Shown here: piece after piece, positions 1 to 42,342 of the stretch
Layout: the number at the start of each line of letters is the position of its first letter
Numbering within the stretch: position 1 is the stretch's first letter
Source of the DNA: Candidatus Eiseniibacteriota bacterium
GTDB lineage: Bacteria; Orphanbacterota; Orphanbacteria; Orphanbacterales; Orphanbacteraceae
NCBI GenBank assembly: GCA_043809585.1
Contig: JBDROZ010000073.1
Coordinates: 1-42,342, forward strand
Direction: 5' to 3'
DNA length: 42,342 bases
Position numbers and translations under genes: made by a program
The notes under the pieces: generated by a model
Told to the model about the DNA's origin: nothing
Seen by the model: the letters and a program-made list of their open reading frames with translations, nothing else
The model's database searches: none

Positions 1-40
1 CCTCCCCGTCGCTGTTCCGCTCTCCCCTCTTCGGTCGGGT

Positions 41-112
41 CGGGGCTCTCTCATGTAGCGGTCCTGATTGGGGGGCGTTGGGACGCTGGTTCAAATCCAG
101 TCGCCCCGACCA
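41..112 (+). pseudogene. Degenerate tRNA-Pro-like sequence / tRNA 3'-end remnant
   Basis: Intact T-arm and 3' acceptor (GCTGG-TTCAAAT-CCAGT-CGCCCCG-ACCA) with a matching 5' CGGGGC at 41, but the D-arm and anticodon stem do not pair. Confidence 0.6.
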
Positions 113-379
113 TCTTGATGTCTCTAAAAGACAGTCGGGACCAAGAGCTGGTTCCCTTCCAAGACATGTCGCCCTTCGATCCACCGCCTCCTTCCGTTCG
201 GCGGCGTTCAGGGCGAACGGTGAGGAGACTCCTCGCCGACCGCTCGTCTGGAATCGCTTTGCGGAAGTCCCAGGAAGCCCGCCCATGAGTCGTTCCACCT
301 CCAAGAGCGAGCTCCTCGGTGACATCATGTCTTTTCCCATCTTCAGAGTCGGGCCAGTGCCGACAGGGGCGGAGCCTCC

Positions 380-1057
380 ATGCGCGTTCTCGTTCTTATC
401 CCGGCCCTGAATCTCGCGGACCGGATCGGTAGTCTGCTCCACTCGCTCCGGACCCTCGCGCCGGAAGCGGAGATCCTCGTCGTCGACGACGGGTCCACGG
501 ACGGCACGGCCGGAGCGGCCCGAGCCGTGGAGGGCGTGCGGGTCCTGGTCCACCCGGAGAACCGGGGGAAGGGGGCGGCCCTCCGGACCGGTTTCGAGGT
601 GGCCCTGCGGGAGAGGTTCGACGCCGTAGTCACCATGGACGGGGACGGCCAGCACCCGCCGAAGTGCGTCCCCGAATTCGTCGGCCATGCCGAGGCGACG
701 GGGGCGGACCTCGTCGTCGGAACCCGGGAAAGACGGGGGACGAGAATGCCGCTCCATCGGCGGATGTCGAACAAGATGAGCACCTGGTTCGCGTCTAAGG
801 CGGCGGGGACGAAACTCCCCGACAGCCAGTCCGGCTACCGCCTCGTCCGCACCCGCGTGATCGAGGCGGTCCCGACCAGAAGCGACCGATACGAGATGGA
901 GACGGAGTTCCTGATCGGCGCCGCCCGCCGGGGGTTCCGGATCGAGGGGATGCCGATCCCCACGGTCTACGCCGACGAGCGGAGCCACATCCACGTCCTC
1001 CGGGACACGGGGCTCTTCCTGAAACTTCTCTGGTCGATGCGGGGGGGGAGGTCGTGA
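380..1057 (+). CDS. Glycosyltransferase family 2 (DPM1-like polyprenol-phosphate glycosyltransferase)
   Basis: IPALN, VVDDGSTDGT, NRGKG, DGDGQH and DSQSGYR motifs. Confidence 0.9.
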   Translation: MRVLVLIPALNLADRIGSLLHSLRTLAPEAEILVVDDGSTDGTAGAARAVEGVRVLVHPENRGKGAALRTGFEVALRERFDAVVTMDGDGQHPPKCVPEFVGHAEATGADLVVGTRERRGTRMPLHRRMSNKMSTWFASKAAGTKLPDSQSGYRLVRTRVIEAVPTRSDRYEMETEFLIGAARRGFRIEGMPIPTVYADERSHIHVLRDTGLFLKLLWSMRGGRS

Positions 1058-1836
1058 AGATGAGGGACCTTCAGGTTCTCGTCACCAACGACGACGGTAT
1101 CGGGGCGGAAGGGATCGCGCTCCTCGCGCGGGTGGCGGGGTCGATCCCGGCCGTCGCGGGCGTCACCGTCGTCGCCCCCGCCACGCAGCAGAGCGCGATG
1201 GGGCACGCCCTCTCGATCCGCGAATCCGTCCGGTTCCGGCGCGTGATGGACGGGTGGATCGCCGTGGCGGGGACGCCGACGGACTGCGTCTTTCTCGCCC
1301 TGAGGGCGGGGGAGCATCTCGGCGTGCCGGTGCCCGACCTGGTGCTCTCCGGAGTCAACCACGGAGCGAACATGGGGGACGACATCACCTACTCGGGCAC
1401 CGTGGCCGCCGCCATGGAGGCGACGCTTCTCGGCGTTCCCGCCATCGCCTTTTCCGTCCCGGGGCGGAAGGAGATCGACTTCGGAGCCGCGGAGCGCTGG
1501 ATCCGTCCCATCGTGGAAAGGATGATCGGCGCCCCCCCGAAGCCGAAGAACTTCTGGAACGTCAACTTCCCGAACCTCCCCGCGGAAGGGGTCGGGGGGA
1601 TCCGGGTCACTCATCTCGGGCGGCACACCTACATCGGCTCCGTGGAGCCCGATCCCGAGCGTGAGGACTCGATCCGGATCGGCGGCGGGAAACTGTCGTG
1701 GGAGATCGATTCGGAATCGGATTTTCACACGGTGCTCGAGGACAGCCTCGTGTCGGTGACGCCGATCCGTCTCGACCTGAACGACTACGAACAGCTCACG
1801 GAGATGCGCCGATGGCGGTGGGAGGAGGACCGATGA
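1054..1836 (+). CDS. surE: 5'/3'-nucleotidase SurE
   Basis: LVTNDDG, GTPTDCV, SGVNHGANMG and YSGTVAAA motifs; overlaps pcm. Confidence 0.95.
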   Translation: MKMRDLQVLVTNDDGIGAEGIALLARVAGSIPAVAGVTVVAPATQQSAMGHALSIRESVRFRRVMDGWIAVAGTPTDCVFLALRAGEHLGVPVPDLVLSGVNHGANMGDDITYSGTVAAAMEATLLGVPAIAFSVPGRKEIDFGAAERWIRPIVERMIGAPPKPKNFWNVNFPNLPAEGVGGIRVTHLGRHTYIGSVEPDPEREDSIRIGGGKLSWEIDSESDFHTVLEDSLVSVTPIRLDLNDYEQLTEMRRWRWEEDR

Positions 1837-2528
1837 ATCCGTACCGCGGAGTCGGGGCGTACCGGTCCTCCCGGGAGCGCATGGTGAAACGGGAGGCGGA
1901 AGAGCGGGGGATCAAGGACCGGGCGGTTCTTCGGTCGATGAGGGAGGTGCCCCGCCACCTCTTCGCGGACGACGCCCTCGCCGGGCAGGCGTACTCGGGG
2001 CACGCCCTGCCGATCGGCTTCGGCCAGACCCTCACCCAGCCGTACATGGTCGCCCGCATGACCGAGGCCTTGGAGGTGGAAGGGGGGAAGCGGGTGCTCG
2101 AGATCGGCACCGGCTCGGGATACCAGGCGGCGGTCCTCGCCCGTCTCGGCTGCGCGGTCTTCACGATCGAGCGGATCCCGGAGCTCGCGCGGCGGGCGCG
2201 CCGCGTTCTCGACGAGATCGGCGCGTCGAATGTTCTCGTGCGCGCGGGGGACGGGTCCCGGGGGTGGAGTGAATACGCGCCGTACGAGAGGATCCTCGTC
2301 ACCGCCGGCGCCGGGGAGATACCCGCGACCCTGCTGGGACAGCTCGCCGACCCCGGCATTCTCGTGACGCCCCTCGGCGAAGAGGAGCAGGACCTCGTTG
2401 TGGTGCGCCGGGAGAACGGCCGGGACCGGACCGAGTCTCTCGGACCATGCCGTTTCGTGCCCCTCCTCCCCGGCACGGCTCAGCCCGGCGGGAACGGGAC
2501 GGAAAGAAAAGGCGGGAACCATGAGTGA
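1833..2528 (+). CDS. pcm: Protein-L-isoaspartate O-methyltransferase
   Basis: GQTLTQPYMVA, VLEIGTGSGYQAA and APYERILVTA motifs; ATGA overlap with surE. Confidence 0.95.
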   Translation: MNPYRGVGAYRSSRERMVKREAEERGIKDRAVLRSMREVPRHLFADDALAGQAYSGHALPIGFGQTLTQPYMVARMTEALEVEGGKRVLEIGTGSGYQAAVLARLGCAVFTIERIPELARRARRVLDEIGASNVLVRAGDGSRGWSEYAPYERILVTAGAGEIPATLLGQLADPGILVTPLGEEEQDLVVVRRENGRDRTESLGPCRFVPLLPGTAQPGGNGTERKGGNHE

Positions 2529-3570
2529 TCGAGCGATTTCGAGGGAGGGCGCCCCCCCCGGGGAGAGCGCTCTCCTCACCCTCCTGAAGGGGGGATTGAT
2601 CGGCGTCGCCAACATCATCCCCGGCGTCTCCGGGGGAACCTTCGCCCTCATCCTCGGCGTCTTCGATCGGCTCGTGGGCGCTCTGAACCGCCTCGGGGCC
2701 GGCACGGTCCGGGTCTTTTTCCGGGCGCTGGTGGCCGGCTTTCGGGGGGAGCGGCGGCGGGAGCTGATGGAGGAGCTTCGGCGCGTGGACGCGGCGTTTC
2801 TCGCGCTCCTCCTCGCCGGGGCCGGCGTCGTGATCCTCGCCTCGTCGTTCCTGATCGACTACCTCCTCCGGGAGCAGTACTCACCGACCCTCGCGTTCTT
2901 CGTCGGCCTGATCCTCCCCTCCGTCGCCGTCCCCTGGGGGATGATGGGGCGGAAGCGGGGCGCGGCCCTCCTCTGGGCGGTCCCGGGGGTGGCCCTCACG
3001 GTGGGCGTCTCGCTCGCCATGCCGGACAAGGGGGCGGGTTCGGAGAACCCCCTCGTCGCGATCGGGACCGGCGCCATCGCCGTGAGCGCCATGATCCTCC
3101 CCGGCATCAGCGGGTCCTTCGTCATGCTCGTCATGGGGCAGTACCAGAATGTGCTCGCCCAACTGACCAGCCTCCAGATCGGCCTCGCCGAGGGGCGGGT
3201 CGAGTGGGGGGCGGGATTGTGGCTCGGGTGCCTGGCGGTGGGCTTCGTCATCGGGCTTCTCGTTTTCGCACGGCTGCTCCGCTTTCTCCTCGTCCGGTTC
3301 CGGTCGGCGACCATGGCGTTCCTGATCGGACTCCTCGCCGGGAGCCTCTGGGTGCTCTGGCCCTTCAAGGAGATCGGGGCCGGAGCGGAAGTGACCGACC
3401 ATTCGGGGGAGGTGAAGGAGGAGGTGCGGATCGCCACCGCGCCCAACCGCCTCCCCGAGAATGTCCGGGAGACCGCCGTCCCCCTCGCCGCCCTCGCCGC
3501 AGGCCTCGTCGGCTCGGCGGGCATGATCCGTCTTGGGGGCAAGAGGGGAGGAAAGGGCGACACCGAGTGA
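2521..3570 (+). CDS. DUF368 family membrane protein (undecaprenyl-phosphate translocase family)
   Basis: Duplicated motif ANIIPGVSGGT / AMILPGISGS and many TM helices. Confidence 0.9.
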   Translation: MSDRAISREGAPPGESALLTLLKGGLIGVANIIPGVSGGTFALILGVFDRLVGALNRLGAGTVRVFFRALVAGFRGERRRELMEELRRVDAAFLALLLAGAGVVILASSFLIDYLLREQYSPTLAFFVGLILPSVAVPWGMMGRKRGAALLWAVPGVALTVGVSLAMPDKGAGSENPLVAIGTGAIAVSAMILPGISGSFVMLVMGQYQNVLAQLTSLQIGLAEGRVEWGAGLWLGCLAVGFVIGLLVFARLLRFLLVRFRSATMAFLIGLLAGSLWVLWPFKEIGAGAEVTDHSGEVKEEVRIATAPNRLPENVRETAVPLAALAAGLVGSAGMIRLGGKRGGKGDTE

Positions 3571-3661
3571 GTCGAAAAAAAACGGTTCGGGGCTTTCCCC
3601 TCGGCATCGGAGCCCGTATAATCCAGGTCGGTCGGGTGGGGCTCGATTCCCGCGCCCGGAT

Positions 3662-4058
3662 GCGGATCGGCAGAGAGCTTGTAGTAGAATCTGGAAGTAC
3701 TCTTCCGCAACGTGAACTATGATTTCGAGGTCGGGGCGTAGCGCAGTCAGGTAGCTGGATCCGACTCGTGCGACCGAATTCTACTCCGGCTCGGGATCGC
3801 GGGCTACGAGGCCCCTTCTCCATCGCCGCTTGCTCGCCGTAGCTATGGCTACGACTCCGCGAGCGGCTCGTCCGAAAGGACCTCTCGCCGCGCTCCCCCG
3901 GGAGCCTCGTGGCGAATCCGTTCGCGCTCGGCGGATCGGGAGAGAATCTGTAGTAGAATCTGGAAGTACTCTTCCGCAACGTGATCTATGATTCTCGAGG
4001 TCGGGGCGTAGCGCAGTCAGGTAGCGCACCTGCTTCGGGAGCAGGGAGTCGGAGGTTC
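3662..4058 (+). repeat. Direct duplication of a putative tRNA promoter plus tRNA-Pro 5' fragment (copies at about 3662-3755 and 3931-4058)
   Basis: Near-identical ~94 bp block TGTAGTAGAATCTGGAAGTACTCTTCCGCAACGTGA..TATGAT..CGAGGTCGGGGCGTAGCGCAGTCAGGTAGC occurs twice; tRNA match is 24 nt (3732-3755) and 57 nt (4002-4058). Confidence 0.9.
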
Positions 4059-4249
4059 CGATCTTGCAGTCGCCGCCCGAAGGGCGGCTGAGAGGATCCG
4101 TGCCGCGAAGGCGGCCGTTCCGGCGGAACCGGAGGAAGCGCGAAGCGCGGCCTCCAGCTACAATGAGGTTCGTCCGGCCGAAGGCCGGGAAATCCTCTCG
4201 TTTCCGATCGCCGGTCAGGCGGAGGATTGTCCGAGCGAATGTTCGAGGT

Positions 4250-4326
<77 letters not shown>

Positions 4327-4367
4327 TTTTTGAATCGCCCGATGACGGGAAGGGCCAAGAGGAGGTT

Positions 4368-4543
4368 CCGTTCCTACAGGTGCCGCCCGAAGGGCGGCTG
4401 AGAGGATTCGTGCCGACGAAGTCGGCCGTTCCTACAGATGCCGTCCGAAGGGCGGCTGAGAGGATTCGTGCCGCGAAGGCGGCCGTTCCTACAGGTGCCG
4501 CCCGAAGGGCGGCTGGGATCGTTTCGTCCGGCCGAAGGCCGGG
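4368..4543. repeat. Tandem 57-58 bp REP-like palindromic repeats (about 2.5 units; another copy at about 4067-4121)
   Basis: Unit CCGTTCCTACAGGTGCCGCCCGAAGGGCGGCTGAGAGGATTCGTGCCG(A)CGAAG.CGG starts at 4368, 4426 and 4483; each full unit has two GAA-capped hairpins; minus strand reads GTAGGAACGG. Confidence 0.85.
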
Positions 4544-4666
4544 AAATCCTCTCGCCCCGACCATTTCTTCATCCGCGCACGCAGCGAATCCGGGCCGCTT
4601 CGGGCGGCCCTTCTCGTCGAACGGGTCTTTCTCCTTCCGATCCTCGATCTCCCAAAGGGAAGGGGC

Positions 4667-4948
4667 ATGAGCGAGAACGTCCGAATTCGAGTATTCGTCC
4701 GGGGCGGCGTGCAGGGGGTGAGCTTCCGGTATTTCACCCGTCGGGCGGCTTCGAATCTCGGCCTATCCGGCTGGGTGCGCAACCTGCCCGACGGGGGGGT
4801 CGAGCTCGAAGCGCAGGGGCCGAGGAAGGACGTGGAAAGTCTGCTCGAGGAAGTGCGCACTGGGCCCCCCGCGGCCGAGGTGGAGGGCACGGATGTCGAA
4901 CCGATCCCTCTCCAAGACGGGGAAAGCGGATTCGGCATCCGGTACTGA
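4667..4948 (+). CDS. acyP: Acylphosphatase
   Basis: GGVQGVSFR and GWVRNLPDGGVE motifs. Confidence 0.93.
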   Translation: MSENVRIRVFVRGGVQGVSFRYFTRRAASNLGLSGWVRNLPDGGVELEAQGPRKDVESLLEEVRTGPPAAEVEGTDVEPIPLQDGESGFGIRY

Positions 4949-4951
4949 GCC

Positions 4952-6001
4952 ATGAAGAAGAAGCCGATCGACAAAGGGCGGCTGGCCGATCTTTCCGAAG
5001 AGAGCCGGAAGCTCCTCCGCAAGGGGGCGGCGCGGGGGCACATCCTCTCGGAGGAAGTGGACGACCTCGCTTCCTCCGGCCGGATCGAGGAGGAGGAACT
5101 GGAGACCTTCCTCGAAGCCGCCGAATCGCTCGCCCTTCCGATCGAGGACGCCGAAGAGGTCCGGGACCGGGGCGACTACGAAGGCGCGGCCACCGAACCC
5201 CTCCGCCTCTATCTCGACGAGATCGGCAGGATCCCGCGGCTCACCCCCGAGGAGGAGGTCGAGTACTCCGCGCGCATTCACGCGGGGGACGAGGAGGCGA
5301 GGAAGGGGATGATCCTCGCCAACCTCCGCCTGGTGATCACCATCGCGCGCCACTACTGGAGCCGGGGGATGTCGTTCCTCGACCTGATCGAGGAGGGGAA
5401 CCTCGGCCTGATCCGGGCGGTGGACAAGTACGAAGGTTCGAGAGGGTACCGGTTCAGCACCTACGGGGCGTGGTGGATCCGCCAGGCCATCTCCCGGGCG
5501 ATCGCGAACCGGGGCCGCGTGATCCGTATTCCGATCTACGTGATCCAGCTGGTCGGGCGGTACGAGCACGCCCGGCGGCGGCTCCGGAACGAGACGGGGA
5601 ACGATCCCACGCCGGCGGATGTGGCGGCGGCCCTCGAGATTCCGGAGAAGAAGGCGTTCATGGTCTCGAGGCTGATCGAGAGCATCCGCGCCCTCGACTC
5701 GGTGGCGAGCGTGGAAGTGATGCAGCGCATCGTGAGCCAGGTGCCGGACCGCCAGGACCCGACGGCCTACGACCTCGTCGATCTCCAGATCGAACATGAG
5801 AGGCTCGACCGCCTTCTTCGCCGGCTCACGTCGAAGGAGGAGTCAATCCTCCGGATCCGATTCGGGTTCGACGACGGCAACCCGAAATCCCTCGCCGAGA
5901 CGGGGGACGCCTTCGGCCTCAGCCGGGAGCGGATCCGCCAGATCGAAGGCCGGGCCCTCGAGAAGCTCCGCCGCCTCCTCGAAATCACGCCGGAGGCCTG
6001 A
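4952..6001 (+). CDS. RNA polymerase sigma factor, RpoD/RpoS family (RpoS-like by context)
   Basis: Region 1.2 LRLYLDEIG, region 2 ANLRLV..DLIEEGNLGL..FSTYGAWWIRQAI, region 4 SRERIRQIE; downstream of surE-pcm. Confidence 0.9.
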   Translation: MKKKPIDKGRLADLSEESRKLLRKGAARGHILSEEVDDLASSGRIEEEELETFLEAAESLALPIEDAEEVRDRGDYEGAATEPLRLYLDEIGRIPRLTPEEEVEYSARIHAGDEEARKGMILANLRLVITIARHYWSRGMSFLDLIEEGNLGLIRAVDKYEGSRGYRFSTYGAWWIRQAISRAIANRGRVIRIPIYVIQLVGRYEHARRRLRNETGNDPTPADVAAALEIPEKKAFMVSRLIESIRALDSVASVEVMQRIVSQVPDRQDPTAYDLVDLQIEHERLDRLLRRLTSKEESILRIRFGFDDGNPKSLAETGDAFGLSRERIRQIEGRALEKLRRLLEITPEA

Positions 6002-6057
6002 CGTGGACGACGAACCTTCGCGGTGATACTCTGGCACGCGGATAGGGAGGTCCGGTC

Positions 6058-6579
6058 ATGGATCTGAAGTCGCGCATCCGGGAGGTCCCCGACTTTCCGA
6101 AGAAGGGGATCGTCTTCAAGGACATCACGACCCTTCTCGCCGACCCGTCCGCCTTCGGGGCGGCGGTGGAGAGGATGGAGGAGGTGCTCCACGGGAGGCG
6201 GGTGGACAAGATCGTCTGCGTCGAGGCCCGGGGATTCCTCTTCGGGGCGCCCCTCGCGCTCCGCCTCGGCGCCGGACTCGTCCCCGTCCGGAAACCGGGC
6301 AAGCTCCCGGCCGAAACGATCCGGGAGGAGTACACCCTCGAGTACGGCACCGACTCGGTCGAGATGCACCGGGACGCGATCAGGAGCGGCGACCATGTCG
6401 TCCTGGTCGACGACCTCCTCGCCACCGGCGGCACCGCCGCCGCCGCGGCCCGCCTCGTCGAACGGGCGGGCGGCACCGTCGAGTGTCTCCTCTTCCTCAT
6501 CGAGCTTTCCTTCCTAAGCGGGAGACGGCTCCTCGGGGGGAGGGAGATTCTGTCGCTGATCGAGTACGGGGGGGAGTAG
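6058..6579 (+). CDS. apt: Adenine phosphoribosyltransferase
   Basis: PDFPKKGIVFKDIT, EARGF, LEYG and VDDLLATGGT motifs. Confidence 0.96.
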   Translation: MDLKSRIREVPDFPKKGIVFKDITTLLADPSAFGAAVERMEEVLHGRRVDKIVCVEARGFLFGAPLALRLGAGLVPVRKPGKLPAETIREEYTLEYGTDSVEMHRDAIRSGDHVVLVDDLLATGGTAAAAARLVERAGGTVECLLFLIELSFLSGRRLLGGREILSLIEYGGE

Positions 6580-6590
6580 GGGGGGAGGGA

Positions 6591-6758
6591 TTGAACGTCC
6601 TCGGTCTGATCGGCAGCCCGCGCAAGGATCGAAACAAGAACCTCCTGATCGATACCCTCGGCAGGAAGCCGCAGCCCATCCCCCGGCCGATACCCGCCTG
6701 TGCTACACTCTTCGTCGCTCATGTGCCCTCCGGGGCGAAAGGGGTATACAATACTTAG
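6591..6758 (+). pseudogene. N-terminal remnant of a flavodoxin / NADPH-dependent FMN reductase
   Basis: TTG start after a G-rich RBS gives MNVLGLIGSPRKDRNKNLLID, matching the GSPRxxxN FMN loop; similarity is lost after about 25 codons. Confidence 0.55.
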
Positions 6759-6803
6759 CGATTCTCGCAGAAACGAACGGACATTGACGGCGTAAGTCCT
6801 TAC

Positions 6804-6877
6804 GCCCCCGTAGCTCAGTTAGGATAGAGCGCCGGTTTCCTAAACCGGGTGCCCAAGTTCGAGTCTTGGCGGGGGCA
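6804..6877 (+). tRNA. tRNA-Arg(CCT)
   Basis: GCCCCCG/CGGGGGC acceptor, CCGGT-TTCCTAA-ACCGG anticodon arm, TTCGAGT T-loop; CCA not encoded. Confidence 0.93.
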
Positions 6878-6903
6878 TTTTCAATCGGTTGGGAGGGCAT
6901 GGA

Positions 6904-7278
6904 TTGAATCTGAAGCGGCGGGAAGAGCGGGGCGTGGTGATCCTCGACCTGGAGGGGAAGATCCTGGGCGGGGAGGACTCGGAGGCGCTCCGCCGGGAGT
7001 TCGAGAGGGCGATCGGGGCGAGGACGCCCCGGGTGCTGGTCAACCTGGCGGAGGTTCCCTGGCTGAACAGCTCGGGACTCGGCGTGCTCCTCTCAGGGTA
7101 TCTTCGTCTCCTCGAGAAGGGGGGGACGGTGAAGTTCGTGAACGTGCAGGAACGGGTCCGAGGCATCCTGATCACCACCAAGCTCGTCCATGTCCTCGAG
7201 GTGTTCGACGATGAAAAGGAGGCCATCGACAGCTTCGTCCCGGATGGATTCGGAGCCGCCGATACTCCGAGACCGTAG
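6904..7278 (+). CDS. STAS-domain anti-sigma factor antagonist (RsbV/SpoIIAA family)
   Basis: VILDLEGKI..VNLAEVPWLNSSGLGVL with phosphoacceptor Ser; TTG start after GGAGGG. Confidence 0.9.
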   Translation: MNLKRREERGVVILDLEGKILGGEDSEALRREFERAIGARTPRVLVNLAEVPWLNSSGLGVLLSGYLRLLEKGGTVKFVNVQERVRGILITTKLVHVLEVFDDEKEAIDSFVPDGFGAADTPRP

Positions 7279-7495
7279 CCGGATCGTGATCGGCCTGATC
7301 CGGGTCGCTCTTCTGCTCTCCGGGGCGGTCATGCTCGGGTACGCTCTTCGCGTCTACTTCGCCGGGATTCACGCCCGCCTCCCCGCGGGGTCCTTCCGGA
7401 TTCTCTTTCCCGCCCTCTTCGCCGCCGCTCTCATCGGGTTCCTCTTCGGGGCGATCCGCGAGATCGGCCGGATTCGCCGGGAATGGACCCGATGA
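7244..7495 (+). CDS. Small two-TM membrane protein, hypothetical
   Basis: Two hydrophobic segments, native codon usage, overlaps the STAS gene end. Confidence 0.6.
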   Translation: MDSEPPILRDRSRIVIGLIRVALLLSGAVMLGYALRVYFAGIHARLPAGSFRILFPALFAAALIGFLFGAIREIGRIRREWTR

Positions 7496-7599
7496 CGGGA
7501 TGGGGGGGACCCGGCCGGGGAACGATGCCCGGTGATCCGCCCGGGCACGGACCGGAGGGGGGCGCTGGAGGGGGGCCGCCGGCCGGCCTATCATCGGCA

Positions 7600-7750
7600 G
7601 GAAGACCGTTTCTCCCCGACCCGGGGATGGACGATGGCCTCACCGGTCGGGGCGGCGACCTTCCCGGAGGACGGGGAGGCCCCGCTCGGCACCGCCGACG
7701 AGGCGGTCCGCCGGGCGAGAGGGAAGAGAGGGGGCGCCGCGACGGCGTGA
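7600..7750 (+). pseudogene. C-terminal remnant of a GGDEF domain
   Basis: SPVGAATFPEDGEAPLGTADEAVRRAR resembles the GGDEF terminus SxGxAxFPxDG....AD.A.Y.AK; no GGDEF motif present. Confidence 0.5.
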
Positions 7751-7808
7751 CGCCCGACCGTACGGACTCACCCGGGGCCCGCCCGCGCGGTCCCCTTCGG
7801 GACGGCCC

Positions 7809-9104
7809 ATGACACTCAAAGAGAAGCTCGAAAAAAGATCGGCCAAGGTCGGCGTCATCGGTCTCGGTTACGTGGGGCTCCCGCTCGCGGTGGAATTCGC
7901 GAAGGCCGGGTTCGACGTGACCGGCATCGACCTGAACGAAGAGAAGGTTCGCCTCCTGAACGAGGGCGTCTCGTACGTGCAGGACGTCTCGGAAGGCGAA
8001 CTCCGGGAGGCCGTGAAGTCAGGAAGGCTCCGGGGCGTGACCGGCTTCGACGCCATCGGGGGGCTCGACAGCATCAGCATCTGCGTGCCCACGCCGCTCA
8101 GCAAGACGGGCGACCCCGACATCTCCCACATCCACGCGGTGGTGCAGGAGATCCAGGCGCGGATGAAGCCGGACAAACTGGTGATCCTGGACAGCACCAC
8201 CTACCCCGGCACGACGGACGAGGTGATCCTCCCGATGCTCTCCCAGGAGGGCCTCCGGGTGGGCGTCGATTTCTATCTCGCCTTCTCCCCCGAGCGGGTC
8301 GACCCGGGGAACCCCGTCTACAAGACGAAGAACATTCCCAAGGTGGTCGGCGGCGTGACGGCGGCGTGCACCGAACACGCCATGCTTCTTTACGGCGCCT
8401 GCATGGACCGGCTCGTACCGGTCTCGTCCACCATGGTGGCCGAGATGGTCAAGCTCCTGGAGAATACATTCCGGAGCGTGAACATCGGCCTCGTGAACGA
8501 GATCGCCCTCATGAGCCACGCCCTCGGCATCAATGTGTGGGAAGTGATCGACGCGGCGGCCACGAAGCCCTTCGGTTTCATGCCCTTCTATCCCGGGCCG
8601 GGTCTCGGCGGGCACTGCATCCCGATCGACCCGTTCTACCTCTCCTGGAGGGCCCGCCAGTACGGCTTCGAAGCCCGCTTCATCGAACTCGCCGGACAGA
8701 TCAACGGCTACATGCCGAACTTCGTCGTCTCCCGGATCGCCGACGCCCTGAACGACCGGGTGAAGAGCATCCGGGGCTCGCGCATCCTCGCCCTGGGTGT
8801 CGCCTATAAGGCGAACACGAACGACATCCGGGAGTCCCCCGCCCTCGACGTGATCGACCTCCTCCTCAAGAGGGGGGCGATCGTGGAGGCGTGCGATTCC
8901 CACCTTCGGCTGGAGGACGTCGAGACCGTCGGCTGTCCCCTCCGGGAACTGACGGCGGAGACCCTCCGGGAGGCGGACCTGGTGGTCATCCTCACGAACC
9001 ACGAGGACTTCGACTACGAGATGATCCTCAAGGAAAGCGCCGATATTGTCGATACGAGGAATGCGTTGAAAGGCTTCACATCCAAGAAGATACACCTCCT
9101 CTAG
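7809..9104 (+). CDS. UDP-N-acetyl-hexosamine 6-dehydrogenase (UDP-glucose/GDP-mannose dehydrogenase family, WbpA-like)
   Basis: GLGYVGLP, ICVPTP, STTYPGTT, FSPER, KLLEN and GGHCIPIDP motifs. Confidence 0.93.
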   Translation: MTLKEKLEKRSAKVGVIGLGYVGLPLAVEFAKAGFDVTGIDLNEEKVRLLNEGVSYVQDVSEGELREAVKSGRLRGVTGFDAIGGLDSISICVPTPLSKTGDPDISHIHAVVQEIQARMKPDKLVILDSTTYPGTTDEVILPMLSQEGLRVGVDFYLAFSPERVDPGNPVYKTKNIPKVVGGVTAACTEHAMLLYGACMDRLVPVSSTMVAEMVKLLENTFRSVNIGLVNEIALMSHALGINVWEVIDAAATKPFGFMPFYPGPGLGGHCIPIDPFYLSWRARQYGFEARFIELAGQINGYMPNFVVSRIADALNDRVKSIRGSRILALGVAYKANTNDIRESPALDVIDLLLKRGAIVEACDSHLRLEDVETVGCPLRELTAETLREADLVVILTNHEDFDYEMILKESADIVDTRNALKGFTSKKIHLL

Positions 9105-9133
9105 GGCTCCCTGCCCCGGGGGACGGAGAGACC

Positions 9134-10108
9134 ATGGGACGCATCCTGATCACCGGCGGCGCCGGCTTCATCGGTTCCCACGTCGTCCGCCTCCTCGTCA
9201 CGACGGGCGACTCCCCGCTCCGCGTGCTCGACGACTTCTCGACGGGCCGGAGAGAGAACCTCGCGGGACTCGAAAAAGGCGTCGAGGTCGTGGAGGGGGA
9301 TGTCCGCGACGAGAGGGCCGTATCGGAGGCGATGGACGGGGCGGACGCCGTCATCCATCTCGCCGCCGTCGCGTCGGTCCCCGAGTCGATCGCCGACCCG
9401 GCGACGACGAACGCCGTGAACGTGGGGGGGACCCTGAACCTCCTCGAAGGGGCCCGGAAAGCGGGGGTCCGGCGCTTCGTGTTCGCCTCCTCGACCGCGG
9501 TCTACGGGGAGCGGGAGAAGCTGCCCGTCTCCGAGGAGGATCCCAAGGAGCCTCTCTCCCCCTACGCCGCGTCGAAACTGATCGGCGAGATCTACGGGTT
9601 CGCCTACCACCGGCTCCACGGCCTTCCTTTCACGGCCCTCCGCTACTTCAATGTCTTCGGGAGCCGGCAGGACGAGAACTCTCCCTACGCGGCGGTCATT
9701 CCCCTTTTTCTCGGGCGGATCGAGAGAGGGGAAGCGCCGGTGATCTTCGGGGACGGGAAGCAATCGAGGGACTTCATCCACGTCTCGGACGTGGCGGAGG
9801 CGAACCGGCTCGCCCTCGAGCGGGACGAGGCGGTCGGCCGGGTCTTCAACATCGGGCGGGGGGAGGCGATCGACCTGAACCGTCTCGCCGCCCTGATCGG
9901 CCGGGCCGCGGGCCGGGAGATCCCCCCCCGGCGCGAGGCGCCCCGGCCGGGGGACATCATTCGCTCACGGGCGAACATCGAACGGGCCCGGCGGGAACTC
10001 GGCTTCGAGCCCCGCACCGGGCTGGAAGAGGGGCTCCGGGAGACCCTCGCGTGGTACCGGCGGGAGGTCGCCGGGAGGGGCAAGGAAGCCCTCCGGGACC
10101 GCCCCTGA
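9134..10108 (+). CDS. NAD-dependent nucleotide-sugar 4-epimerase (extended SDR, WbpP/GalE-like)
   Basis: TGGAGFIGS, YAASK, RYFNVFG and GDGKQSRDF motifs. Confidence 0.92.
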   Translation: MGRILITGGAGFIGSHVVRLLVTTGDSPLRVLDDFSTGRRENLAGLEKGVEVVEGDVRDERAVSEAMDGADAVIHLAAVASVPESIADPATTNAVNVGGTLNLLEGARKAGVRRFVFASSTAVYGEREKLPVSEEDPKEPLSPYAASKLIGEIYGFAYHRLHGLPFTALRYFNVFGSRQDENSPYAAVIPLFLGRIERGEAPVIFGDGKQSRDFIHVSDVAEANRLALERDEAVGRVFNIGRGEAIDLNRLAALIGRAAGREIPPRREAPRPGDIIRSRANIERARRELGFEPRTGLEEGLRETLAWYRREVAGRGKEALRDRP

Positions 10109-10129
10109 GACCGGGGAAGGGAAGGGGAA

Positions 10130-11279
10130 GTGGCCACGCCCATCACCCGCCGGAAAGCCGCGACGCCCGAGGAGATTCGGCTCGAGAGGGAAGTGATCGG
10201 GTCGCTCCACGTCGGGCTCGTGACCCTCGGCGCCGACGGAAGCGTGCTCGACATGAACCGGGCGGCGATGGCCCTGCTCGGCCTGCCGGCGGGGGATCCC
10301 ACCGGACGGCCCTGGCGGGAGGCCCTTCCCCCCGGAAGCGTGGTGCGCGACGTGGCGCGCCGGACCCTGCGGGAGCGGCGGGCGGTGCCGGAGGCGATCG
10401 GTCCCCTCGGCCTCGGTGAGGGGGCGGGGACGGCCCGCTGCATCAGTTCTCTCCTTCGGGATGAGCGGGGGGAGATCGGGGCGGTGGTGATCGAGTTCCA
10501 CGACGTCACCTCGCTGGTCCGCATGGAGGCGGAGGTGCGCCATCTCGACCGCCTCGCCACGGTGGGCCGCTTCGCGTCCGCCCTCGCCCACGAGATTCGC
10601 AACCCCCTGACCGGCATTTACGCGGGGGTGCAGTTCCTCGAAAAGACCCTGCCCGCCGAGAACGACGCGCAGACGAAGACCTACAGGATCATCCGGGAGG
10701 AGGTGGAACGCCTCAACCGGATGGTGGAAGACATGCTCGGCTCCGCCCGCTTCCCTGAACCGCGGTATCAGGAAGTCGACCCGAACGATCTGATGAGCAA
10801 GGTCGCGGCCCTCCTCGGGGAGAACGCGGCGAAGGGGGAGGTTACCATCGTCCTCGACGCGGACGAGACGCTTCCGCCCATCCGCCTCGACCCCGACCAG
10901 ATCTGCCAGGTCCTCCTCAACCTCGGACGGAACGCCGTCGAGGTGAGCCCCCCCGGGACGGAGGTGACCCTCGGGACCACGGCGTCCACCGGCGCGCCGG
11001 CCCGGGGCATGCTGCTCCCCGGGGGGTCCGTGCCGGGCGTCGAGTTCCGCGTGCGTGACCGCGGTCCCGGGATCGCGGCGGCGGAACGGGAGAAGATCTT
11101 CGAGCCTTTCCAGTCGAAAAAGAAGGGGGGCACGGGCCTCGGCCTGTACGTCGCCTTCCAGATCGTGGAGCGCCACGGAGGCTCCCTCTGGGTCCGCGCC
11201 GAGGAAGGATCGGGGGCGGAGTTCGCGGCGTGGGTTCCCTACCGCCGGCCGGGCGGCGAGAGGGGGAGGGAGGCGTCCG

Positions 11280-11293
<14 letters not shown>
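10130..11293 (+). CDS. PAS-domain sensor histidine kinase (NtrB/AtoS-like)
   Basis: N-terminal PAS, H-box AHEIRNPL, N-box NLGRNA, DRGPGI and GTGLGL. Confidence 0.92.
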
Positions 11294-12707
<1,414 letters not shown>

Positions 12708-13425
12708 TCCCGGGGATTCTCCTCATCGGGTTTCTCGCCTGCGGCTACGGTGTTTCGGGAAAGACCAATCCCCACATCAAGACCATTGCCGTGCCGATCT
12801 TCCAGAACGACACCCTCGAGAAGGGGATCGAGGAAACCCTCACGGCCGAGATCATCGACGTCCTCCAGGAGAACCGGACTCTCACCCTGACCCAGGAGAG
12901 AAACGCCGACTCCGTCCTCCTCGGCCGTATCGTCGATTACAAGCGGACACCCTACTCGTACGACACGTCGGAGAACGTCCAGGAATACAAAGTCGACATC
13001 CTCATCGCCGTGGAGTACGAGGACCGGAAGAAACGCAAGACCCTCTGGAAAGAGGACCGCATGCACCAGTGGGCGACCTACTTCGTCGTCGCCGCCCCGG
13101 GCCACGACGTCGAGGAAGAGGAAGACGCCCAGCTCCGGGCCATCCAGAAATTCGCCCAGGATATCAAGACCAAGACCGTCGAAGGCTGGTAGACATCGCT
13201 CGATCTCCCGCGCCCTAGCCGATGGGACTGTTGGGTTTCACCTTCCTGGTCAAAGCCCGGCCTCCGCGTTTCCTCCAACACCAGCCCCCGGCCGCCATCC
13301 CCGCCGCCACCGGCGGGTCAGGACCTCCCCTTTGCAACCATCTCAAAAGCAACGACTTTCCTACACAAAAGGGGAGGGGATGCGCTCCCGTCTTGTTATC
13401 CACCGCTGTATCCCCACCAATTCGT

Positions 13426-13453
13426 AGTTTACATAATATGGATTCTGCGACAC
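13426..13453 (-). other. dif: Candidate dif site (XerC/D chromosome dimer resolution site)
   Basis: Minus strand GTGTCGCAGAA-TCCATA-TTATGTAAACT has the 11-6-11 architecture; right arm matches the Bacillus-type XerD/RipX arm; intergenic, between convergent genes. Confidence 0.8.
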
Positions 13454-13943
13454 TCCGTGAATGAGACAATCGGTGGATAAGTGCCCCGGCGGGCCATCGG
13501 ATGGCTCCTCACGAACGTCCAGGCCCCCCGATGACCCTTCGGCCCCCCCGATCCTACTCCCTCTGCCCACACCGTTCCTGGATTGTCCGGTGACCGGTGA
13601 GGGCGCTCCTTACATAGACGCGGCCTGCTCTGCCGGTCCCGTCGATCATCGCCTGCTGTTTCGGCCTGCCGCCGGTCCGGGAGATCACCCTCCGGGACCG
13701 CCCTGATCCCGAAGGCGAGCCCCTCGCGGTCCCCATGGTCCGGATCGTTCGCATCGAGGCGACCCGGCTCAGCGGCGGCATGACAATCGGTTTCACCGTC
13801 GTGGGTTCCGCCGATCTGCTGCTCGGGCTCATTATTAGGGGCATGAGTAGGGCATGAGAGCGATCGAGTCTTCTTGCGGGTCCGAAGGATCACCGCTCAA
13901 AGAGATCCGGTTAGGTGCGATCAAACAGGATAGAGATTGAGTG

Positions 13944-13971
13944 AGTTTACATAATCTTGGGCTTGCAGCGG
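13944..13971 (-). other. Second, degenerate dif-like site (XerD arm only)
   Basis: Exact repeat of AGTTTACATAA at 13944-13954 in the same orientation as 13426-13436; XerC arm not conserved. Confidence 0.5.
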
Positions 13972-14057
13972 CAGACAGAGAATCTGCGTGAATGAAAAAG
14001 CCCAACCCTTTTTCGTCATGGCGGTTGGGCCGTGGCTTCACGTAGTTTCGAGGCCGA

Positions 14058-14768
14058 TCAGGGGGTTGCGGCGATCTTGCCACCCTGACTCAGGTTGAAG
14101 TCGATCTCGGTCCGGATCCGCTCGAGATTCGCCAGGTCCAAGGGGTCGAGCGATGCCTCGTCGATCCTTTCGAGGAGAGCGTTCGCCTTGCTGTAGTCCC
14201 CCCCCTGCCCATAGGCACGGACCGCCGAAAAGAGCATGTGGGCTTTCGCCGTCTTGTTCTCGTGCATTCCCGCGAGGTCCTCGTAGATCCGGGCCGCCTC
14301 CACGGAGCGTCCGAGCCCTTCCTCCACCGACGCCAGGCCGGCCCGGGCGCCGAGCCAGATCTCGGTCCCTTCCTTCGATTTTTCGAGGGCGGTCCGGTAG
14401 TAGCGCCCCGCATCCTCCCAGCGGCTCAGGTAGAAGTTCGCATCGCCGCAGAGGAGCGCGGCGTAACCGGCGTCCTTGTGCCCGGAGTGACTCTGGAGAA
14501 AGGTGGAGAGACGGTACGCCGCGTCGGTGTAGTTCCCCGCTTGGAACAACCCGACCCCCTCGCTGAGGGCGAATTCCGTGCCCCGGCGGGAACTCGCCTG
14601 GAAACGGACGAAGAGAACAAAGACCAGCGCCAGGAACAGGGCGCCCGCGACCGCCAACATGACCTGGGTCCGATGGTGCTGGAAGTACCCCGCCATCTGG
14701 AACGTCGTGGTGACGAACTGGTCTTCCTTCAGCTGCTTCTTCTTCAGTCTTCCCGTTTTCGTGGCCAA
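14058..14768 (-). CDS. Membrane-anchored TPR protein (YfgM-like)
   Basis: KQLKEDQF N-terminus, single TM helix, then TPR-like helical repeats. Confidence 0.8.
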   Translation of the reverse strand: MATKTGRLKKKQLKEDQFVTTTFQMAGYFQHHRTQVMLAVAGALFLALVFVLFVRFQASSRRGTEFALSEGVGLFQAGNYTDAAYRLSTFLQSHSGHKDAGYAALLCGDANFYLSRWEDAGRYYRTALEKSKEGTEIWLGARAGLASVEEGLGRSVEAARIYEDLAGMHENKTAKAHMLFSAVRAYGQGGDYSKANALLERIDEASLDPLDLANLERIRTEIDFNLSQGGKIAATP

Positions 14769-14884
14769 GATCCCGTGGTCTCCTTTCCCGTCTGGCTGAG
14801 CCCCCGTACGCTATCACAGGTCGCGAGGGGCCGCAACCTTGGAATGGACGTTCGGGCGCCACGGGGTGGTCGACCCGATTTCGC

Positions 14885-14914
14885 TTGACAGGGTGATTCA
14901 TATCTTCTTATTCT
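14885..14914 (+). promoter_or_regulatory. Putative sigma70 promoter
   Basis: TTGACA-N18-TATTCT upstream of the SpoIIE-domain gene. Confidence 0.5.
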
Positions 14915-14984
14915 CTGGGCACTTCCGGACCACGACCCGCACCCCCGGGGATCCGGGGTCGGAACCAGCCGCATTGGGGGAGCC

Positions 14985-17504
14985 ATGAACGGAGTGAGCC
15001 GCCCCCGCCGGGGCATCGGTCACGCCATCCTGATCGTCCTCGCCCCCGTCGTCGTTCTTTACGCCGTCGCCACCTTCCTCGCCATCGACAGGACTCCGAA
15101 CTTCGGAATGCGGGTCCGTTTCTTCCGGGTCATCCAGGTGATGTCGGGGGGCCCCGCGGACAGGGCCGGATTCCGGGTGGACGATCAGGTGATTACCCAG
15201 AACGGGATCTCCCGGGACGACATGCTCACCCTGCTCCGGGAGCACGGGCGGATCCGTCCGGGGGACGAAGTTCGATTCACCGTCGACCGGCAAGGCGAGG
15301 AGATCGAGCTCGTCGTGACGACCGCGACCATTGGCCCCCGGGACCGAATTCGCGTCATCTCGAGAACCGCCGTGGCCCTCTGCTTCCTTGCCGTCGGGAT
15401 CGTGGTTTACCGAAACCGGTTCGACCGGGTGGCGAAGATTTTCTACCTCGTGAGCGTCTTCTTCGCCTTCTATCTGATCGAGCCCCCCGCCACGGGGGAC
15501 GTGAGGCTTCAGATGCTGATCAAAATCGCCCGGGACGCGGCGATCCTCCTCCTCCCCCCCCTCTTCCTTCACTTCGTTCTCCTCTTCCCTCACGAGAAGA
15601 GGGTTCCCCCCTGGATGTTCTTCCTCCGCCCCCTCGGCGGCGGCCGGATCCGCTTTCCCCTCTACGCCGCGAGCCTCGTCCTCTTCCTCGTCGCCTCCCT
15701 CCTCACGGTGCTGATCTACACGACGGGAGAAACGAGCCCGGCCACCCTCGCCCTCTTCCAGCTTGCCGTCGTCCTCTATCTGTTCGGCTGCATCGTTGCC
15801 GGCGTGGGGGCGTTCTTCCACAGCTACGCGAAAACCCGCTCCCCGGTGATGCGCCGTAAACTGCGGGGCGTCCTCGTCGGCACGACGGTCGCACTCGTCC
15901 CGATCGTTTTCTTCAATGTCTGGCAGCAGATCCATCCGGAGGTCGAATTCGCATGGAGCGGGGCGGTCTTCCTCCTCGCCGCGGCGCTCCCGATCAGTTT
16001 CGGGCACGCCATCGTCCGGTACCGCCTTCTCGACATCGAGTTGATCATCAAGCGGAGCATCCTCTATACGCTGCTTACCGCGTTTCTCGCGATGACCTAT
16101 CTCGTCTTCGTCGAACTGGTCAGCCGGGTGCTCCGGCAGGTGGCGGGGAGCAGCGACATCCCCGCGACCCTCCTCTCCCTCTTCCTGATCGCCCTCCTCT
16201 TCTCCCCCACCCGGGAGCTGATCCAGAGATGGGTGGACCGGACGTTCTACCGAGAGAAGTACGAGCACCGGCGGACGCTCCATGAGTTCAGCACCGCCCT
16301 GACGTCGATCCTCGACCGGAACATCCTCCTCCGGCAGATGACCGAGCGGATCTCGACGACCCTTCACGTGCCGAAGGTGGCCGTCTTCCTTCGGGACCCC
16401 GCGGGTCCGGGGGGCCTCGTCCTCCAGGGGGAGACCGGCCTCGGAGGGCTCGATCCGGACCTCACCCGCTTCGACGAAAGCGACCGGATTCCCGGGCTCC
16501 TGAAGGCGAGCGCCGACATCCTCCCGGTGGAGCAGATGAGCGACGCCGAACGGGCCGAGTCGATGACGGCGGCGGAGCGGGAGCGGATCGGACGGCTCGA
16601 TTCCGCCCTTCTTCTCCCCCTCCTCTCGGGCGAGGAAATGGTCGGCCTCATCTCCCTCGGCCGGAAACGGTCGGGGGAGTTCTTCTCTCACGAAGACCGC
16701 CAGCTCCTTCGAACCCTGGCGAACCACGCGGCCCTCGCCATCGAGAACTCCACGCTTCACCACAACACAATCGAGAAGGAGCGGCTCGAACAGGAGCTCC
16801 GCCTCGCCCGGGAGATCCAGCTCGGGTTCCTGCCCGCCGCCCCCCCCGACCTTCCCGAGGTGGAACTGGCCGCGAGAAACGTGCCGTGCGAGGAGATCGG
16901 CGGCGACTACTACGACTTCATCATCACCCGCCCCTACGGGCTCGGCATAGCGATCGGCGACGCCACCGGGGACGGCGTGCCGGCGGCGCTTCTGATGGCG
17001 AACCTCCAGGCCTCTTTCCGCGTGGAGGTGGCGGTCCACCCCTCCCCCTCCGAGGCGCTCGCGAAGGTGAACACATTCACTTACCGGCAGACCCAGGACA
17101 CGCGGTTCGTGACGTTCTTCTACGGCGTGATCGATCTCAAGACGGGCCTCTTCCGCTACGCCAACGCCGGTCACAACCCGCCGATGCTCGTCCACCCGAT
17201 CGGGACATGGCGGTATCTGGACCAATCGGATCTGATTCTCGGAGTCGACCCCGGAACGGTCTACCGGGAACACGCGATGCATCTCTCCGAAGGGGACATG
17301 CTCGTCCTCTACACGGACGGCGTCACGGACGAGCCGAACGGGGACGACGAGAGCTTCGGTATGCTGCGGCTCGAGCAGATCGTGATCCCCAACCGGCACC
17401 TCCCCGCCGCCGAGCTGTGCGATCTGATTCTCCGGGGGGTGACCGAATTCATGGGGGAGGAGCCGGGGGACGACGTCACCCTCATGGTCGTGAAACTCCG
17501 ATAG
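14985..17504 (+). CDS. PDZ + multi-TM + GAF + SpoIIE (RsbU-like PP2C) phosphatase
   Basis: GGPADRAGFRVDDQV PDZ; about 8 TM helices; GAF ..LANHAALAIEN; GGDYYD, GDATGDG, NAGHNPP, YTDGV and DDVT motifs. Confidence 0.9.
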   Translation: MNGVSRPRRGIGHAILIVLAPVVVLYAVATFLAIDRTPNFGMRVRFFRVIQVMSGGPADRAGFRVDDQVITQNGISRDDMLTLLREHGRIRPGDEVRFTVDRQGEEIELVVTTATIGPRDRIRVISRTAVALCFLAVGIVVYRNRFDRVAKIFYLVSVFFAFYLIEPPATGDVRLQMLIKIARDAAILLLPPLFLHFVLLFPHEKRVPPWMFFLRPLGGGRIRFPLYAASLVLFLVASLLTVLIYTTGETSPATLALFQLAVVLYLFGCIVAGVGAFFHSYAKTRSPVMRRKLRGVLVGTTVALVPIVFFNVWQQIHPEVEFAWSGAVFLLAAALPISFGHAIVRYRLLDIELIIKRSILYTLLTAFLAMTYLVFVELVSRVLRQVAGSSDIPATLLSLFLIALLFSPTRELIQRWVDRTFYREKYEHRRTLHEFSTALTSILDRNILLRQMTERISTTLHVPKVAVFLRDPAGPGGLVLQGETGLGGLDPDLTRFDESDRIPGLLKASADILPVEQMSDAERAESMTAAERERIGRLDSALLLPLLSGEEMVGLISLGRKRSGEFFSHEDRQLLRTLANHAALAIENSTLHHNTIEKERLEQELRLAREIQLGFLPAAPPDLPEVELAARNVPCEEIGGDYYDFIITRPYGLGIAIGDATGDGVPAALLMANLQASFRVEVAVHPSPSEALAKVNTFTYRQTQDTRFVTFFYGVIDLKTGLFRYANAGHNPPMLVHPIGTWRYLDQSDLILGVDPGTVYREHAMHLSEGDMLVLYTDGVTDEPNGDDESFGMLRLEQIVIPNRHLPAAELCDLILRGVTEFMGEEPGDDVTLMVVKLR

Positions 17505-17633
17505 CCCGGAGGCCACCACCGGTCCGCTTTCTTCCGATCGCTCAATTTCCGAACAGGCTTGCCCGTCGTTTCCGTCACCGCAATCCTCTTGCATCCTCAT
17601 GTTTTTGCGAGAGTTAAGTCGATTTGTCCGGTT

Positions 17634-17648
17634 TGGCATCCATCATGC
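17634..17648 (+). promoter_or_regulatory. Putative sigma54 -24/-12 promoter
   Basis: TGGCAT-CCATC-ATGC with exact GG-N10-GC spacing, upstream of the small ORFs. Confidence 0.55.
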
Positions 17649-17756
17649 GGGTTCCTCCCTATTGCGGCTCAGGTTTCGACAGTCTTTTGCCGATCCTCAG
17701 TAGGAACCCGTGCCGCGGAAGAAACGCGGAGGGAATACCCAAGGGAGGTGAGGCCT

Positions 17757-17789
17757 ATGGGTGCCATCGACGTCATCTCGGATCCCTAA
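17757..17789 (+). CDS. Putative 10-aa micropeptide MGAIDVISDP
   Basis: Strong SD GGGAGGTGA just before ATG. Confidence 0.4.
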   Translation: MGAIDVISDP

Positions 17790-17812
17790 CATCGGGAAAT
17801 AGGAGGTGGCAG

Positions 17813-17872
17813 ATGTTCCCGTTCCTTTGGACGTTTTGGGGCATGTCGGACATTTTCTTCTGGATTCACTAA
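17813..17872 (+). CDS. Putative 19-aa aromatic-rich micropeptide MFPFLWTFWGMSDIFFWIH
   Basis: Strong SD AGGAGGT 5 nt before ATG; hairpin follows the stop. Confidence 0.5.
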   Translation: MFPFLWTFWGMSDIFFWIH

Positions 17873-17920
17873 TCACGAGGCCCGCGGCGGAAAGCGGGCC
17901 GCTATCAGGGGGTCGAACCG

Positions 17921-18040
17921 GTGAAGTACTTGGCGGCCACCATCGGAATCAGCGTTCTGACACTGCTCGGAGTCGGTTCCGGCCTGTGGTTCTGGTATTC
18001 GAACGGCTTTCCAGGGAACAGCGCCGGGATCCTCTTCTGA
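17921..18040 (+). CDS. Putative 39-aa single-TM peptide MKYLAATIGISVLTLLGVGSGLWFWYSNGFPGNSAGILF
   Basis: SD-like GGGGGT 7 nt before GTG; hydrophobic helix; terminator-like hairpin directly after. Confidence 0.5.
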   Translation: MKYLAATIGISVLTLLGVGSGLWFWYSNGFPGNSAGILF

Positions 18041-18052
18041 CCTCGCACTAAG

Positions 18053-18110
18053 GGCTGGGGAGGCGCGCCGCCCGGCGTACCGACCTCGGGGCCTCCCCAG
18101 CCGTCTTTTC
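18053..18110 (+). terminator. Putative intrinsic terminator
   Basis: GGCTGGGGAGGC...GCCTCCCCAGCC 12-bp stem followed by GTCTTTTC. Confidence 0.55.
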
Positions 18111-18132
18111 ATCCATGACATACTGTCGAACC

Positions 18133-18293
18133 GGAGTGAGCGGGGGGCTGGTTCCGCCCGAGCCCCGGGCGGAATGCGGGGGACATGAACTCGTTTCGTG
18201 TTTCCCGTATTCCTCCGGACGGGTATCACCCGCGAGCACAACTGTTCCAGAGCGCAGAGGAGGAGTCCGCGGAAGCCGCCGGCTTTGGAACGA
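18133..18293. repeat. Dispersed intergenic repeat, copy A (copy B at 35580-35743)
   Basis: Shared blocks GGARTGAGCGGGGGRCTGGTTCCGCCCGAGCC and TTCCAGAGYGCAGAGGAGGARTC at similar spacing. Confidence 0.75.
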
Positions 18294-18297
18294 GTAC

Positions 18298-19002
18298 CTA
18301 CTTCATCACCGCTGGCAAGGCGAGGAGCCAAGAGGCGCCGCGGTCCCGCACGACCAGACGGCCCCGGTGCCTCTCGAGGAACGACCAGGTGAGGGCCTGG
18401 CCCGCCCGGTGGGGGGTTCGGTGACGCCGGTCGGCGGGTCCCCGGCGCTCGAGTCGGACGAAGATCTCCTCCCCCTTCCGCGCGGCATCCACCGCGATCC
18501 GGCAGCCCGGCGCCGAGGAAAGCAGCTGCTCCCGAAGGGCGAAGCGGAGGACCGCGCGGGTCCATTCGCGGACCGCGCGCACTTTCAGGGGCTCGCCCGG
18601 AAGGTGCAGGTCGAGGACCATTCTCCTCTCCCGTGCCCGCGCCCCCTGCTCGTCCGCCACGTCCCAGATGGGAAAGCGTAGGTCGAAGTCCTCGTCCTCG
18701 AGACGTCCCGCCTCCTCCTCCTCGGCGAGACCGACGAGAGAGACCAAGGCCGAGAGAAACTCGGTCGCCTCCACCGCCGCCCGGAGTTCCTCCCGCTGAA
18801 CGCCCGCGAGCGGTCCATGCCCCCCCGCGAGAAGCAGTGCGATCCGGCGCTCTGCCTCGAGAAGGGGCGTGCGGAGTTCGTCGCAGAGAGAGAGGCCGGC
18901 GCGGCGTCTCACCTCTCGGAGAGGAGCGAGGGAAATGGAGCCGGTCGCGAGCCCCCCGTCGATGACGTCCCAAGCGGGAAACTTGGCGGAATGATGTGTC
19001 AC
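18298..19002 (-). CDS. Degenerate histidine-kinase-like protein (pseudokinase)
   Basis: LCDELRTPL resembles the H-box HELRTPL with His replaced by Asp; C-terminal GQALTWSFLERHRGRL resembles the HATPase G2 region; GTGA overlap with fliA. Confidence 0.6.
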   Translation of the reverse strand: MTHHSAKFPAWDVIDGGLATGSISLAPLREVRRRAGLSLCDELRTPLLEAERRIALLLAGGHGPLAGVQREELRAAVEATEFLSALVSLVGLAEEEEAGRLEDEDFDLRFPIWDVADEQGARARERRMVLDLHLPGEPLKVRAVREWTRAVLRFALREQLLSSAPGCRIAVDAARKGEEIFVRLERRGPADRRHRTPHRAGQALTWSFLERHRGRLVVRDRGASWLLALPAVMK

Positions 19003-19859
19003 GCGATCCCCAAGGCGACGCGGGCGAACTCCCGCTTCTCGTCTTCCCGCTCTCCGACCACCTGGGCGAGGGCCCGGGTTTCGTCCTGAGCGGAGCCCAG
19101 GAGTTCCGAATCGGCGCGCAGGCGCGCCCGTAGGCGGCTGATCGCCTTGGTGTGGATCTGGGAGACCCGGGACTCGGAGACGCCGAGGATCGCCCCGATC
19201 TCCTTCAAGGTCATCTCTTCGTAGTAGTAGAGGATCAGGACGAGGCGCTCACGCTCGGGAATGTGATCGAGCGAGTCGTCGAGGACGCCGCGCATTTTCT
19301 GCACTTCGAGAATGGCGATCGGATCGATCAGACTGCGGTCCGGCACCGTGTCGTGGATCTGGTTCGGCGACTCCTCGTCCCCGCTCGAGCAGGACTCGTT
19401 CAGGGAAAGAAGCGTGGCTCCCCGCACGTCCTCGAGAAGCTGGAAATAGTCGCGCAGGTCGATTTCGAGGGCCTTTGCCAGTTCCTCGTCGTTCGCCGGC
19501 CGTCCGTACCGGCTCTCGATCTTGCAGTGGGCGTCCTCGAGCTGGCGCGCCTTCCGGCGGACCGACCGGGGCACCCAGTCCATGGCGCGGAGTTCGTCGA
19601 GCATCGCGCCCCGGATGCGGGAGATGGCGAATGTGGAGAACTTGTTCTCCATGCTCGGATCGTAGCGCTCCACGGCGCTCATGAGACCGAGCGTTCCCGA
19701 GCCGATCAGATCCTCGATCTGGACCGACGAGGGAAGGCCCACCGCCAGACGACCGGCGACGTACTTCACGAGAGGCATGTACTCGAGAATGAGCCGGTCC
19801 CTCAGCCGCTTCGTACGACGGATCTGAAACTTTCTCCACACCGTTTCGATCGAATCCAT
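18999..19859 (-). CDS. fliA: Sigma-28 family sigma factor FliA/WhiG
   Basis: YMPLVKYVAGRL, RIRGAMLDELRAMDWVPRSVR and GVSESRVSQIH motifs; AGGAGG before ATG 19859. Confidence 0.95.
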   Translation of the reverse strand: MDSIETVWRKFQIRRTKRLRDRLILEYMPLVKYVAGRLAVGLPSSVQIEDLIGSGTLGLMSAVERYDPSMENKFSTFAISRIRGAMLDELRAMDWVPRSVRRKARQLEDAHCKIESRYGRPANDEELAKALEIDLRDYFQLLEDVRGATLLSLNESCSSGDEESPNQIHDTVPDRSLIDPIAILEVQKMRGVLDDSLDHIPERERLVLILYYYEEMTLKEIGAILGVSESRVSQIHTKAISRLRARLRADSELLGSAQDETRALAQVVGEREDEKREFARVALGIA

Positions 19860-20050
19860 GAAACGCCTCCTGCCGCTCAAGACGCGTGCATCCCTGTCGC
19901 TCAACCGGTCGAGGGCTCTTCAAGGGGGGGACATCGTTCGCCCATCGCCGCCGCGTGCCGTCCACCCGCCTCGTGGGTAGGCCTGTGGAGGCCCGACGGG
20001 AGCATCTTCTCCACCTGTTTTCCCGCGTCATCGGGGCGAGACAGGCAAGA

Positions 20051-20065
20051 GCAACGGTCATGCCA
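20051..20065 (-). promoter_or_regulatory. Sigma54 -24/-12 promoter for fliA
   Basis: TGGCATGACCGTTGC(T), near-perfect consensus; AT-rich IHF-like tract at about 20090-20120. Confidence 0.75.
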
Positions 20066-20335
20066 CGGGGTCGGCGCCGAGCGGACGCTTCTAACTAGTT
20101 GTTCTTAATGGAGTTGGAAAGATGGGCCCAGATCGGCTCCCGGAGCCGCGGAGGACCGGGGAAGAGCAACAAGTGAGCAGGAGATCGTTAACTGCCGATT
20201 CGAGAACAAGATGGAGTGAATCTGAATGGTGGTTGATTACTGATCAGTGACCGGTTTCTGATCGTACCCATGGGGATTATCGGGAACGAACAGGCGAGAA
20301 AGAGGAAAAATATTCCCGTCCGTCGTCTTTCCGGA

Positions 20336-21724
20336 CTATCCCGAGGACTTGCGGGCCTCGTACTGGCGGAGCTTCTCCCGGAGGGTCTGGCGCGAGATCC
20401 CGAGGGTCTTCGCCGCCTTCGTCTTGTTCCCCCGGGCCCATTCCACGGTCTTCAGGATCTGAACGCGTTCCGCCTCGGAGAGGGGGATCGGGATGAAGTC
20501 TTCGTCCTTCTCCTCGATCTCGAACGACTCGGTCATTCCCGCCGAGATCTCGAGAGGCAGGTGCTCGAGCAGGATCAGGTCGTCGCTCTCGAGGAGGATC
20601 GCCCGCTCGATCACGTTCCGAAGTTCCCGCACGTTCCCCGGCCAGGAATACTCCTGAAGCCGGGCGCGGGCCGACGGAGATAGCCCGCGAATGTTCTTCG
20701 TCAGCTCCTTGTTGAAAATGTCGATGAAGTAAGTCGCCAGGATCGGGAGGTCCTCCGCCCGCTCCCGGAGGGGCGGGATGTAGATCGGCACCACGTTCAG
20801 CCGGTAATAGAGGTCCTTCCGGAAACGCTTCTCCGCGACCGCCCGCTTCAGGTTCTGGTTCGTCGCGGCGACGATGCGGAGGTCGACTTCGATGTCCTCC
20901 GTCCCCCCCACCCGCTTGAACCGCTTCGTCTCGATCACCCGGAGAAGGCCGGCCTGCAGATCGAGGGGCATCTCCCCGATCTCGTCGAGGAAGAGGGTGC
21001 CCCCCGTCGCCATCTGGACGAGCCCCTTCTTCTGGACCTTCGCGTCCGTGAACGCCCCCTTCTCGTGGCCGAAGAGTTCGCTCTCCAGAAGGTTGGCCGG
21101 CAACGACCCGCAGTTGATCTCCATGAAAGGTCCGGTGCGGTTCGGCGTACCGTGATGGACCGCCTTGGCGATCATCTCCTTGCCCGTACCGCTCTCCCCC
21201 TCGATGAGCACCGTGGACGCGGGGCTCTGGCTCACGCGCTCGACGATGCGGAACACGTCCCGCATCTTCTTGCTCGTGCCGAGAATGAGCCGGTCCGTTT
21301 GCCTGTTGCCGATCACGATCGGTTCGATCCGCTCCGCTTCGTGGCGGATCTCCGAGTCGGCCATCAGGTCCATGATTATGGTCACCAGCTTCTGGGGATT
21401 GATCGGCTTCTCGATCGAGTGGCAGCCGCCCATCCGGGTCGCCTCCGAGGCCGCCTCCGCGGTCTTCCGAGACGAGAGGACGAGAACGAGGGCCCCTTTC
21501 TCCGCCTCGCGAATCCGCCGGAGACACTCGATCCCGGGCATGTCGCGGAGTTCGAGATCGAGGACCACGAGGTCCGTCGGAGTCGCGATGACCGCCTCGA
21601 GTCCTCTCGCGCCTTCGCCCACCTCTTCCACCGCGTATCCGGCTTCGATGAGGGACGATCCGAGGGACCAACGCAGGCGTTTTTCGCCGCCGATCAGTAC
21701 GACGCGGGAAGGCTTCGTTTTCAC
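20336..21724 (-). CDS. Sigma54-dependent activator with atypical receiver (NtrC/FleQ-like)
   Basis: GESGTGKE, GAFTDA, LFLDEIGE, WPGNVRE and HTH; receiver acidic pocket reads LIGGE rather than LVDDE; start may be 21724, 21727 or 21745. Confidence 0.92.
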   Translation of the reverse strand: MKTKPSRVVLIGGEKRLRWSLGSSLIEAGYAVEEVGEGARGLEAVIATPTDLVVLDLELRDMPGIECLRRIREAEKGALVLVLSSRKTAEAASEATRMGGCHSIEKPINPQKLVTIIMDLMADSEIRHEAERIEPIVIGNRQTDRLILGTSKKMRDVFRIVERVSQSPASTVLIEGESGTGKEMIAKAVHHGTPNRTGPFMEINCGSLPANLLESELFGHEKGAFTDAKVQKKGLVQMATGGTLFLDEIGEMPLDLQAGLLRVIETKRFKRVGGTEDIEVDLRIVAATNQNLKRAVAEKRFRKDLYYRLNVVPIYIPPLRERAEDLPILATYFIDIFNKELTKNIRGLSPSARARLQEYSWPGNVRELRNVIERAILLESDDLILLEHLPLEISAGMTESFEIEEKDEDFIPIPLSEAERVQILKTVEWARGNKTKAAKTLGISRQTLREKLRQYEARKSSG

Positions 21725-21741
21725 CAAGAACCCTCCTCGGC

Positions 21742-22398
21742 TCAAGGGTTGCGGACGTCCGGCGGGGGGGCCGCCTCGTCCGGCGCACGGAGCAGTGTGT
21801 TCAAGAGGCGCTCCCGAACCGACCGGTCGAGGACGTCGATACGGAGGGTGACGGCGTAACGCTTCGGGTGTTCGGGGTCCCGGGTGACCCGGGCTACCCG
21901 GCCTTCCACGGGGAACGTCCCCCCCTCCGGATCCTCCAGCTCGACGACGAGGTCGGTGCCCAAGTCGAAGGGCTCCGGCACCCGGCGAAGCTGGATTGTC
22001 CCCTCTCCGTTCCGCTCCGGCGGATCGGCGCGGCGGAGGGTCCGCTCGGCGCGCACCTCGTACTTCGATTCAATCTCCGCGAGCACGATGGCCCGGGCGG
22101 TGCGTTCCACGGGCGTCAGGTCTGCCGGCCGCCGGATCACGAGATACGGCGACGAATCCTTGAAGTGCTCGGCCAGCTTGGAGGATCCGAGGTGAGGTTC
22201 GCCCTTCCAGTAGGTGCGAAGCGTGATCCCGGTCCCCTTGAGCAGGTCGACAAAGCGGAGCGGATCGAACCCGGGCACGTGGAGCACCAGATTGCGCTCG
22301 TCCGCCTGGCTCACCTGGGCCCGGTAGATCTTGTTGTCGATCCGCTCGCCGATGGAGATTTCCATGATCTGGCCGGCGAGGAAAGGACCACGATTCAT
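21742..22398 (-). CDS. YcgR/flagellar-brake-like protein with degenerate PilZ domain
   Basis: N-terminal PilZN-like pattern (IYRAQV..LVLHVP..PYLVIRRP) and C-terminal VEGRVARV..RERLLNTL; RxxxR and DxSxxG absent. Confidence 0.6.
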   Translation of the reverse strand: MNRGPFLAGQIMEISIGERIDNKIYRAQVSQADERNLVLHVPGFDPLRFVDLLKGTGITLRTYWKGEPHLGSSKLAEHFKDSSPYLVIRRPADLTPVERTARAIVLAEIESKYEVRAERTLRRADPPERNGEGTIQLRRVPEPFDLGTDLVVELEDPEGGTFPVEGRVARVTRDPEHPKRYAVTLRIDVLDRSVRERLLNTLLRAPDEAAPPPDVRNP

Positions 22399-22511
22399 CG
22401 ACCACCCGACCCCGGTGAGAGAGAACTCCTGGCTTGTATTGTAGGTTCGGAATGCCTTCCGGTCAAAGGGTTTCTCCGCTCGGAGGACCCAAGAACCGTC
22501 CCCCGGTGGAG

Positions 22512-22694
22512 TTACGGCGTCCGGCGCGGTCCGTGCCCGAGGAAGGCCTCGAGGAGGGCCTCGACGATTTCCGCTTTCACTTCGGGACGGTCGTAGTAGC
22601 CCTTCTCGATCCGGCGCCGGATCCGTTGGATGCGCCAGAGCGATGCGCGCAGGTTCTCGTCTCGCTCCGTCCGGCCTGTCGTTTCTTCCGCCAT
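22512..22694 (-). CDS. flgM: FlgM-like anti-sigma28 factor (short)
   Basis: RIQRIRRRIEKGYYDRPEVKAEIVEALL matches the FlgM C-terminal pattern; in cluster with fliA. Confidence 0.6.
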   Translation of the reverse strand: MAEETTGRTERDENLRASLWRIQRIRRRIEKGYYDRPEVKAEIVEALLEAFLGHGPRRTP

Positions 22695-22869
22695 GATGTG
22701 GTTCCTCGGGCCGAGCGGACGGGGACGGGGCCCCACCGCTGCCGCCCGCCCGTTCCGGTGAGAACGGGCGTTCCTGGGCCATGCCTCGGGAAGAGAAGCA
22801 GGCATACGCGGGGGCAAACCCCCGCTCAAAGAATCGACCGAAGGGGGTAAGCCTTGAGGAGGCGGGGTC

Positions 22870-23319
22870 TCAGGCCTCGCGGGCGTTGCAGAGGCGCAGA
22901 ACGGCGTCCATCCGGCCCTGGAGGAGCTTGCTGTCGGGCCGGCGGGCGAGGGCCATGCCGTAGGCGTCGGCGGCGGACCAAACGAAGCCCTGCCGGAGGA
23001 GCAGGTCTCCCATGCGGGCATAGCCCCGGGGGCTGTTCGGCCGGAGGTGCTGGTAGTGCTCGTAGAAGCGCATCGCCTCTTCGAAGCGTTCCCGGATGGC
23101 GAAGAGATCGGCGGCGCGCAGGAGGAGCGACGGCTGGGCCGGCTCCATCTCCAGGCTGGAGAGGAGGCACTCGATTGCCTCGTCGATCCGGCCTTGGAGG
23201 AAGAGGCATTTGCCGAGACGGGCGAGCAGGCCGGGGGATCGGGGGAACTGCTCGAGAGCCTCCCGAAAACGTTCCTCCGCCGTGAGATATTCCTGCCGGA
23301 TCTCTTCGCCGGGCGTCAT
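22870..23319 (-). CDS. TPR repeat protein
   Basis: Repeated TPR pattern (LG..L..QGRIDEA, YARMGDLL..QG...A..AY..AL...P). Confidence 0.8.
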   Translation of the reverse strand: MTPGEEIRQEYLTAEERFREALEQFPRSPGLLARLGKCLFLQGRIDEAIECLLSSLEMEPAQPSLLLRAADLFAIRERFEEAMRFYEHYQHLRPNSPRGYARMGDLLLRQGFVWSAADAYGMALARRPDSKLLQGRMDAVLRLCNAREA

Positions 23320-23332
23320 GGCCGCTCTCCCC

Positions 23333-23584
23333 TCAATCCTCTTCCTCGATCGCCTCGAACAGGTCTTCCACGCCGGGAATCCGGGAGAGCGTCGCCTTGT
23401 GGTTCTCCGCGGCGACCGCCTCGACCAGCTCCCGGGGCGCGACGGTCACGGAGCCCGGAACCCAGCAACGAAGCCGGACACGGCCGCCCTTCATCGACTC
23501 GACGAGCACCTCGATGGAGTCGCCGATCAGAAAGCTCTCCCCCGCCCGGCGCTCCACGGTCTTCTCGCGGCATGTGCGGCTCAT
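23333..23584 (-). CDS. csrA: Divergent CsrA-family protein with C-terminal extension
   Basis: RRAGESFLIGDSIEVLV..GGRVRL..P..V.V..RELVEAVAAEN; ATGA-coupled to fliW. Confidence 0.8.
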   Translation of the reverse strand: MSRTCREKTVERRAGESFLIGDSIEVLVESMKGGRVRLRCWVPGSVTVAPRELVEAVAAENHKATLSRIPGVEDLFEAIEEED

Positions 23585-24018
23585 GTCATCACCGTTTCCG
23601 CTTCCTGCCGCCGCCACTCCTCGAGAAGAGAAGCCCGCACCGAGAGACGCTCGTCTTCGAGAATGACCTGGGCCCCCACGCCGCTCTCGATGTTCACGAG
23701 CAGAGGGGCACGGAAATCCACGGTGATTTCCCGGGGATCGTCGGGCACCGTGGCGACCACGAAGACCCGGGCGTGTGCCCGGTCTTCGATCTCGAGCTCC
23801 TCCAGGAGATCGGGGGCGAGACGCACTTCGTAATCGGGAAGAATGACCATCGGCTCCAGGAGAGAGAACCGGATCTGGTCCCGCTCCTCGCTTTGAAGCA
23901 GATGAAAGGGATTCTCCTCGCCCCGCCCGATCAACCGGTACCGGGTCAGTCCGGGGAATCCGATCATGCCGTGAGGGATCCAGACCGCCGTCCCCTCTCG
24001 TTTCTTTGTTCGGGTCAT
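23581..24018 (-). CDS. fliW: Flagellar assembly factor FliW
   Basis: GMIGFP, PFHLLQS, P..ILPDYE, APLLVN and QVILED motifs; AAGGAGGT RBS. Confidence 0.9.
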   Translation of the reverse strand: MTRTKKREGTAVWIPHGMIGFPGLTRYRLIGRGEENPFHLLQSEERDQIRFSLLEPMVILPDYEVRLAPDLLEELEIEDRAHARVFVVATVPDDPREITVDFRAPLLVNIESGVGAQVILEDERLSVRASLLEEWRRQEAETVMT

Positions 24019-24047
24019 GGACCGTGCACCTCCTTCCGGGTCCTACT

Positions 24048-24062
24048 GCATGGCCCATGCCA
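24048..24062 (-). promoter_or_regulatory. Putative sigma54 -24/-12 promoter for the fliW operon
   Basis: TGGCATGGGCCATGC(A), GG-N10-GC; the predicted start falls just before the fliW RBS. Confidence 0.6.
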
Positions 24063-24476
24063 CCCCTCCCGGGGGCGCCTCGACGATGGCCTCCCTGACC
24101 CAATCCTCTGCGGGTGAAGCGGATCACGTAAAAACGGAGAGAAGCGCGCCGTGCGGCCGGCCCCCGGGCCTGCGGTCGAATCCTGATCACCGCACCGGAA
24201 TGTACCGCGGAGGCCGTCTACCTTTTGGTCGCCGGGAAGGAGAGCGGAGAGCAGACCATGGTGGGGTAAGCGCCTCGTGCCCGGGAGGGGAAGCCTTCTC
24301 CCCCTCGCGTCCTCGGTGATCCTCGCGGTTTCAATCAGGGGACGGAAAAAGCCACAGGGGCAACGGAGAGCACGAAGAAAGGGAAATCAGGCGCGGTTGC
24401 CGATGACTCGGCGGGGGAGCTCTGAGAAGGGGGAGGGCCCCAAATCGGGGGCCTCCCATCCCCGGCCGTCCTCCTC

Positions 24477-25337
24477 TTACGACGCCAAGTAGCTCTTGAG
24501 GGCGGTACCGTCCGCCGACCGCAGGCGCCGGATCGCCTGATCCTTGATCTGACGGATCCGCTCGCGGGAGAGGTTCATCCGCTTTCCGATCTGCTCGAGA
24601 GTCTGCTTCTCCGGCGAATCGAACCCGAAGTAGGAGCGGAGAACCTGGGCCTCTCTCGGATTCAGAGAACGGAGGGCGCGGTTCACATCCCGCTGCATCC
24701 GGCTCTCGATCAGATCGTGGTCGGGAGCGGGCGAGAGCTTGTCCTCGAGGAAGTCGCGAAGGGAAGACTCGCCGTCCGGTCCGGACTCGGGGGCGTCGAG
24801 CGAACGGGCGATGGACGCCGCGTTCATGGTCTCCCGGATTTCCTCCTCCGAGAGGGCGATCCCCTCGGCGACCTCCGAGTCGCTCGGCTCCCTCCCGAAG
24901 ACCTGGCGGAGCCGCTCAGTTTCCCTCAAGATCTTCTGCACCGTGCCCGACCGACCGAGGGGGAGCCGCACGAGCCGCGCCTGCTCGGCGAGCGCCTTCA
25001 AGATCGACTGCTTGATCCACCAGACTCCGTAGGAGATGAACCGGTTTCCCCTCCGCTCGTCGAACCGCCGGGCCGCTTCCAGGAGCCCCAAGTTCGCTTC
25101 GTCGATCAGGTCGGAGAATGACAGCCCCTGATTGCGGTATTTCTTCGCCATGGAGACGGCGAATCGGAGATTGGCCCGAACGAGGGCATCCCTGGCCTCC
25201 TCGTCTCCTTCCCGGCTCCGCCGCGCGAGACCGACCTCCTCCTCACGGCTGAGCAGAGGAGTCTTCGCGATCTCCCGCAAGTAGTGCCTGAGGGACGAGT
25301 CGTCCCTTCCGTCTCCCACTGTGTCCCGATATCCCAT
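24477..25337 (-). CDS. RpoD/SigA-family sigma factor, short form lacking region 1.1
   Basis: SLRHYLREI, ANLRFAVSMAKKY, FISYGVWWIKQSILKALAEQARLVRLP (Bacteroidota-type signature) and SRERIRQI. Confidence 0.9.
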   Translation of the reverse strand: MGYRDTVGDGRDDSSLRHYLREIAKTPLLSREEEVGLARRSREGDEEARDALVRANLRFAVSMAKKYRNQGLSFSDLIDEANLGLLEAARRFDERRGNRFISYGVWWIKQSILKALAEQARLVRLPLGRSGTVQKILRETERLRQVFGREPSDSEVAEGIALSEEEIRETMNAASIARSLDAPESGPDGESSLRDFLEDKLSPAPDHDLIESRMQRDVNRALRSLNPREAQVLRSYFGFDSPEKQTLEQIGKRMNLSRERIRQIKDQAIRRLRSADGTALKSYLAS

Positions 25338-25603
25338 AACCTGCTCCCATCTCTCGAAAGAACCTGATCTCCTCCGATTTCGAAGGAAACCAATGGATAT
25401 CTCTCCTTATTCAAATCCCGTACCAAAGGAGCCCGCCGGACTCGATTTCTTATCTCGCTCTTCTACAACTGGTTACACTTCAGGTGAGAGAACGTTCCGC
25501 GAGTGCCGGTGACCAAGGCGCAGTCGTTTCCTGCCTGATTGGCAGAAATCGCCGATTCGGCGGGTCGAAGGTGCCGGTAGAATCACCTTGCGAAGCGGTT
25601 CGG

Positions 25604-25993
25604 TCAGCCCATCGCCTTCTCGGCGAGGAAGTCCAGGTAGCGCTGCAAGAGGTTCTTCTCTTCGTCCTCGAGGGGAAGGAACGAGCACCCGATCTGGTAC
25701 CCGTCGATGCCCGGGATCTCCGCCTCCGGGTCGGTCCAGACGACGACCATATCGACCTCGAGGATCTCCTCGTTGATCTCGCCGCCGTTTCCCTCGGCGG
25801 GCAACGGTAGGATCAGGGTCGCCCGGAGTTTCGTCATCATCGGGATGAAACGGGGTACCCGGCAGTAGATGCCGCCCATGCTGATATTCAGGCCCTCTGT
25901 GGCGAAGGGCTCCGCCCGCTCGTCGGGGCCGAGCTGCAGCGAGAAACGCGTATCATGGCGGTGGTGTCTTCTTCGATCATCGTGGGACGCCAT
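25604..25993 (-). CDS. Stand-alone PilZ-domain c-di-GMP receptor
   Basis: RRHHR (RxxxR) and NISMGG motifs intact; GGAGGTG RBS. Confidence 0.85.
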   Translation of the reverse strand: MASHDDRRRHHRHDTRFSLQLGPDERAEPFATEGLNISMGGIYCRVPRFIPMMTKLRATLILPLPAEGNGGEINEEILEVDMVVVWTDPEAEIPGIDGYQIGCSFLPLEDEEKNLLQRYLDFLAEKAMG

Positions 25994-26150
25994 TTTCACC
26001 TCCCCCTCTCGGGTACGGCCGTATACTGCCATGGATCGGCCAAGAGGTCCACGACCTTCAACGCTCTTGCGCTCTTGACCAGATACCCCATTCCCTAAAG
26101 TATCCCCGTCACCCCGATATCAGAGCAACGAGGAAATAGGGTATCTGGCC

Positions 26151-26183
26151 AAAAAGAGCGGGGCCCCCGAAGAAGCCCCGCTC
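26151..26183 (-). terminator. Intrinsic terminator
   Basis: GAGCGGGG/CCCCGCTC stem followed by T5 on the minus strand. Confidence 0.65.
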
Positions 26184-26211
26184 CCGAAAAATCGAATGAA
26201 CCGCCCGGGCT

Positions 26212-26847
26212 CTAGCCGGCGCGGACGCCGAGGGCGTCGGCGCTGATCAGGCACTCGCCGCTCTCGGTGGTGAGCAGACAGCTCGTGGCGCCCGACCTTG
26301 CCCAGGACTGCCACTTCTGGTAGACGTTCTTCGCCGCTTCGCCGTTCACGTCCATGTAGAGACCGTCCTTCGCCTCGTGAATCTCGCCCTTCATCCGGTG
26401 CTCGGTATTGAGCACGGTGGCGCTCTTCTCGAGGAAGTTTCGGCCCGACGTCTTGCAGCCGACGGTGACGACGCGGAAACCGCCGTCGGTCGGAATGAGC
26501 TGGACCGTCCCGAGAACCTTGCCGGTCTTCGAGCAGGTCATGGCCTGGCAGGAGGCGGAAGCCGCGGAGGTGCACAAGGAGCCGGCGGCCTGCTGCATCA
26601 CGCCCTTGCCGGCGCAGCCCGAAGAGGTCTGCTGCACGGCGCCCTTCGAAGCGCAGCACGGCTTCGTGCAATTCGCGGAGCAGGAGGCCGAGGCCTGCTG
26701 CGCTACGCCCTTCGACGCACAACCGGAGGAAGAGGCCTTCTGAACTCCGGTCTTGTTCCCATCGCAGGCGTCGGCGACCGAAGTCACTCCGGCGACAAGG
26801 AACGTCATGCAGAACGCGACCACAGCGATACGTCCTAGATGCTTCAT
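26212..26847 (-). CDS. Secreted Cys-rich repeat protein, hypothetical
   Basis: Signal peptide ending ADA; three CAxKGxxQQ repeats; GAGGAG RBS. Confidence 0.75.
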   Translation of the reverse strand: MKHLGRIAVVAFCMTFLVAGVTSVADACDGNKTGVQKASSSGCASKGVAQQASASCSANCTKPCCASKGAVQQTSSGCAGKGVMQQAAGSLCTSAASASCQAMTCSKTGKVLGTVQLIPTDGGFRVVTVGCKTSGRNFLEKSATVLNTEHRMKGEIHEAKDGLYMDVNGEAAKNVYQKWQSWARSGATSCLLTTESGECLISADALGVRAG

Positions 26848-27024
26848 CGAGGTCTTCTCCTCACTTGCCAGGGTTTCACTTTCAGCGGCGCTCCGGGTCC
26901 TCCCGGCCACCGCCGACTGTCGATCTCGCCAGATACTTAACTATAGTAAACCGTTCTGGCCGAGTCAACCGTGCTCCGTCGGGGGGATACGGGTTCTTGC
27001 ACCCTCTGAGCCGGTCGGGGTTCC

Positions 27025-28044
27025 CTATCGCGACTTGGTTTTTCGCCCACCCGAAGACGGGGACCCGCTCCCCCGGGAGGGGGCGGCTCGTGAGCTACCG
27101 GAAGAGCGGCTCGGCGCCGGCCGGGAAACGCTCGAATTGCCGCTCCGGCCCCGCGGCGCCGACCGGACCTCGCTCTGGGTCTGCGGCGCCCGGCGGGTCG
27201 TGACCGTCGACTTGGAGCCTTCCGAACCGCGGGACCGAGCCGTGGAGACGGTCGATCCCCTGGCAGTCGCGCTCCCGGGACGGCCGTAGGTCTTTCGGGT
27301 CGAGGTTCGCGAAGGGGTCCGGACTTCGCTCTTCGATCGGGTTTGGTAGGCGCGGGTCCCGGAGACGGCGGCGGTCGTCGTCCCCCGCTTCACGGTCTTC
27401 TTCTTCCACGTTCCGGCGCGGGAGGCGACCCCGTCGTGATAGGAGGAGTCGTGGTAGTAGTGGCTGGTGTAGTGGTGGCCGTGATGGTGGTGGCCCCCCC
27501 AGCCGGCGTAATGGTAACCGTACCAGCGGTATGGATTCCAGCGCCACGAGAGGTACCAGTTGGAATGCCATCTCGGGTAGTAGTTGTACGACACGTAGAA
27601 GGGCGTGTCCCACCACCACGGGTCCCAGTACCAAGGATCGTAGTCGACGTAGACGTAGCGAACGTTCGGCACCGACCAGGGGACCATGCGGACGTCTACG
27701 TAGGTCGGGCTCTCGTAACGGTAGAATCCGAGATGAGCCGGAACGGCGACTTCCGCCGCCTCCTCCGCATCCGCCACTTCCATCATGGACCCGTCGCCGC
27801 CGCCGGAGAGGATCATCGCCTCGAGGATTCGCTCGCTCACCCCCATCTCCTCCAGTTCAAGAATGTCGTCGGTGGTGAGCGCAAAATCGGACCCGCTCGT
27901 CTCGATCTGGGCGACAATCAGGCGCTCGCTGACGCCCGCCTCGATCAAGGCGAGAACATCCTCCCTGTCCATATGGGTGCCGCCGAACGCGATGGCCGGC
28001 GCGAGAAGGATCATGATCAGTGCGAACCCCGGTCGGCGCCTCAT
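27025..28044 (-). CDS. Secreted protein: small helical domain, Tyr/Trp/His-rich region and Ser/Arg-rich tail
   Basis: Signal peptide; duplicated L..AGVSE.I motif; low-complexity segments. Confidence 0.75.
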   Translation of the reverse strand: MRRRPGFALIMILLAPAIAFGGTHMDREDVLALIEAGVSERLIVAQIETSGSDFALTTDDILELEEMGVSERILEAMILSGGGDGSMMEVADAEEAAEVAVPAHLGFYRYESPTYVDVRMVPWSVPNVRYVYVDYDPWYWDPWWWDTPFYVSYNYYPRWHSNWYLSWRWNPYRWYGYHYAGWGGHHHHGHHYTSHYYHDSSYHDGVASRAGTWKKKTVKRGTTTAAVSGTRAYQTRSKSEVRTPSRTSTRKTYGRPGSATARGSTVSTARSRGSEGSKSTVTTRRAPQTQSEVRSAPRGRSGNSSVSRPAPSRSSGSSRAAPSRGSGSPSSGGRKTKSR

Positions 28045-28323
28045 GGCGATTCCTTTCGAAAGGGGTAGGAACCTCTGTCTCTTACTAAGGTTAACCGATT
28101 CTCTCCATTCTGACAACCCGCCGGATGCATTCGGGTTCCCCTCCCCCCCGTCCGGCCCGGGCGGGGGGGAGGCGATTCCGCCGGGGGGGGCTGTGATTTC
28201 CTTTGAACGGAACCGGCATCTCGTGATATTTATTCAAGTTGGTGGATGGGCACCAACCCTCCCGAAATCATGACGATGCGTCCTTTTGCCGTCTTCCCCG
28301 CATCCCGGGAAAGGAGTCCGAAT

Positions 28324-29370
28324 ATGGTAGGTATCATCGGCTACGGGGCTTACATTCCCCGGCATCGCATCAAGGTCGAGGAGATCGCCAAGACCTGGGG
28401 TGCTGATGCGCCGAGCTACAAGAAAGGGCTGATGCTGAGCGAGAAGTCGGTCCCGGCGCCCGACGTGGATACGATCACCATGTCGGTGGAGGCGTCGCGG
28501 CACGCCGTGAAGAGGGCCGGCATCGACCCGAAGAAGATCGGAGCGATCTACATCGGGTCCGAGTCCCACCCCTACGCGGTGAAGCCGAGCGGCACGGTGC
28601 TCGCCGAAGCGCTCGGCGCGACGCCCGAGTGCCACACCGCCGACTTCGAGTTCGCCTGCAAGGCCGGCTCCGAGGGCATGTTCGTCGCCATCGGTCTGGT
28701 GCAGGCGGGTCTCATCGAGTACGGCCTCGGGGTCGGCGCGGACACATCCCAGGGCGCGCCCGGCGACGCTCTCGAGTACTCCGCCTCCGCCGGAGCGGCC
28801 GCGTTCCTCTTCGGGAAGGAGAAGATACTCGCCGAGGTGGAGACGACCTACGCGTACATGACCGACACGCCCGACTTCTGGCGCCGGGAGCACCAGTTCT
28901 ACCCGCAGCACGCCGGACGATTCACCGGCGAGCCGGCGTACTTCAAGCACACGATCGGAGCCGCCGAGGGCATCTTGAAGAATGCGGGCGCCGGGCCCGG
29001 CGACTTCGCTTACGCCATCTTCCACCAGCCGAACGGGAAGTTCCCCCAGCGGGTCGGAAAGATGCTCGGCTTCACGAAGGAGCAGCTCGAACCAGGTTGG
29101 CTTTCGCCCTGGCTCGGGAACACTTATTCGGGGGCTTCGCCCATCGGACTCACCGCGACGCTGGACGTCGCCAAGCCGGGGGACCGCATTCTGATGGTCT
29201 CCTACGGCTCCGGCGCCGGCAGCGACGCTTTCATCTTCCGCGCCACCGATCTTCTGCCGGCGGTGCAGAAAGCGGCGCCCCAGACCCGCAAACAGCTGGA
29301 CGAGAACAAGACGTACCTCGACTACGGGACTTACGCGAAGTTCCGTGGCAAGATCCGGAAGTCCGGTTAG
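28324..29370 (+). CDS. Hydroxymethylglutaryl-CoA synthase, archaeal type
   Basis: [36 protein letters not shown] and GNTYSG motifs. Confidence 0.93.
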
Positions 29371-29380
29371 GAGGATCCCG

Positions 29381-30538
29381 ATGAGAGATGTAGCGGTCAT
29401 CGGTGTCGGCATGACCAAGTGGGGCGAGTTGTGGGAGAAGGCCCTCCGCGACGTGTACGTGGAGACCGCCCTCCTCGCCATGGACGACGCCGGTGTGGAT
29501 CATATCGATTCGATGTACGTGGGGTGCATGTCGAGCGGCCTCTTCGTGGGCCAGGAACACATTGCGTCCCAACTCTCCGATTACCTCGGGCAGAACCCGG
29601 TGCCGGCGGTGCGCGTGGAGAGCGCCTGCGCCTCCGGCGGGCTCGCGTTCCGGCAGGGCTTCATCGAAGTGGCCTCCGGGATGAGCGACATCGTCCTCGT
29701 TTCGGGAATCGAGAAGATGACCGACGTGGACGGCGGCGCGGCGACCTATGCCCTCGGCACCGCGGCGGACCAGGAGTACGAGGTCTACAACGGCATCACG
29801 TTCCCGGGCCTCTACGCGATGATGGCCCGGGCGTACATGAAGCAGTTCGGCATGACCCGGGAGGAACTCGCCTGGGTGGCGGTGAAGAACCACGAGAACG
29901 GTTCGAAGAACCCCCACGCCCAGTTCCCGATGAAGGTCACCGCCGAGCAGGTGATGAATTCCGTGGCGGTGGCGGACCCTCTCCGCATCCTCGACTGCTC
30001 GCCGATCACCGACGGCGCCGCGGCGGTCATTCTCTGTCCGCTGGAGAGGGCGAAGGAGTTCACGAAGAAGAAGCCGGTGAAGGTGGCCGGTTCGGGCCAC
30101 GCCACGGCGAGCATCGCGTACCACTCCCGGAGCGATCTCACCTGGCTCGAGGCCGTGGAGATTGCCGGCAAGCGCGCCTATGAAATGGCGGGCGCCGGGC
30201 CGAAGGACATCGACGCGGCGGAGGTCCACGACTGCTTCACCATCGCCGAGGTGATGGTGATCGAGGCGCTCGGTTTCGTCGATCGGGGCAAGGGGGGCGG
30301 CGCCGCCAAGTCGGGGCTCACCGCTCTCGGCGGCAAAATCCCCGTCAACACCAGCGGCGGCCTGAAATCGAAGGGACACCCGGTCGGCGCCACCGGCGTC
30401 GCCCAGATCGTGGAGCTCACCGAGCAGCTCCGCGGCGAGAGCGGCGACCGGCAGGTGAAGAGCGCGAAGCGCGTTCTCGCCCAGAACATGGGCGGATCGG
30501 GCGGATCGTCCCTCGTGCATATCTTGGAGGTGGCGTAG
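29381..30538 (+). CDS. Acetoacetyl-CoA thiolase, archaeal/SCP2-like type
   Basis: [27 protein letters not shown] and KGHPVGATG motifs. Confidence 0.93.
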
Positions 30539-30539
30539 C

Positions 30540-30926
30540 ATGTCGGCAAGGTATTGGAGAGAGATTCCGCAGCGGTACCGCATGGAGGCGGCCAGGTGCT
30601 CGGGATGCGGCTACGTGGCGTTTCCGCCCCGGCTCCTCTGCCCGAAGTGCAAAGGCCGGAAATTCGAGCCCACCGCGCTCGCCCCCGAGGGAAAGATCCT
30701 CACCTACACGGTGATCCACGTCCCGGCGGCCCAGTTCTCCGACGAGGCGCCCTTCGCCATCGGCGTGGTGGAGCTGGACGGCGGCGTCCGGATCACCGCC
30801 CAGATCGTCGATTGCGACACCGCATCGCTCGGCATCGGGCAAAGAGTGCGGACCGAATTCCGCAAGATCCAGGAACAGGGCGACGCGGGCATTCTCTGCT
30901 ACGGATACAAGTGCGTCCCCGCCTAG
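30540..30926 (+). CDS. DUF35 Zn-ribbon/OB-fold scaffold protein
   Basis: CxxCG...PP...CxxC zinc ribbon plus OB fold; follows thiolase. Confidence 0.92.
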   Translation: MSARYWREIPQRYRMEAARCSGCGYVAFPPRLLCPKCKGRKFEPTALAPEGKILTYTVIHVPAAQFSDEAPFAIGVVELDGGVRITAQIVDCDTASLGIGQRVRTEFRKIQEQGDAGILCYGYKCVPA

Positions 30927-31054
30927 AACGGCGGCCCGGTTCGACGGAACCTGCGTCGTCGCGGCACTGAAACCGGGGTCCGCGCGTCCCGCGAAGGACG
31001 CGCGGGCCCGCTTCGAACTCCGAAACGTCATCCCCGGAAAAGGTGGTCCTCCCC

Positions 31055-32665
31055 GTGTACCGAATCGAAAGCAAGGCGGCAACGAGCGGCGACGAGTACC
31101 GGAAGAACCGGGAGGCCATGACCGGCCTCGTGGACCAACTGAAAGAGCGGCTCTCCGAGGTCCGCAAGGGCGGTCCCCCCCACGCGATCGAAAAGCACGA
31201 GAAGAGGGGGAAACTGACCGCGCGCAAGAGGCTCGAACTCCTCTTCGACAGGAACACGCCCTTTCTCGAACTGAACGCGCTCGCCGCGTGGGACATGTAC
31301 GACAACTCGGCCCCCTCGGCCGGAATGGTGACCGGTGTGGGCGTCGTTCACGGCCGGGAGGTGCTCGTCGTCGCGAACGACGCGACCGTCAAGGGGGGCA
31401 CTTACTTCCCCATGACGATCAAGAAGCACCTCCGCGCCCAGGAGGTGGCCCTCCAGAACCGCCTCCCCTGCGTCTACCTCGTCGACTCGGGGGGCATCTT
31501 CCTCCCCGAGCAGGCGGGCACGTTCCCCGACAGGGAGCACTTCGGCCGCATCTTCTATAACCAGGCGCGGCTCTCCGCCGAGGGGATCGCCCAGATCGCC
31601 GTGGTCCAAGGCTTCTGCACCGCCGGCGGCGCCTATGTGCCGGCCATGAGCGACGAGACGATCCAGGTGCGGAAGCAAGGCACCATCTACATCGGCGGAC
31701 CGCCCCTCGTCAAAGCCGCGACCGGCGAGGTGGTGAGCGCCGAGGAACTCGGCGGCGCCGACGTGCACTGCCGCATTTCGGGCGTCTCCGATCACTACGG
31801 CCTCGACGACGAGCACGCCATTTCGGTGGCGCGGAACATCGTCGAGAACCTCGACCGCCCCACCCCCTTCCGTCTCGACCGGCACGAGCAGGAGGACCCC
31901 CATTACGACCCGGCGGAGCTTTACGGAATCATCCCCCGGGATATCCGGCAACCCTACGACGTCCGGGAAGTGATCGCCCGCATCGTCGACGGGAGCCGGT
32001 TCCACGCGTTCAAAGAGCTCTACGGCACGACTCTCGTCACCGGTTTCGCCCGAATCATGGGCTACCCGGTCGGCATCGTGGCGAACAGCGGCGTCCTCTT
32101 CTCCGAGTCGGCGTTGAAGGGCGCCCACTTCATCGAGCTCTGCACCATTCGCAAGGTTCCTCTCGTCTTCATCCAGAACATCACGGGGTTCATCGTCGGC
32201 AAGCAGTACGAGCACGGCGGCATCGCGCGGGACGGCGCGAAGATGGTCCACGCCGTGGCGAACGCCGACGTGCCGAAGTTCACCGTCGTGGTGGGCGGGT
32301 CCCACGGCGCCGGCAACTACGCCATGTGCGGCCGCGCCTACAACCCCCGGCTCCTCTGGATGTGGCCGAACGCGCGCGTCTCCGTCATGGGGGGCGAGCA
32401 GGCGGCGAATGTCCTCCTGCAGGTGAAGATGGAGCAGATGGAGGCGAAGGGCCAGCCGCCCATGCCCCCGGAGGAACAGGAGAAGTTCAAGGCGCCGACG
32501 CTCGAGAAGTACGAGCGTGAAGGGAGCCCGTACTTCAGCACGGCGAGGCTCTGGGACGACGGCATCATCGATCCTGTCGACACCCGGGGCGCCCTCGCCC
32601 TCGGGATCGCCATGTCCCTGAACGCGCCGATCCCGGACCAGAAGTTCGGCGTCTTCCGGATGTAA
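31055..32665 (+). CDS. Methylcrotonyl-CoA carboxylase beta (carboxyltransferase) subunit, LiuB-like
   Basis: [39 protein letters not shown] and FGVFRM; alternative start 31043. Confidence 0.92.
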
Positions 32666-32676
32666 GGAGGAAGGGC

Positions 32677-33468
32677 GTGACCACGCAGGAGACCATCCGG
32701 GTCGAACGCTCCGGGCCGGTCGCGACGGTCGTTCTGAACCGGCCGGAGATCCACAACGCCTTCAACGACGTCATGCTCTCCGAGTTGACCGCGGCCTTCG
32801 GCGGGCTGGGCTCGGACGACGGCGTCCGGGTCGTGGTGATCACGGGCGAGGGCAAGTCGTTCTGCGCCGGGGCGGACCTCGAGTGGATGAAACGCATGGC
32901 GGAGTTCACCTACGAACAGAATGTCGAGGACTCGCGCCGTCTCGCCGAGTGCATGCACCGCCTCGACAGGCTCCCGAAAGCTACGGTCGCGAAGGTGAAC
33001 GGCGCCGTCGTCGGAGGGGGCATGGGGCTCCTCGCGGCGTGCGACATCGCCGTCGCGTCGGAGCGGGCCAAGTTCGGACTCTCGGAGGTGAAGCTCGGGC
33101 TCGCGCCGGCGGTCATCTCCCCCTTCGTCATCCGGAAACTAGGGCCGTCGAAGGCGCGGGAGCTTTTCCTGACGGGCGAGCGGCTGGACGCCCGAGGGGC
33201 CCTCGCGGCCGGACTCGTGAGCCGGACCGCTCCCCCCGAGGGACTGGACGCCGCGGTGGACGAGGTGGTCGCGTGCCTCCTCTCGAGCGGACCCGAGGCG
33301 ATCCGCGCCTGCAAGGAACTCGTCGCCCGGGTGCCCGGCATGGACACGGAAGAAGTGATGGAATACACGGCGGACCTCATCGCGCGGCTCCGGGCGGGCG
33401 GAGAGGGCCGGGAGGGCATGGGCGCGTTTCTCGAGAAGCGAGCCCCCTCATGGCGGAGCGGCGCCTAG
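32677..33468 (+). CDS. Enoyl-CoA hydratase, methylglutaconyl-CoA hydratase (LiuC)-like
   Basis: LNRPEIHNAF, FCAGADLEWM and LSEVKLGLAPAVISPFV motifs. Confidence 0.88.
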   Translation: MTTQETIRVERSGPVATVVLNRPEIHNAFNDVMLSELTAAFGGLGSDDGVRVVVITGEGKSFCAGADLEWMKRMAEFTYEQNVEDSRRLAECMHRLDRLPKATVAKVNGAVVGGGMGLLAACDIAVASERAKFGLSEVKLGLAPAVISPFVIRKLGPSKARELFLTGERLDARGALAAGLVSRTAPPEGLDAAVDEVVACLLSSGPEAIRACKELVARVPGMDTEEVMEYTADLIARLRAGGEGREGMGAFLEKRAPSWRSGA

Positions 33469-33494
33469 CCGACCGCCTTCCCAGGGAGAACGAG

Positions 33495-34997
33495 ATGATC
33501 CGCAAGATACTCGTGGCGAACCGGGGCGAAATCGCGGTGAGGGTCCTCCGCGCCGCCCGGGAACTCGGGATCGGCACCGTGGCGGTCTATTCCGAGGCGG
33601 ACCGGAACGCCCTGCACGCGCAAATCGCCGACGAGGCGATCGAGATCGGCCCGCCGGAGGCGGGGAAGAGCTACCTCGACTTCGATCGCCTCTTCGACGC
33701 CGCCGAGAGGAGCGGCGCCGACGCGATCCACCCGGGCTACGGCTTTCTGGCGGAGAACCACGAGTTCGCCGCCGCATGCGAAGCGAAGGGGCTGGTCTTC
33801 ATCGGATCCACCCCCGAGTCGATCCGCCTCCTCGGGTCGAAGACGGAATCGCGGGTAACCATGCTGGGCGCCGGCGTGCCCGTCATTCCCGGCATGAATG
33901 CGGGGGGCGAGTCGTTGGACGAGTTCGTCGCCGCCGCCGCCGAAGTCGGGTTCCCGGTGCTCATCAAGGCGGCCGGCGGGGGGGGCGGCAAGGGCATGCG
34001 GGTGGTCCGGGAGAGGACCGGGCTCGAAGAGGCGGTGAACGCGGCGAGGCGCGAGGCGGCCTCCGCCTTCGGCAACCCGACAGTCTACCTCGAAAAGCTG
34101 ATCGAGAAGCCCCGGCATGTGGAGTTCCAGATCCTCGGCGACAAGCACGGAAACGCCATCCATCTCTTCGAACGGGAGTGCTCGATCCAGCGGCGGCACC
34201 AGAAGATCGTCGAGGAGAGTCCGTCGGTAGCGGTCGACGAGGACCTCCGGCGCCGGATGGGCGAGACGGCGGTGAAGGTGGCGCTCGCGACGAACTACAC
34301 GAACGCGGGGACCGTCGAGTTCCTTCTCGCGCCGGACGGGAGCTTCTTCTTTCTCGAGGTGAACACCCGCATTCAGGTGGAACATCCGGTGACGGAGATG
34401 ATCACGGGGATCGACCTGGTGAAGGCCCAGATCCGGATCGCCGCGGGCGAGCGGATTCCGTGGAAGCAGGAGGAGCTGATCCGGCGGGGGCACGCCATCG
34501 AGTGCCGGGTTTACGCCGAAGATCCCGAGAACCGCTTCCTGCCGTCGGCGGGGACCATCCTCTTCTCCCGGGAACCGTCGGGTCCCGGCGTCCGCGTCGA
34601 CTCGGGCATCCAGTCGGGCTACACCGTGCCGATCCACTACGATCCGATTCTCTCGAAGGTCATCGTCCACGCCGAGACCAGGGACGAGGCGATCGAGCGG
34701 ATGAAGGGCGCCCTCGCCGATTACCCGATCCTCGGCATCAAGACCATGGTCCCCTTCCTCCTCGCGGTGCTCGATCATCCCGAGTTCCGGGCGGGGAACA
34801 CGTACACCGATTTCATCGAACGGCACCTCGGCGATTGGTCTCTCGGCGATCCTCCCCCGGAGGATCTCGAGGCGGCCCTCGTGGCGGCGGCCCTCGAGAC
34901 GGGGCGGCCGCGGGGGCGGGGAGCGGAGGGCGAAGGCCGCTCCCTGCCCACCCCATGGGACACTCTCGGGCGATGGGAGATCGCCCGCTCCGGATAG
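33495..34997 (+). CDS. Biotin carboxylase subunit
   Basis: ANRGEIA, HPGYGFLAEN, GGGGKGMR, CSIQRRHQK and EVNTRIQVEH motifs. Confidence 0.95.
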   Translation: MIRKILVANRGEIAVRVLRAARELGIGTVAVYSEADRNALHAQIADEAIEIGPPEAGKSYLDFDRLFDAAERSGADAIHPGYGFLAENHEFAAACEAKGLVFIGSTPESIRLLGSKTESRVTMLGAGVPVIPGMNAGGESLDEFVAAAAEVGFPVLIKAAGGGGGKGMRVVRERTGLEEAVNAARREAASAFGNPTVYLEKLIEKPRHVEFQILGDKHGNAIHLFERECSIQRRHQKIVEESPSVAVDEDLRRRMGETAVKVALATNYTNAGTVEFLLAPDGSFFFLEVNTRIQVEHPVTEMITGIDLVKAQIRIAAGERIPWKQEELIRRGHAIECRVYAEDPENRFLPSAGTILFSREPSGPGVRVDSGIQSGYTVPIHYDPILSKVIVHAETRDEAIERMKGALADYPILGIKTMVPFLLAVLDHPEFRAGNTYTDFIERHLGDWSLGDPPPEDLEAALVAAALETGRPRGRGAEGEGRSLPTPWDTLGRWEIARSG

Positions 34998-35006
34998 GCG
35001 GGATTC

Positions 35007-35510
35007 ATGGACAGGGAACTGATTTTCGAAGCGGCCACCTACCGGGTGGTGCTCGAGAAGAGTGAGGGGCCGACCGCGGGGCGCATCGACGAACGGGAGA
35101 TCGCCGCGGTGATCACGCGCCCGGCGCCCCACGGGGTGACGGTCGAGATCGGAGGGCGGCGGCACCGGGCTTGGGTCGCCCGGACGGACGAGAAGGTTTT
35201 CGTCCATCTCGGAGGGCGGGTGTACGAGTTCGAGGAGGCGGGCGCCCGGGACGCGGTCTCGGCGGGGGCCGCCGGGCTCGGAGGCGACTCGGTCTCTTCC
35301 CTCATGCCGGGGAAGGTGGTGAAGATCCTGGTCGCCGTCGGGGACGAGGTGAAGGAGGGTCAGTCCCTCGTCATCGTGGAAGCGATGAAGATGGAGACGC
35401 CTCTCGCCGCGCCGGCGGCAGGGACGGTGAAGAAGGTCAACTTCGCGGAGGGGGACCTCGTCGACGCCGGGAAGCCGATCGTGCAGTTGGATGTGGGCGA
35501 GGAGGAGTAG
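35007..35510 (+). CDS. Biotin carboxyl carrier protein with N-terminal BT-like domain
   Basis: MPGKVV and EAMKME biotinylation motif. Confidence 0.92.
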   Translation: MDRELIFEAATYRVVLEKSEGPTAGRIDEREIAAVITRPAPHGVTVEIGGRRHRAWVARTDEKVFVHLGGRVYEFEEAGARDAVSAGAAGLGGDSVSSLMPGKVVKILVAVGDEVKEGQSLVIVEAMKMETPLAAPAAGTVKKVNFAEGDLVDAGKPIVQLDVGEEE

Positions 35511-35579
35511 GGGGGCGCACGCACGGACGGACTTCCTACCATGCGGGCTCCTCATCAGTCCAACCGCGCTTATGGCCTT

Positions 35580-35743
35580 GGAATGAGCGGGGGACTGGTT
35601 CCGCCCGAGCCTCCGGCTCGGAAGACATCAGTCTTCCCTCAGCGGTACCTGTCCCACGAATGAGATTCCCCAATTCCGCCATCCTCGATCACCATTCCAG
35701 AGTGCAGAGGAGGAATCGGAGGAAGATAGCACTTCGGAGCGAT
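35580..35743. repeat. Dispersed intergenic repeat, copy B
   Basis: Matches the two conserved blocks of 18133-18293. Confidence 0.75.
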
Positions 35744-35759
35744 CCCCCCAAAACACAAA

Positions 35760-35783
35760 CGCGCTGGGGGATCCCCCAGCGCG
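35760..35783 (-). terminator. Terminator of the histone-like gene
   Basis: Perfect palindrome CGCGCTGGGGGATCCCCCAGCGCG followed by TTTGTGTTTT on the minus strand. Confidence 0.65.
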
Positions 35784-35815
35784 CTTCTCACAAACCGTGT
35801 TCGAAACCCCGCCCC

Positions 35816-36019
35816 CTACAGGTCGGACGGCTTCAGGGTCTTCCGCTTGTTGGCGATGGCGCGCTTCTCCGCCTCGCCGATCATGTCGCGGACCTTCCGG
35901 TCGAGGGCGCCGTAAAAGTCGCTCGAGACGTTGCACTTCTTCGCGCTGGCCTTGGTCCGGGTCTTGGAAATGATCAGTTCGGCGCCGGCGGCCTTCTTCA
36001 CCTTCTTCTTCGTGGCCAT
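35816..36019 (-). CDS. Bacterial histone-fold protein (Bd0055/DUF1931-like) with Lys-rich N-terminal tail
   Basis: LIISK..K.....NVSSDF..AL..KV..MI.EA..RA.ANKRKTLKPSDL fits the histone-fold singlet pattern; GGAGGA RBS and own terminator. Confidence 0.85.
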   Translation of the reverse strand: MATKKKVKKAAGAELIISKTRTKASAKKCNVSSDFYGALDRKVRDMIGEAEKRAIANKRKTLKPSDL

Positions 36020-36155
36020 TCTTCTTTCCTCCTGAGGGAAGGGACATTAGGGGGCCTACCCTGTACCGCCCGTGACTATACGCCCGATCGAAAGGGTGTC
36101 AACGGAAAAAACGCGGGGAGACGGCCTCTCCCGCCCGATTTCGGGGGGTTGGGGA

Positions 36156-38120
36156 TCAGGCCCCGTCCGGGCGGCCCGGGGGACGGCTTCGGAGAAGGGC
36201 GAGAGCGGACGCTCCGAGGGCGAGGGCCACGCCAACCGTGAGCGGGCCCGTCTCCTGGAGGCGCTCCCACCATCCCTCCCCCCGGGCGCCGAGGAGGGTG
36301 AGGGCGTTGTAGGCCCCGTGGAGGAGCATGGCCGGGAAGAGTGACCGGGAGCGGATCACCACCGCCCCCGCCGCGACGCCGAGGAGGGCGGTCGGCAGGA
36401 GGCGATAGATGCTGAGGTGGAAGAGGCCGAAGAGGAAACCCCCGAGGAGCACGGCCCGAAGCGGTGAAAGGACGCGGCGGTGTTGCCCGAGGATCAGCCC
36501 TCGGAAAAAGACTTCCTCGCATATGCCGGGAGAGAGGGCGACCGCGAAGAGAAGCAACCCGACTCCCGCCTCCCCCCCGCCCCCGAGCCGCTCGAACCCC
36601 TCCAGGAACTCCTCGGGGACCGGGAGAAACCGCCCTTGGACCCGGAAGAGGAGCTGGGCCGCCACGAGGGCGAGCGGGGCGAGGAGCAGGCCGGCGAGGG
36701 CGTGGCGCGCCGACGGCGCCCGCAGGGAGAGATGGCGCCGAAAATCGAGACCGTACGCCCGGGCGAAGACGAGGGTCGGCACGAGGAGGAACCCCCACAG
36801 GGTCAGCAGGAGGCCGGGGATCAGGCTCCTCGACTGGACGAGGGAACCGGCGTAGTAAAGCAGGAGAACCTCGAAGAGGTAGAATGCCATCACCTCCCGA
36901 ACCCGCACGGGGTCCGCGCCGGCGCTCATCCGCTCGGGCGGGCGCCGCCCGCCTCCGATCACGGCCGCTTCGCTCGCCAGGTACGCCGTCGCCCGCCGGA
37001 GAACCAGGGCGGCGTAGAGGGCGTTGGAGAGAACCACGACTCCGAGGAAGAGCCACGGGTAGTTGCCGACGAGCGCCTCCCGGACCGCCACGGCCACGTT
37101 CGCGATCGGAACGACGGAAACCACCGATTCGAGTTCCACGCCGGGCGCGATGGAGAAGGCGGCGGGAACCACGGCGATGAGAAGGGCGGGGAGCAGGAGG
37201 GTCTGGGCCTCCCGGTACGACCGGGCGTGGCTCGAGACGAGCACGAGAACGGCGGAGAGGAAGAGGGCGAGGGGAAAGGTGACGACGAGCACGACCAACG
37301 CCGTCGGGAGGGAGACTCGAAGTGACTCCCCCGTCCCCGGGCCCCCGATCCATCCGACCTTGCTGAAGAGGGCGCTCGACAGGAGAAAGAGGAAGGTGGC
37401 CGTGACCGCCGCCAGGACGACGGCCGCGAACTTGCCGGCCACCACCGCCCCCCGGTCCGCGAGGGAGGTGAGCAGGGTCTCGATGGTCTTCCGCTCCCGC
37501 TCCCCCGCGAAGAGATCCACCGCGGCGAATGAGGCGCCGTTCAGGAGAAGAAAGACGATGAGGAACGGGACCATCCTCCCGAGTTTTCCCCCGGCCATCC
37601 GTTCCTCGCTCGCGACGTTCCGGATCTCCACAGGAAGGACATCCCGGAGATGGGCCGCGCCGAGCGCCTCGAGGCGCTGGTCCCTCACCGTCTCCCGATA
37701 GGCCTCGAGCGCTTCGACCACCCGGTCCTTGGCGGTCCGCGAGAGTTCACGGGAAGCGGTGAAGAGAACCGTCACTTCCGGCGTTTCTGGAGCGCCGGCC
37801 TCCAGGGCTTCCGGAAGAAGCAGCGCCACGTCCGTCTTCCCCTCCTCCACGGCACGCCGGGGATCAATGGCGGAGACGATTCTCACGCCGGCCGCCCCGG
37901 CGATCGCCTCCCTCATCGGCGCGTTTCCGCCGACGAGAACGGCGGAGATCGACTCCCGATCGAGCTTCTCTTCGCCGTAGTCGGAGAGGCGGGCGGATCC
38001 GAAGATCAACACCGGGTGGATCACGATCGGGAAGACGAACATGGCGATGATCGAACGTCGGTCCCGGAGGAGATCGACCATCTCCTTCCGAAGAACGACG
38101 AGGGTATCGCGGAGGTTCAC
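36156..38120 (-). CDS. NatB-type ABC permease fused to a CPBP (Abi/CAAX-like) intramembrane protease
   Basis: KEMVDLLRDRR, AGERERKTIETLL, ARSYREAQ; C-terminal EEVFFRG, FGLFH and HGAYN motifs. Confidence 0.88.
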   Translation of the reverse strand: MNLRDTLVVLRKEMVDLLRDRRSIIAMFVFPIVIHPVLIFGSARLSDYGEEKLDRESISAVLVGGNAPMREAIAGAAGVRIVSAIDPRRAVEEGKTDVALLLPEALEAGAPETPEVTVLFTASRELSRTAKDRVVEALEAYRETVRDQRLEALGAAHLRDVLPVEIRNVASEERMAGGKLGRMVPFLIVFLLLNGASFAAVDLFAGERERKTIETLLTSLADRGAVVAGKFAAVVLAAVTATFLFLLSSALFSKVGWIGGPGTGESLRVSLPTALVVLVVTFPLALFLSAVLVLVSSHARSYREAQTLLLPALLIAVVPAAFSIAPGVELESVVSVVPIANVAVAVREALVGNYPWLFLGVVVLSNALYAALVLRRATAYLASEAAVIGGGRRPPERMSAGADPVRVREVMAFYLFEVLLLYYAGSLVQSRSLIPGLLLTLWGFLLVPTLVFARAYGLDFRRHLSLRAPSARHALAGLLLAPLALVAAQLLFRVQGRFLPVPEEFLEGFERLGGGGEAGVGLLLFAVALSPGICEEVFFRGLILGQHRRVLSPLRAVLLGGFLFGLFHLSIYRLLPTALLGVAAGAVVIRSRSLFPAMLLHGAYNALTLLGARGEGWWERLQETGPLTVGVALALGASALALLRSRPPGRPDGA

Positions 38121-38866
38121 GGCCGCTCCCCGCGGACGAGGGAGAGGAAGATCTTCTCGAGGAACCGCTCGCCCGTCCGGTGGCGGAGATCTTCGAGGGA
38201 GCCCGTGTCGAGGATCTTCCCCCGGTGGATGATCGCGAGACGGTCGCAGAGCCGCTCCGCTTCGCTCATGACGTGGGTCGAGAAGACCACGCATTTGCCG
38301 TGGGTCCGGCAATCCTCGATGTACGTCAGAAGGGCGTCGGCGACGAGAATGTCGAGGCCCGCCGTCGGCTCGTCGAAGATGAGGATCGGCGGGTCGTGGA
38401 CCACCGCGCGGGCGATGGAAACCTTTTGCTTCATCCCCGTGGAGAGTTTCTCGCAACGGACGCCGGCGAACTCGTGCATCTCGAAAAGAGCGATGAGGGC
38501 GTCCACCCGGGCCGGGAGCTTCTCCTCGGGGTAGTGGTTCAGGCGGCCGAAGTAGAGGAGGATCTCCCGGGGCGTCAGCCGCCCGTAGAGTCCCGTCTCG
38601 CCGGAGAGGTAGCCGATCGAACCGCGCACCGCCCGGGCCTCGAGGTTCACGTCGTAGCCGTTCAGGAGGGCCGTCCCGGACGTGGGCGAGAGAATCGTGG
38701 CGAGCATGCGAAGCGTCGTCGTTTTCCCCGCGCCGTTCGGGCCGAGGATCCCGAAGATCTCCCCCTCCACGCACTCGAAGGAAACCGAGTCGACGGCGAC
38801 CACGTCACCCCGCCTCGGGTCGTTGTAGATCTTGGTCAGCCGGTCGGCGGCGATCATCTGCGCCAT
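38117..38866 (-). CDS. NatA-type ABC transporter ATP-binding protein
   Basis: GPNGAGKTT, LSTGMKQKV, IFDEPT and STH motifs. Confidence 0.93.
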   Translation of the reverse strand: MAQMIAADRLTKIYNDPRRGDVVAVDSVSFECVEGEIFGILGPNGAGKTTTLRMLATILSPTSGTALLNGYDVNLEARAVRGSIGYLSGETGLYGRLTPREILLYFGRLNHYPEEKLPARVDALIALFEMHEFAGVRCEKLSTGMKQKVSIARAVVHDPPILIFDEPTAGLDILVADALLTYIEDCRTHGKCVVFSTHVMSEAERLCDRLAIIHRGKILDTGSLEDLRHRTGERFLEKIFLSLVRGERP

Positions 38867-38868
38867 GG

Positions 38869-40104
38869 TCAGGAACCTCCCCGGGCGAATCCGAAGATCC
38901 GGGCGAGGCTCTTCTTCCGGCCCCCCCCGCCGAGGAAGAACTCCTCCCTCCCCATCACCCGCTGGGCGAGCCCGAGGGCCGCCGCGAGGTAGAGGGCGAG
39001 GGAGAGGAACGTGAGAAGCGCGGGGGACGCGGGAATGCGGCCGAGCAGGGCGGCGCGGAAGAGGAGCGTCACGTTGGTGAGGGGGATGAGCGCCGTGGCG
39101 TTCGTGAACTCGAGGCTCGGGACGGAGCCCCCGATGGCCGGCACGAGGCATATCAGATAGAAAGGCGTCAGGTAGCCCTGCCCCTCCTTGAAAGTGCGCG
39201 CGAACGAGGCGATCAGGATCATGGACGCGGCGAAGAAGGCGCCGAGAAGCAGGCCCCCCGCGAGCACGACCGGGATCGCGCTCCACGGCACGCCGATGGA
39301 GAGCTCCTCCGCCCCGCCGAACAGGCTCGCCTGATGGCGAATCGTGAAGACCATGCTCGTCAGATTCGCCGTGAGGGCGGCGAAGGAGGCGGTCAGGACG
39401 ACCAGGAACTTGCCCGCCACGAGACTCGCCCGGGGAGCGCCGGCGGCGAGGAGCCCTTCGAGGGTCCCCCGCTCCTTCTCCCCCACGAGCACGTCGATGG
39501 CCGGGTACATGGCGCCCATGGAGAGCATGATGACGAGAATCATCGGAAGGATGAGGGCCAGGAGGAACCGGCCCATCTCCTCGGGAGAGGCGACATTGTC
39601 CTCTTGGATCGAGAAGACCGCGAGAGTGGCGTCGGTGGCGCCGTAATCGCCGAGACCCTTCTCGCGCAGCTCCCGCCGAAGTGCTCCCCATACCTCCTCG
39701 AGCCGGTCCCGGGTCGTCCGGGAACGGTCCCGGGAGAGGTCGAAGAGCGCCTCGATCCGCGGACCCCCTCTCCCGTCCTCGGTCGCGCGGAGAAAAGCGT
39801 CGAGGCTCCCCGTGCCGACCCCGTCTTCGCCGGCCGGCCCGGGGGCGACCTCGAACCGCGCGTCCGCGCGGAGCCGGTCGAAAAGCAAGGGGAGGTTCCC
39901 TTCTCCCTCCCACGCCACCCGGGAAATCTGCTTCTCGAGGGCGCCCATCCGGTACTGGTAACCTTGAGAGAAGAACCAGATCAGCGCGGGATAGAGAAAG
40001 ATCGGCAGGAGCAGGGAGTAAACGACGACATGCCGGTCCCGGAGGGCCGACCGGAGTTCGGTCAGGAACACGGTTCCCGTCAGGGAAAGGTCGCGCAGGT
40101 TCAC
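38869..40104 (-). CDS. NatB-type ABC permease
   Basis: ELRSALRDR, GEKERGTLEGLL, ARTFKEGQ and multiple TM helices. Confidence 0.88.
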   Translation of the reverse strand: MNLRDLSLTGTVFLTELRSALRDRHVVVYSLLLPIFLYPALIWFFSQGYQYRMGALEKQISRVAWEGEGNLPLLFDRLRADARFEVAPGPAGEDGVGTGSLDAFLRATEDGRGGPRIEALFDLSRDRSRTTRDRLEEVWGALRRELREKGLGDYGATDATLAVFSIQEDNVASPEEMGRFLLALILPMILVIMLSMGAMYPAIDVLVGEKERGTLEGLLAAGAPRASLVAGKFLVVLTASFAALTANLTSMVFTIRHQASLFGGAEELSIGVPWSAIPVVLAGGLLLGAFFAASMILIASFARTFKEGQGYLTPFYLICLVPAIGGSVPSLEFTNATALIPLTNVTLLFRAALLGRIPASPALLTFLSLALYLAAALGLAQRVMGREEFFLGGGGRKKSLARIFGFARGGS

Positions 40105-40224
40105 GTCGGATCCTCGGGTCGGATGCGCCTTCCCCGGCGCGTCACGGCCGGCGGCCGGAGTCGTCGGCCCATGGCCCTCCCCGCCGCGTCACAGAGAGAA
40201 GTTATCGCCTTCTTCGGCACGGGA

Positions 40225-41439
40225 TCAAGGGGATTCCCCGGCGGCCGGCGGGAGAGGGGCGAAGAGATCGCCGAGGCCCTCGAGGGAGAGCAGCCTCTCC
40301 TTCAGCGAGGGACCCGCGGAGAACCCGCCGAGGTGGCCGGTCTGGGCGATCACCCGGTGGCAGGGGATCACGACGGGGATCGGGTTCCTCCCGAGGGCGC
40401 CGCCCGCGGCCCGGTGGGCCTCCGGCCGGCCGGCCGCTTCGGCGATCTGCTTGTACGTCCGGACGGAACCGTAGGGGACTCGGGCGACCGCGTCGAGCAC
40501 GGAGGCCTGGAAGGTCGTGGTCTCCACGAGCCGGTAGGAAAACGTGAACCGCTTCCGGCGGCCCTCGAAGTACTCGAGCAGCTCCCGCCGCGGCCTCCTG
40601 AGGGCTTCCGGGTCGCGGACCACGCGCTCCGCGGCCCCGCCGAAGACGGCGGCCCAGCCGCGCTCCCCCCGGCGCCCGAAGCAGGTTCCGACGACCGTAC
40701 GGTCGATGGCCGCCACCTCGAAGGGACCGAAAGGGGTGTCGAAAGCGTCGAAGAGAAGGGTAGCTCCGGGCGGCGGCATCTCCCGGAGCGCCCGCTTTTC
40801 GAGGCGCCGCCAGTCGGGTTTCCTCAGCACCCTCCCCTCGAGGAGACGGAAGCTCTCGATGGCGCTGACGAGGTCGCCGTGGAATCTCTTCCCTCCGCGG
40901 CCGGGTCCGGTTCCGGCGAACTTCTCGTCCGCGAGGACCCGGGCGAGCATCTCCCCGGAAGCCCAGCCTCTCGGCGAAACGGCGCTCCGTCCCCGGCCGT
41001 CGATCTCCTTTTGGAGAGCGAGCAGTCCCCGCTCGGCCCGTCCCCAAAGCTCCTCGGGGGCGATCCCGAGAGCGGCCGTCATCTCGTCTTTTTCGGCGAA
41101 GTCGCCCAGGCGGAGAACGATCGAGGCCCGGCCGGAGAAGGGAACGCGGTGCCACGCCTCCCGGGTTCGGGAGGACGGCTCCCGCCGATCGGGCGATTCG
41201 TCCGCCACCTCGATCGGATGATAGGCGCTCCGCCCGCGCCGGCGGCGGTGGGCGCGAATCAGGGTCGCCGCCGCGGCGGGAAGAGCGGCGGGGCCTCCCC
41301 GGTCGCGAGCGAAAAGGGAGAGGAAGAGATCCTCCGCGTCGAGGGGATCGGGCAGAAGCAGGTAGAAGAACCGGGCCAGGCATTCCCCCCGGTCTCTGAG
41401 AAACTGCCTGAGATCCCCTGAGCTTTCCTTTTGATCCAT
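40225..41439 (-). CDS. Methylated-DNA--protein-cysteine methyltransferase (Ogt) with an N-terminal degenerate ECF-sigma-like region
   Basis: C-terminal VPYGSVRTYKQIA, RAAGGALGRNPIPVVIPCHRV and LLSLEG; N-terminal DAEDL and sigma4-like helix pattern. Confidence 0.8.
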   Translation of the reverse strand: MDQKESSGDLRQFLRDRGECLARFFYLLLPDPLDAEDLFLSLFARDRGGPAALPAAAATLIRAHRRRRGRSAYHPIEVADESPDRREPSSRTREAWHRVPFSGRASIVLRLGDFAEKDEMTAALGIAPEELWGRAERGLLALQKEIDGRGRSAVSPRGWASGEMLARVLADEKFAGTGPGRGGKRFHGDLVSAIESFRLLEGRVLRKPDWRRLEKRALREMPPPGATLLFDAFDTPFGPFEVAAIDRTVVGTCFGRRGERGWAAVFGGAAERVVRDPEALRRPRRELLEYFEGRRKRFTFSYRLVETTTFQASVLDAVARVPYGSVRTYKQIAEAAGRPEAHRAAGGALGRNPIPVVIPCHRVIAQTGHLGGFSAGPSLKERLLSLEGLGDLFAPLPPAAGESP

Positions 41440-41877
41440 GGCGGGTTCCCTCGGTCCCTCAATGTAGCGAATCGGAGGAGCCGGGCAAAGCAAAACGTCT
41501 GGCACAAACGTAATTCTATTCGGAATAACCGATTAGGAGACTGATCTCGAGTCGATTCGATGCCGTTTTTCGCCGGCTCCTTGGATGAATGCGGTCGACG
41601 TTACCCGCGGAAATGTGTATAGTGTGAAGAGCGTAGTTGCGAAGAACACTTCGGCCCCCGAGTCCATGGTCCTGAAATGCAGGAGCGGGCCCTCCCCATT
41701 ATGCCCGCCGTTTCATCCGTCACAACAAGAACAACGAGTCGATCGGCCGGTCGGCGGGATCGACTTCGAGTGCGGCCCCTGCGGCTGCCGTGACCCTCGG
41801 TGCCCGGCCCAATGACGGTGCTTACCCCCTGGTTGTGAGGTCGAGGGAACCACGAAGCGTGCGGGGGCCCTTTTCCG

Positions 41878-42342
41878 TCAATCCCCGTCCCGGCGGCGCG
41901 CCCTCTCCCGGCGTCGAAGATCTTCGAGCCCGTACTTCTTGAAGAGATGCCACATGCTCCGCTCGCTGATCCCGAGCCGGCGGGCCGCTTTGGCCTGCAC
42001 CCAATCCGTCTCGTCGAGAGCGCCGACGAGGACGCTCTTCTCGTAATCCCGCACGCGGCCGCGAAGCGAGAAAGGATCTTCCGCCCCCCCCTCCGCGGGC
42101 CGGATCGCCTTCAGGACCGTAGGGGGCAGGTCTTCTCTTCGAACCAGGTTTCCTTCCCCGATCACGACGGCCCGTTCGATGGCGTTCTCGAGTTCCCGCA
42201 CGTTCCCCGGCCAGGAGTAGCGGGCGAGGGCGTCGAGGGCGCTTTTCGACACCCGCTTTCTCGGCAGACCGTTCTCCCTGCAGTAGTAGGAGACGAAGTG
42301 ATCGGCCAGCGGCTCGATGTCCTCGAGCCTCTCCCGGAGGGG
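41878..42342 (-). CDS. Sigma54-dependent activator, C-terminal part (runs off the window)
   Basis: YSWPGNVRELENAIERA and Fis HTH WVQAKAARRLGIS. Confidence 0.9.
   Translation of the reverse strand, partial: PLRERLEDIEPLADHFVSYYCRENGLPRKRVSKSALDALARYSWPGNVRELENAIERAVVIGEGNLVRREDLPPTVLKAIRPAEGGAEDPFSLRGRVRDYEKSVLVGALDETDWVQAKAARRLGISERSMWHLFKKYGLEDLRRRERARRRDGD

Follow-up and report, generated by a model that had tools for sequence, protein, structure and literature searches.

The DNA between positions 17634 and 18110 (plus strand) of an uncultured Eisenbacteria genome, as judged from its sequence and those of its relatives, is a conserved small operon, previously unannotated, that encodes two tiny hydrophobic proteins of an undescribed family. 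It is situated in a 42,342-nucleotide window (the whole stretch of DNA that was analysed), with a sensor phosphatase gene on one side and the gene of the flagellar sigma factor, fliA, on the other. The operon would form an enhancer-dependent (sigma-54) transcription unit of about 0.4 kb that ends at a strong hairpin, perhaps with a second, FliA-type promoter in its leader. Two of its three small open reading frames would be real genes for hydrophobic microproteins: ORF2, with 19 aa, rich in aromatic residues and having one buried Asp, and ORF3, with 39 aa. The first, ORF1, would be a leader ORF that gates the translation of ORF2. Both microproteins probably insert into the inner membrane, where they would be small modulators inside the surrounding motility and sigma-factor regulatory cassette. 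This anatomy, together with a general membrane-modulator role, is given a probability of roughly 0.55.

The features of the unit are collected in Table 1. A first-pass annotation had described a -24/-12 element, three tiny ORFs each with its own SD, an internal hairpin and a terminator. All of these are present in the sequence; the start implied for ORF1 was 1 nt off. The unit is indeed missing from the ORF list, in which ORF1 and ORF2 are found just as the tails of a 76-aa frame and of an 82-aa TTG frame, respectively, and ORF3 is found only at a min_aa of 20. Proteins of fewer than 50 aa are routinely missed in annotation, and ORF2 is not callable at its true length.

Table 1. Sequence features of the unit and its upstream region, in order of their position in the window
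Feature	Position	Strand	Remarks
Partly conserved block, candidate activator (enhancer) site, weak	17535-17558	+	about 80-100 nt upstream of the promoter
Sigma-54 type -24/-12 element, TGGCAT-N5-ATGC (TGGCATCCATCATGC)	17634-17648	+	from sequence and conservation
Candidate sigma-28 (FliA) type promoter, TCAGGTTT-N12-GCCGATCC	17669-17696	+	inside the leader
Small stem-loop, CCGCG-N7-CGCGG	17713-17729	+	at the 5' boundary of the RNA contigs
SD+ATG block of ORF1	17743-17759	+	GGGGTGAKGCCTATG, identical in 11/11 units
ORF1, 10 codons, MGAIDVISDP	ATG 17757 to stop 17789	+	putative leader ORF
Ribosome-binding sites GGGAGGTGAGG, AGGAGGTGG and AGGGGGTC	upstream of the starts of ORF1, ORF2 and ORF3, one per ORF	+	from sequence
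Predicted gating hairpin	17765-17815	+	predicted folds; ORF1 body pairs with ribosome-binding site (17801-17809) and start codon of ORF2
ORF2, 19 aa, 5 Phe and 3 Trp (MFPFLWTFWGMSDIFFWIH)	17813-17872	+	aromatic, hydrophobic microprotein
ORF2-ORF3 hairpin, 7-bp stem, 8-nt loop	17879-17900	+	no U tract after the stem
ORF3, 39 aa, one predicted membrane helix	GTG 17921 to stop 18040	+	ribosome-binding site 17907-17914; feature span 17907-18040
Terminator-like hairpin, 12-bp GC stem, then GTCTTTTC	18053-18110	+	from sequence; arms 18053-18064 and 18091-18102

Conservation and gene neighbourhood

Conservation counts refer to 11 distinct aligned units unless stated otherwise. The complete unit is present in all nine genomes of the family, the genome of the window included, and because it is conserved in these relatives the arrangement cannot be put down to chance in a single genome. 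The unit is single-copy and occupies a fixed chromosomal position. An ortholog of the phosphatase, which combines PDZ, multi-TM, GAF and PP2C regions, is found immediately upstream in all ten related loci that have the full unit. Where the flank reaches far enough, the other neighbour is an HK-like gene with fliA, and fliA is convergent with the unit in the six loci whose flank is long enough. The convergence on the fliA operon had been noted in the first-pass annotation; the last gene of this operon ends at 18298 on the minus strand.

A tenth Eisenbacteria genome (G009), belonging to another family, has solely an ORF2-like gene beside the same phosphatase. The gene codes for 18 aa and converges with the PP2C ortholog, whose 3' end is 87 nt away. 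It is accompanied neither by ORF1 and ORF3 nor by a sigma-54 site.

The regulatory character of the neighbourhood, also proposed earlier, is borne out by its gene content. The compact cassette around the unit, which belongs to an uncultured phylum, codes for a sigma-54 activator of the NtrC type, FliA, a histidine-kinase-like pseudokinase, the PP2C phosphatase and FliW/CsrA. The same window encodes fliW (which has the same promoter variant as the unit), a csrA-like ORF, PilZ/YcgR-like genes, fliA, sigma-54 activators and a STAS gene.

Going by sequence comparison, the unit belongs to no described family, in agreement with the earlier statement that no family was recognized. Pfam and NCBIfam returned no families for ORF3 or for the 23-aa and 39-aa versions of ORF2 at E up to 10, and none for a 234-aa neighbour protein. 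A search of literature listings and the starts of abstracts found no description of such a unit. In Rfam (17000-18700, E up to 10) nothing came near the gathering score, and there were two weak matches. That to mir-670 (E 0.12) falls within a neighbouring repeat, and that to BjrC80 (E 3.3) extends from the terminator stem into this repeat.

The two microprotein genes

ORF2 is found in all ten Eisenbacteria genomes examined. Its products are 18-23 aa long and have the core LFTFWGLSDIFYWM, with the pattern LFTFWG[LIM][SA]DI[FL][YF]WM[RH]. The pN/pS ratio was 0.18 in the frame of ORF2, whereas the two alternative frames gave 2.08 and 1.17, which shows strong purifying selection, and the first, second and third codon positions (14 each) have 4, 3 and 10 variable sites, respectively. 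A minus-strand gene as the cause of this conservation was rejected, because the variable third positions of the plus frame are the second positions of the open minus frame. From this substitution pattern ORF2 can be taken with high confidence to be a real gene. Few gene products this short show such clear purifying selection at the level of a whole phylum.

Two further metagenome contigs also encode ORF2-like peptides; one of the two is clearly phage-like, with phage-like replication and recombination genes. Both contigs lack ORF3 and have no such phosphatase nearby. The 14-residue core is nearly identical on these two unrelated contigs, and it would therefore be engaged in a strongly constrained interaction. 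Furthermore, an ORF2-like sequence forms the tail of predicted proteins of 36-59 aa on unplaced metagenome contigs; the longer proteins of the ORF2 family number six (P0006-P0011). Viral contigs were scanned with one strict and two relaxed patterns and also under the guidance of a profile, and no true relative of ORF2 was found among them; the sole match, L039, was rejected as a chance match within a larger ORF.

ORF3 has a length of 38-40 aa in all 11 units, with M1, L13, G19, L22, W25 and G29 invariant. With 10 sequences its pN/pS is 0.60, and with just the 6 closer ones it is 0.46, as against about 0.9-1.6 in the other frames, indicating moderate selection. ORF3, too, is likely to be a real gene. 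A protein search using an alignment headed by the natural 40-aa ortholog matched just five predicted proteins among 5.8 billion, the sole name among them being "hypothetical protein". Ribosome-binding sites, starts, stops and lengths are conserved in 11 of the 11 units.

Promoters and the upstream region

Promoters of the sigma-54 class have a TGGCAC-N5-TTGC-like consensus, in which GG (at -24) and GC (at -12) are 10 nt apart, and use upstream activator sites. In Vibrio, Pseudomonas and Campylobacter, flagellar class genes are among those with such promoters. The element ahead of the unit has the same spacing, and its conservation is complete in this respect: GG-N10-GC is retained in all 11 units. 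Nine of these read TGGCAY-N5-NTGC and in the remaining two the first T is changed to C. The window contains three TGGCAY-N5-WTGC sites, whereas 0.07 are expected, and none of 100 shuffles reaches three. The second site (24048-24062) is 30 nt upstream of fliW and is of the same TGGCAT-N5-ATGC variant, as had been recognized in the first-pass annotation; the third is upstream of fliA. Across the 4.24-Mb genome there are only four sites of this variant. The genome has rpoN (Sigma54_DBD occurs once, E 4.7e-63), and two Sigma54_activat proteins, that is, NtrC-type activators, are encoded in the window (20336-21745 and 11055-12707). Unlike in the classical systems, the activator is represented here by candidate genes only, the cargo consists of two microproteins instead of structural flagellar genes, and the boundary of the RNA is displaced from the expected start (see below). 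Co-regulation of the unit with the adjacent regulatory cassette is plausible.

The candidate activator site lies directly past the stop codon of the phosphatase and has a CG-T-MA...CGRRCA-like sequence in the alignment of the 11 units. No enhancer motif common to the three sigma-54 promoters of the window was found, and no sequence matching this block was found upstream of the fliA and fliW promoters.

The sigma-28 (FliA) consensus has TAAAGTTT-N11-GCCGATAA-like boxes, and the site in the leader matches 6 of the 8 positions in each box. The boxes (GCTMAVG ... GCCGAT) are retained in 8 of the 11 units and the sequence of the spacer is variable. A canonical TAAAGTTT-N11-GCCGAT site is present on the flagellin contig.

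Possible role of the microproteins

The most likely target of the microproteins would be the neighbouring PDZ-GAF-PP2C phosphatase, specifically its multi-pass membrane domain, given that ORF2 adjoins the phosphatase gene even in G009, where the rest of the unit differs. The assignment of the phosphatase or the motility circuit as the target is tentative. It derives from the genes that adjoin the unit in related genomes of a single small phylum, an order that could have been inherited. In a predicted complex of phosphatase residues 1-445 with ORF3 the score was 0.02, which gives no verdict on binding either way. Should ORF2 and ORF3 indeed tune the phosphatase or FliA, flagellar hierarchies would gain a new layer.

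Small single-pass membrane regulators such as MgrB, which acts on PhoQ, and SafA, MgtS, AcrZ and CydX function by binding a larger membrane protein. The proteins described here resemble this class in being unannotated, shorter than 50 aa, with one hydrophobic helix, and encoded near or controlled by a regulatory system. However, there is no homology, and the partner is guessed from the gene neighbourhood. ORF2, with 18-23 aa, is also shorter than these examples, is dominated by aromatic residues and has a conserved Asp.

The partner of ORF2 and ORF3 might instead be encoded elsewhere, as part of an envelope or flagellar machine or of a stress response, in which case both would still be real membrane proteins and their proximity to the phosphatase and fliA would be inherited gene order. 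The coding evidence is the same for this explanation as for a modulator of the neighbouring phosphatase. The Eisenbacteria genomes examined are all related, with a local gene order that is conserved overall, and ORF2-like peptides occur without the phosphatase on the two metagenome contigs and at the ends of the 36-59 aa proteins. However, in G009 ORF2 adjoins the PP2C ortholog despite a different orientation, a different promoter and different partner ORFs, which is more easily explained by a functional link. A partner encoded elsewhere is considered unlikely.

In an extension of the phosphatase hypothesis, speculative and quite improbable, the microprotein family of ORF2 would be ancient and common to bacteria and phages, and ORF2 itself a free-standing aromatic "plug-in" helix that docks into a conserved multi-pass membrane machine. 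In this genome the machine would be the sensor domain of the phosphatase, which would feed a partner-switch that controls FliA. ORF2 would in this way set motility gene expression, the leader-ORF gate would tie its output to ribosome availability and sigma-54 activation, and phages would use a copy of their own to seize the switch.

The putative leader ORF and the predicted gating hairpin

The unit had been described as an operon of three micropeptides. In the relatives, two of these hold as conserved coding genes, ORF2 and ORF3 being under frame-specific selection with their SDs, starts and stops kept, and ORF1 has no coding signature, its peptide being conserved neither in sequence nor in length. 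Across the units ORF1 codes for 10, 37, 39, 49 or 59 aa, the 39-aa version being in frame with ORF2. Its pN/pS, 1.07 when calculated from 10 sequences, rises to 1.93 among the five versions of 10 aa. It retains only its ribosome-binding site and ATG, and the peptide is unconstrained. The stop codon of ORF1 is situated about 20 nt ahead of ORF2 in 6 of the 11 units. One of the 11, from G001, has an in-frame fusion of ORF1 with ORF2.

The topology of the gating hairpin is common to all ten units that were folded, with the unpaired probability of the ORF2 ribosome-binding site between 0.00 and 0.40. The hairpin is more stable than shuffled sequences in six of the ten (z between -2.7 and -4.4) and no more stable than them in the other four, among which is the unit of the window (z -1.1, with 27 of 200 shuffles folding as well). 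The anti-SD pairing is conserved: of 10 rows, 8-10 have the CCUC/GAGG stem paired, a fraction that none of 500 shuffles reached. Covariation is modest, as 40 of 500 shuffles attain the same count of pairs with changes on both sides. One linked change is CAUG..AUG in L010 versus CACG..GUG in L011.

On balance, these features of the sequence suggest that ORF1 is a leader ORF gating ORF2, with no third peptide being made. ORF1 appears to have a very strong ribosome-binding site, and its RNA would mask the ribosome-binding site and the start codon of ORF2. Ribosomes translating ORF1 would melt the hairpin and thus permit translation of ORF2, a translational coupling of the mok/hok kind. If this is true, the unit is a clear-cut case, found in nature, of gating by a leader ORF that does not belong to a toxin-antitoxin system.

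The hok/mok-sok locus of plasmid R1 is a type I toxin-antitoxin locus with related chromosomal loci. The unit is similar to it in that an mRNA fold (here predicted) hides the ribosome-binding site of a very small hydrophobic peptide, that this peptide would be translated only by way of coupling to a short leader ORF with a strong start, and that stable terminal hairpins are present. A toxin-like module of this kind is the main rival to a gated pair of membrane modulators. ORF2 would then be a membrane-damaging peptide silenced by the folding of the mRNA and by the mok-like leader ORF, and ORF3 an accessory or immunity peptide. The small size and hydrophobicity of ORF2, the sequestration of its ribosome-binding site and start codon behind a leader ORF in all ten predicted folds, the hairpins at both ends of the unit and the ORF2-like gene on the phage-like contig (as well as that on the other metagenome contig) agree with this. 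However, there is no sequence similarity to hok/mok-sok. Type I toxin peptides are usually far less conserved in sequence than ORF2, the core of which is the same in all ten Eisenbacteria genomes and on the two unrelated contigs. The unit is single-copy and fixed in the chromosome across a bacterial family. Its promoter, of the sigma-54 type, would be activator-dependent and neither constitutive nor SOS-type, and a scan of both strands between 17300 and 18500 gave no sigma-70-like promoter. No antisense or trans RNA antitoxin was found, the RNA contigs being strandless. Moreover, ORF1 ends ahead of ORF2 in the six units mentioned above instead of overlapping it, and a second conserved microprotein, ORF3, is co-encoded. 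The toxin reading is possible, although rather improbable, and is not favoured.

The internal and terminal hairpins

The hairpin between ORF2 and ORF3, listed in the first-pass annotation, is not a conserved part of the unit. It is comparably strong in only 6 of the 11 units (that of the window, L032, L010, L011, L012 and, more weakly, L037) and is weak or different in the other five. As no U tract follows its stem, this hairpin is not a terminator.

In attenuators and ribosome-arrest peptides such as pheL, trpL, TnaC and SecM, the nascent peptide acts in cis. A short Phe/Trp-rich ORF upstream of a hairpin and another gene is what the window has as well, and ORF2 could be imagined to control ORF3 through this hairpin, for instance by sensing aromatic amino acids. 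However, conservation encompasses the whole ORF2 peptide, reaching well past the Phe and Trp codons to G, S/A, D, I and M, while its last residue and its stop codon vary and two members are one residue shorter at the end. The hairpin is not conserved. ORF3 is preceded by a strong ribosome-binding site of its own, G009 and the two metagenome contigs have ORF2 but lack ORF3, and the downstream gene codes for a predicted 39-aa membrane protein, with no aromatic amino-acid genes following. An aromatic amino-acid attenuator and an arrest peptide were both rejected on these grounds, and cis-regulation by ORF2 is highly improbable.

The earlier suggestion of a RiPP precursor or secreted signalling peptides, to which the short peptides of unusual composition and the superficially leader-and-core arrangement of the ORF1-ORF2 fusion might point, has hardly any likelihood, given that this fusion is confined to one unit, that none of the ten related loci has a maturation enzyme, protease or exporter gene adjoining the unit, that the peptides have neither a signal peptide nor a double-glycine motif and that no precursor family in Pfam or NCBIfam matches.

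At the 3' end, all 11 units have a stable stem (-33 to -50 kcal/mol) after the ORF3 stop. Six of its 11 consensus pairs show changes on both sides, and only about 5 of the 11 units have a clear U tract. A simple terminator scan of 17300-18500 flags no sites because the loop of this terminator exceeds the limit of the scan.

Occurrence in RNA libraries

The unit is present in RNA libraries. Metatranscriptome contigs from four runs of four studies are 90-99% identical to the window and span 17725-18079 in close relatives, and one RNA contig of 353 nt covers ORF1 through ORF3. The contigs carry neither strand nor level, and carry-over of DNA into RNA libraries is possible. Being short, bounded by hairpins and found in such libraries, the unit might be thought to specify a non-coding RNA (an sRNA or a structured leader) with incidental small ORFs, and sRNAs dependent on sigma-54 and sigma-28 do exist in other bacteria, but this is scarcely credible in view of the frame-specific substitutions in ORF2 and, to a lesser degree, ORF3, the retention of ribosome-binding sites, starts, stops and lengths, and the lack of an Rfam match. 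The RNA may nevertheless have a dual function.

Coverage by the RNA contigs of the four runs begins at 17725, and the uncovered region 17600-17724 is not taken as absence. A sigma-54 start would be expected near 17660, some 12 nt 3' of the GC. The contigs have a common 5' boundary at 17713-17728, about 55 nt downstream of this expected start and about 17 nt past the sigma-28-like -10 box. Because of these offsets the boundary confirms neither promoter, and contigs map starts unreliably. In one of the RNA contigs, adapter sequence plus 12 nt directly precede position 17725.

Organization and conservation of the unit

The unit is present in a single copy in its genome (4.24 Mb, 97% complete; the window is contig C73). 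It occupies a gap of 793 nt, with a phosphatase gene (PP2C) on one side and the end of a minus-strand operon on the other. Each element listed in the first-pass annotation, namely the promoter, three ORFs, a hairpin and a terminator stem, was found in the sequence. Directly past the terminator, at 18128-18297, there is a dispersed hairpin-forming repeat with about 60 genome matches at 70-94% identity. This repeat contains a weak Rfam match to mir-670 and, in the window's genome only, occupies the space separating the unit from the fliA operon.

Features of the locus and of the solo ORF2-like genes (window positions unless a contig is named)
Feature	Position	Remark
PDZ/multi-pass membrane/GAF/SpoIIE-type PP2C phosphatase gene	14985-17504	plus strand; 839 aa
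-24/-12 element	17634-17648	
Candidate FliA-type second promoter in leader	17669-17696	kept in 8 of 11 units
ORF1	17757-17789	
ORF2	17813-17872	
Hairpin between ORF2 and ORF3	17879-17900	
ORF3	17921-18040	
Long GC stem, then GTCTTTTC	18053-18102	
Operon across the gap: NtrC-type sigma-54 activator, FliA, 234-aa protein		minus strand
234-aa gene, next after fliA	18298-19002	
ORF2-like peptide, 18 aa	2918-2971 of L034 (minus strand)	metagenome contig
ORF2-like peptide, 20 aa	606-665 of L033 (minus strand)	metagenome contig

A DNA search located the region in four of eight genomes from the window's family; 32 genomes from further away gave no match. With an E cut-off of 1, the ORF3 profile matched eight of the phylum's ten genomes, and the ORF2 profile matched all ten. 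By inspection, the complete unit is present in all nine genomes of the family, the window's own included; genome G002 carries it although the first ORF3 profile had missed it. Five contigs, all having the full unit, were returned when a degenerate DNA pattern of the ORF2 core was run against about 185,000 species, each represented by one genome. They are labelled as Eisenbacteria (two), Gemmatimonadetes (two) or "bacterium" (one). Four of the five duplicate loci of the phylum genomes. The pattern found eight contigs among 241 million metagenome records. After removal of duplicates, the 21 sources examined represent 11 distinct full units and two distinct solo ORF2-like genes. All 10 related full-unit loci have the PP2C ortholog directly upstream, and all six with a long enough flank have a convergent fliA downstream. 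No family for the unit was found in Rfam, nor was a description of it found among the entries listed by a literature search.

Two micropeptide genes

Substitutions were counted per codon position and summed pairwise pN/pS was calculated in all three plus-strand frames, leaving out unit L012, which is nearly identical to L011.

Summed pairwise pN/pS of the three ORFs
Set	In frame	Other two frames
ORF2 core (14 codons), 10 sequences	0.18	2.08, 1.17
ORF3, 10 sequences	0.60	0.89, 1.60
ORF3, 6 closer sequences	0.46	1.01, 1.47
ORF1, 10 sequences	1.07	1.08, 0.88
ORF1, five 10-codon versions	1.93	1.30, 0.71

The variable sites of the ORF2 core fall on 4, 3 and 10 of the 14 first, second and third codon positions, respectively. 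ORF3 retains its start, its stop, six invariant residues and a length of 38-40 aa. In the window, ORF2 is contained in a long TTG frame. In the three close relatives L010, L011 and L012 this frame closes one codon before the ORF2 start, showing that the conserved form of ORF2 is the short one. The ORF1 product varies in length among the genomes (10, 37, 39, 49 or 59 aa), while all 11 units share one ribosome-binding site, 4-nt spacer and ATG for this ORF. Three micropeptides had been proposed in the first-pass annotation. ORF2 and ORF3 are micropeptide genes of an undescribed family; the ORF1 peptide, with its in-frame pN/pS of 1.07-1.93 and unstable length, does not stand as a third. In genome G001 (L019, 1640-1756, minus strand) the ORF1 stop is lost and the frame reads into ORF2, possibly giving a 39-aa N-terminally extended form beside the 19-aa form.

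ORF1 as a proposed leader

In the RNAalifold consensus, a CCUC tract in ORF1 codons 7-9 pairs with the GGAGG of the ORF2 ribosome-binding site. Folded singly, the 10 units (without L012) share one hairpin, in which the ORF1 body lies over this site (unpaired probability 0.00-0.40) and, in most units, over the ORF2 start codon as well. Compared with 200 shuffles, six of the 10 hairpins are more stable (z -2.7 to -4.4) and four are not, the window's own among them (z -1.1). In a structure-blind alignment 61.4% of cells are paired versus 55.8 ± 2.1% after shuffling, a value reached by none of 500 shuffles; sliding the partner gave 42-49%. The stem between the ribosome-binding site and its complement is paired in 8-10 of the 10 rows. 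Where L010 has CAUG/AUG, L011 has CACG/GUG, and thus a non-synonymous change in ORF1 preserves pairing with an altered ORF2 start codon. We infer from these sequence comparisons that ORF1 is a leader ORF, the translation of which would unmask ORF2.

Promoter elements and RNA-library contigs

The sigma-54 pattern occurs at three sites in the window versus 0.07 expected, and none of 100 shuffles has three. Its GG-N10-GC is retained in all 11 units, and rpoN was found in the genome. The variant TGGCAT-N5-ATGC has only four occurrences in the genome, one of them 30 nt upstream of fliW. The leader may contain a second promoter, of the FliA type; the flagellin contig carries a canonical site of this type. 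The terminator stem is found in 11 of 11 units, with changes on both sides at six of 11 consensus pairs, and the hairpin between ORF2 and ORF3 is strong in six of 11 only.

An index search found small shares of the stretch in five RNA runs, four of which, from four studies, were examined. At 90-99% identity to the window, the contigs of these runs span 17725-18079, strand and level not being readable from them. One contig of 353 nt extends from just before the ORF1 ribosome-binding site into the terminator. The 5'-side ends of all four fall within 17713-17728, one bearing adapter sequence, and this boundary coincides exactly with neither predicted start. It hints weakly that a real RNA end lies at the small stem-loop 17713-17729; DNA in the RNA libraries is possible.

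ORF2-like genes outside the unit

The second Eisenbacteria family is represented by G009 alone. Its ORF2-like gene encodes 18 aa, has a ribosome-binding site of its own and converges with the PP2C ortholog, whose 3' end is 87 nt away; the locus has no ORF1, ORF3 or sigma-54 site. The gene (L044, contig C28 of G009, 2033-2092, minus strand) stands behind a 587-aa ORF. A local rearrangement has thus kept the peptide and the phosphatase adjacent.

In both solo metagenome genes the ribosome-binding site and the preceding ORF's stop codon overlap. L034 carries phage-like replication and recombination genes, with PHROG matches to Sak4-like and Holliday-junction-resolvase families; L033 has a single PHROG match, of unknown function. 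In L034 the last segment of the upstream ORF is a hydrophobic helix similar to the N-terminal portion of longer ORF2-family members, and the two may therefore make up one two-helix protein, split or coupled. Six matches (E 2e-7 to 6e-4) came out of an exhaustive profile search covering 1.84 billion representative proteins; all are singletons of 36-59 aa with uninformative names (one "hypothetical protein"). Five of the six have the motif at the C-terminus or close to it, with a hydrophobic stretch ahead. No true relative was found in IMG/VR.

Possible function

ORF2 and ORF3 both have a GRAVY of 0.93, with 8 of 19 and 7 of 39 residues aromatic, and the constant neighbor of the unit is a membrane phosphatase. 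The wider window contains fliW, a csrA-like ORF, PilZ/YcgR-like genes, a second kinase and activator pair and a STAS gene. Because of these peptide properties, this neighbor and the motility surroundings, we favor ORF2 and ORF3 as putative small membrane modulators of the motility and sigma-factor circuit. The comparison background consists of hok/mok, MgrB-type regulators, leader peptides and promoter consensus motifs. The main rivals are a hok/mok-like toxin and a membrane role unrelated to this circuit, while the attenuator, arrest-peptide, RiPP and pure-sRNA readings fit poorly. Of the earlier interpretation as signalling, toxin or RiPP-precursor peptides, the undescribed family of micropeptide genes survives and the count of three gives way to two genes and a putative gating leader ORF.

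Neighboring genes

The 234-aa protein has no match in Pfam, NCBIfam or PDB sequences. Its AlphaFold2 model (mean pLDDT 79.8) has a histidine-kinase DHp-CA core, with DivL (E 2e-11) and RetS as top Foldseek matches. Three aligned orthologs have D, E and A in place of His at the H-box-like position, and the modeled protein thus looks like a pseudokinase co-transcribed with FliA. About 150 nt upstream of fliA there is a third sigma-54 element, TGGCATGACCGTTGC (20051-20065, minus strand), which, if functional, would make fliA itself sigma-54 dependent here.

The fliW gene (23581-24018, minus strand) has a sigma-54 element in front of it, at 24048-24062, and a CsrA-like reading frame behind it (about 23333-23560, minus strand), the latter with the motif ...RRAGESFLIGDSIEVLV.... 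CsrA might target the GGA-containing ribosome-binding sites of the micropeptide unit. The STAS-domain gene (6889-7278, plus strand) is 8 kb from the SpoIIE-type phosphatase gene, with FliA and the histidine kinase-like protein nearby; these could be pieces of a partner-switching circuit.

Follow-up and report, generated by a model that had tools for sequence, protein, structure and literature searches.

The gene at 35816..36019 on the minus strand (-) of the window, by which we mean the whole 42,342-nucleotide stretch of DNA analysed here, is best explained as encoding a nucleoid-associated histone of the bacterial face-to-face (FtF) class that carries a lysine-rich N-terminal tail as an accessory, a reading to which we give a probability of roughly 0.8. 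By its residues, its profile matches and its modelled interface the protein is classed as an FtF histone and not as a histone of the Bd0055 type, the comparator chosen in the original prediction. Tailed bacterial histones are already known, and what the gene adds is a new member of the FtF class.

The histone gene is a stand-alone unit and probably well expressed

The open reading frame forms a cassette of its own, and its translation gives a product of 67 codons that begins with MATKKKVKKAAGA and continues as ELIISKTRTK...NKRKTLKPSDL, which is the 67-aa basic protein ending RKTLKPSDL that had been predicted. Codons 1-13 (35981..36019, (-)) encode the Lys/Ala-rich N-terminal tail, which has a charge of +5 and is disordered in the model, while codons 14-67 (35819..35980, (-)) encode an alpha3-truncated histone fold in which model and alignment place R53, N57, R59-K60-T61 and D66; the stop codon TAG follows at 35816..35818 (-). 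The whole protein contains 14 Lys, 5 Arg and 7 acidic residues and has a net charge of +12, made up of +5 from the tail and +7 from the fold.

Upstream of the gene lies a sigma-70-like promoter (TTGACA-16 nt-TATAGT, 36075..36102, (-)) that agrees with the consensus at 11 of 12 positions and is located ~55 nt upstream of the start codon. A 900-nt region contains one site of that quality against 0.1 expected from shuffles. A TTGACA -35 element is found at a similar distance in three of eight relatives from the same phylum (L169, L170 and L173), and promoter matches of at least 10/12 occur upstream of 17 of 86 related genes, compared to none of 84 control stretches. The Shine-Dalgarno (SD) sequence AGGAGG (36028..36033, (-)) is positioned 8 nt before the ATG, and downstream of the stop codon an intrinsic terminator (35747..35786, (-)) consists of a 13-pair G+C-rich hairpin (35786..35757) followed by the T-rich tail GTGTTTTGGG. 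This hairpin folds with -28.2 kcal/mol (z = -3.5), a value equalled by 1 of 200 shuffles. The strong ribosome binding site and the dedicated terminator of the original prediction are both borne out by these signals. As a second terminator-like hairpin (36116..36132, (-)) closes the ABC-transporter genes upstream, the histone gene would constitute its own transcription unit.

The third sign of high expression that had been put forward, biased codon usage, holds only weakly. The codon index of the histone gene (0.828) is above the mean of random 66-codon windows drawn from long ORFs (0.74 ± 0.087), yet 14.7% of these windows score equally high, so that the codon usage does not point significantly to high expression. 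All 14 Lys codons of the gene are AAG, which accounts for 85.5% of Lys codons in the long ORFs that served as a proxy for genes (993 kept of 3726 long frames). Taken from these sequence signals, the gene is a stand-alone unit and probably well expressed.

A histone fold with truncated alpha3 is predicted

In the AF2 monomer model the protein folds into helices alpha1 (residues 19-27) and alpha2 (33-56) and a one-turn alpha3 (64-66), with a mean pLDDT of 67.5, a moderate value of the kind to be expected when an obligate dimer is folded as a single chain. The pLDDT falls below 50 at residues 1-3, 6-12 and 14-16, giving block means of 47 for residues 1-10 and 49 for residues 11-20. When the model was compared with the PDB using Foldseek, the first four rows were HLp (9qt1, 9qt0) and HTkC (9f2c) at 33-34% identity and a probability of 0.99-1.0, with E-values of 0.019-0.073 and no row at or below 0.001. 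Chains of HBb occupy ranks 5-17 (E 0.28-0.65, probability 0.75-0.90, identity 18-21%) and are followed by eukaryotic H2B and NF-Y chains, all listed rows being histone-fold proteins. A three-helix histone fold with a shortened alpha3 is strongly supported by this modelling, which agrees with the alpha3 of just 3-4 residues and the shorter alpha2 by which alpha3-truncated histones are defined (Schwab 2024), and the structure prediction that had been proposed as a check therefore came out in favour of the histone fold.

Sequence searches against solved structures retrieve the same two proteins. The single sequence matches HTkC (9f2c) with an E-value of 1e-3 and HLp (9qt0) with 1.6e-3 in phmmer, and a profile built from a 37-member family alignment improves these values to 8e-7 and 2e-4, respectively. 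HBb is absent from the six matches of this profile at E<=10, and no histone other than HTkC and HLp was matched at that threshold. The comparison to prokaryotic histone classes that had been suggested is thereby resolved towards FtF histones. Two other assignments were tried and rejected. Pfam DUF1931 (PF09123) scores 14.1 bits over 31 residues only, below its cut-off of 21.8, and the chain contains a single fold, which speaks against a pseudodimeric DUF1931 protein. A nucleosomal archaeal or eukaryotic histone with a long alpha3 (PF00808) finds no family match either, as Pfam gives no match for the protein and no PF00808 match at E<=0.1 across the whole genome. A search of NCBIfam returned no family match for the histone.

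Modelling four copies of the chain resulted in a score of 0.87, compared to 0.00 for the best control, and the three runs share at least 98% of their contacts, with a partner pLDDT of at least 83. The mark used for this score is reached by 20 of 30 pair-solved and 1 of 23 single-chain proteins, a two-copy calibration that is rough for four copies. The model consists of a handshake dimer in contact with a third copy via residues 52-53, 56-57, 59 and 63-66, and this second interface is the counterpart of the HLp tetramer contact; tail residues are named in no modelled interface. As the predictor may already have known the solved tetramers of HLp (9QT0) and HTkC (9F2C), the score is to be read as likeness and not as binding.

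The residues of the FtF class are present

According to the accessible part of Schwab 2024 (PMC11390915), the FtF class is defined by a predicted torus-shaped tetramer and by conserved R, N, R, T and D at HMM positions 48, 52, 54, 56 and 61. In the phmmer alignment these positions correspond to R53, N57, R59, T61 and D66 of the protein, all of which are invariant in 37/37 aligned family members. They comprise the RxTxxxxD motif of loop 2 and alpha3 that marks alpha3-truncated histones (R59, T61, D66) as well as the dimer-dimer contact residues at the end of alpha2 (R53, N57). The accessible portion of the HLp preprint (Hu 2025, bioRxiv 10.1101/2025.05.08.652872) names R49, N53 and R55 as tetramer residues, with R55-D62 forming a clamp, and in the phmmer alignment to 9qt0 HLp R49, N53, R55 and D62 correspond to R53, N57, R59 and D66. 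An FtF homotetramer assembled through the C-terminus of alpha2, loop 2 and alpha3 is also what the four-copy model predicts.

The subfamily is conserved across phyla

All 364 proteins scored from a collection of 5.8 billion match the histone at E<=1e-3, the best at 7e-32. Among these, the best 120 have E-values between 7e-32 and about 1e-20 and, for the most part, a length of 62-70 aa; those with a label derive from MAGs assigned to Candidatus Eisenbacteria, Krumholzibacteria, NC10 and Planctomycetes. In some sources the relatives go under the names 'DUF1931 domain-containing protein' or 'histone H3/H4'. When 1.84 billion cluster representatives were searched with a profile, 486 matched at E<=1e-3, 86 of them at E<=1e-10. 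Among species-representative genomes a relative is encoded in 180 of 246 candidate stretches, and the 80 loci kept from these 180 share 58-85% identity with the histone over the matched segment. Their labels include Eisenbacteria, Latescibacterota, Krumholzibacteriia, Methylomirabilota, Planctomycetota, Myxococcota, Acidobacteriota and Spirochaetales, among others. On this comparison of sequences, the ORF is anything but a chance reading frame and represents a genuine conserved gene, whose subfamily is strongly conserved between phyla. Its own genome contains a single copy, and nine of the ten genomes of the phylum that were examined (the window's own counted) have one copy each, the sole miss being a genome that is 82% complete.

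The basic tail is translated and is conserved in composition

Translation starts were surveyed in the window's gene, in the 77 of the 80 loci in which the fold pattern was found and in eight relatives from the phylum, yielding 86 genes (84 unique), with an SD-like motif located 3-12 nt before the start codon taken as support. Such a start is present in 75 of the 84 unique genes; 71 of these 75 have at least five residues before the fold and 4 have none. The remaining nine genes have no recognisable SD, and in each a start is found upstream of the Lys-rich stretch. Ala is the second residue in 61 of 69 related genes. Over 85 tails (868 residues) the composition is 34% K, 32% A, 11% G and 5% each of R, P and S, and acidic residues (D/E) occur in two tails only; the window's own tail contains five Lys and no acidic residue. 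Similarly, all but a few of 121 proteins (the query and the best 120 of 364) begin with a basic stretch, the commonest lengths being 8 or 13-16 residues, and many proteins of 55-56 aa in the wider family have no tail. We conclude that the 13-residue Lys/Ala tail is translated and that, as far as sequence comparison goes, a basic tail is the rule in the subfamily. The lysine-rich, disordered extension of the original prediction thus stands, being preceded by an SD in front of the ATG, modelled with pLDDT below 50 and shared by 71 of 75 relatives, and the start lies upstream of the tail rather than downstream of it.

Within the phylum the tail is labile. With 13 residues the window's tail is the longest, followed by those of L167 and L168 (9 residues each), L166 (8 residues) and L169 (5 residues), and four genes (L170-L173) have a tail of 0 residues. 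The latter start with MA-DLIISK and have GGAGG or AGGAGG 6-10 nt before the ATG. The core is nearly identical across the nine histone genes of the phylum; that of the tail-less forms is less basic, K58 being replaced by Asn and G37 by Asp or Glu, and the net charge per monomer runs from +12 in the window's protein down to +3. Since four relatives from the same phylum do without a tail, it cannot be required for function. The conservation of the tail that had been anticipated therefore extends to its basic composition, while sequence, length and presence vary; as read from the sequences, the tail is conserved in composition only. The lability of the tail within a small phylum is a small new point of modest weight, and it possibly overlaps with the supplementary tail figures of Schwab 2024. 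The nearly identical cores with tails of 0, 5, 8, 9 and 13 residues in one phylum represent a natural series that would allow a clean test of the role of the tail.

Alternative readings of class, start and tail

A histone of the Bd0055/HBb 'bacterial dimer' type that has gained a tail, and that as a dimer would bend DNA or coat straight DNA end-on, would share its short alpha2/alpha3 architecture and its RKT loop motif with the protein, and HBb chains do follow at Foldseek ranks 5-17 with probabilities of 0.75-0.90. We nevertheless regard this reading as very unlikely, because R53 and N57 are both present, the two residues whose counterparts R48 and N52 the bacterial dimer class lacks according to the accessible text of Schwab 2024 (PMC11390915); because the family profile matches HTkC and HLp but not HBb at E<=10; because the identity in structural alignments is 18-21% to HBb compared to 33-34% to HLp and HTkC; and because a confident tetramer interface is modelled, which goes beyond the dimer, the largest confident oligomer of that class. 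Bd0055/HBb was accordingly a comparator from the wrong class. The tail could also be an annotation artefact, with translation beginning at the GTG of codon 7 or later and producing an essentially tail-less histone. This GTG is in frame and is the sole alternative start before the fold, a close relative (P0062) is recorded as a 55-aa protein starting at the fold, and the four tail-less relatives from the phylum truly start with MA-DLIISK. However, no SD motif precedes the GTG whereas the ATG has AGGAGG at 8 nt, P0003, which is 96% identical, has Thr in place of the GTG codon, an SD precedes the tail in 71 of the 75 relatives with an SD-supported start, a start with M-A is near-universal, and even initiation at the GTG would leave MKKAAGA before the fold, all of which renders an artefact barely credible. 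In the L167 gene that matches P0062, the start at the fold is a GTG without SD, whereas GGAGG is found 9 nt before an ATG located eight codons further upstream; the comparison of the two suggests that public start calls for the family are inconsistent and sometimes cut off the tail.

The tail might also serve as a regulatory platform in the manner of eukaryotic tails, with reversible acetylation of its lysines adjusting DNA binding and gene expression. Its five lysines are exposed in a disordered stretch, genes for one sirtuin and two deacetylases of the HDAC family are present in the genome, and lysine acetylation of bacterial nucleoid proteins is known in general. We consider this reading unlikely all the same, as no position of the tail is conserved beyond its composition, 4 of the 9 histone genes in the phylum's genomes have a tail of 0 residues, and no acetyltransferase or deacetylase occurs among the six largest of 14 listed neighbour clusters or beside the window's gene. 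The two deacetylase families are equally present in most control genomes (10/14 and 9/14), so that their presence says nothing specific, and the deacetylase genes were rejected as support for acetylation. Compared to a eukaryote-like regulatory tail, the protein has the disordered basic N-terminal extension but not the conserved modifiable positions, and in the literature we found no paper that tests the tails of bacterial FtF histones. Judged from the sequences, regulation by acetylation would be speculation that finds no support here. A further version of this idea, in which the tail is a fast-evolving 'charge dial' (0 to 13 residues, +3 to +12) whose long forms are reversibly acetylated and tune the wrapping or bridging of DNA, strikes us as quite improbable; if it were true, control of chromatin through histone tails would have arisen convergently and independently of eukaryotes. 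The preferred reading of the gene remains that of an FtF histone with the tail as an accessory.

Proposed mode of DNA binding

For such an FtF histone a mode of action can be proposed by analogy to HLp, to which it is only about 33% identical, and wrapping, tetramer formation and the role of the tail all carry the uncertainty of that analogy. In the accessible part of the HLp study (Hu 2025, bioRxiv 10.1101/2025.05.08.652872), SEC-MALS identifies a tetramer, crystal structures with DNA are reported, and simulations and assays support the wrapping of ~60 bp. The DNA contacts listed there include S14 and K15 at the start of alpha1, K17, K21 and loop residues such as K54, T56, T57 and R59, with S14-K15 touching the DNA backbone. 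In our alignment the DNA-contact counterparts are S18, K19, R21, K58, K60, T61 and K63, most of which are invariant.

By this analogy the protein would assemble into a dimer of dimers through the same interface as in the solved HLp tetramer. The tetramer would bind DNA without sequence specificity, either wrapping ~60 bp around its basic rim or bridging, and would compact the chromosome alongside the HU/IHF proteins. Tail residues 1-13 are expected to emerge from the fold just ahead of S18-K19, which correspond to S14-K15 of HLp. Since the tail ends directly before this DNA-contact point, the four disordered tails, each with a charge of +5, would be located on the wrapped DNA or in between, where we infer that they may serve as electrostatic arms, increasing affinity, stabilising the wrapped state or forming a bridge to a second duplex. 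With a length of 0 to 13 residues within a small phylum, the tail would be an adjustable accessory and not part of the core mechanism.

Comparison with characterised histones

Bacterial histones have been recognised only from 2023 on, and two of them, HBb and HLp, have been studied closely. HLp (Leptospira perolatii, PDB 9QT0-9QT2; Hu 2025, published as PMC12701072) has the same single alpha3-truncated fold of ~63-67 aa, a disordered N-terminal stretch and a gene that stands alone. Its residues R49, N53 and R55 are equivalent to R53, N57 and R59, its RD clamp R55-D62 to R59-D66, and its DNA-contact residues S14 and K15 to S18 and K19. The two proteins differ in that their identity is about 33% in Foldseek, that the aligned part of the HLp N-terminal stretch has acidic residues whereas the tail described here has five Lys and none acidic, and that in our protein the RKT position is still occupied by Lys (K60) and loop 1 contains an invariant Cys29. 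The hosts differ as well, as the genome analysed here has four HU/IHF genes and Leptospira has no HU according to the accessible portion of the preprint (Hu 2025, bioRxiv 10.1101/2025.05.08.652872).

HTkC (Thermococcus kodakarensis, PDB 9F2C; Schwab 2024, PMC11390915) is the best profile match among solved structures (E 8e-7) and shares both the fold and the class of torus-shaped tetramer, but it is archaeal and the residue aligned to N57 is not Asn. Archaeal FtF histones are described as generally lacking tails in the accessible part of that study (Schwab 2024, PMC11390915). Bd0055/HBb (Bdellovibrio bacteriovorus; PDB 8CMP, 8FVX and 9F0E) is likewise a bacterial alpha3-truncated singlet with an RKT motif and a nucleoid protein, but belongs to a class without the FtF dimer-dimer residues, is not matched by the profile and is 18-21% identical. 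The tails of eukaryotic core histones and Asgard archaeal histones are likewise disordered, positively charged and N-terminal to alpha1, where DNA passes. Compared to these, the tail described here is much shorter (13 residues), its sequence and presence are not conserved within the phylum, no modification of it is known, and nothing suggests common descent.

[quoted passage not shown] Bacterial or prokaryotic histones at large are described as mostly without tails in the accessible parts of two other sources (Hocher 2023, PMC10627809; Hu 2025, PMC12701072). The gene leaves the current picture of bacterial chromatin unchanged and provides an FtF histone from an uncultured high-G+C lineage whose nearest named relatives are labelled Candidatus Eisenbacteria. 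This lineage lies outside the four phyla named as main bacterial carriers in the accessible portions of Schwab 2024 (PMC11390915) and Hu 2025 (bioRxiv 10.1101/2025.05.08.652872).

Genomic neighbourhood and minor observations

By Pfam, the histone gene is convergent with acyl-CoA carboxylase genes on the plus strand (+) of the window. Upstream on the minus strand (-), behind their own terminator, lie the genes for an ABC ATPase (ABC_tran) and for an ABC-2 permease fused to an Rce1-like domain. The latter is a single long frame (36159..38774, (-)) that sits downstream of the ABC ATPase gene and encodes the ABC-2 type permease together with an Rce1-like (CPBP) intramembrane protease domain at the C-terminus. 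These neighbours in the window give no functional link to the histone. For the biotin carboxylase, the closest of the relatives found share 57-60% identity and belong to MAGs that are labelled Zixibacteria or are unclassified. In a wider survey, frames of at least 100 aa from the 80 related loci and the window were clustered and the six largest of 14 listed clusters were searched against Pfam. The largest cluster (36 loci) is the histone frame itself merged with upstream open frames, and no conserved partner gene was found among the 80 loci and the window, as no cluster includes the window's neighbours. A DUF6178 protein adjoins the histone gene on the opposite strand at 15 of the 80 loci, L082 among them, and is absent from the window.

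The same genome has four HU/IHF-family genes, so the histone need not be its main nucleoid protein. Three of these genes are located on contig C72 (73015-73284, 83879-84142 and 90362-90625), within 18 kb, and the fourth on C104 (371-637).

The wider family also includes tandem two-fold proteins of ~114-130 aa (P0164, P0175, P0180, P0181, P0185, P0220 and others), each fold of which ends in an N-x-R-K/S-T...D motif; these 114-130-aa proteins are presumably the known pseudodimeric (DUF1931-type) forms. Finally, C29 (35933..35935, (-)) in loop 1 (KKCNVS) is invariant in 37/37 members of the subfamily, and Phe, Met, Gln or Tyr is found at this position in distant family members. In the four-copy model C29 packs against loop 2 of the partner chain, and it looks like a packing residue.
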